Below are positions 1-64,000 of a stretch of DNA of 64,000 bases, piece by piece (the first letter of the stretch is position 1; each line of letters begins with the position of its first letter). Under the pieces are notes generated by a model. That model ran no database searches and was not told the origin of the DNA. It was given only the letters and a program-made list of their open reading frames with translations. Made by a program: the position numbers and the translations under genes. The stretch is from an uncultured Lentisphaerales bacterium (GTDB lineage Bacteria > Verrucomicrobiota > Lentisphaeria > JABSQK01 > UBA12247): assembly GCA_943788985.1 (NCBI GenBank), contig CALSSJ010000021.1, positions 32,001-96,000 of the forward strand. Direction: 5' to 3'.

Positions 1-303
1 CCCCTATCGGTTACTTGGCGCGATGGACTCGAGAACGCTATGGCGCACATCACCCAAATCTCTTGCAGTGGGCGCGTCAGCATCGGAAGAATGCCATAGT
101 AGCTGTCCAAGCGGCGAGAGAGTTCGTGGGAACACTCCCAAATGCCAAAGAGGAGATACTGTTGGGCTAGCCCCCTCATCTTTTTCGCAAGGCCAGCGTG
201 ATGAGGCGCCGTCGGCCGTCAGAAACTGGCTGTGCCAGCTTCTGGTCTGAGTACTACCAGTTTCAAGCATGACATCCGTGATGTTGCGAACTCCACAACC
301 TGA

Positions 304-444
304 GCGCCACGCAACTGGCTCAATGCGTTCGGCCCCACCGCCATCATGATCGAGCCTATCTGGTGGCTCGATGACGGCATTTATAAAGTCGCCGCAACCC
401 GGCTGCCGATCGGCCTTGGCTATTGGATCTACGGAGTCGGATAA
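304..444 (+). pseudogene. possible C-terminal relic of a secreted protein (...EPIWWLDDGIYKVAATRLPIGLGYWIYGVG)
   Basis: 46-codon open frame between TGA 301-303 and TAA 442-444. Its Trp/Tyr-rich end resembles C-termini of large exported proteins, and a hairpin follows. No convincing start. Confidence 0.3.
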
Positions 445-450
445 CTCAAA

Positions 451-476
451 CCTGGGACCGATACTCCGGTCCCAGG
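451..476. terminator. GC-rich hairpin just downstream of the fucosidase stop
   Basis: CCTGGGACCG-ATACTC-CGGTCCCAGG, a perfect 10-bp stem. Confidence 0.6.
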
Positions 477-495
477 CTTGGGTGCCCTAGGCAGG

Positions 496-2208
496 CTATT
501 TTCCGTACACGCGGACGTGCTTCAGCGACACCGGCGTCTCAGTCCCGTCTTTCGCCACAAGCTTAAGTGCCCAAAGGCGCCGGCCCGGGACATCAATCCC
601 GGCGTGGAAGTGAGTCACTTTCACCAGCCACTCCTGTTGCCACTCCTCAGCTTCCCAGAGCTTCTGCCAGGTCTTGTCATCGTCTGTGATGTACAAGGCA
701 AGTCCCTCGCTCTGGTGTGCGTCGGGAAGGTTCTCAATCACGACCGCCTTGACGTCGCGGAACCGCTTCCAATCAATCCGCAGTGACGGAGTCTCGCCTG
801 CAGCCAGCGCGGTCAACGTAGCAGCTTCGACTTCTGCGACAAGTTCACCGTACTGAGAGCCACCATCTCCAGCCATGCGCGGCAAGCCGACAAGCACGCC
901 CACTTCCAACGGCTGGTCGATGGTCAACTCCACGACCGTCACGGGCGCATCACGGTCTGCCTCTGCCACGCGGACCGTCAGCTCATCAGCGGTCTGCACG
1001 AAGGTGGCAGGCTGGCCGTTTAGGGCGCGAGCAGCCAGGACCTTGCGCGGCAACGGGTCAAATGCGACAGCGCCGTCCGTCCATTCATAGACGTGTAGGT
1101 ACATCTTCGTGCCTTTATGGCAACTTCCGCCCCAGGCGCCGTTGTTGTAAGGGCCGCTGCGCGTCCCGTAGATCGCGTCTCCGTACGTCTTCAACCACTC
1201 ACCTGCGGCACGAGCCACCGCTGCTTCGCCTTCGGCAAACGTGCCGTCGGGTCTAGGACCAAAGTTCAACAGCAGGTTGCCGCCACCAGTAGTGCAACTG
1301 ACCAACATCTTAATACACTCTTCAGGCCCCTTGAAGCCGTCCTCTCCGCGATACGACCAGCCCTGCCCGACGTGGATGCAGGATTCCCAGTCATTCTCGA
1401 GATCCATCGCCCCGATGGTGCCTTCCGGCGTATAGAAATCACCATCCGTAGCTTTCTGTAGCTCCGGAGTCGCCGGGCCCTGATCTTCAGGAGTCTTGGG
1501 GCCGCAGAATCTGGCCGCGCGGTTGTTCACTAGCAACTCCGGCTGGTTGCGGTACATCATCGCGTATAACTCGTCGAAACGCCATTTTCCCCAATCCTGG
1601 CCGCCGACGTGGTCATACCACATCATGTCGACCTTGCCGTATTTGGTAAGCAACTCGTCAACCTGCCCCATGTACCAATCGTCATACTTTTTGTTGTCGC
1701 CGACTAGGTAGTCCGGGTGATACCAGTCTCGGGTAGAGTAGTAGAGACCGACCTTGATCCCATGCTTGTGGCCAGCTTTGACGAACTGCTCGACAATGTC
1801 TTGCCCATACGGGGTTGCGCTTATGCTGTAATCGCTCAGATCCGTGTCGAACATCGAAAAGCCATCATGATGCTTGGTAATCAGCACCATGTACTTCATC
1901 CCGGATTCTTTTGCGAACTCGGCCCAAGCATCGGCATCAAACTTAACAGGGTTGAATACTTTGAAGTAATTGTCGTACTCGGCGTCGTGCTTGTCGTCGC
2001 TGGGATCCGGGACACCAATGTCCCATGGACGTTGGGCGTTTCTTCCCCAGCCTATTTCCCGCTGCCCCACAGAACAGGGTCCCCAGTGGATAAACATGCC
2101 AAATTTCGCGTCGCGAAACCACTGCATGCGGGCATCGCGCTGTTCTGTCGTCTCATTGATCTGCGGGACATGGCCCATGTCTGCGGGAAAGTGCGATTCG
2201 ATACTCAT
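496..2208 (-). CDS. alpha-L-fucosidase (GH29)
   Basis: WFRDAKFGMFIHWG, KHHDGF, WYD nucleophile region, VNNR, WESC and GGNLLLN motifs. Start placed at ATG 2208 (MSIESHF); the ORF track extends to 2307. Confidence 0.93.
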   Translation of the reverse strand: MSIESHFPADMGHVPQINETTEQRDARMQWFRDAKFGMFIHWGPCSVGQREIGWGRNAQRPWDIGVPDPSDDKHDAEYDNYFKVFNPVKFDADAWAEFAKESGMKYMVLITKHHDGFSMFDTDLSDYSISATPYGQDIVEQFVKAGHKHGIKVGLYYSTRDWYHPDYLVGDNKKYDDWYMGQVDELLTKYGKVDMMWYDHVGGQDWGKWRFDELYAMMYRNQPELLVNNRAARFCGPKTPEDQGPATPELQKATDGDFYTPEGTIGAMDLENDWESCIHVGQGWSYRGEDGFKGPEECIKMLVSCTTGGGNLLLNFGPRPDGTFAEGEAAVARAAGEWLKTYGDAIYGTRSGPYNNGAWGGSCHKGTKMYLHVYEWTDGAVAFDPLPRKVLAARALNGQPATFVQTADELTVRVAEADRDAPVTVVELTIDQPLEVGVLVGLPRMAGDGGSQYGELVAEVEAATLTALAAGETPSLRIDWKRFRDVKAVVIENLPDAHQSEGLALYITDDDKTWQKLWEAEEWQQEWLVKVTHFHAGIDVPGRRLWALKLVAKDGTETPVSLKHVRVYGK

Positions 2209-2333
2209 TGCTGCGTCCGGGTGTTTGGGATGATTTGCTAGAGAATGTGGAGTAAAAGTGGTTAGATCCCGAGGATCTCGTCCAGTTGAGTTTTGTAGCC
2301 GGCCCATGGGGCGATGCTCCCGGGGGTTCGGGC

Positions 2334-3031
2334 TCAGAGTACTTGATAGTGGCTACGGTTGAACGACATCACATGCCCATCGTCCTGGAGTATCGGGAGT
2401 ATTTCGCTGTTGCCGTGAACCGCAATGCCAGCGTGGTCCCTGCCCCCTCCCGAAATACTCCAGTCCGCCATGTTCAGGATACTGTCGGTATGCAGCGGCC
2501 GTAGCGTGACCTCGTCCCAGCCATTAAATCGATCGCAAGCCTCCCCCGCGACGTGGTCACGATTCAACCTGCGCAAGGGGAAATAAAAAGTGGGAAGCCC
2601 CTGATAAATCGCCAGGCCGTATGGCTGAAGCCACGGGCTATTAGCGTACGCCAAATCCAGCCCCTGGGCAAGGGTCGTCCCCGGACAAATAACCACGGAA
2701 TGCCCCCTTAGAGACGAAGAAAGATTTCCTTGCGAATCTCGGAGGTGCGTGCCAAATGAACCACATTGATACTCCCAGAACTGATTCATAACTGGCGCGC
2801 CAATCCAGATGTTGGTGGAGATGTAGCCATCGTAATCGTCCACGTACTGGAACATCCCCAAGGTAATCTGTCTCAGAATACTCGTACGGGCTGCGACCTT
2901 CGCCTTCGTCTTGGCCTTACTGATCGACGGAGGAGTAACGATGCCAGAATGGCGATGATCAAAATCACCACCAGCAATTCCACTAACGTGAACCGCCTGC
3001 GCAGAGAACGCGCATGCTTCCGTCCCATCAT
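2334..3031 (-). CDS. prepilin-type N-terminal cleavage/methylation protein with C-terminal H-X-DGHV motif (PVC pilin-like family), one frameshift near 2930
   Basis: RRRFTLVELLVVILIIAILASLLL continues in another frame as PSISKAKTKAKVAARTSILRQITLGMFQYVDDYDG; C-terminal HGNSEILPILQDDGHV. Confidence 0.85.
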
Positions 3032-3286
3032 TGCCTTCCCCTCTCCAAAAGATTCCACTTGGTCGTGATCTTGCAGACAAGAGATCACGCACCTACCTAG
3101 TTTTGGCCTGCGATCGGTTGCGGCCCATATAACTCGCTTTGCTTCGTGCGCCCGCCGTCGGCAGGCCAGAAGATATCCCAAGGTAAGTTTGGCGCAATTG
3201 CATACAAGTATTTGCAACCAAGCCGCCACAGAAAATGTAGCCACTCGCCCCGCGAAAATTTTTGGGGTATCAAGAGCGGTCAAACT

Positions 3287-3306
3287 CGGAGGGGGTGATT
3301 CCTCCG
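3287..3306 (-). terminator. hairpin downstream of Dabb gene
   Basis: CGGAGG-N8-CCTCCG stem, about 13 bp after the stop. Confidence 0.4.
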
Positions 3307-3319
3307 GCAGGCGGTTAGG

Positions 3320-3625
3320 CTAATACCCCGGCGCAGGCTCCAGATCGTAATCGATCTCAATGAAGTCAATCACTTCGGGAATCCAGCGATTCTGCACGAA
3401 ACCGACGTGGATCGGGTGCTCGTTATACGCCTCGTAGTCGGCCATGCTGGTAAACTCCATTGAGAGGCCGAAATCAAAGCTGTTCTTCTTCCCGATCTCT
3501 TTCAGGCATTCGAACTTTCTCACGCCAGCAATCGCCGCCAGCCCTCTTGCTGCGTCCAGAAATGTGCCTTCTTCAGCCGAGCCACTTTTGTGTTTGAGGG
3601 TAAATGTAACCGTGTGCCTGATCAT
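3320..3625 (-). CDS. Dabb family stress-responsive alpha/beta barrel protein
   Basis: MIRHTVTFTLK start and YEAYNEHPIH motif, 101 aa. Confidence 0.88.
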   Translation of the reverse strand: MIRHTVTFTLKHKSGSAEEGTFLDAARGLAAIAGVRKFECLKEIGKKNSFDFGLSMEFTSMADYEAYNEHPIHVGFVQNRWIPEVIDFIEIDYDLEPAPGY

Positions 3626-3743
3626 GACTGAATTTCCTGTATCTAGAGGGTAGTAGAAAAGTAGGGTGACCTGCTAAGCTAGCGAGGTCGCTCCCGAAGC
3701 CTAGAGAGCAATTTCCGGCCCTTAAAGCCACCGCATCAGTAGA

Positions 3744-4616
3744 CTACGCGGTCGCGGTGGCAGGGACCAGCGTGACCAAGGCAATCTCCGGACGACAGTT
3801 GCAGCGAGCACCGTGGATGTTTCCCACGCCGCTGGTGACGTGAATCTGGCGATCTCGCCAAGGCGCTAGCCCATGCACATACCGCGTGTCATCTACCGGG
3901 GCAAATGGGCGTCCCACCCATGGCACCGATATCTGCCCGCCGTGCGTATGCCCGCAGAGCATGAGTTGCCAGCGCTCGCGCGCTAGGTCACCCTTGCCAT
4001 CGGGGTTGTGGCTCAGCAGAACGCGCGGATGCCGCCCGGAGTTGGCAAAGGTAGGCTTCACCGACATTTCGTCAGACCACCAGTCCCCCGTTCCACAGAA
4101 TACGATCCGATCGCGACCAAACCGCACCGGTACGTTAATGTTGTGCAGCACGGTGATCCCCGAGCGCTGGAGAAGGCGAATCATTGCCGACGACTCCCAA
4201 ACCCCGCCGCGCTGCTTGGCCCAGCGCCCACCGTCGTGATTTCCCAACACGGCAAACGTCGGTGCATGCAGCGCCAGCTTGCTCAGCACGTCCTGATAGT
4301 TGTCCACAGCAAGAATTCCATTCGTAATATAGTCGCCGGTCAAGCAGATCACGTGCGGATCAAGCTCGAGCCCTTTCTCAACCGCATCATCAATAAACGA
4401 CAGCGAGACTAGGCGCGAGTAGTGCAGGTCGGAGAGATGTAGAATGCGCAGCTCGTTCGAAATGCCATGGATTGGCGCGGTATGACGGGCGACGCTCAAC
4501 CACCGCGGCTCGATGATGGTCGCATAAGCGGGTAGCGCCACCGCGGTCGCAGCTCCAGTCGTCAGGCAGCGTAGCATGTGACGTCGCGTCACGGTCGACT
4601 TGCGGCGGACGGCCAT
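3744..4616 (-). CDS. calcineurin-like metallophosphoesterase (YaeI/YkuE-like) with Tat-like leader
   Basis: DLH, GDY, GNHD, SHNPD and GHTHGGQ motifs; N-terminal TRRHML. Confidence 0.92.
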   Translation of the reverse strand: MAVRRKSTVTRRHMLRCLTTGAATAVALPAYATIIEPRWLSVARHTAPIHGISNELRILHLSDLHYSRLVSLSFIDDAVEKGLELDPHVICLTGDYITNGILAVDNYQDVLSKLALHAPTFAVLGNHDGGRWAKQRGGVWESSAMIRLLQRSGITVLHNINVPVRFGRDRIVFCGTGDWWSDEMSVKPTFANSGRHPRVLLSHNPDGKGDLARERWQLMLCGHTHGGQISVPWVGRPFAPVDDTRYVHGLAPWRDRQIHVTSGVGNIHGARCNCRPEIALVTLVPATATA

Positions 4617-4945
4617 CAGATTATTTCGTTGGCCTCAAATAAACCAAGCATAGACTCAGCCATACGGACTGTGCCCCGGACGACAAACCCCGCAGCCCAG
4701 CGCTCAAGCAAGTCTGCCCGTACCGAAGCCTCACAATCGCCAGACATCGGCGCTAGCACATAACGAACCATACGAAAGTCATCTCCATCGGTTACCGGCA
4801 GCACCAGTGTCCCCTCTGTCTGACAGACACCAGTGACCCGATATCCTGGTCCCAGACGGCGACAGGCTTTCGTGATTGCGACTGCAACATCCCCATAATC
4901 CCACGCCACGTCCGAGAGTGAAAAGTTCAACGTCCTGTGAGTCAT
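4616..4945 (-). CDS. hypothetical protein
   Basis: 109-aa ORF overlapping both neighbours' start/stop codons, as in an operon. Confidence 0.65.
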   Translation of the reverse strand: MTHRTLNFSLSDVAWDYGDVAVAITKACRRLGPGYRVTGVCQTEGTLVLPVTDGDDFRMVRYVLAPMSGDCEASVRADLLERWAAGFVVRGTVRMAESMLGLFEANEII

Positions 4946-6345
4946 TCCACGTACAGGTCCGAGCCTAGAGTAACTGAATCGGGGCCATTGGCAATGAGGT
5001 CAGCCTCAGAAACATATGAACATGGGGAAATCTCAATGCGATGAAGTGGCTCGCCGGCTTCGTTTCTCGGAACCTCGTGCCCGGCAGCTTCCAGCCAACG
5101 GGCATGCTCGGCAATCATCAATCTCTCGGCAGATTCGCGGCTGTCGTCTCCTACCTTGTTCTTCACTGGGCCCAGCTCACGCTCCTTCAGCGCCTGGTAG
5201 AGGACATAGCGCTCGGCGCGCGGAAAAGCGTCGAAGATAAACTGCTCCAGCTTCACAGCATTGGCCGCATCCGGTCTCACCATCTCACCAGTTTCCGGAT
5301 CCAGAAACGGGACCTTCTTGACAGCACGGTGAAATGGCAACTGCAGGGCGCGGTCTGTCAGCCGCTCGACGAACGCCCGGTTGATCAGGTGAATCCCGGG
5401 GCTGCCCACGCGAATGGTCAGGCGTCCGTCGTCCTCCCGCAATTGGGCCATAGCATCAGGAAGATCGCTGTACTCGATCACTGTCAGCCGATCGTCGATC
5501 AAGCCGAAGTTTCCGAGTCGGTCATGCGGATGATCCTTCATAATGCAGCGGCTACTCATCTCCGCTTGGTCCTGCAAGTGCAGCCCGACAAAGGTGCGAT
5601 CAAAAATAGTGGTAAGCGCATTGTCCACTTGGAAGTAGCTGAGCAACTCCACCCCGTGATTCTCCATGTGTTGGAGGCAGCCGTTGCGGCGCAGTGCTGT
5701 AAGCGTGCCACCATGGCCATCCGGCGATGTAGCTGGCTCATCTGGCCCAGCCAGCAACATCCCTCCCTGCAGATCAAACACGGGCATCGTCCCCTGCGGG
5801 AAGAATGTGATCTGCTCCGTAGCCAACCCGAAGTAGTCATTCTCCACGAAGAAGGCCCGGGTCGGCGCATCGTTAATCGGACTGGTCATGATGTACCAGA
5901 ACAGTTTCCTGCCAGCCAGTTCGCTCTCACGGCGGATGGACTCGGCAAAAAGCTGAAACAACGATTTATCCCGCAACGGCGAGACCCCATAGGTCCCCTT
6001 CGGCCCATCGTGACCGAGGCGCGTCCCCTGTCCGCCTGCCACCGTCAAGGCTGCCACTTTTCCGGCGTTAATCGCCACCTCGCCTATTGCTGCCGCTTGT
6101 TGATAGCGCTGCTCTTGTGCTGCGGACTCCGCAGGAAAGGGATAGTAACTTGCCGGTCCGAAGTCGTCATAGCACGCGGACTCGCCATCGTGAAGCACCA
6201 GGGCATCAATCAGCGCGGGCATACCATCCCAGTCCCATTGCGCCAACGTCTGTTGCAGCTGGTTCTGACTTACCTGGCTGAGGGTCGCAGCGTGCGACGC
6301 CAAATGCTCTTGCCCGCTAGATTTCAGGAGGGTTTGCAGGTCCAT
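4942..6345 (-). CDS. UDP-N-acetylglucosamine pyrophosphorylase, UAP1/UDPGP type 1 family
   Basis: AGGQGTRLGHDGPKG, SPDGHGG, QVDN, IEYSD, KLEQFIFDAF and PVKN motifs. Confidence 0.93.
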   Translation of the reverse strand: MDLQTLLKSSGQEHLASHAATLSQVSQNQLQQTLAQWDWDGMPALIDALVLHDGESACYDDFGPASYYPFPAESAAQEQRYQQAAAIGEVAINAGKVAALTVAGGQGTRLGHDGPKGTYGVSPLRDKSLFQLFAESIRRESELAGRKLFWYIMTSPINDAPTRAFFVENDYFGLATEQITFFPQGTMPVFDLQGGMLLAGPDEPATSPDGHGGTLTALRRNGCLQHMENHGVELLSYFQVDNALTTIFDRTFVGLHLQDQAEMSSRCIMKDHPHDRLGNFGLIDDRLTVIEYSDLPDAMAQLREDDGRLTIRVGSPGIHLINRAFVERLTDRALQLPFHRAVKKVPFLDPETGEMVRPDAANAVKLEQFIFDAFPRAERYVLYQALKERELGPVKNKVGDDSRESAERLMIAEHARWLEAAGHEVPRNEAGEPLHRIEISPCSYVSEADLIANGPDSVTLGSDLYVE

Positions 6346-6483
6346 ATCTTCCTCGCGGAGGATTTCAAAATGGGTAGAGTAGCCCCGGGGCGTAGAATTT
6401 CGACCGCAGATACTTCACTCTTGCAGCTGTCCACGGGCCGAGTAGCAGTACGAGCTAATCAATCAACTACTGGAGCCCCATCC

Positions 6484-6789
6484 ATGACTGCCCTGCCCCG
6501 CACTATTTTTCTGTCCCTCTTCCTGGCTCTGTTCACCCTGCTCTGCAGCTGCGGCGGACCGCCCCCCCCAGACGGATCACAGTTTACCCCAGCCATCACG
6601 ACCTGGCTGAACGAAAAGAGCATGGACCTAGCAGTCAAAGAGTATAAGACGGTCACCATTGAAGCAGATACGGCTACAATCGTTGCCTCATTCGTCGCTT
6701 CCGAAGCTCCCACCGTCAGCGTGAAGTACACCATCAAGTTCAAGAAGGACGGCGAAGCCTGGAGGGTCGTATCCGGTAGCCAGAACTAA
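6484..6789 (+). CDS. small hypothetical lipoprotein
   Basis: MTALPRTIFLSLFLALFTLLCSC signal peptide with lipobox; the true gene at the 3' end of the 5041..6789 ORF. Confidence 0.75.
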   Translation: MTALPRTIFLSLFLALFTLLCSCGGPPPPDGSQFTPAITTWLNEKSMDLAVKEYKTVTIEADTATIVASFVASEAPTVSVKYTIKFKKDGEAWRVVSGSQN

Positions 6790-6800
6790 GGCGACGCTTC

Positions 6801-8054
6801 ATGGCAACTCATTCCCTTGCCGGGCCTGGCCGTATCGTCAGCCCGGATCAGCAACTCTCCCTGCTCAAACGCATGCTCGCAGATGCCGGAAAGCTCGAGC
6901 GCGTGCTGATCATCCCGCCTGACTTCACCCGGTTTCATTCCGATGCCGGCACCATTACCGTCCAACTGTATGAACTGCTGCGCGATCGTGCGGAGATCAC
7001 GATCTTACCCGCATTGGGCACCCACGCGCCGATGAGCGGCGAGCAGTTGGACGAGATGTTTCCCGGCATTCCCAAGGACCTGATTCGGGATCATGATTGG
7101 CGCCATGAAGTCATGCCGCTCGGCGAAGTTCCCGCGGACTTCGTCGCTGCCTTGGTCGACAATCAACTAAACTACCCGATCCAGGCAGAGGTCAATCGCC
7201 TCGTCATCGAGGGTAACTTCGACCTGATCTTGTCCGTCGGCCAAGTGGTCCCGCACGAAGTAATCGGCATGGCGAACCATAACAAGAACATCTTCGTTGG
7301 CACCGGCGGCTCAGACACCATCAACAAAACGCACTACCTAAGCGCGATCGATGGCATCGAGTCCGTCCTAGGCCAGCGCGACACTGCCGTGCGCAAAGTG
7401 CTCAACTACGCGGAAGACCGCTACCTCAGCGAGCTGCCGCTAGTCTACGTCCTCACTGTGCGCGGCTATGAAGGCGACGATCTGGTTACCCGCGGCCTCT
7501 ACGCCGGCCCCGGCCGCGACGGATTCAACCAGGCCGTGGAATTAGCGAAAGACGTGAATATCGAGTGGTTGGACCGTCGCCCAGATAAAATGGTCGTCTA
7601 TCTCGATCCTAGCGAGTTTCACAGCACCTGGCTGGGCAACAAGGCCATCTACCGCACTCGGCGCGCCATTGCCGATGACGGTGAACTCATCGTGCTCGCG
7701 CCCGGCGTCAAGATGTTCGGCGAAGATCCCGCCATCGACACACTCATCCGCGAGTTCGGCTACTGCGGCACCCCAGCCACGCTCGAGGCTGTTGAAAAGC
7801 ACGAGCATCTGCGCCAGAACCTCTCCGCCGCCGCGCACCTCGTCCATGGCAGCACCGAAGGCCGCTTCCGCGTCACCTACGCCACCGGTGGCCTCAGCCG
7901 CGAAGAAGTGGAGAGCGTAGGTTACAACTTTGGCGATATCGCCGAACTCTCCAAGCGCTATAACCCGACCTCGCTCTGCCCTGGCTGGAATCAAGTAGAT
8001 GGCGAGGATATCTACTTCATCCGCAACCCAGCTACTGGCCTCTGGAGTATCTAG
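6801..8054 (+). CDS. lactate racemase (LarA/DUF2088) domain protein
   Basis: IIPPDFTR, ALGTH, HDW, VVPHEVIG and NPATGLW motifs. Confidence 0.85.
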   Translation: MATHSLAGPGRIVSPDQQLSLLKRMLADAGKLERVLIIPPDFTRFHSDAGTITVQLYELLRDRAEITILPALGTHAPMSGEQLDEMFPGIPKDLIRDHDWRHEVMPLGEVPADFVAALVDNQLNYPIQAEVNRLVIEGNFDLILSVGQVVPHEVIGMANHNKNIFVGTGGSDTINKTHYLSAIDGIESVLGQRDTAVRKVLNYAEDRYLSELPLVYVLTVRGYEGDDLVTRGLYAGPGRDGFNQAVELAKDVNIEWLDRRPDKMVVYLDPSEFHSTWLGNKAIYRTRRAIADDGELIVLAPGVKMFGEDPAIDTLIREFGYCGTPATLEAVEKHEHLRQNLSAAAHLVHGSTEGRFRVTYATGGLSREEVESVGYNFGDIAELSKRYNPTSLCPGWNQVDGEDIYFIRNPATGLWSI

Positions 8055-8084
8055 TACAAAGGATCAGGCTGCAGACCTCGAGAC

Positions 8085-8595
8085 CTATGTCCTTGAGGCG
8101 ATGGCACCACGAGAGAAGCCAGCAATGAATACATTGGCTGGATCACCGCCATACTCTGTGCAGATCCGACGGACGGTCTTCTTGCAGTACTCGGCCATTG
8201 CCTCGACGTCCCCCATCACGCTGGGGCATTTTTTGCGCTCTGTTTTAGACGAAAGGCATACAGATCGAGATGACGCCTTTGGCTCCTGAGATTCCGTATC
8301 CAAGGTTGCTCCCTTCGACGGTTCCCGGGCTTGTCTTCCATTTATTGCCAGCGTCCTCAACGATCACAGGATACTTCGCCCCCTTCACCCATTCAGTAAG
8401 AAGATAGAGGAGGTGATACACTTCAGTTTCTGCGTAGTTCGCATTGATCTGCCTGACTGTTTTACCAGCAGCAGACGCATTGCCTATCACTGATGGTGTG
8501 ACAAGATCCGGCTTCACGCCCTCAACGTCCTTAGCGACTCGAGACGGCGCACTAATCATCACCGGAATTGGTAATATGGCTAATTGCCTGATCAA
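8085..8595 (-). pseudogene. degraded alpha/beta-hydrolase-like gene
   Basis: Two out-of-frame pieces: YHLLYLLTEWVKGAKYPVIVE..GNKW..SNLGYGISG and ..EYGGDPANVFIAGFSRGAIA (GxSxG). Truncated at the 3' end. Confidence 0.65.
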
Positions 8596-8645
8596 TTCAT
8601 CTCTATGGCCACCGCTCAGACCTGGCCCTTGTGGCCAGCTTTTGA

Positions 8646-8954
8646 TTATTGAGTTGGGGCACTATCTCCGATCTTCAACCGGGGAATGTCTCGTGCGCAA
8701 TGAACTATAGCCAGTACGATCCCGGACGGCGTCATGTGGTAAATCACTTGACATGGCCCCTTAATTACCTCACGGATCTGGGGCAGTTCAAGTTCCGGAA
8801 CTATTCTGCCAGACTTTGGGAAAGCTCCAACCTGTACCGACCGGCGCGTGATTCGGTCCACAGCGCGATTCGCATAATCTAAAGACGTTGCTGCGATATA
8901 AGCATGGATACTGTCGAGATGGCCGACGAAAGTATCGGTCTAGTTTACAGACAC
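8646..8954 (-). pseudogene. RelE/ParE family toxin with nonsense codon
   Basis: GTG 8954 gives VSVN*TDTFVGHLDSIHAYIAATSLDYANRAVDRITRRSVQVGAFPKSGRIVPELELPQIREVI..VIYH..VLAIVHCAR. TAG at 8942-8940 falls where Trp is expected. Confidence 0.8.
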
Positions 8955-9230
8955 GCCGGTGGCACCCCGAACCGACGACGTACATACGTGACGCTTTGTG
9001 GCAGGGAGAACTGCAAGGTGAGCTCGGCTGGCACAGCTTATTTTTGCCTGTAGCCGCTTGCCCGACCAGACTACCGAACGACGACGGCATGGCAGAGGAG
9101 AGTTGCCGACTGGAGGCGCGCTGTTCAGTTTGCCAGCTTCCGAATCTCAGCCAGCGCGGATCTTCCGCGTTGAAAAAACGACCACGCTCCGTACTGTCCC
9201 GAATCGGCAAAATCAGGCGGAGACACACAC

Positions 9231-9860
9231 ATGCGCATCCTCTTTCAAGGCGACTCAATCACGGATGCCGGCCGCAATAAGCAGGCACAGGACCAGCCAA
9301 GCGAGCTTTCGGCCCTGGGGCCGGGCTACGCGGGGCGAGCCGCGGGAAAACTACTCGCACTGCAGCCAGACGCTGGCCACGAGGTGTTCAATCGCGGCAT
9401 CTCTGGCAATCGAGTCACGGACCTCTACGCCCGTTGGCGGCGCGATGCGTTGAATCTAAAGCCCGACCTGATCAGCATTCTCATCGGCATCAACGACATC
9501 TGGCATCACTTCGGCAGCAATGACGGCGTCAATAGCGCCCGCTTCGAGCACCTCTACCGCCTCCTGCTGGAGGACACGCGGGCTGAGCTTCCTGATACAC
9601 GTCTGGTCCTTTGCACCCCGTTCGTCACACCCTGCGGGGCTGTTGGCGATGAATGGCCACCAGTTGTCGCCAAACGCGCGGCGATCGTGCACAACCTTGC
9701 CCTAGCGTTTGAGGCGCAGGTCATCGACTTCCGCGGCGCCTTCGAGTGTTGGCTGAACGATGCTCCGGCTGCCTATTGGGCGCAAGACGGCGTACATCCG
9801 ACTCCCGCTGGCCATGAGCGCATGGCCGAGCTTTGGATCGACAGCGTATTCGAAAACTAG
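9231..9860 (+). CDS. SGNH/GDSL hydrolase
   Basis: FQGDSITD, NRGISG, GIND and DGVHP blocks. Confidence 0.93.
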   Translation: MRILFQGDSITDAGRNKQAQDQPSELSALGPGYAGRAAGKLLALQPDAGHEVFNRGISGNRVTDLYARWRRDALNLKPDLISILIGINDIWHHFGSNDGVNSARFEHLYRLLLEDTRAELPDTRLVLCTPFVTPCGAVGDEWPPVVAKRAAIVHNLALAFEAQVIDFRGAFECWLNDAPAAYWAQDGVHPTPAGHERMAELWIDSVFEN

Positions 9861-11897
9861 CTAGCTGTTCGCGCCCACCACGAGCTGATACACGGCTTTC
9901 CGATCAGTGCAACCGCAGACAGCCTCGCGGTCGACGGCCTGCAACGTCTGCGTCAAGCCCGCGATAAACTGGACATAGCCTGGCTTTTCGGCGGGAGCCA
10001 GAACTAGGGCGACAAGCTGCGCATCCATCTCATCGAAGGCACCAAAATCGACTCCGGTGAGATGAATGCCTAAGATGCAGACCAGGTCGTCTACGACATT
10101 CGTGCGCGCGTGCGGCATCGCAATCCCCTGCTCCAAGCCGGTCCCCATGCTCGCTTCTCGCTCCAGGACCGCTTTACGGGCAGCCGCTTCATCGTTGACA
10201 CAGCCCAAGGTGACTGCCGCGGCCAAGAGCTCCTCGATCACCGCGTACTTGTCCGCTCCCTTCAGCGGAATCACAATACCCTCGGGGGTGAGACTCTGTG
10301 AAAACGTTTCGGGTGCACTCTTCACGATGGCCTCGCTTACCATCGCCCGCTGCACTTCTCGTGCTTCCCCCGGCTTGAGTTCACGGATGGTTTGCTCAAG
10401 ATCGGCAAGTGCCTCACTCATTAAGGCGTTTGCTAACGGCACATGGGACGCTAAGCACCGGATGGTAAGCGCCTTATCCGCCGCACTGAAGTCAATCGCG
10501 ATGTCATCCTTCAAGGCCTGATAGAGCCGCTCGGAGTGATTGAGGCAGTGGACGTAAAACCCCTCATCACTGAACTGGCGCTGCAGGTCTTCGGTCAGGC
10601 TCCGGGTCATGGCCTTGGACGGAAACTCATAGCAGCATTCGGTGTGCTCATGAGCGCCCGGGTCAGGCTTTCGCAAGCCAGGACCGCCGCGTTTATAGAG
10701 CATTTGCAGGCCGGGTCCAGCAATGAGCGTGTTCACCAGAACCATGATCACGACTGCGGCGAAGATCTCGGCACCGATCAGGCCGGCTGCCAGTGCGATC
10801 CCCGCAATTGTAAGCGCCACCTCGCAGCGCGGTGCCATCCCCACACCAATACGCAGTGCCCCCATCATATTGAAGCCCGCCAGCAGAGACGGACCGCCAG
10901 CTCCAAGGATTTTCCCGATCAGACAAGCGAACGCATAGATCAGGCCAAAGCCAATCACCGCGCCGCTGGTCAACGATCCCAGGTCGATCCGCATGCCCAT
11001 CACACAGAAAAAAACTGGCACCAACAGCTGGTGAATCGGATCCAGTTTCTCGCGCACCACGTGGCGCACGTCCGCTTGGGACAGGGACAGCCCCATGACG
11101 TAGGCGCCGATAATCATCGCCAGCCCGCTCATTTCGAAAAGTCCGCTCAAGATCAGGGCCAGGGCAAAGGCAATGATCGCAATCGTCGTGCGGTGCCCAA
11201 ACCATTTCAGCAGCGCACTCAGACGCCGCGAGGCAAGAATCCCGACGGCAGTCGCCACCAGCCAAATCGAGATTGCCTTGACCGCAATCATCCCCACTCT
11301 TCCCCAGTCCACGCTTCCGCTTTCACTGGCGCTGACCAGGCCCATGACCACGGCCAGCATCACGATGCCCAAGACATCGTCAATGACCGCTGCTGCCAGC
11401 GTGGTCACTCCCTCCGGTGAGTCCAGACGCTTCAGCTCTGAGAGAATGCGCGCCGTGATTCCCACCGAGGTTGCAGTCGCGATCACCCCCAGCATCAGTG
11501 CCGACGGCGACATCCAGCCAATACTCTTGCCCAGCACCATACTCGCACACAAAACTGCTGCGCCAGCACCAGCGGCATAGGCCACAAACACTCCGCCAAG
11601 CCCAGCCAAGGCACCCGCGACTGAGTAGCGCAGCAGCAGCGCGATCTCTGTTTCCAGGCCAACGCCGAACAACAAAATAATCGCTGCCAGCGCGCAGATG
11701 CCTTCGAGCTCAGGAGAAATGCCATGAGCGCCCAAAATCAGAGGGCCCACAGCGATACCGATAAGCAACTCGCCGATAGCCCCAGGCAAGCGAATTTTCA
11801 GTGCGATCATGCGCCCGATCCGGGCGGCGATCAAGATCGCGCCCAGTTGCATAACCAGCTGAATCAGTTCATGGGATGCGTGTGTTTCGGATTGCAT
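9861..11897 (-). CDS. CPA2 cation:proton antiporter fused to C-terminal PTS EIIA(Fru/Ntr)-like domain
   Basis: Multi-TM region with GLET, ATSVGIT and AVIDDVLG; C-terminal ERE..MGTGLEQGIAMPHAR. Confidence 0.9.
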   Translation of the reverse strand: MQSETHASHELIQLVMQLGAILIAARIGRMIALKIRLPGAIGELLIGIAVGPLILGAHGISPELEGICALAAIILLFGVGLETEIALLLRYSVAGALAGLGGVFVAYAAGAGAAVLCASMVLGKSIGWMSPSALMLGVIATATSVGITARILSELKRLDSPEGVTTLAAAVIDDVLGIVMLAVVMGLVSASESGSVDWGRVGMIAVKAISIWLVATAVGILASRRLSALLKWFGHRTTIAIIAFALALILSGLFEMSGLAMIIGAYVMGLSLSQADVRHVVREKLDPIHQLLVPVFFCVMGMRIDLGSLTSGAVIGFGLIYAFACLIGKILGAGGPSLLAGFNMMGALRIGVGMAPRCEVALTIAGIALAAGLIGAEIFAAVVIMVLVNTLIAGPGLQMLYKRGGPGLRKPDPGAHEHTECCYEFPSKAMTRSLTEDLQRQFSDEGFYVHCLNHSERLYQALKDDIAIDFSAADKALTIRCLASHVPLANALMSEALADLEQTIRELKPGEAREVQRAMVSEAIVKSAPETFSQSLTPEGIVIPLKGADKYAVIEELLAAAVTLGCVNDEAAARKAVLEREASMGTGLEQGIAMPHARTNVVDDLVCILGIHLTGVDFGAFDEMDAQLVALVLAPAEKPGYVQFIAGLTQTLQAVDREAVCGCTDRKAVYQLVVGANS

Positions 11898-11946
11898 GTG
11901 CAGAAAATCACCGGCACCTACACAAGCTCCGATGCCTTCAGGTCAG

Positions 11947-12114
11947 CTAGGCTTTCTGGTCTGTAAATACCAGCCACAATGCGTGAACCATGCCGGGAAC
12001 TCCCCCCAGCAAACAAAGGAGCAGATTGATCCAGAAATGCTTGGTGATGCCCACCTGCAGAAAGGCCGCAATCGGCGGTAAAAAAATCGAGAGTAAAATC
12101 TTCAGAATTTGCAT
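11947..12114 (-). CDS. YqaE/Pmp3 family small membrane protein (55 aa, not in ORF track)
   Basis: Manual translation MQILKILLSIFLPPIAAFLQVGITKHFWINLLLCLLGGVPGMVHALWLVFTDQKA; AGGAG RBS upstream. Confidence 0.9.
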   Translation of the reverse strand: MQILKILLSIFLPPIAAFLQVGITKHFWINLLLCLLGGVPGMVHALWLVFTDQKA

Positions 12115-12122
12115 GCTAACTC

Positions 12123-12716
12123 CTATTGTAGCAGTGAGTCGAGTGCCAGAACCACATCTCCAATAGCATGCACTTGCACACTATTCCAACCGCGCGCACG
12201 CCCAGCCTCGATATTACACAGCTTGTCATCCAAGTACAGGCAGGGCACATCTCCACCGCAGAACTCTCGCTCGAGGTCCTCATACATGGGTGAGGCTGGC
12301 TTGCGAGCCCCAGAACGAAAGCTCACGATTTCATCCGGAATGCGATCAGCAAAGGAAATCAACTCCCGCGCACCGGTCAGGTGCAGTGTCGAAATATCGG
12401 AAAAGAAGACAATACGGAGTCCGCAACTGAGCATGCGATCCACTTGCTCGGCCATCCCGCCAATCTCGTCGCCGATCAAATCGTGATAGTAGCCTACGAG
12501 CTCTTGCCGTGCCCTTCCCGGTGCCAACGGCTCCAACACCTCGAGAAATCCGTCTTCATCTAGGCGGCCGGTCTCGAACAGTTCCAGCTTTTCCACGATC
12601 TCCGGCCAGTCAGCCATCAAGCCCTCCAGCGTGTCATAGCCGAAGCGACGGGCACAGCGGTCAAACTCCAGATTCACGCAGACCCTGCCGATGTCAAGGG
12701 CGACGATATTCGTCAT
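12123..12716 (-). CDS. HAD family hydrolase
   Basis: ALDIGRV (motif I variant), RKP and YLDDK..NIEAGRARGW. Confidence 0.82.
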   Translation of the reverse strand: MTNIVALDIGRVCVNLEFDRCARRFGYDTLEGLMADWPEIVEKLELFETGRLDEDGFLEVLEPLAPGRARQELVGYYHDLIGDEIGGMAEQVDRMLSCGLRIVFFSDISTLHLTGARELISFADRIPDEIVSFRSGARKPASPMYEDLEREFCGGDVPCLYLDDKLCNIEAGRARGWNSVQVHAIGDVVLALDSLLQ

Positions 12717-14146
12717 TCTGCAGACTTGTCCCGGTTCACCAAGCCCCAGCGAGCCCCAAACGGCCAGTAGACAAACAGCGCCCTACCAACGATATTCTTC
12801 CGCTTGACGGCTCCCCAAGTCCGGCCATCCTCGGAGTTATTGGTGTTATCTCCCATCATAAAATACTCATCGTCCCCGAGGATCAGCTGGCCTCCCGCCT
12901 TCAAGACTGCGCGGGGATAGTTCGTCTCTGTGTGGCCCGCATATCCGTTCGCAAAGCTGTAAATATCACCGAACGCAGAGTGATCATTCTCGTCAATGCC
13001 GCGAAATTCGCTGGCCCCAGGCTCCTTTACCCAGAGGCGGTCGTCGATAATCTTCACCGTTTCTCCGGGCAACGCGACCAACCGCTTGATAAAGAACGGT
13101 CCACGCAGTGGTGTGCCGTCTGGCTTGATCATGCCAATGGTGTTAAACACGAGGATATCCCCGCGCTGCGGGTCTCGAAACTGCAGGCTCACCCGCTCGA
13201 CGAACAAGTGATCGCCGAGATCGAAGTGACCATTTATCTGCGTCCATTTGCCATCGACCAAGCGTGTATCGCCGAGTGCTCGATACTTGTGAAGGTATTC
13301 AAAGACATGGCTTTTTGAACCGGGCAAGGTCTCGACCCGGCCGGCGGAACCAAAGGCAACCCGACACTTGGGGTAAAACGGGATCGATGTATCCTTAAGC
13401 TCGAGATCCAGCGCGTAGGTTTGCCCGCCACCCTGCAAATTGTATGCCTTCACCGGCAAGTCGTTATCGAGTGCCACGTAGGCATAGCGCCGGGCGTAAT
13501 TCCAATAATCCATCACCCGAGCCACAATGTTCGGCTCCTGCGGTTCGTCCGGCGGTGCCTGAAAAAACTCGATGCCGTACAGGGTGGGCTGCATGCTGCC
13601 TGTCGGGATCTTGAATGGCTGCAGATACATGGCTCGCGCCCCCATGATCACCCCGATCACCACCACGAGCGCGTCCAATCCCTCTCGCGCATAGCCGACA
13701 AATTTCATCGGCATGGTCGCCTCGCGAACCGGGCTCCGCGTCGACCACATAAACCGCTCGCACTCGGTGGCTCCCAACCCGGCATCCTGTGATTGCTGCG
13801 CGCCCTTGCGCCCCTTCCGGCCTCGCTGCTGCGGCAGATCTTCATGATCCTGCGGCTCGCTGGGCTGGTGAACTTCTGGGCCAGCGGCGTATAATTGCTC
13901 GGCCCGCTGCTGCACCTTGAACAGCTTGGCATCTTCATCGGCGGACAGGATGTCACGATCCCATTCCCGGCGATGCCGAATCTGCTTGATAAACTGCTTC
14001 AGGAAGTGCCGGTTTTTCCGCTGCTGTGAGCCAAGCGGCCCGTTCAGCAAATAGCTTCCTGGCCAGACAAGGAACAGCAGGATGTCATAAATGACCATCG
14101 CAACTTTGGCCAGTAGGCTCATACTCGAAAACATCTGCGCTACCAA
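12713..14146 (-). CDS. lepB: signal peptidase I
   Basis: FKIPTGSMQPTL, FIKRLVALPGE and MGDNTNNSEDGRTWG motifs; start uncertain. Confidence 0.92.
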   Translation of the reverse strand: MVAQMFSSMSLLAKVAMVIYDILLFLVWPGSYLLNGPLGSQQRKNRHFLKQFIKQIRHRREWDRDILSADEDAKLFKVQQRAEQLYAAGPEVHQPSEPQDHEDLPQQRGRKGRKGAQQSQDAGLGATECERFMWSTRSPVREATMPMKFVGYAREGLDALVVVIGVIMGARAMYLQPFKIPTGSMQPTLYGIEFFQAPPDEPQEPNIVARVMDYWNYARRYAYVALDNDLPVKAYNLQGGGQTYALDLELKDTSIPFYPKCRVAFGSAGRVETLPGSKSHVFEYLHKYRALGDTRLVDGKWTQINGHFDLGDHLFVERVSLQFRDPQRGDILVFNTIGMIKPDGTPLRGPFFIKRLVALPGETVKIIDDRLWVKEPGASEFRGIDENDHSAFGDIYSFANGYAGHTETNYPRAVLKAGGQLILGDDEYFMMGDNTNNSEDGRTWGAVKRKNIVGRALFVYWPFGARWGLVNRDKSAE

Positions 14147-14233
14147 ACTAGAGGGGGGCTGGAAGAGAACGGCGTACTATGCTGGATTACGCCCATCCGT
14201 CGATAGGAGCCGCCGAGAACGGCTTGCGAGATG

Positions 14234-17200
14234 CTACTCGTCGCGCAATGCAGACAGCAATCGGCCAGAAAGCGCCCACCTTGTCGCGGCCATCACGGAG
14301 AGGACTCCGACTGCGGCGAGTGTAGCCAATAGACTCAGGATTGCAGCAACGGGCACGTGCATACCTGGGGCGGCAAGAGTTGGCGACACCGCCACTAGCG
14401 CGCTGACCGAGCCCAATAGCAGCCCCAACGCTAGCAACAGCCAATGCTCACCCAGCACCATGCTCCTGAGCGCCTTGCGGCTGTAGCCTACAGCGCGCAG
14501 CAGCGCGAGCTCGCTGCGCCGTTCCAGGACGTTGCGCAACACCAGCGCGCCCAACCCCAGCGTGCCGAGGACCACGCCCAGCCCGCCAAGAATCATAAAA
14601 ATGCGCAGGTAAGCCGCCTCTACCGAATGAAACTCCTGCAGGCGCGTCAGCGCCGGAGTCAGCGCCAGACCAAATCGCTCCAAGCGCGCAGGCAAACGCT
14701 CCGCCTGCCCTTCCCTCCCTTGCAGCACATCAACAAGAACCATCCGATAGCCAGGTTCGGAAGGAAATCGAGTTGCGAAGTTCGCATGTGAAATCAGCAC
14801 CGTCCCTTGCAAGATCGTAAGCGGCGACGGCAACTGCCCCACCAGCCGAACCCGAAACTCCGCACCACTCTCGTCCCGATAGACCAGCTCATCGCCTTGC
14901 TCTACGTCCACCTTCTTGCGCAAGGTCCACATTGCGGTGTTCGCATCGCCCACCAGGCCGGGCATCACGTTCGGCCCCAGGTCCAGATTCAGCAGCTGCC
15001 ACAGCTCATCGTCCGGCGAAGGAACAAAGGCTCCGCGAGATGCCAGCGGCTCGACTGGCACGCCCAACAGGCGGGGAGACTGCGCGCGGTTGAGATTAAA
15101 ACAGCTGGCGTCATCGCCATCACGCACCTTGCAGGAGATAAAATTCAGGCTGTCTTCCAGCCGAAACGTCTCTTGTGCCTGCGCCGACTCGAGCGGATCA
15201 GGAAACGGCAATGTGGCTTCGCCGATAAAGGCAAAGCCGCCGGTCCCGGACGAGCGCTGGTGCGCATACCGCGCCAGATCCTGCTGCATGCTTGAGACCG
15301 CGATCACCAGAAATGTGCCACTGGCCAGCAGCACCACGGCGGTGAGACTCCGGGCACGTCGCCGAGTGCTGTTTCGAAGCCCGAGCGCCAGACTGGTCAG
15401 GCGCTCTCGGCCACGCTGGTCAAGCCTCACCAGCAGAAACCGTGCAGCGCACAGCCCGCTCATGAGTAACAGAAAGCCTGCGCCAAAGAATACGTAGACC
15501 GCGTGCTGCCCTGCCCCGCTGAGCCCAAAGCCCACGCAGCCCAGCGCCCCCAGAAAACACCCCCAGCCAGCCACTTGAATCCAACGCCCGGCCGCTGCCG
15601 CCTGGTCCACCTGCCAGCTCCCAGCGAGCAACGCTCGCGGCTCCCGACGCAGCAGTTTGCGCAGCGTCAGAGCCATCGCCAGCAGCGCACAGATCACTGT
15701 GACCAAGAAGCCGATGAGCAAGGTCGCAGGCTCCAGATGAAACACCACCGGCGTCCCAGCAACGGCTCCCTGCCAATTCCCGGTAAGCCCAGCCAGCAGC
15801 GCCTTCGTCACCCCGATCCCAGCGATGCTGCCTAAGCCAGCCCCCAGCACCGCGGAGACACTCGCCTCGCCCAGCAGCACCAGCGCCACCTGAGGCCGCG
15901 GCCAGCCGACTCCCAACAAAATTCCAATCTCCTCCGCACGCTGCTGAATCCCGAACACAAACATCAGCGCAGTCAGCATCAGCGCCGAGGCAATCAAGAA
16001 AAAGCTTAACGAGACAAACAACTCACCAAAGCTCATCGCCTCATCCACTGCTCGTAACGCCAACTCGCGAACCGGCACAAAAAACAAACCGAGCGCGGAG
16101 GCAGACAGCGCCGAAGTCAGCTCGCGTTGCAGATCCTCGATCTGAAGCTCCGTGCCCGGATAGCGGACCGCGGAGGTATTGCCGAAACGGTTAGCCCACA
16201 TCTCGCGCCCGGCCTCCAGCGTGACAGCCAGCTTCGGCGTCTCCCGATAGCGTTCCCAATACGCCTCATTCGCCTCATCCTCGAGGGCAGCCTCATCCAT
16301 TGGCATTCCGACATCCCAGTCGCTACAACTGTCGACATCGGTCAAGCCCGGAAACTCCGGCATCCGGTCTCGCTCCGTCATGAACTGCGACATTGGCAAG
16401 ATGCTGTGCACCGAGAACTCACGCGTCCGTTCCTCAAACTTCCCGCTTGGCAAAAGCTCGTAGTAGGCAACCGCGATCGTGTCCCCCACCTCGGCGTCTA
16501 CCTGAGTCGCCAGCCATTGATTGATCACAACGTGGTCGTCCTCCAAGTCTTCTGGCACCAGGCTCAGTGCGGAGTTCGCACTTGGCGTTGCGGAGATCGC
16601 AAATGAATATGGGGTAGACTTCTCGCCCAGAGAGATCTTGTTCACGAGGTACGCCAGCGTCCCCACAGCACCCTCCCCAAGCATCGCCGCGGTGGCCGTC
16701 GCCGGCGTGAGGAACACCCGCTCGCTCTCGAGCTGCAAGCCCCCATCGCAAGGGCGCAGACTGACGCCCACATCTGCCAGCTTCCAGCTGAGGTCCAACC
16801 CGTCCTGCAGCGGCACAGTCCGGTTCTCCGGGCCGCCCGTAAGCAGCGTATTGACCTTGCCAACTAAGCCCGCAGTTTGCTGCAGCCAGGCAAGATCCAC
16901 AAAAATATTGTACGGCGCGATCTGATTCGCAGCCAGGCTGAAACGCCCGAATTCTTGATCGGACAGCACCGCGCTTACCCCGAACGTGCCCCGCCTGGTC
17001 AATTTCTCACTGCGCGCAGCCAGCGGCGCATCGCGCGGCATCAGGCTTGGCCGGCTGATGCGCAGCGATACCTCTTGCCCAGCAGCGATTTCCAGCCGCT
17101 CGGCGAGGTTGCGGCTGACAGCTGCGGAGTCCGCAGTGATCGTCGGCGCCGGCCCCGGAGACAGCGCCCAGAATCGTGCGTCTACGCCAATCACCTGCAC

Positions 17201-17524
17201 GTGATTCAGCTGACGACGCTCGCCCGCTTCATCCTCCACCAACACGACCCCGTGCATGGTAAGAGCTGGCACTACCGGCTCCCTCAGGGTCGCACTCAGG
17301 CGCGCTGCCAGTCCCCCATCGACATAGTGACCGTGCGTGACCATCGCCGCGTCCACCTGCCCCAGCCGCTGCAGGGCGAACAACCGCAGGCTGTGGCGCA
17401 CGGAGTCGCCAACCAGCAAGCTGCCCACGAGCATCGCCGCAGCCACAGCCGTCCCCAGAATGATCGCTGCGTGGCTCCGCCAGTAGTGCCGAAAACCGCG
17501 AAGGGCATAACGCGTACGCATCAA
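14234..17524 (-). CDS. ABC transporter permease, duplicated FtsX/MacB-type
   Basis: 1096 aa with two FtsX-like TM blocks (QQRAEEIGILLGVGW; ERRSELALLRAVGY); coupled to the ATPase gene. Confidence 0.88.
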   Translation of the reverse strand: MMRTRYALRGFRHYWRSHAAIILGTAVAAAMLVGSLLVGDSVRHSLRLFALQRLGQVDAAMVTHGHYVDGGLAARLSATLREPVVPALTMHGVVLVEDEAGERRQLNHVQVIGVDARFWALSPGPAPTITADSAAVSRNLAERLEIAAGQEVSLRISRPSLMPRDAPLAARSEKLTRRGTFGVSAVLSDQEFGRFSLAANQIAPYNIFVDLAWLQQTAGLVGKVNTLLTGGPENRTVPLQDGLDLSWKLADVGVSLRPCDGGLQLESERVFLTPATATAAMLGEGAVGTLAYLVNKISLGEKSTPYSFAISATPSANSALSLVPEDLEDDHVVINQWLATQVDAEVGDTIAVAYYELLPSGKFEERTREFSVHSILPMSQFMTERDRMPEFPGLTDVDSCSDWDVGMPMDEAALEDEANEAYWERYRETPKLAVTLEAGREMWANRFGNTSAVRYPGTELQIEDLQRELTSALSASALGLFFVPVRELALRAVDEAMSFGELFVSLSFFLIASALMLTALMFVFGIQQRAEEIGILLGVGWPRPQVALVLLGEASVSAVLGAGLGSIAGIGVTKALLAGLTGNWQGAVAGTPVVFHLEPATLLIGFLVTVICALLAMALTLRKLLRREPRALLAGSWQVDQAAAAGRWIQVAGWGCFLGALGCVGFGLSGAGQHAVYVFFGAGFLLLMSGLCAARFLLVRLDQRGRERLTSLALGLRNSTRRRARSLTAVVLLASGTFLVIAVSSMQQDLARYAHQRSSGTGGFAFIGEATLPFPDPLESAQAQETFRLEDSLNFISCKVRDGDDASCFNLNRAQSPRLLGVPVEPLASRGAFVPSPDDELWQLLNLDLGPNVMPGLVGDANTAMWTLRKKVDVEQGDELVYRDESGAEFRVRLVGQLPSPLTILQGTVLISHANFATRFPSEPGYRMVLVDVLQGREGQAERLPARLERFGLALTPALTRLQEFHSVEAAYLRIFMILGGLGVVLGTLGLGALVLRNVLERRSELALLRAVGYSRKALRSMVLGEHWLLLALGLLLGSVSALVAVSPTLAAPGMHVPVAAILSLLATLAAVGVLSVMAATRWALSGRLLSALRDE

Positions 17525-18188
17525 GCGTGGAGCGTCCCGTCACGCAACGTGAGCACGCGGCCCATTCGCTCCGCCAAGTCCGCTGCGTGCGTGACCACGA
17601 CCAGGGTTAGGCCCATCTCCCGATTCAGCGACACCAGCAAGTCCACCAATCGCAGCGGAAGAATCGTGATCCAGCGATCCCGTCGGCTCGTCTGCCAGCA
17701 ACAACGCAGGTTGGTTAATGAGAGCACGCACCACCGCGACCCGCTGGCATTCCCCGCCGGACAACTGCGCCGGTCGATACGCCAACCGATGGTCCAACCG
17801 GACCTGCGCGAGCAGCTCCTGCGCTCGTTCCCGTGCGCCCTCCCCTGCCCGCGCCGGTACAGTCGGGATGAGTACATTCTCGAGCACTGAGAGGTGCGGG
17901 AGCAGATGGTGCCGTTGAAAGGACAAAGCCGATCTTGCGGCAGCGCGTTGCTGCCCGCTGCTCCTCTGACCAGCCCGCACACGACTCGCCCTCGAGCGAC
18001 ACGGATCCAGTCGTGGCCTGATCAAGCAAGCCCACGATGTTCAACAGCGTGCTCTTGCCGCAGCCGGATGGCCCCATGATCGCAACGGTCTCCCCAGGGT
18101 CAATCGAGAGGTCAACTCCACTCAGAATCTGCTGCTCACTCTGCGGATACTGCTTCGTAACCTGCGTCGTCTCTAGAATCGCAGGCAC
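17521..18188 (-). CDS. ABC transporter ATP-binding protein (LolD/MacB type), frameshift near 17921
   Basis: [14 protein letters not shown](F)[17 protein letters not shown] and [11 protein letters not shown] across frames; the track also splits the C-terminal VVVTH segment into another frame. Confidence 0.88.
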
Positions 18189-18190
18189 GA

Positions 18191-18773
18191 TCAGACCAGA
18201 TCGCAGGCGTCCGCAGGCATCCAGTGCCGCTCCTTGCCCCACCACTTGACGTTGCAGCCGATCGGGTTCGTCTTGGGCACAGTCACTTCCTGGCCCGCCA
18301 GCACGGCGTCTACGGCATCACGCAGCTCATTAGTAGTTGCCTCAGAGGCGACCCGCGGCTGATCATCCATACGACCTGTATAGCGCAGTTTACGGTCTGC
18401 ATCAAACACGTAGTAGTGCGGAGTTCGCAACGCCCCATAGGCCGTGGCTACGTCCTGGCTATCGTCGCGCAGGTACGGGAATGGGAAGTTCAAATCCTCC
18501 GCGCGGTGCTGCATGTGCTCCATCGAATCGGTCGGGTGGCCGTCGGTTTCGTTCGAGTTGATCGAGACGAACGCCACGCCCCTTGGCTGCGTAGCCCGCA
18601 GAAAACGCGATCATGCGCTCCTCGGAGCCGGTGACAAAGGGACAATGATTGCAGGAAAACACCATCACCAACACGGCTTGGTCTGCGAAGTTCGCAAGTG
18701 AGTAATTCTTGCCATCGGTGCCAGGCAGTGAAAAGTCCGGCGCCGTCTCGCCGAGATCCAGAGTAAAGGCCAT
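18191..18773 (-). CDS. thioredoxin-fold AhpC/TSA family protein, frameshift near 18580
   Basis: APDFSLPGTDG, CNHCPFV, then INSNE..FPYLRDDSQ..RTPH..IGCNVKW; extra G in a G-run. Confidence 0.9.
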
Positions 18774-19194
18774 CGTTGTTCTCCGTGAAGGTCTTGCGTG
18801 AGTACATGTGCGGAAAACTACTGCCGACCATCGCATATACAACGGACGCCCAGACCAACAGCTGTTGGCGAGGCGATAAAGTGCGCCCCAAGCGGCACGA
18901 GGCGGTGCTGACAAATTCTTCCGCCACACCGTAGGGCTAGCAGTGCATACTCAACATGGTGCCCCCAGAGCAGCGCTGATTCTTCTTTTCTTTTTTGGGG
19001 GATGCAAATCTTGTATGCCTCGGAAAGGCGCGACCTCCAGCACTCCCGGCCGCGTACCATGTTCTAGCCATGGGCACGGGCAAGGGAGATACAGAAGAGT
19101 CCGAATCGTAATTGCACCTCCAACCGCTGCTGGCGAGCTGCAACGCAGGTGATACGGGTAAAGACTTTTCAGAAATCCAGGCAGAGAACTAGGC

Positions 19195-20295
19195 ATGGCC
19201 CAACAGTCACATATTCTGACCGTAGTCGGCGCACGGCCACAATTCATTAAAGCCGCCGTAATCAGCCGCGCCGTCGCGCAGACCCCCGCCTTGCGCGAGA
19301 CGATCATCCATACCGGCCAACACTATGACGACAACATGTCGCGCGTGTTCTTTGATGAGCTGGAGATTCCCGCCCCAGGCTTCAACCTCGGCGTTGGCAG
19401 CGGCTCGCACGGCGCCCAAACCGGCGAGATGCTGGCACAGCTCGACGCGCTTTACCAGGAGCAGAAGCCGGACTTTGTCCTGCTATATGGCGACACCAAC
19501 TCCACCTTGGCAGGCGCCCTGGCCGCGGCCAAACTGCACATCCCGGTTGCCCACGTCGAGGCAGGCCTACGCTCCTTTAACCGCCGCATGCCCGAAGAAG
19601 TGAATCGCGTCCTGACCGATCACGTCTCGGACCTGCTGTTCTGTCCGACCCAACCTGCCGTAGACAATCTCCTCGCTGAGGGTATTACCAATGGCGTCAG
19701 CCTCGTCGGCGACGTCATGTATGACAGCACCTTGTTCTCGCAGCAGAAAGCTACCGAGCGTATCGAGCGAGTGCTGGGGCCACTGGGCGTCCAGCCCAAG
19801 AGCTATCAGATTGCCACGGTTCACCGCGCCGAGAATGTTGCGGACTCCGCAAAACTCGCTGCGATCTTCGCAGCGATGGACGAGATTTCCACGCCTGAAG
19901 CGCCAACGCTGCTGCCGTTGCATCCAGGCTGTCGCCGCGCGCTCGAAACCCACGGCATCGTGCCAGGCCAGAATGTGCGATTACTAGATCCACAATCCTA
20001 TCTTGACATGGTCGCACTGCTGTCTCAGGCGCGCCTCGCCCTGACCGACTCGGGTGGCCTGCAGAAAGAAGCGGCTATCTTCGATGTGCCCTGTGTGACG
20101 CTGCGAGACGAAACCGAGTGGGTCGAGACTGTCGAAGCAGGTCGAAACTGCGTGGTCGGTGCTGCCACTGTGCGCATCGTCGAAGCCGCCCAAGCCTATC
20201 TGCGCGCCGGCATCCCTCCCTGGACGCCGCCGTACGGATCCGGCAATGCAGGTTCGCTCATCTGCGAGCAATTGGTGGCCACCTGTGCCCGCTGA
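19195..20295 (+). CDS. wecB: UDP-N-acetylglucosamine 2-epimerase (non-hydrolysing)
   Basis: GARPQFIK, HTGQHY, GDTNST, HVEAGLRS and DSGGLQKEA motifs. Confidence 0.95.
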   Translation: MAQQSHILTVVGARPQFIKAAVISRAVAQTPALRETIIHTGQHYDDNMSRVFFDELEIPAPGFNLGVGSGSHGAQTGEMLAQLDALYQEQKPDFVLLYGDTNSTLAGALAAAKLHIPVAHVEAGLRSFNRRMPEEVNRVLTDHVSDLLFCPTQPAVDNLLAEGITNGVSLVGDVMYDSTLFSQQKATERIERVLGPLGVQPKSYQIATVHRAENVADSAKLAAIFAAMDEISTPEAPTLLPLHPGCRRALETHGIVPGQNVRLLDPQSYLDMVALLSQARLALTDSGGLQKEAAIFDVPCVTLRDETEWVETVEAGRNCVVGAATVRIVEAAQAYLRAGIPPWTPPYGSGNAGSLICEQLVATCAR

Positions 20296-21104
20296 CGACT
20301 TGGTTTTTGCGGAGTCCGCAAAACCCAAAAGTAAAAGACGCCGTTAAGCTACGGAATCGCCGCCATCGTGACCGCACAGACCGCACGCTCATCGAAGGCT
20401 ATCGTGAGCTGCGCCAGGCGCTGACGCACGGGATTCGCCCAGAAAGCCTGTTCTACTGCCCGGAGTATTTCTTAGGCGACAACGAGGCTGAACTGCTGCG
20501 GCTTGCGGAGGTCCGCAGGCGCGCGGCTACTGCAGACCGACACACGGGTATTCGATCGGCTTTTCGTGCCGCGAGCGCCCGGACGGCCTGCTCGGCATTG
20601 CCCCACTGATGGGACGCGAGCTGGCTGAGATGCCGACTGGCGACCCGCCGTTTTTACTGATTGCCGAGGCGATCGAGAAGCCGGGAAATCTGGGCGCGAT
20701 TCTGCGTTCAGCCGACGGCGCGGGGGGCAGACGGCGTGATCGTCTGCGATCGCACCACCGACATCAACAATCCAAATGTCGTGCGCGCGAGCATCGGCAC
20801 ACTATTCTCGGTCCCAGTTGCGGAGTCCGCAACCGTCGATGTGCTGGCCTGGCTGCGGGAGCGCGGCATTCGCTCGGTAGCAGCAACACCTGCGGCGACC
20901 AAGCACCACTGGGAAGTGGATATGACCGGACCGATTGCGGTGGTCGTCGGCAGCGAGCAGTACGGGCTCACGGATGCTTGGTTGGAGGCGGCAGATGAAT
21001 CAGTACGCATCCCAATGCTCGGCGCTGCCGACTCCCTGAATGTAGCGACAGCTGCGACCTTGATGGTCTACGAGGTGGTCCGCCAGAGAATGGCACAAGC
21101 TTGA
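20285..21104 (+). CDS. TrmH/SpoU family RNA methyltransferase, several homopolymer frameshifts
   Basis: SPQNPKVK, IEGYRE, EKPGNLGAILRSAD, GSEQYGL and IPMLGAADSLNVA; joined by removing extra bases near 20305, 20510, 20562 and 20724. Confidence 0.85.
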
Positions 21105-21213
21105 TTCGTACCGCGTGCAGCGTGAAAGTGCCATCCGGTGCTACCTGAACCGAGCCCCGTTGATGAAGACGCGACGGGCGTCGTCTAAGGGCGGCTGGCC
21201 GTGGAGGAGGAGT

Positions 21214-21408
21214 GCAACGAAGAAAAGAAGGATGGAACCACTAAATTTCACTAATCTTCACTAACTCCAGGGTCTGGGGTTGAGCGTGTTTTGTTCATTG
21301 TGGCTAGTGGTTCGGATTCTCTTCGGGGGCAGGATGGGCAGCAGGCGCCAGTTTGTTCATTAGTGTGGATTAGTGAAAATTAGTGGTTTGCTCTTCTTTT
21401 CTCTTTGC
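21214..21408. repeat. inverted-repeat element (about 50-bp imperfect arms) downstream of GxxExxY gene
   Basis: Arm 21235-21264 GAACCACTAAATTTCACTAATCTTCACTAA vs 21360-21389 TTAGTGTGGATTAGTGAAAATTAGTGGTTT; outer flanks GAAAAGAAG / CTTCTTTTC are also complementary; degenerate arm at about 21290-21313. Confidence 0.9.
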
Positions 21409-21418
21409 CGCTCAACCA

Positions 21419-21790
21419 TTAGTCGCTGACATATCGTTTCCATTCCAGCTTGCTAGGATTACCAAAGTTGATCAGGTAGCCCACTGGCTTGCCGGTCGCT
21501 TTGAGGTAGTTCAGGATCTGGGCGGCTTCGACCTTGGAGAGGGCTTTCAATGCTTTCAGTTCGACAACAATTCCATCGCTCACATAGAGATCCGGCCGAT
21601 ACCGCTTCTGCAACTCCTGGCCCTTATACACGATCCGCAACTGCGGCTGGGACTCAAAATCGATCTGTCGGCTGCGAAGCTCCAATTCCAAGGCCTCTTG
21701 ATAGACATCTTCAAGGAAACCCGGCCCCAAGGTATTGTAAACCTCGAATGCCGCCGCCATCAGATCATAGCCCTCTTGCTCATACGCCAT
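21419..21790 (-). CDS. GxxExxY protein (PD-(D/E)XK nuclease superfamily)
   Basis: LGPGFLEDVYQEAL (GxxExxY), YRPDL..IVVELKA, QILNYLKATG..GYLINFG; 123 aa from ATG 21790. Confidence 0.95.
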   Translation of the reverse strand: MAYEQEGYDLMAAAFEVYNTLGPGFLEDVYQEALELELRSRQIDFESQPQLRIVYKGQELQKRYRPDLYVSDGIVVELKALKALSKVEAAQILNYLKATGKPVGYLINFGNPSKLEWKRYVSD

Positions 21791-21795
21791 AAAAA

Positions 21796-21825
21796 TTAGT
21801 GCCAATTAGTGAAAATTAGTGGTTC
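21796..21825 (-). repeat. CACTAA x3 repeat copy immediately upstream of the GxxExxY start codon
   Basis: Minus strand GAACCACTAATTTTCACTAATTGGCACTAA-TTTTT-ATG. Confidence 0.92.
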
Positions 21826-21880
21826 GTATTCTGGCTGTAAGCAGGCCGTGAAGGGGGAGCAGGAAGAAGAGAAGAAAATG

Positions 21881-21974
21881 GAACCACTAATTTTCACTAA
21901 TCTTCACTAATGAATCAATCCACATATATCAGGCCCTTCTTACATTAGTGAAGATTAGTGAAAATTAGTGGTTC
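21881..21974. repeat. perfect 32-bp inverted repeat with 30-nt spacer
   Basis: 21881-21912 GAACCACTAATTTTCACTAATCTTCACTAATG is the exact reverse complement of 21943-21974. Confidence 0.97.
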
Positions 21975-22147
21975 GCATTCTGGCTGTGGCTGGCTGTGGC
22001 TGGCTGTGAAGGTGGAGTAGGAAGAGTTTGATAAGTCGAGGCAGCGTAAATGTTCCAGTGGAATACCCTAAGAATGTTAGATCTGCCGTGACATTCAGCC
22101 AGCAGCCCTATCCTTAATTGCCTCCGGCTGTTTGCCAGTGGATATAC

Positions 22148-23095
22148 CTATTCCTTCACTGGGGCGCGAAGCGTGCGGTCGACTGGCCATGGGGCGCCTT
22201 CGGCGATCCACTGCTTAATCAGGGCGCTTTCCTCGGCCCTAAGGGGCTCGCCCTTAGCGGGCATGATGTCGTCGTGGTCGGCGTCGAGAATGGTCAGCAG
22301 ATACAGTGGGCTTTCGTCGGGCTTGCCCGGCACGAGTACGGCATCGAAATCGGGGCCCCGGTCGAGGGCAAAGCGCGTGTGCATGCTGAGGTCGCCCTTG
22401 TCCTTCTCAGGATTGTGGCACTGGAGGCAGCGGCGTTCGAGAAGCGGGGCGATGTCACGGTCAAAATTCACCGTAGCTTGTTCGACGGCTTCGGCCGGTT
22501 CTGAATCCTTTCGCTGGCTTGTGGCGGCAGGCTGTTTCTCCATGACGGCAGCCACGGGCGATGTCTTGACGGCAACGGGTCTGGGCGGTGGCCGCATCAG
22601 ATCGACGCAAAATTTGATGGCAACTGCGAGTAGGATGAGCAGCATGGCCTCGGCAAAGCGCCAGGTCCCGCTCGCTGCAGGCTGCGCCTTGAGCGCCGGC
22701 ATGGCTGGCTTCGGTGCCGCAGACTTTCGGCGTGACTTTAGGACTGTTCTCTTTGCGGTTTTTGCCTTATCGATCTTGTCCACGGCGGTGGGAGGGGCCT
22801 CTTCCGCTACCTCGTACCAGATGTCCTCCCCCTCGTAACCGAGCTGAAAGCGCTCGCTGGGCGCAATCCCGTAGGGGCCAGCGATCTTGTGGGTGTCGAT
22901 GTAGACGCCATTGGTAGAGGCTAGGTCATCGACGAAGATTCTTCCAGAACGTAGAAATATAGTGGCATGGTGCGAGGAAGCGCTAGCGATGCCCACCGTC
23001 AGAGTAGCAGCCTGGTCACGCCCGATTGTGGCGCGATCTTTGCTAAGATCTACAGTGACCTTGGCCCCGCTACCGGCTACTAGCTCGACAATCAA
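22148..23095 (-). CDS. FHA domain - TM - planctomycete cytochrome c domain protein
   Basis: IGRD, SSHHA and STNGVY (FHA); one TM; VNFDRDIAPLLERRCLQCH..VPGKPDESPL..MP..IKQWIAEGAPWP; TTG start overlaps the upstream stop. Confidence 0.88.
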   Translation of the reverse strand: MIVELVAGSGAKVTVDLSKDRATIGRDQAATLTVGIASASSHHATIFLRSGRIFVDDLASTNGVYIDTHKIAGPYGIAPSERFQLGYEGEDIWYEVAEEAPPTAVDKIDKAKTAKRTVLKSRRKSAAPKPAMPALKAQPAASGTWRFAEAMLLILLAVAIKFCVDLMRPPPRPVAVKTSPVAAVMEKQPAATSQRKDSEPAEAVEQATVNFDRDIAPLLERRCLQCHNPEKDKGDLSMHTRFALDRGPDFDAVLVPGKPDESPLYLLTILDADHDDIMPAKGEPLRAEESALIKQWIAEGAPWPVDRTLRAPVKE

Positions 23096-24352
23096 AACAG
23101 CGCGAGAACCGGCTTGCCGCCATTGGCGATGGTGAAGGGGCGACCAGACTTGGAATACAGTTCATGGGCAGGATCGATGCCGACCGCATGCGCGATAGTC
23201 GCGTTAAGATCTTTGACGCTAACGACCTTTTCTGCCACCGTCGCACCTCGTGAGTCGGTCGCACCGTAGACCTGCCCGCCCTGTACTCCGCCGCCTGCAA
23301 GCATGCAGGAAAAGGCCTTCGGATGGTGCCCCCGCCCATTGCCATCGTTAATCTCAGGGGTGCGGCCAAACTCACTTACTAGTACAACGAGGGTGTCTTC
23401 GAGCATGCGACGGCGGTGCAGGTCGTCCAAAAGCGTGCCGAGACCGGCGTCGAGTTGCTGGAGTTGCTTCTCGAGCCGCTCGAAGTTGTCGGTGTGCGTG
23501 TCCCAGCCGCCAAAGGTGACCTCGACAAATTTGATGCCATGCTCGACGAGTCGACGCGCAAGCAGGCAGCCCTGGCCAAAGTTATTCTTGCCATAGCGTT
23601 CGCGGAGGTTCTTGGGCTCACGGGCAATGTCAAACGCTTTGAGCTCGCTGGATTTCATGAGCTTCACGGCATCTTCGTAGGCCTGGGCGTACCCGTCCAC
23701 CTGGCGACTCTCGAAGCGGGAGTCGAACTTTGTGTTCAGGGTGCGAAGCAGCTGCATGCGATGCTCGAAGGTCCCTTCGTCCACGTGTGGCGGCGGCGAG
23801 ATGTTACTGAGGCCGGCTTCTGCGCGACTGATGCGCAGTGGTTCAAACTCTGGCTCGAAGAAGCCAGCGCCGATCGGATTACGAGCCCCAATATTGATGT
23901 TTCCCGGTAAGGTCTCGCTGTTCTTCCCAGAGAGTTTGAGCGCCCAGGCCCCCGAGTCCCGGATGCTGAATGGTGCCGAGCATTGGATAGCTGGTGCGCA
24001 TGAAATAGGAGCCACGCTCATGGCTGCCTTCCTTGGAGGTCATCGACCGGATTATCGCTGCGTGCTGCAGTTGTCGCGCAAGCAAGGGCAGTCGATCCGA
24101 GATCCGCTCGCCAGTGATGGAGGTGCGCATGGGAGCAAACTCGCCAGCAACCTCTTTATCCTGCTTGGGGTCTAGCGTGTCGAGATGGCTCATGCCGCCA
24201 GCCATGTACAGGTAGATGACGCGCTTGGCCTTTCCCCCGTGATCGGCCGCCTGCGCGGAAAAGCTGGAGAACAAGCCCACTCCTAGGCAGGCTTGGGCCA
24301 TGCCAGTAAGAAACTCGCGTCGGTCCAAGTCAGATGCTTTGGTTATATTCAT
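23092..24352 (-). CDS. DUF1501 domain protein with Tat-like leader, frameshift near 23950
   Basis: RREFL, YMAGGMSHLDTLDPK, FGQGCLLARRLVEHG, GWDTH and SEFGRTP motifs. Confidence 0.9.
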
Positions 24353-24365
24353 GAGAGGCTCCGGA

Positions 24366-26294
24366 TTATTGAATAAACAGGAATTCGCGACTGTTCAGGA
24401 TCGCCCAGACCAGATTCTGGAGGCCTTCCCGGCCGCCATTGGCGTACTCAGTCCGAACCAGTTTGCGTTCATCGGCGGTGGGGCGGCGACTAAGCAAGGT
24501 GACGAACAGGCGATCGGCAAGCTCACTGCTGGAACACGCAAGTAAGGTCTTCATTAGCGGCATCTTTGCCTGGGTCAGGGTGCTGGACAGCTTGCCGTTC
24601 ATGAGCGCAAGCACCTGTGGGATACTGGGCTCGATGCTAGAGCCATTGATCACTTCGCGCTCGGATTGACCGAAGGCTTGGAGGAAGCCATCGTCTCGCC
24701 CTCCGCCAGGCCTCATCTCGGATGCTCGTGCTACAAACGGTCCATTGTTGCCTTTCGTTCGCCTCTTGCGCATCGTGCGATTGGCCTCCATCATCATGGA
24801 TCGCTTGGCCTTCATCGTATCGCGTACGGATTCGAGAATCTTCTCAGCGCTCATCTCGCTGAGGTCGGGCATGGCGGCCATCATTTCTGCTCCCTGTCTG
24901 CGATTGGGCCCAGCTTGCGCTCGTCCACGTCATCGCTCAACAGAGTCATGAATGAGTCCCAGAGCTGCTCGGCCCGCATTCTGCGCAGGGGGCGCGCCTG
25001 GGCGTAGTAATTCCGTGGTGTGATGGCGCTGGCAGAGACCGCGCTTTGGTAGGCCCGGGTGTTGCAGAGAATGCGGGTAAACTCGCGCATGTCATAGCCA
25101 ATGGTGGTAAAATCTCGGCCCAGCTGCGCCAGCAAGGCATCATCGATGGCCTCACTCTTGTCCTTGAAGTCGTCGATGGGCTCATGAATGGCTATTCCCA
25201 TCAGGCGCTTCCAGATCCGGTTTGCCATGACTGTCGCGAACCGCGGATTGTTCCGGTCAGTGAGCCAAGCGGCGAACGCTTCGCGGTGATTGTCATACTG
25301 ACTGAGCAGCGGCATAGTGCCAAAAATGACTTCTGGCACTGCTTTGCTATTTGGCTTCGCGTTGGCGTAGGCGTAGTCCTTGGGATAGCGGAGCGACTTG
25401 CGTTCGGCGGTGTGGACATTTAGCGTGATTTCGTTCAAAAAGCGCCGTATTGCAGCGTTCTCTTGGGGGCTGAGCTCCTCTTGCAGCTCACGCAACTTTT
25501 TCCGCTCGTTGCGATCGGCGAGCATATTCAGCCCACCACGGGTGTCGACTTCGCCAAAGAAGGCGGCAAACTGATAGAAATCTTTTTGCTTCCATTTGTC
25601 GAACTTGTGGTCATGGCACTGGGCGCACTGCAGCTGGGTGCCGAGAAAAACTTGTGCGGTCATGGCGGCAGTCTCAAGAATGCGGCCTCCGTCTCGGACC
25701 CAGTAGCCAACAGCACCATCGTCTAAAAGCCGTCCTTCGGCGGTCAGTAGCTCGCGAGCCATCTGATCGTATGGCTTGTTTTGCTCAATGGAATCCTTGA
25801 TCCACGCGGGATAGTTTCCAGCATCTCCGCGGATTGGCGCAGCCCGCAACAGGTCTGCCCAGAAATTGTAGGTGTGACTGACATAGGCTGGCGACGCCAG
25901 CAGAGTATCGATCAGGGCGCTTCGCTTGTCCGCAGAACTGTCATCCAGAAACGCTACGGCCTCGTCATGAGTGGGAATACGCCCGGCGAGATCGAGGTAG
26001 AGGCGACGCAGAAATTCTTGGTCGGTCACAAGACGTTCCTGCGTCAAGCCCTTGCGTTGGAGTAGCCCGGCCACAGTTTCATCGATCCTGCGACTAGCGG
26101 CTGGCTGGACGGATTGCATCCGCTTTGACTGGACAGCTTTTGCTTTCGCGGCCCGGCGCAGACGCCTCCTTGGCCGCGGAGTTCGCAACGGTTGGCACTG
26201 GCGAGGATGGGCCGAAGATTCTAGGCAGCCACAGCGATAGGCTGAAGATGACGATCACATAGAGGAGATAGAAGAGTGCTTTTCTCGAGTTCAT
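24366..26294 (-). CDS. DUF1549/DUF1553 (PSCyt2/PSD1) protein, frameshifts near 26152 and 24884
   Basis: FLRRLYLDLAGRIPT, FLGTQLQCAQCHDHKFD, NRIWKRLMG, RRMRAEQLWDS and WAILNSREFLF across three ORF pieces; N-terminal TM. Confidence 0.87.
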
Positions 26295-26382
26295 GGCGTA
26301 CCTAGGAAAAGAGTGATATTACAGAGGTACGTGTTGAATGGCACAATCGTATGCTGCAGGACATTGGGCAAGCCTGGACAGC

Positions 26383-26742
26383 TCACGGCAGCAGATAGCC
26401 GGGGGCACCTTGGATTGCGGAGTTCGCACCGCGAATCGCGGTCGCGGGGAGCCGAATCACAGACTGGAGAATGGAGAACGGTGCCATGAGCCCACGGCCT
26501 AGGTTTTTACCGCCTCGATTTAGGCCCAGTCCGGGCAGTGGAGACAGGATTAGCTCAGAAGCCCCCATGGGCAGGTAAACCAAATCGGCCACGCCGGAGA
26601 CGAGGTTTGCGGCCTCGTTGGCCGTGGCTGAAACGGAGGGCAGCGCCTGGATGGCGGCTACATACTCGGGCAGAATGGGCAATGCAGATGCCTGTGGTGC
26701 GAGGAACCCAATCAACATGACTGTACATAACGCTCGCTTCAT
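26383..26742 (-). CDS. hypothetical exported/membrane protein
   Basis: Signal peptide MKRALCTVMLIGFLAPQASA; same orientation as neighbours. Confidence 0.65.
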   Translation of the reverse strand: MKRALCTVMLIGFLAPQASALPILPEYVAAIQALPSVSATANEAANLVSGVADLVYLPMGASELILSPLPGLGLNRGGKNLGRGLMAPFSILQSVIRLPATAIRGANSAIQGAPGYLLP

Positions 26743-26768
26743 GATACTTGCCTTTTGTTTCGTGCTTG

Positions 26769-27326
26769 CTAGTAGCGCCTGACCGGGGCCTGAGCGCGCT
26801 TCGCGTGCGCCCGCTTGACCGCGTTCACGATCGTCTGCTTCTGGAAGGAACGGGCCGCCCGTGTGAGCTGGTTCATCTCTCCGGGTTGGGCGCTGGTGAA
26901 GCAGGCCACGTAGGTTTCACCGACCATGAGATCATCTTCGATCCCGCTCCCAGTTACGGTAGGAGTATAGCGCCGGGTGTGGTTCCCCTGACGATCGTAA
27001 TCATAGGGAATTTTAAAGGTGTACCGAAAGGAAATTCGTGCGTGGCGCTTCCCCCAGTTTCCGAAGAGCGTCTCGACCACAGTGGCGCGGTACTCGGTAT
27101 GCTCGGCTTTGACGCGGCCCGGCTGCCCGGTGGTAAGAATATGGCGCTCGACCCGCTCAACTTTGTGATCAATCCTGACCCGCAGCACGGCGTTGACGCT
27201 TCCAGCAAGATGCTCAAACTTGGCATACTTGCGGTAGTAGTGGTGCTTGGGTTCCCAATACCGATCTCCTGCCAGCAAGGGAACGGCCAGACACAACAAC
27301 AGTATGCTAATGTGACTCCGCTTCAT
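26769..27326 (-). CDS. hypothetical secreted basic protein
   Basis: Signal peptide MKRSHISILLLCLAVPLLAG; overlaps the pssA end. Confidence 0.7.
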   Translation of the reverse strand: MKRSHISILLLCLAVPLLAGDRYWEPKHHYYRKYAKFEHLAGSVNAVLRVRIDHKVERVERHILTTGQPGRVKAEHTEYRATVVETLFGNWGKRHARISFRYTFKIPYDYDRQGNHTRRYTPTVTGSGIEDDLMVGETYVACFTSAQPGEMNQLTRAARSFQKQTIVNAVKRAHAKRAQAPVRRY

Positions 27327-28131
27327 TACACTCCGTGTCTGGGGGCGGGACGGGAAGGCGGGTGAGACAGATGCGGACCAAATGGGCCACCGGGCCAGCG
27401 AGGACGTATGCGTTTGCAGCCAACATGGTGATCAAACGCGGGCGCCAGCCGTAGAGAATACCGAGGGTAATGACTGCCAGCATTTTGAGCTTGTTGTGGC
27501 GGGCGCTGCCGAGCCAGCGGCCCACGTGGGGATACTCGATAGGGCTGACCATCAGCAGCCCGATCACTCCGGCATAGACGGGCAGCAACTGAGACAGCAT
27601 TGCGATGTCCGCATCCAGTTTGGGATCGGTATAGAAGAGGACGAGGGTTACGACGGCCGCGGCCGCGCCGGGAGACGGTAGGCCCGAGAACTCTGTAGGC
27701 TTTCCAGTGCCAGCAATCGCATGCACGTTGTACAACGCCAGGCGAAGCGCGGCACAGCCCATGTATACAGCACACAGCGCCCAAACCCAGCGATAGTCAA
27801 TCAGGCGCGCATCGAGTGTGTGCGCCATCACAGCGACCATGACCGCGGGTGCGACGCCAAAGGTGACCATGTCAGCTAGCGAATCCATCTGGGCGCCGTG
27901 CAGTGACATGGCGTTCAGCATCCGGGCGATCCAGCCGTCGAGCATGTCGAAAATCATGGCACCTACGATCAGCCAGGCACTGGTTCCAAGAATCTCCGCG
28001 CGCTCAGCGATCGTGGTCACGGCGTAGATATGGAGCAAATTGAGGATGGCACCGAAGCCGCACAGAGAATTCCCGAGCGTCAGACCGGTAGGGATAAAAC
28101 GGTACCATTGTCGTATGTGTGGGCGCTTCAC
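27307..28131 (-). CDS. pssA: CDP-diacylglycerol--serine O-phosphatidyltransferase
   Basis: PTGLTLGN, DMLDGWIAR..GAQMDSLAD..FGVAPA and FSGLPSP motifs. Confidence 0.9.
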   Translation of the reverse strand: MKRPHIRQWYRFIPTGLTLGNSLCGFGAILNLLHIYAVTTIAERAEILGTSAWLIVGAMIFDMLDGWIARMLNAMSLHGAQMDSLADMVTFGVAPAVMVAVMAHTLDARLIDYRWVWALCAVYMGCAALRLALYNVHAIAGTGKPTEFSGLPSPGAAAAVVTLVLFYTDPKLDADIAMLSQLLPVYAGVIGLLMVSPIEYPHVGRWLGSARHNKLKMLAVITLGILYGWRPRLITMLAANAYVLAGPVAHLVRICLTRLPVPPPDTECNEAESH

Positions 28132-28631
28132 GTTAGGCAGAATTTAACCCTAGATGGAGAGAAAAACAATATCGGGTCAAAGGTGGCACGGTCGTGGTCT
28201 AGACAGTGAAAGCCGAAAAGGTCGGCGTGTTGGACGAAGAAGGGGGAGGACTTTCCGTCGCCCACCCAGGTTGCCAACAAGAAGGAAAGGTCTGGCTCAT
28301 GTAAGACGAACAGGATCCAACCGGCGACATCTCCGTAGATCAGCGCGGTGTTCAAGATATCCTCTGCGCCACAGCCTCCAGCGAGTTCCGGCGCTGGGAA
28401 GATTTTCTCACCGCGGTCGAAGGCCTGGGCAATGATAGCGGCCGTTTGGGTACAGCGCAGGGCGGGCGAATGCAGGATGGTTCCCGGGGAAATCCCAGTC
28501 TTCTGCAGAAACTCTGCGACGTCCGCGGTCTGTTCCCGCCCTAGCTCGGTGATCGGGCGCTCGCGATCGTACGAGACGCCTGCTTCCTGTCGACTCGCAG
28601 CATCGGCGTGGCGCATAAACAGCAGCTTCAT
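28128..28631 (-). CDS. sixA: SixA-like histidine phosphatase
   Basis: MKLLFMRHADA, DRERPIT, SPALRCTQTA and HEP; start at ATG 28631. Confidence 0.82.
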   Translation of the reverse strand: MKLLFMRHADAASRQEAGVSYDRERPITELGREQTADVAEFLQKTGISPGTILHSPALRCTQTAAIIAQAFDRGEKIFPAPELAGGCGAEDILNTALIYGDVAGWILFVLHEPDLSFLLATWVGDGKSSPFFVQHADLFGFHCLDHDRATFDPILFFSPSRVKFCLT

Positions 28632-28651
28632 ACGAGCGGACTCATGGAGGG

Positions 28652-29566
28652 TTACAGCTGGGCGAGCGCGGCTTCCGCCAGCTCTTCGGCACGATACGAA
28701 CTGCGCACGAGAGGGGCGCTTGCAACACCAGCGAAGCCCATTGCCTTGGCCTGGTCTGCCCAGTCGTCGAACTGCTCCGGCGTGACGTAGCGCTCTAACG
28801 GCCAATGTTGCTTGCTGGGTGGCAGGTATTGACCGATGGTCAGAATGTCGACATTTGCGGAACGCAGGTCTCGCAGGCATTGCAGCACTTCGTCGTCTGT
28901 TTCCCCGAGTCCTACCATGATTCCCGACTTGGTCGCCATACCGGGGCCAGCCACGTCTTTCGCATGGGCGAGTACAGCAAGGCTGCGGTCATAGCGCCCG
29001 CCACTGCGGATCGGCTTGGTCAAGCGCTCACAGGTTTCGAGGTTATGGTTGAAAACCAGCGGACGCGCGGCGACGACTTGATCGATCAATGGCAGGCGCC
29101 CTTTGAAGTCCGGGGTAAGAATCTCAACTTTTGCATGCGGAATCCGGCTACGGATGGCCTCGATAGTGGCCACGAAATGGGCCGCGCCCTTGTCTGCAAG
29201 GTCATCACGATCTACACTGGTCAGAACGACGTAATTCAGGCCCATGGTGGCTGCGGACTCTGCAACCCGAATGGCTTCCTCAGGATCAACAGGCTCCGGC
29301 TTGAACGAGGCGATCGCGCAGAAGGTGCAGGCGCGCGTGCAACGATTGCCGAGAATCATGAACGTCGCGGAACGCTTATGCCAGCATTCAGCCAGATTGG
29401 GGCACTTTGCGCTCTGGCAAACGGTGTTCAAACTCATATCTCGGACCAGGTCGGAGACATCCTGCCGGGCGCCTCCGGTGTGGACCTTCACACGAATCCA
29501 AGGGGGAAGACGACCTTCTGCTGCTGCTTTAGCGGCAATCTCGTGGTTTATCTGCTCTGCGATCAA
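28652..29566 (-). CDS. lipA: lipoyl synthase
   Basis: CQSAKCPNLAEC, CTRACTFC and RSSY motifs. Confidence 0.97.
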   Translation of the reverse strand: MIAEQINHEIAAKAAAEGRLPPWIRVKVHTGGARQDVSDLVRDMSLNTVCQSAKCPNLAECWHKRSATFMILGNRCTRACTFCAIASFKPEPVDPEEAIRVAESAATMGLNYVVLTSVDRDDLADKGAAHFVATIEAIRSRIPHAKVEILTPDFKGRLPLIDQVVAARPLVFNHNLETCERLTKPIRSGGRYDRSLAVLAHAKDVAGPGMATKSGIMVGLGETDDEVLQCLRDLRSANVDILTIGQYLPPSKQHWPLERYVTPEQFDDWADQAKAMGFAGVASAPLVRSSYRAEELAEAALAQL

Positions 29567-29573
29567 GGGAAAT

Positions 29574-31067
29574 CTAAGCCTTCTCTGGGGTTGATTCTTC
29601 GTCGGCGGGGGGATCGGGAAGGGGAGCCACGACTATTCTGGCACCTTCGGTGTGCGTCACTTCGATCGCGGTATCTCTATCAATGAACTCGCCTTCACTG
29701 ACTACATCTACGCGTTTCCCGTCGATCAGCGCAATTCCTGACGGGCGCAATGGGCTCTGCGTGGTGCCGTGCTTGCCAACCAATGCCATCTGAGCAACCA
29801 CGTCCAAGCCGACATAGCCCTGACTAGGAAGCTGCTCAGCTTCCAGCACAAGTTTTTTGTAGAACCTCGACTTGGGCAGGACCTTGGAAAGAAAAATCCC
29901 CCCGATCACTGTCAGTACGAGCACGAGGGCGAGTTGCCGAATGGCTTCGCTGAAATAGTCACTTAGGCCCTGTAGCTCGACGTTCGGCAATGGGTCGATG
30001 CCGGTAGGCCAGTGCGGCATCATCGTCATCACTAGCCCTGCGAATAAGGTTCCCAGCCCAAGTACCCCACAGATGCCAAACCCGGGCAAGACGAAAACCT
30101 CCGCTGCTAGCAATGCCAGTCCAACGACGATCAAGACCATGTCCCACTTGCCAGCCAAGCCGGCGACGGAATGCCCGAATAGAAAGATAGCGAGTGCCAC
30201 GCCGGCGATGCCCGCTCCCATGCCAATCCCGGGTGATTGCATCTCCGCGTAGAGGCCGAGCAGGATGCACATCATCACAATAGAGGTAATGAATGGGCTG
30301 GTCAGAAATTGGGCGATGCGTTCAGACTTCGTCACCTCTACGCGCACCACGTTGGTCCCGCCAAGATCGATCAGCTCGAGCAGTTCCTCTATGTTGTTCA
30401 CGATGCCGCGGGCAAGTAAGGGCGTCTCCATGGGCGCATACACGCGGCATGCTTCCTCGGCGGTGAGCGTCAGCAGCTGGCCCTTCTTGCACAGGACTTC
30501 ATCGCCAATCACCAGCTCCACATCAGGGTCGACCATCGCGACCGCCATTTCCTCTGAGTAACCATTCTCCTGTGCCAATGCCCGCACCAAAGCACGTGTG
30601 GGCGAGAAAATTTTCTCGCGCAAGCCGCCCGTAACTTCCTTCGGGCCTTCGTTGGTCATCATAATTGGCATGGCGTCGCCAATGGTCGCGCCGGGTGACA
30701 TGAAGATGCCATCGCAGGACATTGCCGTAATCGCCCCCGCGCTGATCGCCGAAGGGTTCACAAATGTGTACACGGGAATCCCGCCCTTGCTGCGGCAACT
30801 GCGAATTAGCTGAATGATCTCTTCCGTCTCTTTCAATCCGCCGCCAGGCGTCTTCATATCGATCACGACGGCCTTCACCCCGGCTTCCTCCGCCTCCTTG
30901 AAGCCACGACGCAGCACGTGCAGCAGCGCGCGATCAATCACATCTTGCAAGGGAATGACAACCACATCTTGAGCGGTGGCTTTGGGTGCATCTTGCTGCG
31001 CGAACGCAGGCCATGTCATGAGGGTCACGAGGAGCACGGCAAGTCTGGAACGAACCAATGGAATCAC
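29574..31067 (-). CDS. NfeD family membrane protein (ClpP-like domain + TM + OB fold)
   Basis: TPGG, AISAGA, IGDAMP, LLTLTAEEA and LRPSGIALIDGKRVDVVSEGEFI motifs. Confidence 0.9.
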   Translation of the reverse strand: MIPLVRSRLAVLLVTLMTWPAFAQQDAPKATAQDVVVIPLQDVIDRALLHVLRRGFKEAEEAGVKAVVIDMKTPGGGLKETEEIIQLIRSCRSKGGIPVYTFVNPSAISAGAITAMSCDGIFMSPGATIGDAMPIMMTNEGPKEVTGGLREKIFSPTRALVRALAQENGYSEEMAVAMVDPDVELVIGDEVLCKKGQLLTLTAEEACRVYAPMETPLLARGIVNNIEELLELIDLGGTNVVRVEVTKSERIAQFLTSPFITSIVMMCILLGLYAEMQSPGIGMGAGIAGVALAIFLFGHSVAGLAGKWDMVLIVVGLALLAAEVFVLPGFGICGVLGLGTLFAGLVMTMMPHWPTGIDPLPNVELQGLSDYFSEAIRQLALVLVLTVIGGIFLSKVLPKSRFYKKLVLEAEQLPSQGYVGLDVVAQMALVGKHGTTQSPLRPSGIALIDGKRVDVVSEGEFIDRDTAIEVTHTEGARIVVAPLPDPPADEESTPEKA

Positions 31068-31269
31068 CAGTTTTTAAGGAGGGGGCGTAAGCTCGAAATG
31101 TAACCCGGCTCTGAGCCGTCGCCAGCCGAGCCTAGCGCGACATCGTCGGCTAACCTTGCAGGGTACCCACCGCGACGTTATTCTTTCCGACTATTGATCA
31201 CACTGATTTGCTCCGGATTATGGCAGGCCAAACCCGAGTACTAGCGATCCGGCAAGCGCGATTTTGCCA

Positions 31270-32076
31270 TTCTCGGCATTATTCTCGTAATTGCAGTCGC
31301 GTTCGGACCTGCCGAAGCCGTCACGGTACGCAGCAGCATAGTGCGCACTAGTCCGCGTTTCGTGGCAGATATGGCAGTCAACAGTACACTTGAAGCTGGG
31401 TACTACATCTGCATTGCGGTAGCTGACCCCAGTCATGGAATCGACGCCACCCAACGCAAGCAGCTATTCCCCCCTTGTTCACCACTCGCGATGACTCCCG
31501 CGGCCTTGGTCTCTCGGCCGTGCAGGGCATCCTCGAGGTGCAAGAAGCCGCCGCCCGCGTCGAGATTCAGCCCGGCAAAGGTGCCTGCTTCAAGATCTTT
31601 TCCGTCACAGCAAGCAGCAGGCACCTGCGGTGATTCCGCAGACCGCGACCTCAGATACGCCCTCGAACTGGACCGGACAAGGCACAATTCTAATTATCGA
31701 CGACGACATGGCCGTGCGCAAAGTCACTGGCCTGATGCTTAACCAGAAGGTCTTCAAGATTTTCAACGCCAACAACGGCTTTGCTGGCGTCGAAATTAAC
31801 CGCGACAATCGAGAAGAGATTTCCGGCGTGATTCTAGACCTAGTGATGCCGGAGATGAAGGGTGAACAAGCACTCGATGAAATGCGCAAGATTAACCCCG
31901 ATGTACGCGTGCTTCTATGCAGCGACTAAAACGAGCAGGAAGCGCCAGAATTGAGCCGCCTGCGGCAGGCGATCTCCTTTGTGCAGAAGCCCTTCGAGAT
32001 GGAGGAGTTCCTCAGCAATGTCTATGCCGTCATCCAGAGCCCATCGCACGCAGACGGCGCCCCCACTGGCCAATAA
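31270..32076 (+). pseudogene. decayed hybrid histidine kinase (HATPase + receiver) fragment
   Basis: AVADPSHGID..LF / PLFTTRDDSRGLGLSAVQGI..PGKGACFKI in shifting frames, then ILIIDDD..LDLVMPEMKG..LLCSD*NEQ..FVQKPF with in-frame TAA at 31927-31929; 5' boundary approximate. Confidence 0.8.
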
Positions 32077-32155
32077 TCCCCGAAACCTGAGGACCTGCTC
32101 TCGCTGACGCGTACTAGTACGGCTTCGCAGAACAGAGAACGATCGGAGCTGGAAA

Positions 32156-32980
32156 ATGAGACAGGGATTGGCGTGGCAAGAGGCTGGAGAGTACGAAGAT
32201 ATTCTCTACCACACAGGCGAAGGAATCGCCAAAATCACAATTAACCGCCCACACGTGCGCAATGCCTTTCGGCCGCACACTGTGTGTGAGATGTCAGAAG
32301 CGCTCCAGATCGCGCGGAACGACGCGGAAATCGGCGTGATCATCCTCACTGGCCAGGGCGAAAAAGCATTTTGCTCCGGCGGCGATCAGAAGATCCGAGG
32401 AGATGCTGGGTACAACGACGCAGGCGGCGTAGAGCGCTTGAACGTGCTGGATTTTCAGCGGGAGATTCGCACCTGCCCCAAGCCGATTGTTGCCATGGTC
32501 GCAGGGTTCGCTGTCGGCGGGGGGCACGTCCTGCACATGATGTGCGATCTCACAATCGCTGCTGACAACGCAATTTTTGGCCAGACCGGCCCCAAGGTCG
32601 GTTCGTTCGACGGCGGCTACGGCGCGTCATACATGGCCCGCATCGTCGGCCAGAAGAAGGCCAGAGAGATCTGGTTTTTGTGCCGGCAATACGACGCCCA
32701 GCAGGCATTGGACATGGGGTTAGTCAACATCGTAGTGCCATACGAAGACCTCGAAGTCGAGACCGTGCAATGGTGCCGAGAGATGCTCCAGCACTCCCCC
32801 ATCGCCCTGCGCTGTCTTAAGTCCGCGCTGAACGCCGACTGCGATGGCCAGGCGGGGCTACAAGAGCTCGCCGGAAACGCGACAATGCTTTTCTATATGA
32901 CAGAGGAAGGGCAAGAGGGCCGAAACTCATTTGTCGAGAAGCGGAAGCCAGACTTCAGCAAGTTCCCGAAACGCCCCTGA
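32156..32980 (+). CDS. menB: 1,4-dihydroxy-2-naphthoyl-CoA synthase
   Basis: [35 protein letters not shown] and [13 protein letters not shown] motifs. Confidence 0.97.
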
Positions 32981-32999
32981 AAGGTGCCTGTTCGCAAGC

Positions 33000-33333
33000 G
33001 AGTCTTCAGCGCCTGGTCGGCCACCAAGCGCTTTAATCGCGCATTCTCTTCCTTCAGCTGCTTCAGCTCCCGCACGTCCGACAGTTCCATGCCGCGGTAT
33101 TGCTTGCGCCAGCGATAGAACGTCTGCTCGCCAATGTTGTAGGTGCTGCAGACCTGCACCACGGTTTTCTCGCTATCCACTTCCCGTAAGATCTTCACGA
33201 TCTGTTCCGGCGTGTGCCGCTTTCCCTTGCCTTCAGGCATTTTTTAGTCCTCCTTGAGCTCGGCAAGCCCCGCACCAAGGTAAGTGGCGCCGGACTCACA
33301 TTTCAAGTGGACCTGATTTCTGAGGTCAGGTCA
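33000..33333 (-). mobile_element. truncated IS3-family element (left end + OrfA only)
   Basis: Terminus TGACCTGACCTCAGAAATCAGGTCCAC at 33333; AAGGAGG RBS; OrfA from 33240 KRHTPEQIVKILRE..IGEQTFYRWRKQYRGM..LKEENARLKRLVADQAL; no OrfB. Confidence 0.87.
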
Positions 33334-33425
33334 TGCAAACGCCAACCCGTTAGTGAGGCCCGATGCCTTGGTGGCTCGCGCAGACACTCTGGCTACTGCC
33401 ACGTGGTAAGCGCACCTAAAACCGG

Positions 33426-33701
33426 TCAATTCGGATGGGCAGAACTGGGTGCATCTGCTCCACCCGCTTCGTTACACAGACCAAGCACTGCCCGACGCTA
33501 TAGAAACAGGACATCATTGATGTTCACCGCGCCTGTTTCATTCACATCGAGGCCTGCTACCCCATCGATGTTAGTGATGACTGCCTCAATGCCGATCCCC
33601 GGAGTTGGCATTCCTACCGGCAAGACACCCTCCGCCTCTGCACCAAGTCCAAGGACGGCTCATCGGTAGATGAAGATCATGTCATTCAAGGTCGTCGTGG
33701 C
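33426..33701 (-). pseudogene. dockerin/EF-hand-like duplicated module relic
   Basis: TTLNDMIFIYR*AVLGL...LDVNETGAVNINDVLFL*RRAVLGL with two in-frame stops (33662-33660, 33500-33498). Confidence 0.6.
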
Positions 33702-33875
33702 GTGATAGGTTTACAACGAACATTCCTATGCGGGTAAAAATTACAGCAGCGAATATGCCCCATACAGAAATTATTAATTGTTTCAATTAAATGATCCACC
33801 CTGCTCCCCATCTTTTGCCGAATAGGGCAGAATTTCATAGGACGGCCAGAAGAAAAGGAAGGGCAGTCAGAAGGC

Positions 33876-35846
33876 TCAGTCGAAGTCCCAGCTGGTAAAA
33901 TCCCGAGCCGGCCGCCGCTGGGTGTGCGTGCGGGCTGCGGGCAACCGGTGTCGCTTTAGACAGGTCGTGGGCACCGAATGCAGAAACCGGGACGCCTCGT
34001 TGGGCATCTGCTGTTCGTTAAACAAGGGCCAGGTCAGAATCAGCTGCTCCTTGGCCCGGGTGGTGGCGACATACAGCAGCCGCAGATCTTCGTCCAAATC
34101 CTCGCGGGACGTCTGATCACGCCGGATCATCGGCATCACGCCATCATTCACGCGCATGACGAACACGTGCTTCCACTCCAGCCCCTTCGCGGAGTGAATG
34201 GTCGAAATCACAATATCATCCGGGCTGCTGGTGCGCTTCAGCCCGCGCCCATCCGCCCGATCCGGCGGTTCTAGCGCCATGTCTGTGAGAAACTGCTGCA
34301 GATCATCCTGCTGCCCCATCAGCACGGACAACTCGCTGAGATCGCGCTCACGCTTGGGCCAGTCATCAAAGTGCTGCTTCAAGTAGGGCTGATAATGCTC
34401 CAGAATTAGCTGAAACAGCCCACCGACGTCGTTGCGCTCCTTATCCTGCATCAGGGTAAACAGTGCCGCAAGTTCACGCAGTGGCTCCGTCGTGCGCTTG
34501 GAACCGGCAGCGCGCAGAATGTCTAGGTCTAAGGCCCCGTCGAGCCGCCGCGAGATCTTGGTGGCCGCGGCCGGGCCTACCCCATCTAGCAGCAACAGGA
34601 CCCGATGCAGCGAGACCTCGTCGGTCGGGCTGGCAAACACGCGCAGAAAGGCAAGCGCATCTTTAATGTGAGCGCTTTCTGAGAACTTGAACCCGCCGAA
34701 CTTACTGAATGAGATTTTGTGGCGGCTGAGCTCCACCTCCAAGCCATAGGAATTGCGTCCGGAGCGCACCAGCACGGCAATTTCCCCGGGTTCCTCGCCA
34801 GCACGCAGCAGCTGTCGGATTTGGGCGCAGACGAAAAGGTTCTCGCCGCGCTGCTCCGGGGCGGTGATCAACTGCGGGATGATCCCCTCACTCTGGTCCG
34901 TGTGCAGGTCCTTGCGAAAACTCTTGCTCATCTGGTCCAACAGGCAGTTCGAGAGATCCAGAATCGGCTGCGTCGAGCGATAGTTGCGATCGAGCACGAT
35001 TCGTTTCACGCCTTCAAACATGTCCTCGTACTCGAACATGTTCTCGCTGCGCGCACCCCGAAACGCGTAAATACTCTGGGCATCGTCGCCCACCACCATC
35101 ACGTTTCCGGCCTTACCGGCAATCAGCTCCACAATCCGGCCTTGGAGCACATTCGTGTCCTGGTACTCATCGACCATGATATACGGAAAGCGGCGCTGCA
35201 CCAGCACGCGCGCATCCTCATCCAGCTCCAGACAGCGAATCAAAAGCACCAGCAGGTCATCAAAGTCAACCATGCAGTGCTGGCTTTTGTAGGTCGCGTA
35301 TTGCCGCCCTAGAGTCGACATCGCATCCATAGTCGCCAGCAGATGCGGGTACTCTTCGGCGACGATGTCCGGGATCGATTTCTGCTTATTGACTGCCTTG
35401 CTGAGAATACTGGCGATGGTGTTTCGCTTGGGGAAGCTCTTGGGCTCATCCAGCTCCAGCTCCCCCCGCAGCTTGGTAATAATCTGCAGAGAATCTGACT
35501 GATCCAGAATCGTGAAGTTCAGCGACAGATTGATCGAATCGCCAAATTTTCTCAGGCAATTCATGGCGAACGAGTGAAACGTGCCGCCCGACAGCGGCAC
35601 GTCGGACCGGCCGAGCATCTCCATGGCGCGATCGATCATCTCATTGGCGGCTCTTCTGGTAAAGGTGAGCAGCAGCACATTCTGCGGCGGCACCCCGCTT
35701 TGCACCAAATGTACGAGGCGATGAATCAGCGTACGCGTCTTCCCGGTCCCAGCTCCGGCAATCACCAGCGCCGGCCCGTCAATCACACGTACCGCTTCCG
35801 CCTGCTCGGTGTTCAGCCCGGCAAAAACATCAATTGGCTCCATCAT
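33876..35846 (-). CDS. ATP-dependent DNA helicase, UvrD/PcrA family
   Basis: AGAGTGKT, VDEYQD, VGDDAQSIYAFRGA, NYRS, TIHSAKGLEW and YVATTRAK motifs. Confidence 0.95.
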   Translation of the reverse strand: MMEPIDVFAGLNTEQAEAVRVIDGPALVIAGAGTGKTRTLIHRLVHLVQSGVPPQNVLLLTFTRRAANEMIDRAMEMLGRSDVPLSGGTFHSFAMNCLRKFGDSINLSLNFTILDQSDSLQIITKLRGELELDEPKSFPKRNTIASILSKAVNKQKSIPDIVAEEYPHLLATMDAMSTLGRQYATYKSQHCMVDFDDLLVLLIRCLELDEDARVLVQRRFPYIMVDEYQDTNVLQGRIVELIAGKAGNVMVVGDDAQSIYAFRGARSENMFEYEDMFEGVKRIVLDRNYRSTQPILDLSNCLLDQMSKSFRKDLHTDQSEGIIPQLITAPEQRGENLFVCAQIRQLLRAGEEPGEIAVLVRSGRNSYGLEVELSRHKISFSKFGGFKFSESAHIKDALAFLRVFASPTDEVSLHRVLLLLDGVGPAAATKISRRLDGALDLDILRAAGSKRTTEPLRELAALFTLMQDKERNDVGGLFQLILEHYQPYLKQHFDDWPKRERDLSELSVLMGQQDDLQQFLTDMALEPPDRADGRGLKRTSSPDDIVISTIHSAKGLEWKHVFVMRVNDGVMPMIRRDQTSREDLDEDLRLLYVATTRAKEQLILTWPLFNEQQMPNEASRFLHSVPTTCLKRHRLPAARTHTQRRPARDFTSWDFD

Positions 35847-37026
35847 TCCCCCGCTCCCAGTCCTTCCAGCCCTTCGTGCGATGCTCGGTGATGGCGCCGT
35901 CTTTGTCTGTGATCAGCAGCAGCGCCTCACCGCCCAGTTCCGACACGATCGGCAGCACGTCAGGCCCCAGCACTGCCCCGGCGGTGGTGAGGGCGTCCGC
36001 TAAACCGTTGCGACCAGTGAGCGGAAACAGCACGCTGACCGATAGCACGTGCGTATCTACGGGGCGCCCCGTGCGCGGATCGAAAATATGATAGTACGCC
36101 TGATCGCCAATCATCACCGGCTGCCGATAATTTCCACTGGTGGCTAGAGACATACCTTTGAGGCTGGCTTGCAGAGAGGTCCAGATCTTCGTCTCGTCGG
36201 TTGGATGTTGGATCCCCAAGCGATACGGCATGTTACGCTGAGACACTCCAAGGACTCCGGTCTCGCCCCCGACCTGGACAAAGGCGCCAGTGACGCCAGC
36301 CGATTCCAGCATCTTAATCACGTGATCTACGGCCATTCCCTTAATGATCCCACCAAAATCCAGAATCCGCTCCTCGCTCATCAGCACTTGCCGCGCCTCG
36401 TTCCTGCGCCACCTGTCGACCGAAGGAACAGCGTCAACCCAGGCGCTCGCATCGCGATACTCCTGGTCATTCTCGGGTCCCAGATCCGTCTCGCTCGCGG
36501 CACCGCTCACGTCAGCAATGTCCAACTCCTCGGAGCCGGGCATCAAGCCGATCAGCTCGATATCTGAGGGGTCGGCCACCAGGCTAATTTCCTGCATACC
36601 AGTCGCTGCGATGACGCGGGCAATGGCCTCATCCGATGGCGGCTTCCCTTCCTTCGCGGCTTGCTTCCAAACTTGGCGAATCGGCCCGACCGTCACGTCG
36701 AACGCCCCCTCCGTGATGCTGTTCACCATCGCGGACAGGTTGAGTGCGTCCCACATCGGCTCCGACACACGGTGATAGCGCTTGGGTGGTAGAGAGTTCA
36801 GCCGACTCACCTCCGTGCCCAGACGATAGTCGTTAAAGCGATCGTCTACAGACTTCAGGTACTTCCACACCTTGTGAGCCACGGCATCGTCTGCCGGGAA
36901 AAACTTCACTGTCACCGGGATTCCGTAATACATCGGCCGTGTGGCCTCGTACCACTGCGGCAGATCCGTCTGCGTCGGCCCGCAGCCCACCAGCAACAAG
37001 CAGAAAAGCGCCGTCAGCCGCCTCAT
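35830..37026 (-). CDS. apbE: FAD:protein FMN transferase lipoprotein
   Basis: Lipobox LLVGC; GAFDVTVGP, DFGGIIKG, ATSGNY, HIFDPRTG and ADALTTA motifs. Confidence 0.92.
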   Translation of the reverse strand: MRRLTALFCLLLVGCGPTQTDLPQWYEATRPMYYGIPVTVKFFPADDAVAHKVWKYLKSVDDRFNDYRLGTEVSRLNSLPPKRYHRVSEPMWDALNLSAMVNSITEGAFDVTVGPIRQVWKQAAKEGKPPSDEAIARVIAATGMQEISLVADPSDIELIGLMPGSEELDIADVSGAASETDLGPENDQEYRDASAWVDAVPSVDRWRRNEARQVLMSEERILDFGGIIKGMAVDHVIKMLESAGVTGAFVQVGGETGVLGVSQRNMPYRLGIQHPTDETKIWTSLQASLKGMSLATSGNYRQPVMIGDQAYYHIFDPRTGRPVDTHVLSVSVLFPLTGRNGLADALTTAGAVLGPDVLPIVSELGGEALLLITDKDGAITEHRTKGWKDWERGNDGAN

Positions 37027-37631
37027 GGCGTCCTCCGTAAGACAATCCGCTGCAGTGACTTTCCCTGCTCTTCCCACCGGCGCTGGAAGTCCGTTTTGAT
37101 GTCTGCGATGTCCGCAATCCCGTCTGGATCCAGCGTCAACTCGGGCAGGCCATCGACGGCTCCCCGAAACCTCTCGAAGTAGGGTGGATCATCGGTAGCT
37201 AGATGCAGTACGCCTCCCGGCCGCAGCTTGGTCGTAATTCGGCCAAGAAACTCGCTGGTGACCAGCCGATTTGCGCGATGTCGCGCTTTTGGCCAAGGGT
37301 CCGGGCAGAGCACGTGAATCCTGTCAAATAATGCGTCCGGCAGATGAAACGCGACAAACTCCCAAGCCTCCGCGCGCAACAGGGCAACGTTGGCCAGCTC
37401 GCGCGCCTCTACCTTTTTGAGCAGGCGTTTAAGTCGTCCAATCATGAGTTCTGCCCCCACCACGGTCCGCTCCGGATATCGCTCGGCCAATTCAAGGAGA
37501 AAGCCGCCCTTGCCGCAGCCCAGGTCTAACTCCACAGCAGCACCTGCCGTGGCCGTAGCGAGCGCGGGTACGTGCGCACAGGCTTCCTGCCAGCCCCTGA
37601 TTGCCCCGGTAAAAATATGAAACTGTGACAT
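37023..37631 (-). CDS. trmB: tRNA (guanine-N7) methyltransferase
   Basis: ELDLGCGKG, CPDPWPKARHRANRL and ATDDPPY motifs. Confidence 0.92.
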   Translation of the reverse strand: MSQFHIFTGAIRGWQEACAHVPALATATAGAAVELDLGCGKGGFLLELAERYPERTVVGAELMIGRLKRLLKKVEARELANVALLRAEAWEFVAFHLPDALFDRIHVLCPDPWPKARHRANRLVTSEFLGRITTKLRPGGVLHLATDDPPYFERFRGAVDGLPELTLDPDGIADIADIKTDFQRRWEEQGKSLQRIVLRRTP

Positions 37632-37693
37632 GACGCCTTCGCGCTCTACACCGCAAAAACAGCAACCTTACCGCCTTCGCCCGGATTGCACGG

Positions 37694-38406
37694 TCACAAT
37701 TGCTCACTTGCGGGTCGCGGTGTTACTGGCGGTTCCAAATCTCCGAGCGCGCGCTCGGGTGCGAGTTCCGCAAGTACCGCCTCCGCGAGGTTCAAACACT
37801 GCCGACAGCCATCGAGCACAAAGGCGTCGCTCGACACCACCACACAATCAAGCGCCGTCAGCTCTCGAGCCGGGGTATCAACCAGGTCACCCGTCCACCG
37901 CGTACCTTGCGCACGAATCAGCTCCGCTAGCCGGCCGATCCAGCAGCCAGTGCACGCTACTCGCCCCAAACGCATTCAAAACCTCCTTGATCAAGCCCAG
38001 TGCTGCTGCGATCTCCGCAACCGTACGATAGCTGCTATCCACGCTTGCAAGATCGCGAATGCAGCCGCCACAGCCACGCAGCAACAAATCGCCGCCTAGA
38101 ATGCTCTCGACGGAAATCAGCAGGTTAAACAATGCTGCTACTGGCGCAATCCTTCAGCGCCACCCGCTTCTCTCGACGCGCATCGCGTCCCGCTTCGCTA
38201 TAAACCGAGCGCAACAGCGCCTGGCGCTGCCGATTTCGCAGCCGATACCGATCTGCGATCAAGCTAAGCGTCGCGGTAGCCGGATAGCCCCGGCTCAAGA
38301 GCCACGCGTATTCATCAGCTGCCACGCGCAGAGTTTCATGCGCATGCGGACCAAACAGTGCCTCGTCATCAGGGGCTGCACCACGGTGTTTCTTACGCTC
38401 TGACAT
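37694..38406 (-). pseudogene. DUF434-domain protein, fragmented
   Basis: HRGAAPDD..WLLSRGY..DRYRL / FNLLISVES..GCIRDLAS / WLLDRP..GRLAELIR..SSDAFVLD in three frames, with apparent small deletions. Confidence 0.72.
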
Positions 38407-38515
38407 GCCAAATACTACCTTACGCGCCCCATCGGATCACATTATCAACGGGATTGTCCTGCTGCTCCGCCTCAGGATCACTTGCGAAGTTCGCAAACAC
38501 AGCAATCGTAGCAGA

Positions 38516-41095
38516 ATGGAACCAAAAATCGAACAGCTACTCGCGCGAGCCAGAAAAACAGTCTACCTGAATGACTTGCTCGCTTTGCTTGCCCGCCTGC
38601 TGTTCTGGGCCGGGACTGCCCTGCTGCTCGCGGTCGTGCTCGACCACGCGCTGTTTCCGGGTCCGAGCGTCTGCTGGGGCGCATTCGGGATCGTGGTCAT
38701 GGTCCCACTGTCTGTTCTCGTCTGGCAACTCTGCTATCGTGCAGATCGCAAAATGAACCCTGCCTATCTAGCGCAGCAGATTGAGCGAGCGCATCCCGTG
38801 CTGCTCAATGATCTCACCACCTACCTCAGGCACCCAACCCCGGCGCTCGCGGCCCAGATCCTCGCGCATTGCGGTGCCGACACGACCCAGATTCGTGTGC
38901 GGGTGCCAAAGGACGCGGTGCGCTCGACCTGGGGGCTGGCCCTCGTGATATGTTGGCTGGGCTACGGACTCGGCACCCTGCATCCGGTCGGGCACTCGGT
39001 AGCGCGCATCGTATCTCCCTGGCGAGCGCAGGCATTGGGGCCTCCGAGCCAGACCCGCCTAGTGCAAGTCACGCCGGCAGACGGCACCTTCCTCAGCATT
39101 GAAGACGTCTGGTACGTCGAGCTGGAAACCGCGGGCCACGCGCCCACCAAGGGCCACGTCCGCTGGCGGCACGAGCAGGGCGAGTGGCGCAACACCCCCG
39201 TGGAGCATCGTGAAGATGGCAGCTATGGCGCTAAAATGCCTCGCCTAATCGGCACCATTTCTTTCATCTGCTATCTAGGTGATGCCACGTCCGCCCCGCA
39301 CACCGTCCAGACAATCGCGACCCCGATCATCGAGCAGCAACTTGTCCGCTATGAGCTTCCAGCATATCTGGAACAGGCAGCACGCACAGATCGCGCCTAT
39401 GAGATCAGCGGAGTCGTCGGCTCGCGCGTTCACTTCGAGATCCGGACCGACCCGCCATTGGCTTCCGCCGAACTCGTCTGGCTGGGCAAGAAGGAGCAGC
39501 TAAAACGCTCTGAGCGCGTCGTTTCGACCTTCCAGAGCAAACTGCTTACACATACCGGTGATTACTTCTTTCGGCTCTATCCTCACCCAGCAGTCCCCCC
39601 CATAGAAACCCCGCAATTCGCTGTGCGGGTCTATCCGGACCAGCTACCTCGGGTACTGCTGACCAGCCCCACCAATCGTCAATTCCTGCCCGCGAATGGA
39701 CGGCTGGAGGTAGCCTACGAGATCCACGATGACTTCAGCCTCTTGAATGCCAACCTCCGAATTCAACGCTTCGCAGACGACGAAGTCCGAGACTATGTCC
39801 TGGCAGAACGTTCTGTCGGGCCCAAGGTCAAAGGCGAGATCGTTGTGGACCTAGCGGAACTCTCGGCCCGAGAGCACGATCGATTCGTGATCTGGATCGA
39901 AGCCCGCGACGCAAGTCCAGACAACCCGCCCGTGGCCAGCGAAGGCGTCACCATTAGGATCGGCAAACCGGAAGTCGTCGAAGAAGAAATCAGCTACGGC
40001 AAAGTAGTCAAAGACTCAGACCTGAAGCTAGATCTCCTGGCCGGCATTCAAGACGCGCTTGCCAAGCCCGAAGAACCTGAACCAGCGGATAGCTACGAGG
40101 ACGAACGGACGCCTAAGGATGCCAAAACGAAAGAGAAGAAGAAAACGAACCGCAAAGCGCCCAAGAATGAGTGGAACAACAAGAAGGAGAAGAAGAAAAA
40201 AAAGGATGATCGCGAGACCCTGAAGATCCGAAGCAGGATGGATAAGGGTGGCGAAGTAGGTGAGCGTGGGAAGTTCCAGCCAGAAGACCCGGATGCCGAG
40301 GGCGAGGGCGAGATGCCCTCGTCCCCAGACGAGCAGGACGCAGGCCAGTATCTGCCAGACGAAGGCGACGAAGACGGAGAGACCGACGAAGATCGCGAAG
40401 GCAGCGGTAGCGGTAGCGGCAGTGGCGAAGGCAGCGGTAGCGGTAGCGGCAGTGGCGAAGGCAGCGGTAGCGGGGAATTTGGCGGTTCAGGGGACGCAGC
40501 AGGGGGCTCTACGGGCGCTGGGAGCGGCAGCAGCGGTGGTGGCAGTAGTGGCAGCAGCGGTGGTGGTTCTGGAAGTAAGGGCGAAAGCAAGGGAGAGGGT
40601 GAGAAATCCGTCGGTTCAGACGATGGCGCCTCCACGGGTGATGGCGGCGGAAAGGAAGATAAGTCTGGTGGCCATGGCGAGAAGAAGACCGACGCGGAAG
40701 GCGGGGGTCGAGGCGAACGCGGCTCTCCCAGCGAGGATAATGGAGAGAAACCAACCGCTGAGGCCGGACGCGTGTCCAATCCGCAGCGCTTTCGAAGAGA
40801 AGAGCACACCGGGAGACGCGCTATACTGGACGCGGAGAAGAGCAAGAGCGGGAACATCACCGGAATTAGGCTCTCAGATGATGTATTCGACACCAGCTCA
40901 ACCCGGCAGGATCAAATCGCACCAGATTTCGCCAGAGCCGCGATCGACGTAGAGCGCGCTTATGAGGAAAAACAACAGGCAAACACACGGACAGAGCAGA
41001 CCATGCACTTCGAAGGAAACGGATTCTCCGCTTTCGAGCGCGAATTGATCGATCACTACAAGGCCGAAATCCGCCGTTTACGAGAACGGCGTTGA
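38516..41095 (+). CDS. large membrane-anchored protein (DUF4175-like layout) with low-complexity C-terminus
   Basis: Three N-terminal TMs, beta-rich middle (PDQLPRV..DDFSL..IEARD), poly-Lys, acidic and Gly/Ser tracts, C-terminal RELIDHYKAEI; start at ATG 38516. Confidence 0.75.
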   Translation: MEPKIEQLLARARKTVYLNDLLALLARLLFWAGTALLLAVVLDHALFPGPSVCWGAFGIVVMVPLSVLVWQLCYRADRKMNPAYLAQQIERAHPVLLNDLTTYLRHPTPALAAQILAHCGADTTQIRVRVPKDAVRSTWGLALVICWLGYGLGTLHPVGHSVARIVSPWRAQALGPPSQTRLVQVTPADGTFLSIEDVWYVELETAGHAPTKGHVRWRHEQGEWRNTPVEHREDGSYGAKMPRLIGTISFICYLGDATSAPHTVQTIATPIIEQQLVRYELPAYLEQAARTDRAYEISGVVGSRVHFEIRTDPPLASAELVWLGKKEQLKRSERVVSTFQSKLLTHTGDYFFRLYPHPAVPPIETPQFAVRVYPDQLPRVLLTSPTNRQFLPANGRLEVAYEIHDDFSLLNANLRIQRFADDEVRDYVLAERSVGPKVKGEIVVDLAELSAREHDRFVIWIEARDASPDNPPVASEGVTIRIGKPEVVEEEISYGKVVKDSDLKLDLLAGIQDALAKPEEPEPADSYEDERTPKDAKTKEKKKTNRKAPKNEWNNKKEKKKKKDDRETLKIRSRMDKGGEVGERGKFQPEDPDAEGEGEMPSSPDEQDAGQYLPDEGDEDGETDEDREGSGSGSGSGEGSGSGSGSGEGSGSGEFGGSGDAAGGSTGAGSGSSGGGSSGSSGGGSGSKGESKGEGEKSVGSDDGASTGDGGGKEDKSGGHGEKKTDAEGGGRGERGSPSEDNGEKPTAEAGRVSNPQRFRREEHTGRRAILDAEKSKSGNITGIRLSDDVFDTSSTRQDQIAPDFARAAIDVERAYEEKQQANTRTEQTMHFEGNGFSAFERELIDHYKAEIRRLRERR
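40395..40473 (+). repeat. 30-bp coding tandem repeat, about 2.6 copies (EGSGSGSGSG)
   Basis: GCGAAGGCAGCGGTAGCGGTAGCGGCAGTG repeated exactly. Confidence 0.9.
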
Positions 41096-41193
41096 TCTCG
41101 CAGACGCTGTGCTAAACGGAGAATTAGTAGAATCGATTTCCATTTCTGGATTTCGCTTCCAGTTTGCGGTTTTCATAACCCGGAGACGCCACG

Positions 41194-43173
41194 ATGGATG
41201 AACAGAGACTTCTGTTTACACCCTCTCCCAAGAGAAGCCGAGCCGCCTTGGTTCGCGCAGCCCTGTTTTCAGGATTCTTTCTCCTCTGGCTGAGCTCACC
41301 GATTATGAGCCCCGAGGACATCTCTTCCTCCGTAGCACTGTTCATCAGCATAGGCTGTATCCTTGCCGCCGGGGTCATCGTCAGCTCAGTTAAGCGCTGG
41401 CGTGCGTGCCGCGCAACCTACGCAATGAGCGAAACTGCGCTCATCAAAATGGGGCCCGACGGCACTTGGCAGGTGCCATGGTCTGCCGTAATGACCGTGC
41501 GCTGGAGAATCTCTAGCGAAGATATGCGCCTACTCCTTGTCGACCACGATGACGAACCGCTCACCGAAATTCAACTGGCGATCTTCGAAGATGGCGGCGT
41601 TGCCTTCCTGCGGTCCCTCGAACTCCATCTGAGCCGCGTGTTTCAACATGAACTAGCCGGCTACGAAAACGGCAGCAAGCAATGGCAGCTTCCCACGGGG
41701 GCCGAAGTGATCCGTTTCGAAGGCAATCAGGTGACTATTTTCCCGCCGCGAGGGGTAGTGCGCCGCATCCCATTGCATCGAATTCGCTACGTAGAATGGC
41801 AGCCGCAGAACCGGTCCGGTGCACTTGGCGGGCGCCTCATCATCGCCGATGGCGACAACCTGCTCGAACTCCCCCAGACCATTGCCGGCCTGCCCTTTCT
41901 ACTTTTCGCCTTTCGCAAGCACGGGCTTACCACGCTGGTGAATCCCGAGAGTGACAGCAGCAATGAATTGGCTGCTGCCCGCGGACGGCGCGTGGCGCTA
42001 GGCATTCGCGCCATCTGGCTAATGGGCATTGCCGCCATGCTTTGCCTCTCGCTTGTCAGCCTCGCCACCACCACCTACCACGCCGCCAACATCGAAAAAA
42101 CCGGGACCAAGGTCACCGCAGAGGTCACCGGCAGAACCGCCCCCGACCGCCTTCGGCTACGTTGGACCGAAGCTGAGGCGCAGCAGGAGCGTGTCGTCAC
42201 CGTCACCCCAGACGTCTTTCAAGCGCTCACGCTCGGCACCACCACTGAACTCAGCGTCCTGCCAGAGGCCAGCGGCATGTTCTGGATTAAAGGCATGCCG
42301 CCGCTCGTGGACAAAGTAGACTACACAATTCTGGCCACGGTTTCCCTGATCGTCCTGATCCTAGTCTTCTGTGGGATACGGGCACTCGCGCAGCGTCGCC
42401 GCCTGCTCCCGCGAATCACAGACCTCTACGGCCGCTTCCTCGACGGCCTGCCTGCTAATTCCGTCGCCCCTCCCTTGCCGCAAGACAGCGCGGCTGCGGC
42501 TAAGCTGAAACACTGCGCCTGCTGCGATGCCGAAATCCAAGACGCCGACTACTATCTTGCAGACCAACAGCCGTGGTGTGAAAGCTGCCAAGCCAGCAGC
42601 CGCGGAAACAGTTCAGGAAGGAGCCTGGTGCGCAGCATCCTTCTAGCGCTGGCAGCAGGCGGCGCCGTGCTCGTCTTCTGGAGCGTGGCAATCGTCTATG
42701 CTGGCAAGCCGTTTCCCGTGTTTGCAGCATTATTGGGCGTCGCCGTCGGCTGGGGAATCCGCTCCGGCGATCTCACCGCCAAGCGGCGGCCCAGACTCCT
42801 TGCCGCCGCAATCTGCTATTTCCTGATGTCCTGTAGCTTGTTGCCAAATTTGTGGATTGGAGATGACATCCCCACCCACACCGAGATCCTCCGCCAATAC
42901 AACGAAGTCATTGTCCCGAAGAGCGAGGGCCAGATGCACGAGGCGGCCAGCTACGAGGCGCTGAAGGACCAGATCGTCGTCGGCCTAATGGACGGAGAGC
43001 TCAGTCTCTACATAGGCTTCGCCACATCTTCCTTGGTGACCCCACTCTTCTACCCCTTCTGGCTTCTGCAGGCTCCGCTCGCGATGCTCTGCTCATTCAT
43101 TGGCCTATGGCAGGCCTGCCGGATGTCCGAGGCGATGCCGACGGTGGCCTTCTCCGGACCATTTCGTGACTGA
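41194..43173 (+). CDS. hypothetical multi-pass membrane protein with CxxC..CxxC motif
   Basis: 659-aa ORF with several TM segments; HCACCDAE...WCESCQ. Confidence 0.75.
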   Translation: MDEQRLLFTPSPKRSRAALVRAALFSGFFLLWLSSPIMSPEDISSSVALFISIGCILAAGVIVSSVKRWRACRATYAMSETALIKMGPDGTWQVPWSAVMTVRWRISSEDMRLLLVDHDDEPLTEIQLAIFEDGGVAFLRSLELHLSRVFQHELAGYENGSKQWQLPTGAEVIRFEGNQVTIFPPRGVVRRIPLHRIRYVEWQPQNRSGALGGRLIIADGDNLLELPQTIAGLPFLLFAFRKHGLTTLVNPESDSSNELAAARGRRVALGIRAIWLMGIAAMLCLSLVSLATTTYHAANIEKTGTKVTAEVTGRTAPDRLRLRWTEAEAQQERVVTVTPDVFQALTLGTTTELSVLPEASGMFWIKGMPPLVDKVDYTILATVSLIVLILVFCGIRALAQRRRLLPRITDLYGRFLDGLPANSVAPPLPQDSAAAAKLKHCACCDAEIQDADYYLADQQPWCESCQASSRGNSSGRSLVRSILLALAAGGAVLVFWSVAIVYAGKPFPVFAALLGVAVGWGIRSGDLTAKRRPRLLAAAICYFLMSCSLLPNLWIGDDIPTHTEILRQYNEVIVPKSEGQMHEAASYEALKDQIVVGLMDGELSLYIGFATSSLVTPLFYPFWLLQAPLAMLCSFIGLWQACRMSEAMPTVAFSGPFRD

Positions 43174-43289
43174 GTGAATGCACGGGCACGGATTGACGAG
43201 ACGCCCATTGCGTCGGCGCACCACCTCGTATCAAGGCCGAGAAAAAATCGGCTAGAGTCGATCCTTTGGACGGCAATCGCACTGGCCTC

Positions 43290-44303
43290 TCAGCCAAGCA
43301 CGCCGCGGAGGACGAGATTATTGAGACGACGCCCGACGTCCGTGAGGCCGTCGAGAACGACCTGGTCGTAACTGCGACCGTCTCGTGTATCAAGACCATG
43401 GCCCGGCTCGAGATCGCGCAGACCTTGCAAAGCCGCGTCTTCGTGATGGAAGACTTCGACAAAAACGTGCTCGAGCTTGCCAGTGGCCGCGGCGGCGTTG
43501 AGGAGGGCTGCGGTCCAGCCATCGTCAGTGCTCAGGCAACCGCGGGTCGTCTTCGCCGAGGCATGGAAGATACCCAACTCGCCTGCTTCGGCGACCTTGG
43601 CGATAAGCGCAGCGTTCTCCGGGATGGTCAGCGCAGAGTCACCACAGTGTGCGGCATCCACGAGGACGCGGAAGAAGGTCTTGCCATAAGCTCGGTTGAT
43701 GGCGCTAACCACATCCCACGCTTTCTGAAGATCCGTGAACGTCTGGAATTCGCCGGCGCGGAGAAACTCAATGTGCCAAGCTTCGACACAGGATCCTTCA
43801 AGGCCGGCCTCGCTGGCAGCCCGGGTGTGGACCTTGACGTTCTGGGCAATGGCGGCCTGATAATCGTCGCCAGTCTTTCGGGTAGCACCAGGGGTCATCC
43901 ACTGCTCAATGGAGGTGGAAGAAACATGGGCCACGCCGTGAGTTTTGGCAGCGGTGAGCCCACCCACAAGCATCTCGACCACAGCATCTTCGTCCGCTGG
44001 GACCATTGGGTCGGCGCCGCCAACCATAAGAATGAAATGGACATCGAGGCCACAGCCACGGAGACCTTCAACCATTTCAGCGACGTCGCCTTCACGGAGC
44101 CCCGGAAAGTAGGGGACCTGCACACAAGTGATTGGCACGCGGCTTTGCGCCACGAGGCCACGCATGTTGGCAACGACGGAGAGTTGCCCAGCGGCATCGC
44201 GGGGGATGCGCCCTCCATCATCAGGCACGAGCCCGCCCACAAATTTGAGGTGAGTGGGAACAACGCCGAGGGCGACGTGCCCCTTGAGAGTAATATCTGC
44301 CAT
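43290..44303 (-). CDS. xylose isomerase-like TIM barrel, possible sugar epimerase/isomerase
   Basis: WHIEFLRAGEF, LVDAAH, IFHASAKTTRG and FVEVF match the E/D-x2-H/H/R/E pattern of tagatose-3-epimerase-like enzymes; AGGAA upstream of ATG 44303. Confidence 0.65.
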   Translation of the reverse strand: MADITLKGHVALGVVPTHLKFVGGLVPDDGGRIPRDAAGQLSVVANMRGLVAQSRVPITCVQVPYFPGLREGDVAEMVEGLRGCGLDVHFILMVGGADPMVPADEDAVVEMLVGGLTAAKTHGVAHVSSTSIEQWMTPGATRKTGDDYQAAIAQNVKVHTRAASEAGLEGSCVEAWHIEFLRAGEFQTFTDLQKAWDVVSAINRAYGKTFFRVLVDAAHCGDSALTIPENAALIAKVAEAGELGIFHASAKTTRGCLSTDDGWTAALLNAAAATGKLEHVFVEVFHHEDAALQGLRDLEPGHGLDTRDGRSYDQVVLDGLTDVGRRLNNLVLRGVLG

Positions 44304-44737
44304 CTTAGAATTCCTTTTTCGTGTCAGGGCAAGCCTGCTCACTGATTTCTGTTCACTGATTACTGAATTATGCCGGACCTGGCTGTTCGCGCTCGGTGCC
44401 AGCGGCGCTGGCCGCCTTCCCTTCTCCAGCAGCCTCGGCGCTGAGCGGGGAATGAGTGCCGCAGAGCGCCGGCAACGACTCTGCGCGGTCGGAAGCCGAA
44501 AGCATAAGAAGAGCGCACAAAACTGCTAGAAAATATACGGCCATGGCGCGCTGGAAATGGGGGGCAGCCTTGAAAGAACCGCTACAATATCCGGCCTCCC
44601 CTCCCTTTGCAAACGGCCGATCTTCCTGTAAAACACGGAATTATCGCGGGCGGCTTTCTACGGAAAAGTCAGGAAAGCCAGTCCCTAACTTATGCGCAGC
44701 GCACCATAGTCTAACCTGCTGCTTGACAACCAGCAGG

Positions 44738-46798
44738 TTAGACGCGGCTTGTGCCCTTCCCACTCGGGCAAGTCTGCTTCCGCCGAAGCTGCAGCACATA
44801 AAGTGCGGAAAATATCACCAGCCCGAAGACGTAGCACCAATAGCGAGACTCATGCGGAATCCGCAACAGCCCGGCACAGAAGTCGGGGCGCAGCGACAGC
44901 ATCGTCACCACCAGCAGAATCGGTATGTCGAACCAACGGTTCGCGCGCGCAAACCACCCCTGTGTGGCTGCCGCAAACGCGCCATTGCCCACGCACGCCA
45001 TCGCAAAGATCAGCAGGCCGATATGCCACTCGTTGATGCCGTGCAGAATCAGGTCTGGGTTCAGGATGAACATGAACGGCAGGATCGCCGTCCGAATGTC
45101 ATACATAAAAGCCTGTAGCCCGGTCGCGATCGGCGGTGCCTTGGCGATCGCCGCTGCCGCATAGGCCGCCAGCCCAACCGGCGGCGTGTCATCTGCCAGA
45201 ATGCCAAAGTAGAAGCAGAAAAGATGTGCCGCCATTACCGGGATCACCAGATTCTGCGCGGCCCCCACATCGACCAGCGCCGGGACGATCAGGCTGGCCA
45301 TCACGATGTAGGTCGCGGTGGTCGGCAGGCCCATGCCGATGATCAGACTCGTGACCGCGGTAATCAGCAGCATCGCGTAGATGTTGCCGCGTGAGAGCTC
45401 TTCCACCAACTGAGAAATCATGTCGCCCGGGCCAAATGCCACCACGCCGACGATGATTCCGGCCGCTGCCGTCGCCAGCCCCACCGAGACCATATTCCGG
45501 GCCCCACTCACCAGCGAGTCGTTCAGCACGCGCAGCGCCTCGACCAGCGCCGTCTTCACTGCCGTGCCTGCCCTCAATGCCTTGAGTACGGGCACGATCA
45601 GCATCATTGCCCCCATCACCACCACTGCGCAAAGAGCCGCAAGCTCGGCAGATCGCTGCTGCACCAGCAATTGATAGATCAGGACCGAAAGCGGAATCAG
45701 AAAGTGCCAACCGCCCAGCAGCGTCTCTTTAAACGACGGCAGCTCTTCCTTTGGGATGCGCCGCAACCCCAGCTTGCAGGCCTCCAAATGCGTGATGTAG
45801 AGCAGTGTGGCATACGAAGCAAACGCCGGGATCGCGGCCGCTTTAACCACAGCCCGGTAGTCCACATTCACATACTCCGCGATCAGAAACGCGGCTGCCC
45901 CCATGATCGGCGGTGCCAACTGCCCGTCGGTACTGGCCGCCACTTCGATCGCCGCGGCCTTCTTGGCCGGATAGCCAGCCTTCTTCATCAATGGGATGGT
46001 GAACGTGCCGGTGGTCACAATGTTAGCGATACTCGAGCCGGAGACCATTCCGGTCAGCCCGCTGCTGACCACTGCCGCCTTGGCAGGCCCACCGCGAAAG
46101 CCGCCCAGTACGCTCATCGCCAGCGAGGTGAAGAATCTTCCGCCACCGGCCTTCTCCAGCATCGCCCCGAAGAGCACGAACAGAAACACGATCTTGGCAG
46201 ATACATCCAGCGGAATCCCGTAGATCCCCTGCGTACTGGCGGTCATTTGGTCCACGAATCGGCCAAGCGAGACGCCCTTGAAGGCCAGCACCGACGGCGC
46301 GTGATGCCCAAAAAACGCATAGGTGATAAAGATCCCGGCCACAACAGTAAGAGCCGGGCCGATGACCCGCCGGCATGCCTCGAGCAACAGCAGCACCACC
46401 ACCGCCCCCACTGCCAGATCCACGTTCGTCAGCGCGCCCTGCCGGGCATTGATTGCATCGTAGCAAAAGGCGTAGTACGAGGCGCAGAAGGCACCAACTG
46501 CGGCCAGCGCAAGGTCAACCACCGGCACCCTATCGTGCGCAGACAGCCAAGCTAATTGGGGCCGAGCCCGCCGCAGCAGCGGGCTACAAAGAAACGCCAG
46601 CGCCATCGCAAACGACAAGTGCACACAGCGCACGATCGTGGAGTCGAGCGTCCCCCACCAAGCCATCGCGCGCGGAGGCGGAATCGCAATGCCAATCTGA
46701 AACAGTGACCAGGCGGCCGCAGTGATCATGACCACATAGCGCGTCCAGTCCTGCGGATGTCGCACTTCGGCTCCGTACTGTTCTTCACGCTCGCTCAT
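44738..46798 (-). CDS. TRAP transporter 4TM/12TM fused permease
   Basis: GGPAKAAV, GSSIAN..TGTFTIPLMK, PPIMGAAAF, GMGLPTTATY and DDTPPV motifs; start uncertain (46798 or 46861). Confidence 0.93.
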   Translation of the reverse strand: MSEREEQYGAEVRHPQDWTRYVVMITAAAWSLFQIGIAIPPPRAMAWWGTLDSTIVRCVHLSFAMALAFLCSPLLRRARPQLAWLSAHDRVPVVDLALAAVGAFCASYYAFCYDAINARQGALTNVDLAVGAVVVLLLLEACRRVIGPALTVVAGIFITYAFFGHHAPSVLAFKGVSLGRFVDQMTASTQGIYGIPLDVSAKIVFLFVLFGAMLEKAGGGRFFTSLAMSVLGGFRGGPAKAAVVSSGLTGMVSGSSIANIVTTGTFTIPLMKKAGYPAKKAAAIEVAASTDGQLAPPIMGAAAFLIAEYVNVDYRAVVKAAAIPAFASYATLLYITHLEACKLGLRRIPKEELPSFKETLLGGWHFLIPLSVLIYQLLVQQRSAELAALCAVVVMGAMMLIVPVLKALRAGTAVKTALVEALRVLNDSLVSGARNMVSVGLATAAAGIIVGVVAFGPGDMISQLVEELSRGNIYAMLLITAVTSLIIGMGLPTTATYIVMASLIVPALVDVGAAQNLVIPVMAAHLFCFYFGILADDTPPVGLAAYAAAAIAKAPPIATGLQAFMYDIRTAILPFMFILNPDLILHGINEWHIGLLIFAMACVGNGAFAAATQGWFARANRWFDIPILLVVTMLSLRPDFCAGLLRIPHESRYWCYVFGLVIFSALYVLQLRRKQTCPSGKGTSRV

Positions 46799-46907
46799 AT
46801 GCCTTCCAGCTGGATGGAACAAACCGGTATCATACGGCCGTACGCGTTCACGTTCGACCATTCTCTGCGGAATCGCCGTCAGTCACGCGGGATGCTAAGG
46901 TTGCGGA

Positions 46908-47645
46908 ATGAAAATTCACACATTCTCTTTTCAGGTAGACTCCGATTCGGCGACCATCGTGGAAGCCGTGCAGCTGGCCGCAGAAACTGTTGGTGGCAAG
47001 CAAACCCAGGCCGGTGCCGTAGACGCTACCGTCACCGTCAGCTGCGGGGAAGCGCCAGCGATTGCGGACGCCGCAACCGGGATTCAAGTCACCCTCGACC
47101 TCGCTCAAGCAGGTACCGCCGTCGGTACGTTGGTCACCAAGCTCACAGCCTTGAACAAAGAGAGCGTTCATCTGGCGGTCACTGGCGACGTCCCCGCTAA
47201 CGCACGCTTGGTCAAGCGCCTGCATGATCTCCTTACCGATGTCTGTCATCGGTGTCGGCGGCCTGTTCAAGGCAAGGGCAAAGGCCCCCGACGCAAGTCA
47301 AAGGATGGCACCGGCAAGGCCGTGGATCGCCTGTTTCCATTTGTCCGCCGCGCTCGCATCACGCTGGCCGGCCAGGAACGGCTCAAACGAGCAAAAGGCA
47401 GACTGCACTTCCTGATGATTGCAACAGATCTGGCCCCGCGAAGCGCGGACGAGTGCCTTGAGGCGTTCGCCGATTATCCGATTGTGCAGGTCTACAGCGC
47501 GGAGCAGATGCAGGAGTTTTTCGGCATCAAAGGCCTAAAAGTTGCTGGGTTCGCAAAATCGGATCTGGCAACCTCGCTGTATCGGGAGCTAAAAGTGTTT
47601 CGGATCAATGCGCCGGAGCGCTCCGACACTCCGGAAGACGCGTAG
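46908..47645 (+). CDS. hypothetical protein with possible C-terminal L7Ae/L30e-like domain
   Basis: RRARITLAGQERLKR..LHFLMIATDLAPRS..YSAEQMQEFFG..KVAGF resembles the YlxQ/L7Ae pattern. Confidence 0.55.
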   Translation: MKIHTFSFQVDSDSATIVEAVQLAAETVGGKQTQAGAVDATVTVSCGEAPAIADAATGIQVTLDLAQAGTAVGTLVTKLTALNKESVHLAVTGDVPANARLVKRLHDLLTDVCHRCRRPVQGKGKGPRRKSKDGTGKAVDRLFPFVRRARITLAGQERLKRAKGRLHFLMIATDLAPRSADECLEAFADYPIVQVYSAEQMQEFFGIKGLKVAGFAKSDLATSLYRELKVFRINAPERSDTPEDA

Positions 47646-48069
47646 CGAGAGGTACCAGCACTTGGGACCATCAAAACAGATTCCGCTCCCGCTTTGGCTA
47701 TTGCTTAGCGTGTTTGTCACGCACTGCACTGGCAGTTGGCTGCTGCTGACTCTCGTGAGTGATGCGGATACGCAGCCCGCACTGGCTGCAGCCTCGGAAC
47801 TGACGCTGCTCCCGATCTCGCTCGTCTGGCCAAACGCTCTCGCCAGCACACTGTGGTTCACCTTGGCCATCCCGCTGAACGCCCTCCATTGGACTGTACT
47901 GCTCCCCATCAGTTGGCTGTTGCTGGGGACGTATTTGCCACAACCGCAACAAACCGAGAGCAGCGAGGCGGAAGCCACGCAATCGCGGTGTAGATTTGGC
48001 TTGCGCGGCGTAAAAATTACATCGCTCCCCATCCCACAGCTCTTTCTAAATTCATTCGGACATTCATGA
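47608..48069 (+). CDS. possible small membrane protein
   Basis: Hydrophobic ORF filling the gap, stop overlaps the nhaA ATG; start doubtful. Confidence 0.35.
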   Translation: MRRSAPTLRKTRSERYQHLGPSKQIPLPLWLLLSVFVTHCTGSWLLLTLVSDADTQPALAAASELTLLPISLVWPNALASTLWFTLAIPLNALHWTVLLPISWLLLGTYLPQPQQTESSEAEATQSRCRFGLRGVKITSLPIPQLFLNSFGHS

Positions 48070-49430
48070 GCGAAGAGAATCATACCTTTTACGGGCGCGA
48101 GCCCCATCAGACCGACGGCCAAACGTTCATCGACGACATCGCCCGGTTCAGCCACCAAAGCGCCGCCGGCGGCATCCTGCTGATCATCGGTGCCATCGCA
48201 GCCCTCGTCTGGTCCAACTGCTGGCACCACAACTACCAGCATTTTTGGCATACCGAGATCGGCCTGCACTTTGGGCATGGAGAGTTGACCAAGTCTCTAC
48301 AGCACTGGATCAACGACGCGCTCATGGTCATCTTCTTTTTCGTCGTCGGCCTCGAGATCAAACGTGAGGTGATCGCTGGCGAACTAGCCACCATGCGCAA
48401 GGCTGCCTTACCGATCGCAGCCGCAATCGGCGGCATGGTCGTACCCGCCGGTTTCTACGCGCTCGTAAATCTGGGCGGCGACGGCATGCGGGGCTGGGCC
48501 ATCCCGATGGCTACGGACATCGCCTTTTCCCTCGGAATCCTGTCCCTCTTTGGGCGCCGCGTCCCCCTTGCGCTCAAGGTGTTTCTGGCTGCCCTGGCAA
48601 TCGTAGACGACATCGGCGGGATTCTGGTCATTGCCTTTGCCTACACCGGCGACGTCAATTGGACCTATCTGGCGGTCGCAATGGGATGCTTCGCAATCAT
48701 GATCGTGATGAATCTCCGCGGCGTTTGGTCCACTATTCCCTATCTCATCGTTGGAATCGGCGGGGTCTGGTTCTGCTTTCTGCAGTCGGGAATTCATGCC
48801 ACGCTGGCGGGTATTCTCGCCGCCATGACCATCCCTGCCAAGGGAAATATTGAGCGAGCTCATTTCATCGAACGCAGCAAGGAACTACTCGAGCAATTCG
48901 GCAGCGGGGACAGCGAACTATCGCTACTCGAGGATGAGCGGTCCCGCGCACTGGCCACGAAGCTGGAAAAATACTCGAGGCGGATCAATCCACCGGTGAC
49001 TCGCCTGGAGGCAGCCATGGCCGGCTGGGTAAACTGCGCGATTCTGCCGATCTTTGCTCTCGCGAACTGCGGCGTGGCGTTGACCGGCGACTCTGCTGGT
49101 GGGATCATGAGCCCGGTCAGCATGGGAATCATTCTCGGTCTGGTGCTAGGCAAACCCGTCGGCATCCTGCTTGCCACCTATCTGGCGATCAAGACCGGCA
49201 TTGCCGACAAGCCAGCCGGAGTCAGCTGGCAACAGCTAGCGGCCGTTTCCTGCCTGGCAGGAATTGGCTTCACCATGGCGCTATTTCTGACGGCGCTGGC
49301 TTTCGAGGAAGGCACCTTTTCCGAGCAGGGTAAGGTCGCGATCCTGATCGGCTCAGCCGTCGCCGGCATAATCGGCTGCCTGTTGTTGCGCCCGACGCTC
49401 CCTGCCAAGGTCCGGGAGCCACAGGGCTGA
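48066..49430 (+). CDS. nhaA: Na+/H+ antiporter NhaA
   Basis: WINDALM, GLEIKRE, GWAIPMATDIAF, LAIVDD and GIGFTMALF motifs. Confidence 0.96.
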   Translation: MSEENHTFYGREPHQTDGQTFIDDIARFSHQSAAGGILLIIGAIAALVWSNCWHHNYQHFWHTEIGLHFGHGELTKSLQHWINDALMVIFFFVVGLEIKREVIAGELATMRKAALPIAAAIGGMVVPAGFYALVNLGGDGMRGWAIPMATDIAFSLGILSLFGRRVPLALKVFLAALAIVDDIGGILVIAFAYTGDVNWTYLAVAMGCFAIMIVMNLRGVWSTIPYLIVGIGGVWFCFLQSGIHATLAGILAAMTIPAKGNIERAHFIERSKELLEQFGSGDSELSLLEDERSRALATKLEKYSRRINPPVTRLEAAMAGWVNCAILPIFALANCGVALTGDSAGGIMSPVSMGIILGLVLGKPVGILLATYLAIKTGIADKPAGVSWQQLAAVSCLAGIGFTMALFLTALAFEEGTFSEQGKVAILIGSAVAGIIGCLLLRPTLPAKVREPQG

Positions 49431-49512
49431 AGGCGCAGCCGCTCGCCAAAAGCCTCGCCCGCTAAAGCGGTGCTTCGACTGCCGTCTCAGCCGAGCTTGC
49501 GAGACGGCAGTC

Positions 49513-49578
49513 GTAGGGGATCTTTAGGGCGCAGATCTCCCCACAAGTCCAGATTCGCGCGCCCGAAAACGGGGCTAC
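49513..49578. repeat. GTAG-type REP-like hairpins between convergent genes
   Basis: GTAGGGGATCT..AGATCTCCCC on plus; GTAGCCCCG-TTTT-CGGGC on minus. Confidence 0.45.
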
Positions 49579-49644
49579 GACAGGGTTCTCGCGCATCAAA
49601 GCAGCAGACCGGGAGAAATAGCGCCCTGCACCGGCCCGCCCCCG

Positions 49645-50217
49645 CTACTTAGCGGCAGCCAGCCAAAAACGGTAATACACGAAGCCGTCGTGGGTCACAG
49701 ATGCGGACTTCGCACAATCGACGATCTCCGTCACATCCGTGGCTGCCCCATCCCACTTTGCACAGTAAAGAATCTTTCCCGCGGGAATCTGTGACTTGTC
49801 CCAGGACAAGGTGACGGGCTTGTCACCTGGTTTGGCAAAGAGCACCCATTGCGGCGTCTCGGGCTGAGGCCCGCGGATGTCCTTATACAGCTGCATCCGT
49901 CGGTCGGGAGAGACGAGGTAGGTGTAGCCAGTGCCGATCCCGGGAGGCGGTGCCATTTCGTCGAACATTGCGGCTAGCCCAGCGCCACGCGGCCGACGAT
50001 CAAAGCCATCCGTTCTGCCCTCGGCACATCCAATAAACAACTCGCGCAAATGCCCGTGCTTGACCTTAATCGCGATTTGAAAGTCAGCGTCCGCTTCTAG
50101 TGCCTTGGGGGCGACAGGATTCTCCAGCGCCGCTAAAGCAGATTTTCTGGCAGCTTCTGGCTCCTCTGCGAACATCGCAAAAGCCACGAGGATGGTCAGG
50201 CAGTACGTCAATTTCAT
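49645..50217 (-). CDS. hypothetical secreted protein
   Basis: Signal peptide; TDGFD..PPPG..KDIR..LSWD pattern; start overlaps the upstream stop. Confidence 0.7.
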   Translation of the reverse strand: MKLTYCLTILVAFAMFAEEPEAARKSALAALENPVAPKALEADADFQIAIKVKHGHLRELFIGCAEGRTDGFDRRPRGAGLAAMFDEMAPPPGIGTGYTYLVSPDRRMQLYKDIRGPQPETPQWVLFAKPGDKPVTLSWDKSQIPAGKILYCAKWDGAATDVTEIVDCAKSASVTHDGFVYYRFWLAAAK

Positions 50218-51362
50218 GGTTTACTTTCCTTCGGTGTTTTCTGTTCCAGCTGATCGCGGGTCAGCAATCGGACCACGCGAAAACCAATAAAGTTGCCATG
50301 GGAGTCCGGCGGCAGCCGATAACGGGTGGCGGACCGGCAGTCCAGCTTGGTGATATACCAGTTTCCACCGCGTATCACGCGATGGAGCTCATGGGTTTCC
50401 TTGGACTCGTAGTCGGCGAAGTTATCAGCGCACCATTCCCAGACATTGCCGTGCATGTTATAAAGGCCCCACGCGTTCGGCCGCAAGGTGCCCACGGGCA
50501 TGGTCTCGGCAGCGTGCTCTTCGAGGTAATTGGCAAAGCGCCACAGCTCTTCGCTGCGGGCGTGAAATGTGGTCTTGGTCCCTGCACGACAGGCATACTC
50601 CCACTCACGCTCCAAGGGCAGGCGATAGGTCCCTTTTGGCTGCCCTTCGAGTTCGGACAAAGCATTGACGAAGGCATTGCAATTGCGCCAGGTGACCTCC
50701 TGTACGGGGCGCTTGGCGCCCTGCTGTTTGGGGTCGGACGGATCGGTGACTGCCTCGGCCATCACCTGCTTCCACTGCTCCTGGGTGACTTCATGGGCGC
50801 TTATATAGAAGTGGCGCGGAATGGGCACCACGTGCTCTGCCTCGTCTACGGCGCGTCCGGCCTCGTTCTCGGGAGAGCCCATGACGTACTGCCCCGCGGG
50901 AATCAGGCGAAAGCGCATGCCTACGGAGTTCACGATCTCGACCGGCAAGCTCGCCTCACGAGAGGCCTCGAGCTGCATCTTCTGGGCAAACTCGCTGCCG
51001 TCTTCAAGATATTCTACCACAGGCATCTGCCCGGTCGCCGATTGCTTGCAGCCGGGGATCTCGACCGGCTGTTCAACCAATGGGGCGGGAGTGCCAGGTG
51101 GAATGGTATCCGCCGAACGCGGCTCGGCGGTATCGTTGGTCAACATCATGCCGATGAAAATGACGGCCGCCACGCCCCATAGCCCAAGCCGAAAATACTT
51201 GCTCAGCGAGGCCGGCGCACCGCCGCTGGCAGCCAAATGCGAGATCTTGCCGGGCCGGTCTTTACGGCGCCGACGGCCAATGCGCCGAGCCTGCGCTGCG
51301 CGTTCCGACTTGGAATGCGTCAGGCGCTTCTCGGGCTTGGACTTTTCCGGCAGCTCCGCCAT
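50214..51362 (-). CDS. formylglycine-generating enzyme (SUMF1/FGE-sulfatase) domain protein
   Basis: YRLPLEREWEYACRAG, PNAWGLYNMHGNVWEW, RVIRGG and GFRV motifs; one TM. Confidence 0.92.
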   Translation of the reverse strand: MAELPEKSKPEKRLTHSKSERAAQARRIGRRRRKDRPGKISHLAASGGAPASLSKYFRLGLWGVAAVIFIGMMLTNDTAEPRSADTIPPGTPAPLVEQPVEIPGCKQSATGQMPVVEYLEDGSEFAQKMQLEASREASLPVEIVNSVGMRFRLIPAGQYVMGSPENEAGRAVDEAEHVVPIPRHFYISAHEVTQEQWKQVMAEAVTDPSDPKQQGAKRPVQEVTWRNCNAFVNALSELEGQPKGTYRLPLEREWEYACRAGTKTTFHARSEELWRFANYLEEHAAETMPVGTLRPNAWGLYNMHGNVWEWCADNFADYESKETHELHRVIRGGNWYITKLDCRSATRYRLPPDSHGNFIGFRVVRLLTRDQLEQKTPKESKP

Positions 51363-51371
51363 GCGGGACCG

Positions 51372-54300
51372 CTAGCCCTGGATGACTGCGAAGTTCGCAA
51401 CGCTTGCCACCAGGTCGATCACCTGCTGAACCAGCAGCCGCCGATTCCGGCGCAAGTCCGCGTCCTCGGCATTCACCATCACACCGCTATCTACATCAAA
51501 GATGGTGTCGACGGCAGTGCGGAGGGTTCCAACGTGGGAGAGCGCGGCTACGTAATCCTGATTCCGCATGCTCGCAACGATGACTGGTTCGGCCGCGTTC
51601 AGCGCCGCGTACAACTCACGCTCGGCAGTTTGCTCCAGGAGTGCTTCCTGGATCTCGCCGGTCTCGCGCTCATTCTTAATGATGTTGTTGCAGCGCTTGA
51701 AGGTGGCAGCCACATCTGCGAAGTCCGCACGGGAGCGAAACGCGTCCATGGCTTCGAACCGGCGGACCAGATCGCTGAGATCGCCCCACGGCGTGCTTGC
51801 GTCCAACACGGCCTGGATGCTGTCCCGTGCGAATGGTCCAGGCATGTCTGGTCGATCCATTTCGCCGAACAAGCGTCCCGCCCGCTGGCGGAAAAACTCC
51901 AGAATCGCGTCCACAAGTGGGGCTTGGTCGACGCCTGCCAAGGTCTCACCGTAGGCCACGAAGGCCTGCGCGACCAAGGCCCGAAGCCGAAACCGGAAGC
52001 CACGCTGCACGACCAGCATGATGGAGGTCAGGCAGGCACGACGCAGGGCGTACGGATCCGCCGAGCTAGTCGGTGCTTTGCCAATCGCGAAGATGCCCAC
52101 CAGCGAGTCGATGCGGTCAGCAATCCCAACCAACGCGGCCTCATCCGAGGTCGGTAGATCACCATTCACACTCTTGGGGCTGTAATGATCCCGCAGGCCA
52201 TCTGCCACTGTGTTCGACAGGCCTTCAATCTGGGCATAGTAGCGACCAATGTCTCCCTGCAGATCTGGGAACTCGCCAACCATGTCAGTACAGAGATCGC
52301 TTTTGCACAGCTGCGCGATTTGGAGTGCCTGTTCGCGCGTTGCGGAGTCCGCACCAATCTCGTCGGCCATCCAGGCAGTGAGCGCACCGATGCGCCCAAC
52401 CTTGGCAGAAATCGAGCCGAGGTCGGCCTGAAAAATGGATTTTTCGAGGCGCTCGACGCGAGCTGCGAGGGTGATTTTGGTGTCTTCCTGTAGAAAGAAC
52501 CGAGCATCGGCGAAACGCGAGCCCAGGACTTTTTGGAAGCCGCTGCGAATCACGTCTTCGTCCTTGCAGCGCATGTTGGCCATGGCTACAAAAGCATTGG
52601 CTAGCTTGCCGTCACTGTCGCTCAGAGCGAAGTACTTCTGGTGAACCTTCATCTCAGAGACCAGGACCTTGTCCGGAATCTGGAGAAAATCCGCATCGAA
52701 CCGGCCGAGGATCGGGACGGGCTGTTCCACCAAGTAGGTTACTTCATGCAAAAGACCTTCGTCTTCGCGCCAAGTCAGGCCAGCAGCCTTCGCGGTGTCG
52801 TGGAGTAAGGTGCGGATGCGCTCACGGCGTTCTTCGTGATCGGCCAGCACATCGGCTCTGCGCAACGCTTCTAGATAGCCATCGGCATCGGTCGGCACTG
52901 CGACATCACCGGGATGCAGGAAGCGATGTCCACGCGAGACCAGGCCGGTCTGAATGCCACCAAAGCTGAATGGCACGACGGCGCCACCCAAGCTGGCGAG
53001 CAGCCATTTCACAGGCCGCACAAACGCAGTCTCACCATCGCCCCAACGCATCACGTTGTACCAATGCAGGTCACTGAGCAAGGCGGGCAACGCCTCAGAG
53101 AGCACTTCCAGAGCGGAACGGCCCTTTTGCTCACGGCGCGCAAACAAGTAGGCCTCGCCTTTAATCTCCTTGGTGGAAATATCATCGAGCTCGATCCCGG
53201 CCTTCTTGGCGAAGCCCATGGCGGCCTTGGTCCACTTTCCGTCGGCATCCTTGGCGATGCGCAGCGGTGGGCCTTTGATCTCTTCTGCAATGTCTGGCTG
53301 TTGCGTCAGCATCCCATCAAACGCCAGCGTGAAGCGCCGTGGTGTGGTAAATAAACGCAGCTCACCAGGCTCTAGCTTGCTGTCCGCCAGATGCTTCTTG
53401 GCCAGGCGGGGAAGTTGCTCAAGCAGCGAGGAAAAAACGCGTGACGGCATCTCTTCGACACCGACTTCAAACAGCAGCGGTTCGCGCTCGCCCAGCGACA
53501 CAGGCGCAGCCTTTACCTGGACAGGTTTTGCGGACTCCGCACCCGGAATGCGCTTCAGCAGTGGATGGCCCAGCGCTTCGCGATTCTTGAGAAAGGCTTC
53601 TGAGATCATCCGCGCTAGATTGCGGACGCGCAGGATGTAGCCCTGGCGTTCGCTGACGGAGATCGCGCCGCGGGCATCGAGCAGGTTGAACGCGTGGCTG
53701 GCCTTCAGGCAATAGTCGAGCGCGGGCAGCGGCAGGACGCGTTCGCAGAGGCGTTCGCACTCCTGCTCAAATTCGCTGAATGCCTGAAGTTGGGACTCGA
53801 TGCGCACGACTTCGAAGTTATGCGCCGAGAACTGCACTTCGTTCTCGTGGAAAATGTCGCCATAGGTGAACTGCTTATTGTACTGCAGGTCGAAGACGTT
53901 ATCTACGCCCTGAATAAACATGCAGATGCGCTCGAGCCCGTAGGTAATCTCGCCCAGGACCGGGCGCAGCTCAAAGCCGCCAACCTGCTGAAAATAGGTA
54001 AATTGCGTCACTTCCATGCCGTCAGCCCAGACTTCCCAGCCTAGCCCCCAGGCCCCAAGCGTGGGCGACTGCCAGTCATCGTGGACCAGACGCAGGTCAT
54101 GATCCTCCGGGTGGACGCCGATCGCGGCCAGCGAGCCAAAATAGCGCTCGACCAAATCCTCGGGATTCGGCTTCATCGCGACCTGAAATTGGTAGTAGTG
54201 CTGCATCCGGATCGGATTATCGCCGTAGCGGCCGTCAGCGGGTCTGCGGCAAGGCTCGACATAGGCGGAGTGAAACGGCTCGGGGCCGAGCGAGCGCAAG

Positions 54301-54416
54301 AAGGTACAGGGATTGAAGGTACCGGCGCCGGTTTCGATATCATAGGGCTGCGTGAGCAGGCAGCCTTGATCGTTCCAATAGCTCTGTAGCGCGAGAATCA
54401 GATCCTGAAAATACAT
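51372..54416 (-). CDS. glyQS: fused glycine--tRNA ligase alpha/beta
   Basis: Alpha motifs ([23 protein letters not shown]) continue in frame into beta motifs ([25 protein letters not shown]); start ATG 54416. Confidence 0.95.
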
Positions 54417-54480
54417 GGTAGATATTCCTATTGATGCGCCGCACCAGCAGCAACCCAAAAAGCTAAAACCATACAGCCAA

Positions 54481-54614
54481 GCGAAGTCCTTGCCTACGCA
54501 ACTGATGTTCAACACGCCAAGGAGCCGACCTACAAAACAGCAATCGCAGTTCGGTTTCCCGTAGGACGCGTCTCCGTGCGCGTCACTCTACCGACTCCGT
54601 CGTCCTGAGGCTAC
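54481..54614. repeat. cluster of GTAG-type REP-like sequences
   Basis: GTAG-GACGCG-TCTCCGTG-CGCGTC at 54561-54584; CTAC-ended copies at 54497, 54533 and 54614. Confidence 0.55.
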
Positions 54615-54626
54615 AGCCTGCACGCC

Positions 54627-55700
54627 CTATGGGCGCAGCTTGCCCAGAATCGCCGCGCGTAGCACATCGCTCAGGCACTTCGCCTCTTCCGGCGTCAACT
54701 GCTCGCCAAATTCCGAGATCTCCTCGCCGATCATCACGACTGGCGTCATGCCCGAGCCATTGGCCCGAAGCGAGATTAACTCGCGGAGCACGCGCGTATT
54801 TTCCTCTACCCGGCGCTCCGGCCCGAAGGGTGGCTTCCAAGTCACCGTGACCAGCCCGCGCCCGGCGCGAATCTCGGTCCGGCTGAGTGAACGAAAGGCG
54901 ACCGCCCGCGCATGCGGGTCGATGTAAAGCACCGCCGGCGTCAACAACCCGAGCGCAAAGGCTCCCATGACCAAGGGCGCCCATTCCAGCGCCACAAACG
55001 GGGCCAGTACGCCAAACACGAAGGCCACAACCAGCGGAAGCAGAATAACCACCTGTGCGAGCCGCGGCCGCGCACCGATCGAGACTTCGGCATGCCCCTT
55101 GACTACCTTTACGGAGAATCCGTAGGTATCCTTCATTTTAGGAGAAGGCGCGGGTTCTTTGCCCTGCTGCAGCCGCGACGCCAGCGTCTCCAACAGCTCC
55201 TTGGGCCGGCGCAATTGGGTGCTCTCCGCCGCTGCGTCATGCAGCTCGCATTCAAAAAATGCAGCCAAGCCCTCTGCCAGCCGCCGGGCTTCGGGATACT
55301 CGTACAAGGTTCCGAGCCGATGCTCCACGCCCTCCCCTTCCAACTTAATCGGGTAGCCGCCGTCCCGCGCTTCAATCCACACCCGGCTCGGTTCTCCCAG
55401 TGGGCAACGCTGACGAAACAACGGAAACGGGAATCCTAGCGACTGCTCCATCTCCCCAGCTCCTCGGTCCAACTGCACACCTAACCGAAACAAAAGGACT
55501 AATACTCCCAGTCCCCCGCAGGCGGCCCCGCCTAGGACCAGCAGCGCTGCCTGAAAGCCCGATGGCTTACCCATCGCCAACACAACGACAGCACCGAAAG
55601 CTAGAGCAATGAGAATCGTGCCGCCAAATCGCCGGACCCGATGCAACGGGTCCACGCGAAACCGCACCCGCTCCTGCTCAATTTCCACTGACACCGCCAT
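54627..55700 (-). CDS. hypothetical membrane protein
   Basis: 357 aa, two TM hairpins each followed by a soluble segment; adjacent to trmL. Confidence 0.72.
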   Translation of the reverse strand: MAVSVEIEQERVRFRVDPLHRVRRFGGTILIALAFGAVVVLAMGKPSGFQAALLVLGGAACGGLGVLVLLFRLGVQLDRGAGEMEQSLGFPFPLFRQRCPLGEPSRVWIEARDGGYPIKLEGEGVEHRLGTLYEYPEARRLAEGLAAFFECELHDAAAESTQLRRPKELLETLASRLQQGKEPAPSPKMKDTYGFSVKVVKGHAEVSIGARPRLAQVVILLPLVVAFVFGVLAPFVALEWAPLVMGAFALGLLTPAVLYIDPHARAVAFRSLSRTEIRAGRGLVTVTWKPPFGPERRVEENTRVLRELISLRANGSGMTPVVMIGEEISEFGEQLTPEEAKCLSDVLRAAILGKLRP

Positions 55701-55701
55701 T

Positions 55702-56169
55702 TCAGGCGATTCCTGCTACAGAAAACTGCCGATACGCCTCGTACATCACGATGGATACCGCGTTTGCCAGGTTGTGGCTGCGCGCATGCGCGCCAGGCAT
55801 CGGTATCGCATACAACTGATTCTCGTACGCCTCGTAGAAAGACTCCGGCAGCCCGCTTCCTTCATTGCCAAACACCACCGTGTCTCCCGGCTTAAATTCC
55901 CAGTCGAAATAGCTGCGCGTCGTCTTGGTCGACGAAAACATCAACCGAGCCGGCTCCACGTCAGCCAGAAACGCCTCCCAGCTGGGATGCACTTTCCAAG
56001 AGAGATGCTGCCAGTAATCCAGGCCAGCACGCCGAATCCGCTGCTCGGTCAGCTCAAAGCCAAGCGGTTCAATCAGGTGTAATCTCACATCCAGGCACAC
56101 ACACAGCCTGCCGATCGTTCCCGTATTTTGCGGGATCTCCGGCGCTACCAGTACAACATCAAGATCCAT
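55702..56169 (-). CDS. trmL: tRNA (cytidine/uridine-34 2'-O) methyltransferase
   Basis: PEIPQNTGTIGR, RRAGLDYW, FGNEGSGLP and RSHNLANAV motifs. Confidence 0.95.
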   Translation of the reverse strand: MDLDVVLVAPEIPQNTGTIGRLCVCLDVRLHLIEPLGFELTEQRIRRAGLDYWQHLSWKVHPSWEAFLADVEPARLMFSSTKTTRSYFDWEFKPGDTVVFGNEGSGLPESFYEAYENQLYAIPMPGAHARSHNLANAVSIVMYEAYRQFSVAGIA

Positions 56170-56240
56170 CAGTCACTGCATTCGAATCGGAAAACACTAC
56201 CTTTTCCCTCATCATCTCTAAATCACCCCGGGACCATTCC

Positions 56241-57416
56241 ATAGAATCCGCAACCCTACCCCTCGATCAGGCGGAAACAAGCCCCGACTCGTTTCGTGCT
56301 GCCTGCTTTCCCGACGCCACCGCCGAGCAGTGGGACGATTGGCGCTGGCAGATGCGCAATCGGCTCCGCACTCATGCGGAGTTCGCACCTATCTTCACCC
56401 TCACGGACGATGAGACAGCAGCGTTGCGGAGTCCGCAACGCACGTTCAGCACCGGCATCACCCCGTACTACGCCTCCTTGCTCGACCGCGACAATCCAGA
56501 TTGCGCACTCCGCAAGACCATGATTCCGACGATGGCCGAGACGGTCATTGATCCGCATGACATGGTCGATCCGCTAGCGGAAGACGAGCACGCACCCGTA
56601 CCAGGCATTGTGCATCGCTATCCGGACCGGGTCTTGTTTCTGGCCAACGACGTTTGCCCGGTCTATTGCCGCTACTGCACGCGATCACGGATCGTTGGCG
56701 GAAACGCGCCGTTTAGCGTCGCCCGGGCGCGGTGGCAAAAGGGGATCGACTACATCGCTGGCAACCCAGCGATTCATGACGTGCTCATCTCGGGAGGCGA
56801 TCCACTCATTCTCAGCGACGATCGCCTCGAGTGGCTGATCTCGCGCTTGCACAAGATTCCGCATTTGGACTTCATCCGCCTCGGGACCAAAGTCCCTGTG
56901 GTCTTGCCCCAGCGCATCACCCCTGCCCTCACCCAGATGCTGGCGAAGTACCATCCCTTCTACCTCAGCGTGCACGTCACGCATCCGAGGGAGCTTACTG
57001 CCGAGTCCGCACGCGCCTGCGCCGCGCTGGCCGACGCTGGCATTCCGCTGGCCAGCCAGACCGTGCTGCTGCGTGGGATCAACGATAACGTGGAGACCAT
57101 GCGCGAGTTAATGCGCGGGCTGCTGCGGGTTCGGATCCGGCCGTACTACCTGTTGCAATGCGACCCGATTACCGGCTCGAGTCATCTGCGCACTTCGCTG
57201 CGGAGCGGGCTGGATATCATTCGCGGACTGCGTGGCCATGTCAGTGGCTACGCGATTCCTCACTACATTGTCGATCTTCCAGGCGGTGGCGGCAAAATCG
57301 CGCTGACGCCGGAGCATATCAATGGCTACGAAGATGGTGCCTGGCTAGCCACCAACTCACATGGGGTCTCCGGTTTTCGCTATCCAGACCCGGAAGGCCT
57401 GCCGCTTTACCCGTAA
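56241..57416 (+). CDS. KamA family radical SAM protein (lysine 2,3-aminomutase-like)
   Basis: DPLAED, HRYPDRVL, CPVYCRYCTR, SGGDPL, SQTVLLRGIND, RPYYL and PGGGGKI. The conserved WDDWRWQ lies upstream of the first ATG (56352); start tentatively ATA 56241. Confidence 0.9.
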   Translation: MESATLPLDQAETSPDSFRAACFPDATAEQWDDWRWQMRNRLRTHAEFAPIFTLTDDETAALRSPQRTFSTGITPYYASLLDRDNPDCALRKTMIPTMAETVIDPHDMVDPLAEDEHAPVPGIVHRYPDRVLFLANDVCPVYCRYCTRSRIVGGNAPFSVARARWQKGIDYIAGNPAIHDVLISGGDPLILSDDRLEWLISRLHKIPHLDFIRLGTKVPVVLPQRITPALTQMLAKYHPFYLSVHVTHPRELTAESARACAALADAGIPLASQTVLLRGINDNVETMRELMRGLLRVRIRPYYLLQCDPITGSSHLRTSLRSGLDIIRGLRGHVSGYAIPHYIVDLPGGGGKIALTPEHINGYEDGAWLATNSHGVSGFRYPDPEGLPLYP

Positions 57417-57550
57417 TTGCTGCGCAAGGGTTCTACGCGCTCCGTGCACGCGTAGGCTGTGTACGGGGACGAGCAGGAACATCCATCCGGCTCAAGCAAA
57501 ATGACCCGCGAGCGGGGGCTTCCAGCGTACGTTGGCACGCAAATTAAAAC

Positions 57551-57628
57551 TGGGGTGAGTGACGAGATTTGAACCCGCGACCTCCTGGGCCACAACCAGG
57601 CGCTCTAACCAACTGAGCTACACCCACC
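57551..57628 (-). tRNA. tRNA-His (GUG) with encoded G-1 and CCA
   Basis: GGTGGGTGTAGCTCAGTTGGTTAGAGCGCCTGGTTGTGGCCCAGGAGGTCGCGGGTTCAAATCTCGTCACTCACCCCA folds into a cloverleaf; anticodon GTG, C73. Confidence 0.97.
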
Positions 57629-58137
57629 AGCTAGGGAAGCAGCGCGGAACCTAATCGGGAATTGGCACTTTGCAAAGGCCGATACTCGAATTTTTCTCTG
57701 GTTTTGCCTGCGATGAATTCGATCGAGCTCAATACTGGGCCAGCATTGAGGGAAACCCAAGTAAAAAGGACAGCCCCCTGTCCGCGAGGAAGGATCTCTT
57801 GGGGGCGAGCGCTCGTAGGCACGGGATAGTGGTCATTCCGATTATCCGACAGTCGGTCCGATCAGACTGATCAGTCCGGTAGATTCTCCCTCTCTTCATG
57901 CGCCAGGCAGGTCAATGAAAGCCGGGACACAAGCTTTGTACTGGCCCTAGGCCAAGCTCAGAGAATACCGCTTCTGTTTGAGCTGATCCAAGATCATCAT
58001 GGCCCCGGAGCAGTGACCACAGCGCCGGCAGTCGCTGGGGAAAGAGAAGGGCAGAGAGATAGGCACGAGTTTTGATTTTTCTGTCTCCCATCTTCCTGCC
58101 CATTCTTAAGTCTCATTCCATCTTCCGCAGAACAGGG

Positions 58138-58995
58138 CTACGGCATGCTCCGTCGGACTTCGGCGGGATCAATCCCACGGGCGCGCGCTTTGCTCTCAAA
58201 GCTGGGGTCGGCCATGTCGAGCGGAAAGGTGATCTGGCAGACGGACGAGTGGCTGATCAGACTGGTCCCGCATGGAGTCTTGACCAAAAAGTCCTGCTGC
58301 CCAATCCCGATGCCGGTTGCCTCGAGGTCTGCGACCGACTCATCTTCCACATGCGCGAAGTAGCCGGTCGTCGTGCCTGAACGATGATAGTCGTCTCCGC
58401 ATTGCCAGGTGAGGCCGTAGAGGGCGGGCGCATAGACGGTTTTCTCGCTGCCGTTGTCATAGAACAACTGGGTCGGGCGCAAGGCTGCGGACTGCGCAAA
58501 AAGCATGCCGGCTAGTTTGGCAAACCCAATAAAGCGCAACGCGGTGGGCATGCTCTCTTTGTCCGCGTCAAACACCGCCAAGGCCCCAAGATGCGTGAGG
58601 GAGCCGTTGCAGAATACACCCTCAATATCCGGCTGAATGGAGGTTTTTCCTTCGCTCAACTGCCCTTGCCAAACAAGAGCGGCTCGCGGCCGATAGGGGC
58701 TCTCAGGCGCAAGTAAATGGCGCAAGTTGGTCAGTAACAACTCGCCGGGGGCTGGATGCTGTTCCTGCGCGGCTCGCGCCATGCACAGCAGATGATGGAA
58801 GCGCAGGCGCTCGGGCCAGTCCAGTTCCCCCGCCCGTTCGGCGAGTTTGGCCTGTTCATCCGGGTCGTGAGTCCAGTAGGAAATCTGTAGGTCAACGGCC
58901 CGTTTGAACAAGGGCGAGCCTTCAACTGGACGGACGGCCGCAGCAGCTTCCTCCGGCCTAAGCTGCCTCCGGAACAGTCGATCGATGATACCCAT
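58138..58995 (-). CDS. hypothetical protein
   Basis: 285-aa ORF in the same orientation as pilC; no recognised motif. Confidence 0.7.
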   Translation of the reverse strand: MGIIDRLFRRQLRPEEAAAAVRPVEGSPLFKRAVDLQISYWTHDPDEQAKLAERAGELDWPERLRFHHLLCMARAAQEQHPAPGELLLTNLRHLLAPESPYRPRAALVWQGQLSEGKTSIQPDIEGVFCNGSLTHLGALAVFDADKESMPTALRFIGFAKLAGMLFAQSAALRPTQLFYDNGSEKTVYAPALYGLTWQCGDDYHRSGTTTGYFAHVEDESVADLEATGIGIGQQDFLVKTPCGTSLISHSSVCQITFPLDMADPSFESKARARGIDPAEVRRSMP

Positions 58996-59047
58996 GGCGA
59001 TCGGTCTCGCGTGTAAGTATAAGAGGGACGCAACTGCTGAAAAAATA

Positions 59048-59084
59048 ATCCGTCAGACCGATCGGGTGGATCGATCTGACGGAT
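59048..59084 (-). terminator. Rho-independent terminator of pilC
   Basis: ATCCGTCAGA-C-CGATC-N5-GATCG-A-TCTGACGGAT stem, followed on the minus strand by TATTTTTT. Confidence 0.75.
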
Positions 59085-59110
59085 CTTCGCGTCGGGGCGA
59101 GCTCCTTGGC

Positions 59111-60382
59111 TCAGCCGCCGAGTGCGTCAATCAGTTTGATCAGCGGCATAAACAGCGCGATCACAATACCACCGACAACGACAGCGAGGAAGATAATCAT
59201 GACCGGCTCGATCAAGCTGGTCAATCCTTCCACGGCATTGTCGACTTCTTCTTCATACGTGATGGCGATACGAGCCAACATTTCTGGAAGCGCACCGGTT
59301 TCCTCGCCCACTTCGATCATGGACACCACCATGCCGGGAAAGACACCCGTGGACTCCAGAGGCTTACTCATGCCCTCGCCTTCTTTTACAGCATCATGCA
59401 CAACCTGCACGGCCTCCGCCACCATCGAGTTGCTGGCCGTATCGCGCACGATCTGTAACGCATTCAGGACTGAAACACCCGAACTCATCAGCGTGCCGAG
59501 CGTAGAACAGAACCTGGCGACCGCCACCTTTGTGACCAAACCGCCAAAGGGCGGCGTTTTGATCAAAATCATGTCAATGAGCCGACCGCCTTGCTTGGTC
59601 TTCTTCACCACTTTAAAGACGAAGACAAATACGATTAGCCCGATTATACCAAGGATCGATCGTTCTTTGAGGAAGTCACTGATCGAGATCACAAACTCGG
59701 TCAGCTGTGGCAGAGGCTCACCTGCGAGCATCTCGGAGAAGATCAGCTTGAATTTCGGGACGATGAACACCATCAAACCCACCGTAATACCACCGGCGAT
59801 GACCAAAACGGCCAGCGGGTAAACCAAGGCGGCCTTTACTTTTGCCTTCAGTTTTGCGGATTTTTCCATAAATCCTGCCAGTCGGTTCAGTACCGTTTCC
59901 ATGGCACCGGACGCCTCACCAGCGCGCACCATGTTGGTATACAGCCGATTGAATGACTTGGGATGCGCCGACAGCGCCTCGGAAAAGGTTTGACCGCCTT
60001 CCACAGCGTCGGCGACCTCACCGACGATATTTGCCACGATCATGTCCGTGGACTGGCGCTCCAAGGTCCGCAGTCCACGCACGAGTGGCAGACCGGCGTC
60101 GAGCAGTGTGGCCAGCTGGCGAGTAAAGGCGCAGAGGCCTTTCTGGGGGATGACCGCCGTACCGATCGTGATGGAACCCAAACCACCACCCTTCTTGCCT
60201 TTGCGGCCCTTGCTGCCTTTTTTGGCTTTCTTTCCGCCCCCATCTTTGGCTTCGGAGATGCTGGTTGGGAACAGCCCCTTGTCCTTCAGGCTTTTGATTG
60301 CGTCAGCTTCGGTCTCGGCCTGCAGCTGACCTTCCTTCTCCTTGCCTTGGCCATCCATGGCCACATAATTGAACTTAGCCAT
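59111..60382 (-). CDS. pilC: type IV pilus / type II secretion platform protein (GspF/PilC)
   Basis: FTRQLATLLDAGLPL, MVRAGEASG, VGEETGAL and SLIEP motifs. Confidence 0.94.
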   Translation of the reverse strand: MAKFNYVAMDGQGKEKEGQLQAETEADAIKSLKDKGLFPTSISEAKDGGGKKAKKGSKGRKGKKGGGLGSITIGTAVIPQKGLCAFTRQLATLLDAGLPLVRGLRTLERQSTDMIVANIVGEVADAVEGGQTFSEALSAHPKSFNRLYTNMVRAGEASGAMETVLNRLAGFMEKSAKLKAKVKAALVYPLAVLVIAGGITVGLMVFIVPKFKLIFSEMLAGEPLPQLTEFVISISDFLKERSILGIIGLIVFVFVFKVVKKTKQGGRLIDMILIKTPPFGGLVTKVAVARFCSTLGTLMSSGVSVLNALQIVRDTASNSMVAEAVQVVHDAVKEGEGMSKPLESTGVFPGMVVSMIEVGEETGALPEMLARIAITYEEEVDNAVEGLTSLIEPVMIIFLAVVVGGIVIALFMPLIKLIDALGG

Positions 60383-60548
60383 CTCTATCTCCGTAGTTCG
60401 TGCGCCAATTCCGTGTTACCATAATGCCGATGAGCGTTGCAGCAACAGGGTCTGGTGTGAAGACGATCGAAATCACGAATACGCACGGTAAATCGTCGAA
60501 GATTCAGGTGCCCCGCGACAGCTGGCCGCAAGAGCCTATATTTCGCGG

Positions 60549-61862
60549 ATGCAAATTAATTCTTCTTCTTCTAATGAAGCTGGTGACTCGCCAGTACTTT
60601 TTGACGACCTCAAGCTCTGCCAACCAATTCATGACGCACTGCATACAGTCGGCTATACAACCCCAACTCCAATTCAGGCTCAGGCAATTCCTTATGTTCT
60701 GGAGGGCCGTGACCTACTCGGAATCGCCCAAACCGGAACCGGTAAAACTGCGGCCTTTTCGCTACCGATCATAGACCGGCTGACGCGCGAGCCACGCCGT
60801 AGCCGCCCCGGCCATCCACGGGCACTCATCCTTACGCCCACTCGTGAATTAGCAGCGCAGATTCTGGAAAACCTGGAAGAGTACGGCTGCAACACCGAGC
60901 TGCGCTATGCGGTCATCTTTGGCGGCGTGAGTGAGAGACCACAGATTGCCAAAATGCAGGCAGGCGTTGATATCTTGGTGGCGACTCCAGGGCGCCTGAT
61001 GGATCTGATGGGCCAAAGGCATATCAAACTCGACCGGCTGGAAGTCTTTGTACTGGACGAGGCGGATCGGATGCTGGATATGGGCTTTATTCACGATATG
61101 CGCAAGGTGATCGCGGTTCTGCCGAAGGAGCGGCAAACGCTGTTCTTCTCGGCCACGATGCCACAGGCGATTTCACAGCTTGCAAGCTCATTGCTGATGG
61201 ATCCGGCCAGAGTTGAGATCACCCCCCCGGCGACCACGGTAGAGCGGATTGACCAATCCCTGATGTATGTCGAGAAGACCGCAAAGAATGATCTGCTCGT
61301 CCATCTCCTAGAAACCTCCGCCTCAGGCAAGACCCTTGTCTTCGGCCGCACCAAACACGGGTGCGACAAGATCGTCCGTGCGCTCTCGCGCGCCGGGATT
61401 AAGTCCGCGGCCATTCACGGAAACAAGAGCCAGAACGCGAGAGTGCGAGCCCTACGAGATTTTCGCGACGACTCGCTGATGGTGCTTGTCGCTACCGATA
61501 TCGCGGCACGTGGTATCGATGTAGACGGGATCCAGACGGTGATCAACTACGACCTGCCGAACGAGCCTGAGAGCTATGTCCACCGCATCGGGCGGACCGC
61601 CCGCGCCGGGCGTGACGGCCAGGCCATCGCGCTCTGCGATGCATCAGAGCAGAAATTCCTTCGAGATATCCAGCGCGTGATCGGGATGAAAATTCGGTGC
61701 AATCGTGACCACGAGTGGGATGTCGATCACGATCCGAACGCACCGCAGCACAAGCAAGGCGGCGGTGGCGGCGGCCGTGGCGGTGGTGGCGGCGGCCGTG
61801 GGCGCGGACGCCCGCACCCGAGCACCCACAATCGCAACCGGCCCTCGCGACACCGGCGCTGA
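60549..61862 (+). CDS. DEAD-box RNA helicase (RhlE-like)
   Basis: AQTGTGKT, PTRELA, DEAD, SAT, ARGID and HRIGRTAR motifs; Gly/Arg tail. Confidence 0.95.
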   Translation: MQINSSSSNEAGDSPVLFDDLKLCQPIHDALHTVGYTTPTPIQAQAIPYVLEGRDLLGIAQTGTGKTAAFSLPIIDRLTREPRRSRPGHPRALILTPTRELAAQILENLEEYGCNTELRYAVIFGGVSERPQIAKMQAGVDILVATPGRLMDLMGQRHIKLDRLEVFVLDEADRMLDMGFIHDMRKVIAVLPKERQTLFFSATMPQAISQLASSLLMDPARVEITPPATTVERIDQSLMYVEKTAKNDLLVHLLETSASGKTLVFGRTKHGCDKIVRALSRAGIKSAAIHGNKSQNARVRALRDFRDDSLMVLVATDIAARGIDVDGIQTVINYDLPNEPESYVHRIGRTARAGRDGQAIALCDASEQKFLRDIQRVIGMKIRCNRDHEWDVDHDPNAPQHKQGGGGGGRGGGGGGRGRGRPHPSTHNRNRPSRHRR

Positions 61863-61872
61863 TCAGATTGCA

Positions 61873-61895
61873 GGGCCGGGCGTAACGCCCGGCCC
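61873..61895. terminator. hairpin between convergent helicase and aspartate kinase genes
   Basis: GGGCCGGGCG-TAA-CGCCCGGCCC, a perfect 10-bp stem. Confidence 0.7.
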
Positions 61896-61905
61896 AAGCG
61901 ATCAT

Positions 61906-63310
61906 TTAGACTTGTTCGACCAAAGCACGGTGCAACGCAACTTGGGCGGACTCGAAGTCGCCCTCTGAGACGACAAACTGCATGTTCACTTGGCGCATGC
62001 ACTGACAGATCGCAATGACATTGATACCGGCGTCGGCCAGCGCGGTGGCCGACGTTGCCAGTAATCCTGGCACTTGCATATTGCTGCCGATCGCACAGAC
62101 CATGGTTACCGGACAGGTCCGCACGGCAGCGCTGGGGAAGGTCGCGTCGAGTTCTTCAAGGCAGGCGTCGAGATTTCGCACGCTGAGCGGCACGTAGTGG
62201 GTGATGGTATTGGCATTGGTGTTCTTGGCCACATAGCTAATGCCGTACTTTGCGAATACCGCAAGCAAGCGATAATCGAAGCCGCTTTGCCCGACCATGT
62301 CTGGATCCACGACCTCAATACCAACCATGGCGCGGCGACCAGTTACCATCTCTACCCGCGGTTGGGGACTGGCGTAGCTGCTGGAGATTACTGTGCCTTC
62401 GTGATCTGGCTCGAACGTGTTCTTGACGCGAATCGAGATGCCCTTCGCCTCCATCGCCTTGCTGGCGCGTGGATGAATGGCCTCCATACCGAGGTCGGCG
62501 AGTTGGTCGGCGACATCGAAGTTTGTCGCGCCAATCACCTGCACGCTGTCTTCGCCGATGAGATTGGGGTCGCCTGTGCTGAGGTGAAATTCCTTGTGAA
62601 TAATCCCTTCCAGAGCATCGGTGAGCACTGCGATCTTGCTGAACGTGATCTCGCTATACCCGCGATCGTAGGTGCCCATGATCCCCTCGGCACACTTTGT
62701 GTACCCAGTCGCGATCGGTAGTTGGGTCGCGAGGTTGAGACCGTCGAAGCCACGGCTGATCACTTCATCAAAGTCCAGGTTTGCCTTTTCCTGCCAGCCG
62801 GTAAGATCGACGAATACCGCGTTAACCCCCTGCTGCTGCAGGATCAGGGCCGCGTTATACGCACTGTGCGCCTCCCCAACTGAGCTGATCATCTCGCGAA
62901 CTGTCGGCAGGTAGTCGGATAATTCGAAATGCCCGAAGGAGCACAGACGCTGCAGGCTGCGCAAGCATTCGGAGACACCGCCCAGCCGTTCGTCGACAAA
63001 GGCATCTGCCTCCGCGCTGTCCAGCCCTAGCGGGGCCATGTCGGCGTTGATCCGCTTCATCGTGCTACGCACGTCTTCCAGCGCGTCACGCCAACTGGTA
63101 TCTGTGCCCGCAAAGCGCCCGTAGATGCCCGGTATTCCGTGTTTTTTTCCCTTCTAGTAGCAGATCGGTAATCCCGCCATATGCCGAGACCACAAAGATG
63201 CGTTGATACAAATCCTCGCCGGATCGGTCCTGGATGATCACGTTCTTCACCACGCGATCAAACTGGGTCATCGACGTGCCGCCGATCTTCTCTACGGTAT
63301 GCTGCGCCAT
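61906..63310 (-). CDS. aspartate kinase (Ask_Ect-like), frameshift near 63145
   Basis: HTVEKIGGTSM, IFVVSAYGGITDLLLE, DRGYSEITFS and DQLADLGMEAIHP motifs; extra A in an A7 run. Confidence 0.9.
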
Positions 63311-63405
63311 GATTCCCCCTGAAGAGCAAAAAACAGTACGTTACATAATTCCCGGGCGCCTGCAAACTCGGGCTACCCAGCGCGGCACAGAAAATACTTA
63401 GAGGC

Positions 63406-64000
63406 TTACTCCGCTGGCTGCGGCTCGCGTCCTTCCCCATAAGTAATTTCAACCTTGCTGCGCAGCGACGCCAGGTACTCTTCCATCACGCCCTGGCGGG
63501 CTTTTTGCGTCAGCTCGGCGACGAGTTGCTCCCGGGCCCCTTCGAATGAGGGCGCTGCTGCCTCGTTACGCTCGGTGACCTCAATCAAGTGATAGCCGAA
63601 ACTTGTCTCGACGACTTCACCGACCTTGTTCAGCTCCTGAGAAAAGGCAGCCTCTGAGAATTCCGGCACCATACGTTCGCGGGTGAAGGAACCCAGGCTC
63701 CCACCCTCGGCACTGCTGGGACACTCGGAATGTTCGCCTGCGATCTCCGCAAAATCGGAACCAGCTAGAATCTTCGTCCGGAGGTCCTTGATCTCTTTGA
63801 GCTTCGCTTGCTTAGTCGCGGCATCAGCATCCTTCTCGAGCTTGAGCAGGACGTGGCGCGCGCTGGCGCTCTCAGCTTTGGCGAAGCGTGTTTCGTCTTT
63901 TTCATACTCTGCTTTCAAAGCCTCTTCAGTGGGTTCCGGCAGCGATGCAGACTGCATGGCGACCAAGCTTTGGATGATGAGATCTTGGGCGATCTCACCG
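63406..64000 (-). CDS. PpiC-type peptidyl-prolyl isomerase (5' end outside window)
   Basis: SARHVL, HSECPSSAEGGSLG, MVPEFSEAAF and ETSFGYHLI motifs. Confidence 0.92.
   Translation of the reverse strand, partial: GEIAQDLIIQSLVAMQSASLPEPTEEALKAEYEKDETRFAKAESASARHVLLKLEKDADAATKQAKLKEIKDLRTKILAGSDFAEIAGEHSECPSSAEGGSLGSFTRERMVPEFSEAAFSQELNKVGEVVETSFGYHLIEVTERNEAAAPSFEGAREQLVAELTQKARQGVMEEYLASLRSKVEITYGEGREPQPAE

Follow-up and report, generated by a model that had tools for sequence, protein, structure and literature searches.

What links a small nuclease gene to the repeats that enclose it on both sides? The locus that raises this question lies within a stretch of DNA of 64,000 nucleotides, referred to here as the window, in which a gene for a GxxExxY protein is found between two convergent neighbors: a gene for a SpoU-type methylase, ending at 21104 on the plus strand, and a gene for an FHA and PSCyt1 protein, ending at 22148 on the minus strand. 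An AT-rich stretch (21197–22025) around the GxxExxY gene holds all six copies of a repeat array, five exact and one decayed. The GC content falls locally to 32–48%, compared with 58.7% for the window as a whole. Exact matches to CACTAA-N4-CACTAA-N4-CACTAA are located at 21239 (+), 21360 (−), 21796 (−), 21885 (+) and 21945 (−), and the pattern occurs nowhere else in the 64 kb. Chance clustering was ruled out by 100 dinucleotide-preserving shuffles of the window, which gave no match; of the single hexamers CACTAA/TTAGTG, 15 of the 19 in the window fall within the cluster. The preliminary description of this DNA had listed these repeat copies with their positions, including the degenerate one, and had noted their AT-richness against a GC-rich background, the convergent neighbor genes and an intact GxxExxY open reading frame (ORF) with an RPD..ELK motif. 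Each of these observations was borne out, the motif corresponding to D67, E77 and K79.

The cluster is built from arrays and from two types of outer flank, designated “L” and “R”, which are specific to the window and are present two to three times within the cluster. Flank L (21197–21234, plus strand), consisting of GGCCGTG, a purine-rich run and a G, precedes array 1 (21235–21264, plus strand; GAAC-CACTAA-ATTT-CACTAA-TCTT-CACTAA). The sequence GGCCGTGRAGGRGGAG from this flank matches at 21197, 21844 and 22002, compared with 0.18 expected matches. Comparison within the repeat family identified the decayed copy at 21290–21313 (minus strand), followed by a GTTCGGATTCT flank; its TAGTGGTTCGGATTCT recurs in the flanks of two further copies. 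Array 2 (21360–21389, minus strand) lies 29 nt past the stop codon of the nuclease gene and is followed by an inverted copy of the purine-rich flank L (21390–21413, minus strand), giving 58-nt arms that are 81% complementary. The gene itself, which encodes an intact GxxExxY/PDDEXK_3 nuclease of 123 amino acids, occupies 21419–21790 on the minus strand. Array 3 (21796–21825, minus strand), in the same orientation as array 2, ends 5 nt upstream of the gene’s ATG and abuts it as CACTAAT-TTTT-ATG. Beyond it lie flank R (GTTCGTATTCTGGCTGT...) and the second copy of flank L (21826–21880, plus strand), then a gene-less hairpin (21881–21974) formed by array 4 (+), a 30-nt loop and array 5 (−), and finally flank R with CTGGCTGTGG three times and a truncated flank L (21975–22025, plus strand). 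Read on the minus strand, flank R at 21975–22025 is a second heptamer array, CACAGCC three times at a period of 10.

The arms of the gene-less hairpin (21881–21912 and 21943–21974) are complementary at 32 of 32 positions, and the hairpin folded as single-stranded DNA has an energy of −32.6 kcal/mol (z = −12.5). Along the strand of the gene, the perfect gene-less hairpin thus comes first, separated by 55 nt from the array that stops 5 nt short of the ATG. After the gene and another 29 nt come a second array, oriented like the one before the gene, the decayed copy and an inverted array. In the window, two arrays of equal orientation therefore enclose the gene, and their inverted partners lie outside them. 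A sigma-70 promoter scan returned no site here, and one terminator-like site was found, at chance level.

A scan of GTDB, with one genome per species, for the pattern ACCACTAA-N4-CACTAA-N4-CACTAA returned at least 124 loci. Tallied by group from the record titles, and with three loci overlapping others, these comprise at least 72 loci of Verrucomicrobiota type, 12 from Planctomycetota, nine from Lentisphaerota, eight from Bacteroidota, seven from Kiritimatiellota, three from Nitrospinia, two from Nitrosomonas (on one contig) and one each from Spirochaetales, Desulfonatronospira and Orenia, plus at least eight unclassified loci, all of these counts being lower bounds. Some assemblies carry several loci per genome among the matches listed, and most of the listed copies are inverted pairs that lie between genes and enclose none. 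None of the 77 listed loci with long flanks has an array within a long ORF, by crude ORF calls, and the gene pairs around the 53 classifiable listed loci are co-directional in 39 cases, divergent in eight and convergent in six. The expectation of a REP-like repeat was thus partly upheld: dispersed intergenic inverted pairs do occur in other genomes, but the presence of the repeat in many phyla means that it is not a genome-specific REP.

The 146 distinct copies among the matches listed also redefine the repeat unit. An A precedes AC in 95% of them, a T follows each hexamer in 74–88%, and the other three letters of each spacer show almost no preference. The preliminary description proposed a 30-bp consensus of hexamers; the true unit is the heptamer CACTAAT, repeated with a 10-base period and preceded by AAC. 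At least 50 convergent pairs were found, with loops of 4 to 410 nt (148 nt or less in 44 of the 50 listed). In the pairs among the matches listed, the spacers of the two arms agree at 197 of 400 positions; because a constant T accounts for two of every eight spacer positions, the true spacers are barely complementary, and the pairs fold as single strands into 7-bp helices separated by 3×3 internal loops. What had been described as a palindromic repeat is instead a cross-phylum heptamer array with non-complementary spacers. Three conserved heptamers spaced one helical turn apart would suit a protein that contacts a single side of the double helix better than they would suit a plain hairpin. Further array types in these loci follow (A/T)AAC-C(A/G)C-NN-A-N with a period of 9–11, and one hairpin may bear different heptamers on its arms, for example CGCTAAT with CGCGAAT. 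CRISPR repeats, DnaA boxes and parS sites were considered and dropped, as they are not known to share this grammar.

The association with the nuclease gene was examined in loci picked by the DNA motif alone and then searched for GxxExxY with tblastn and an HMM. GxxExxY sequence is present in 10 of the 124 loci listed. A complete gene lies between arms in four of them, drawn from three phyla: Terrimicrobiaceae (L001), Ancylomarina of the Bacteroidota (L049), Opitutaceae (L098) and Kiritimatiellales (L100). All four share one layout, in which AAC-(CACTAAT-N3)x3 is followed by 10–30 nt, the ORF, 5–25 nt and an inverted array. Two more loci (L020 and L120) have an array on one side of GxxExxY before the locus ends. 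The arrangement of a gene with flanking inverted repeats, claimed for the window, is therefore found in other genomes, while the window gene itself lies between same-orientation arrays. The arm-enclosed proteins are 49–64% identical to one another, and the window protein is 49–61% identical to the others. Among the matches listed, no gene family other than GxxExxY was found between CACTAAT arms; other ORFs adjoining arrays are ordinary neighbors beyond the hairpin.

Gene-less pairs are approximately ten times commoner than gene-bearing ones among the matches listed, and some of them retain traces of the gene. In the hairpin of L091, an N-terminal sequence (MLKQEGY) is joined to the last 27 residues of GxxExxY, and L049 contains C-terminal GxxExxY fragments with an array after each. 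These remnants show at least some gene-less hairpins to be gutted copies of the gene. Viewed from the side of the protein, arrays occur within approximately 120 nt of all 16 GxxExxY genes examined. A strict automatic rule, requiring inverted periodic 6-mers in the flanks, was positive for eight of 15 GxxExxY genes and for 17 of 669 control ORFs taken from the same loci. A role of the arrays as promoter or operator of the GxxExxY gene alone was dropped, since they stand on both sides of the gene and also occur without genes.

Genes found by protein similarity alone give an independent view of the flanks. A protein-only search of PLSDB returned eight records, and a second query added one copy, giving nine plasmid genes. 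In a positive outcome of the homolog comparison that the preliminary description had proposed, all nine have repeats of the same grammar within approximately 60–120 nt, built from other heptamers that include CACAGAG, CACGGAT, CGCGGAT and CGCGAAG. The Bacteroides copy (L128) has CACAGAG-type arms (30 nt, 90% complementary), the Bernardetia copy (L132) has inverted CACAGAG repeats of 28 nt, the Sphingomonas copy (L130) combines CACGCGAAG and CGCGAAG (25 nt, 92%), and the Treponema copy (L125) has one CACACGGATTCG unit per side, inverted. A CGCGGAT hairpin stands only downstream of the gene in Gemmatirosa (L126). Direct copies of 52 nt accompany the Fusobacteria gene (L129) and direct copies of 40 nt, of doubtful grammar, the Persicobacter gene (L127); complex ACAAATC arrays surround that of Prevotella (L131). 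Among these first eight copies, four thus have clean inverted repeats of 16–30 nt, two have direct repeats, one has complex arrays and one has a downstream hairpin. The ninth, a frameshifted copy in Gemmatirosa (L134), lies between two complete CGCAGAG hairpins, one on each side. The query that detected it best was the one from Bacteroides, in keeping with its AG-type word.

When 15 of the proteins were placed in a tree, one split (support 90/88) parted those with AG-ending heptamers from those with AT-ending ones. The AG-ending side comprises L035, L128, L130 and L132, plus L131 on a long branch. The split crosses host phyla, as an Opitutaceae protein groups with that of Bacteroides and the Ancylomarina protein groups with PVC proteins. 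The co-variation of repeat and protein that had been proposed as a check on the locus is thus seen, and across these 15 proteins heptamer type follows protein clade, not host taxonomy. The arrays also leave a mark on annotated proteins: a TR(K/N)ISVN C-terminus, present in 48 of the 120 closest homologs, can be explained by translation that continues into an ATCAGTG array, and approximately 18 of 149 diverse representatives have array-encoded periodic peptides at a terminus. The arrays probably break assemblies and create spurious ORF extensions.

The product of the ORF matches PF13366 (PDDEXK_3; E-value 1e-42, 145.6 bits against a cut-off of 22, profile positions 3–116 of 117) and TIGR04256, “GxxExxY protein” (7e-42, 142.5 bits against a cut-off of 35). 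PDDEXK_3 is its only Pfam hit, with no HUH Y1 transposase and no other transposase domain. An alignment of 35 sequences shows G24, E27, Y30, E37, D67, E77 and K79 to be invariant, which covers the GxxExxY motif and the PD-(D/E)XK set; the catalytic set of the window protein is E37, D67, E77 and K79. Further invariant residues are G22, Q91, Y95, G104 and N108. The AlphaFold2 model built from this alignment has a pLDDT of 95.2 and an alpha-beta core, and Foldseek identified Cas4 SSO0001, lambda exonuclease, 3ijm and Hjc as its nearest structures, with TM scores of 0.4–0.6. As these are generic PD-(D/E)XK folds, no specific subfamily is assigned, and the window protein is predicted from the model to be a minimal PD-(D/E)XK core. 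Three tandem two-domain forms keep E-x-K in the first domain only, which hints at a dimeric working unit. A sequence search of the PDB gave no match, PADLOC and PHROGs profiles for anti-phage defense and phage families matched no family, and tblastn against 50,697 phage records returned nothing. The GxxExxY family comprises 15,002 clusters at 50% identity (E-value of 0.001 or better), and it has many paralogs per genome. It is among the larger protein families without an assigned function; a table in one review (PMC3424549) lists it as “Unknown”.

The finding itself is real, non-random and general. As for what it represents, we see an even chance that the cluster consists of one gene-bearing copy and gene-less derivatives of a widespread, previously undescribed element. 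Equally balanced is our confidence that this element would be, by analogy, a REP/RAYT-like system on a PD-(D/E)XK fold, namely a nuclease with cognate inverted heptamer arrays and many gene-less derivatives. The arrays and the GxxExxY layout in many phyla point to a previously undescribed selfish or repeat-propagating element. We found no description of such a layout in the literature outside subscription journals.

In its simplest form, the gene-bearing unit is a small GxxExxY gene between inverted arms, each consisting of AAC and three heptamers at 10-base spacing. We propose, from sequence comparison, that the nuclease, probably a dimer or higher oligomer, would recognize the heptamers in its arms by their phasing, bind there and cut at or near them. 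Host repair or replication would then place further copies, with or without the gene, at other intergenic positions, and internal deletions would leave hairpins. The samples behind this reading are small, at 15 proteins in the tree and one empty site. A hydrolytic nuclease of 123 residues is not known to catalyze strand transfer, so that such spread would resemble homing more than transposition. The perfect 32-bp pair at 21881–21974 suggests a recent event in the window, and the nesting of the arrays may reflect several rounds of insertion, or else local duplication, at a permissive site between convergent genes.

The empty site was found in a Sphingomonas pair. In S. parapaucimobilis (L130), the gene and its arms lie between fabD and fabG; in S. 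paeninsulae (L133), the fabD–fabG spacer is 31 nt long and has no array. This filled and empty pair is a single comparison at a locus other than the window, and its flanks are only 74% identical, so that no exact junction or target-site duplication can be read from it. No target-site duplication is visible at L001, L098, L100 or L130.

A different origin of the same layout is suggested by arrays beside toxin–antitoxin genes. In an Anammoxibacter MAG (L005, L017 and L052), a Nitrosomonas MAG (L003) and “bacterium ELA110” (L038), arrays separate small modules, including FitA-PIN, HicA-HicB, MazF, TacA-GNAT, ParD, DUF6290-ParE, DUF2442 and DUF5678. One small module lies between each pair of array clusters in L005, L017 and L003; in L003, identical hairpins flank ParE, DUF2442 and GxxExxY alike, and the arms of L005 stand in a single orientation, in tandem clusters with several heptamer types. 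This arrangement resembles an integron-like cassette array. The arrays could accordingly be attC-like recombination sites at cassette boundaries, served by a recombinase in trans, with GxxExxY as the commonest small cargo, an explanation that we consider unlikely. It would account for the one-module spacing and for cargo genes whose upstream space is too short to fit a promoter and which frequently point the same way as the genes beside them. The AAC...GTT ends also resemble the R boxes of attC sites, in which R'' (RYYYAAC) pairs with R' (GTTRRRY) and the integrase IntI is encoded nearby or elsewhere in the genome. The window copies, however, end in GTTCGCA, GTTCGTA, GTTCCAT and GTTTGCT, which do not match the R-box consensus GTTRRRY, and the bases outside AAC/GTT are non-complementary between arms. 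Moreover, the gene-between-arms layout is seen for GxxExxY only, the remnants within hairpins are of GxxExxY, arrays stand beside every GxxExxY gene examined, and most hairpins are solitary between housekeeping genes. No integrase was present among 42 ORFs scanned in seven of the 124 loci listed, and blastn of the window hairpin against 72,556 plasmids, mobile integrons included, gave no match. Because arrays also bound toxin–antitoxin modules, the co-variation of gene and array could stem from their traveling together, not from recognition. If the arrays instead belong to an element of the nuclease, the toxin–antitoxin islands may be permissive landing sites.

Several sites persist across species, and these bear on whether the arrays serve the host. 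The purS–purQ spacer is occupied in both L001, by a gene between two arms, and L117, by a single arm, and in both the purS stop codon lies within the first heptamer (AAC CAC TAA). In four Opitutales genomes, one divergent intergenic site keeps AAAC and all 21 heptamer letters alongside variable spacers and a decaying partner arm; upstream of nuoG, two genomes keep both arms around unrelated loops. Retention of the heptamers while spacers and loops differ means that the arms are under constraint or being homogenized, and persistence of sites across genera fits long vertical persistence or host use better than frequent movement. The arrays might therefore be protein-binding sites retained by the host (operators, nucleoid structuring or insulators), domesticated and inherited vertically, as has been proposed for REPIN/RAYT; we regard this as distinctly improbable, and give the same low weight to the version in which GxxExxY is the arrays’ binding protein, with reduced or regulated nuclease activity. 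The Opitutales and nuoG sites would be expected under such a model, as would the 10-base phasing, which puts the sites on one helix face, and the tandem proteins with a single E-x-K. It is opposed by the invariance of the catalytic residues in the single-domain family, by a patchy distribution that crosses phyla, by the copy that occupies an operon spacer found empty in a related species, and by the existence of pseudogenized and truncated GxxExxY copies.

Finally, it is very improbable that the element acts as RNA, with hairpins that serve in transcript stabilization, termination or processing and a nuclease that cleaves them as an RNA endonuclease: although the pairs fold with 7-bp helices and 3×3 internal loops (z-scores of −4.7 to −13), and CACTAAT three times at a period of 10 places a stop codon in all three frames, TAA on one strand and TAG on the opposite one, with the purS stop codon in the first heptamer in L001 and L117, an Rfam search of the window region and 13 loci gave only sub-threshold generic hairpin matches and an unrelated SAM riboswitch, the spacers are non-complementary, arms of single orientation occur in tandem, other heptamer types contain no stop codons, and the nearest folds are those of the DNA nucleases Cas4, lambda exonuclease and Hjc.

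A selfish element built on the nuclease and its own arms would have consequences well beyond the window. It is conceivable, though we lean against it, that GxxExxY nucleases drive a very large and so far unrecognized class of bacterial repeat elements with a clade-specific heptamer code; with similar reserve, each clade might read its own heptamer, three times per arm at one-turn spacing. If so, a protein-to-heptamer code would explain an orphan family and offer natural sequence-specific nucleases, and an element spread by a hydrolytic PD-(D/E)XK enzyme of 120 residues alone would be of a new kind. The defined DNA grammar in any case gives the GxxExxY family a concrete, testable hypothesis of function. 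The link between gene and array would explain a frequent intergenic feature of PVC and Bacteroidota genomes, and it would carry the REP/RAYT concept over to enzymes of a different, unrelated fold. Under any model, the strict retention of heptamers with drifting spacers is a non-coding constraint that needs explanation.

Compared with known systems, the putative GxxExxY element combines familiar features in a different way. With integron cassettes and attC sites, it shares small promoterless ORFs, including toxin–antitoxin genes, and structured repeats with AAC...GTT ends; it differs in having three identical boxes per arm, in the position of GxxExxY inside the hairpin and in that most of its hairpins are solitary. 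Like MITEs and their autonomous insertion sequences, it has terminal inverted repeats and gene-less copies that would arise by internal deletion (L091 and L049), but it lacks a DDE, serine or tyrosine transposase, no target-site duplication was seen, and its size is only approximately 450 bp, with a protein of 123 residues. Homing endonucleases of the PD-(D/E)XK type, such as I-Ssp6803I, form a free-standing or intron-borne class. Their genes are likewise small and selfish, show presence and absence at conserved sites and, encoding a hydrolytic nuclease, would depend on host repair to spread. In contrast to these genes, the GxxExxY element has inverted arrays and dispersed gene-less copies, and it has no intron, intein or single conserved target gene.

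The closest parallel is with REP/RAYT systems (REPtrons and REPINs). As in these systems, a short repeat stands in inverted copies on either side of one nuclease gene in genomes other than that of the window, far more numerous gene-less inverted pairs of the repeat are dispersed between genes, and certain sites have retained their copies in more than one species. The enzymes differ, being a PD-(D/E)XK nuclease here and an HUH Y1 transposase in REP/RAYT. The repeats differ as well: a REP is an imperfect palindrome of 20–40 bp with a GTAG or CGTC head (PMC3733652), whereas each arm of the GxxExxY element consists of AAC and three heptamers in direct repetition and contains no palindrome, GTAG or CGTC. 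Unlike in REP/RAYT, one heptamer type here spans many phyla, and the GxxExxY family has many clades.

In the CACTAAT arrays of the window, three heptamers spaced at a 10-base period place a TAA codon in all three reading frames of one strand (for example at 21235-21264), while the opposite strand carries TAG in all three of its frames. The CACTAAT array is thus a translational stop on both strands, in three frames each. This is no general property of the arrays, because most other heptamer types, including CACGGAT and CACAGAG, contain no stop codon, and CACTGAT provides TGA on one strand only. At the two CACTAAT loci that share the purS-purQ spacer, the Terrimicrobiaceae locus L001, with an arm on each side of the gene, and L117, with one arm, the purS stop codon lies inside the first heptamer (AAC CAC TAA, read as N, H, stop; 3003-3008 in L001 and 303-308 in L117). 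The array therefore provides the stop codon of purS at both loci, which may explain why the lone arm has been retained in L117.

Other genomes present further array neighbourhoods. A Nitrosomonas MAG contig (L003) begins with a unit of approximately 174 bp, repeated in tandem in at least three copies (1-720), in which a CGCTAAT x3 arm is paired with an ATTCGCG x3 arm, such that the heptamers differ between the two arms of each hairpin. In an Anammoxibacter MAG (L017, 636-5870), a 3.6-kb stretch bounded by two Cas6 genes contains heptamer arrays together with toxin-antitoxin modules (MazF, TacA-GNAT). On a Gemmatirosa plasmid (L126), the GxxExxY gene is followed, at a distance of about 200 nt downstream, by a SAM-alpha riboswitch (RF00521; 2066-2142), which scores 38.1 bits and thereby exceeds the gathering score. 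This riboswitch has no connection with the association of the gene with arrays.

Within the window, the GxxExxY gene is intact, unlike two other genes. The SpoU/TrmH-type methylase gene (20118-21104, forward strand) changes frame, occupying at least three frames in all, with one frameshift at a G run near 20730, and the DUF1501 gene (23092-24352, reverse strand) is broken into two overlapping ORFs. These disruptions reflect either homopolymer indel errors of the assembly or pseudogenes. Many close GxxExxY homologues come from contigs of only 0.5-3 kb, as would be expected if the gene and its arrays occur in repeated copies that break short-read assemblies.

In the GxxExxY homologue P0159 (635 aa), a UvrD/PcrA-like helicase sequence continues directly into the C-terminal part of GxxExxY (residues 531-629), to be explained either by insertion of an element at the helicase gene's end or by a chimera of assembly or gene calling. 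The homologues P0123, P0138, and P0141 (250-293 aa) comprise two GxxExxY domains in tandem, with the E-x-K triad restricted to the first; judged by sequence, they resemble covalent pseudo-dimers, each with a single active site.
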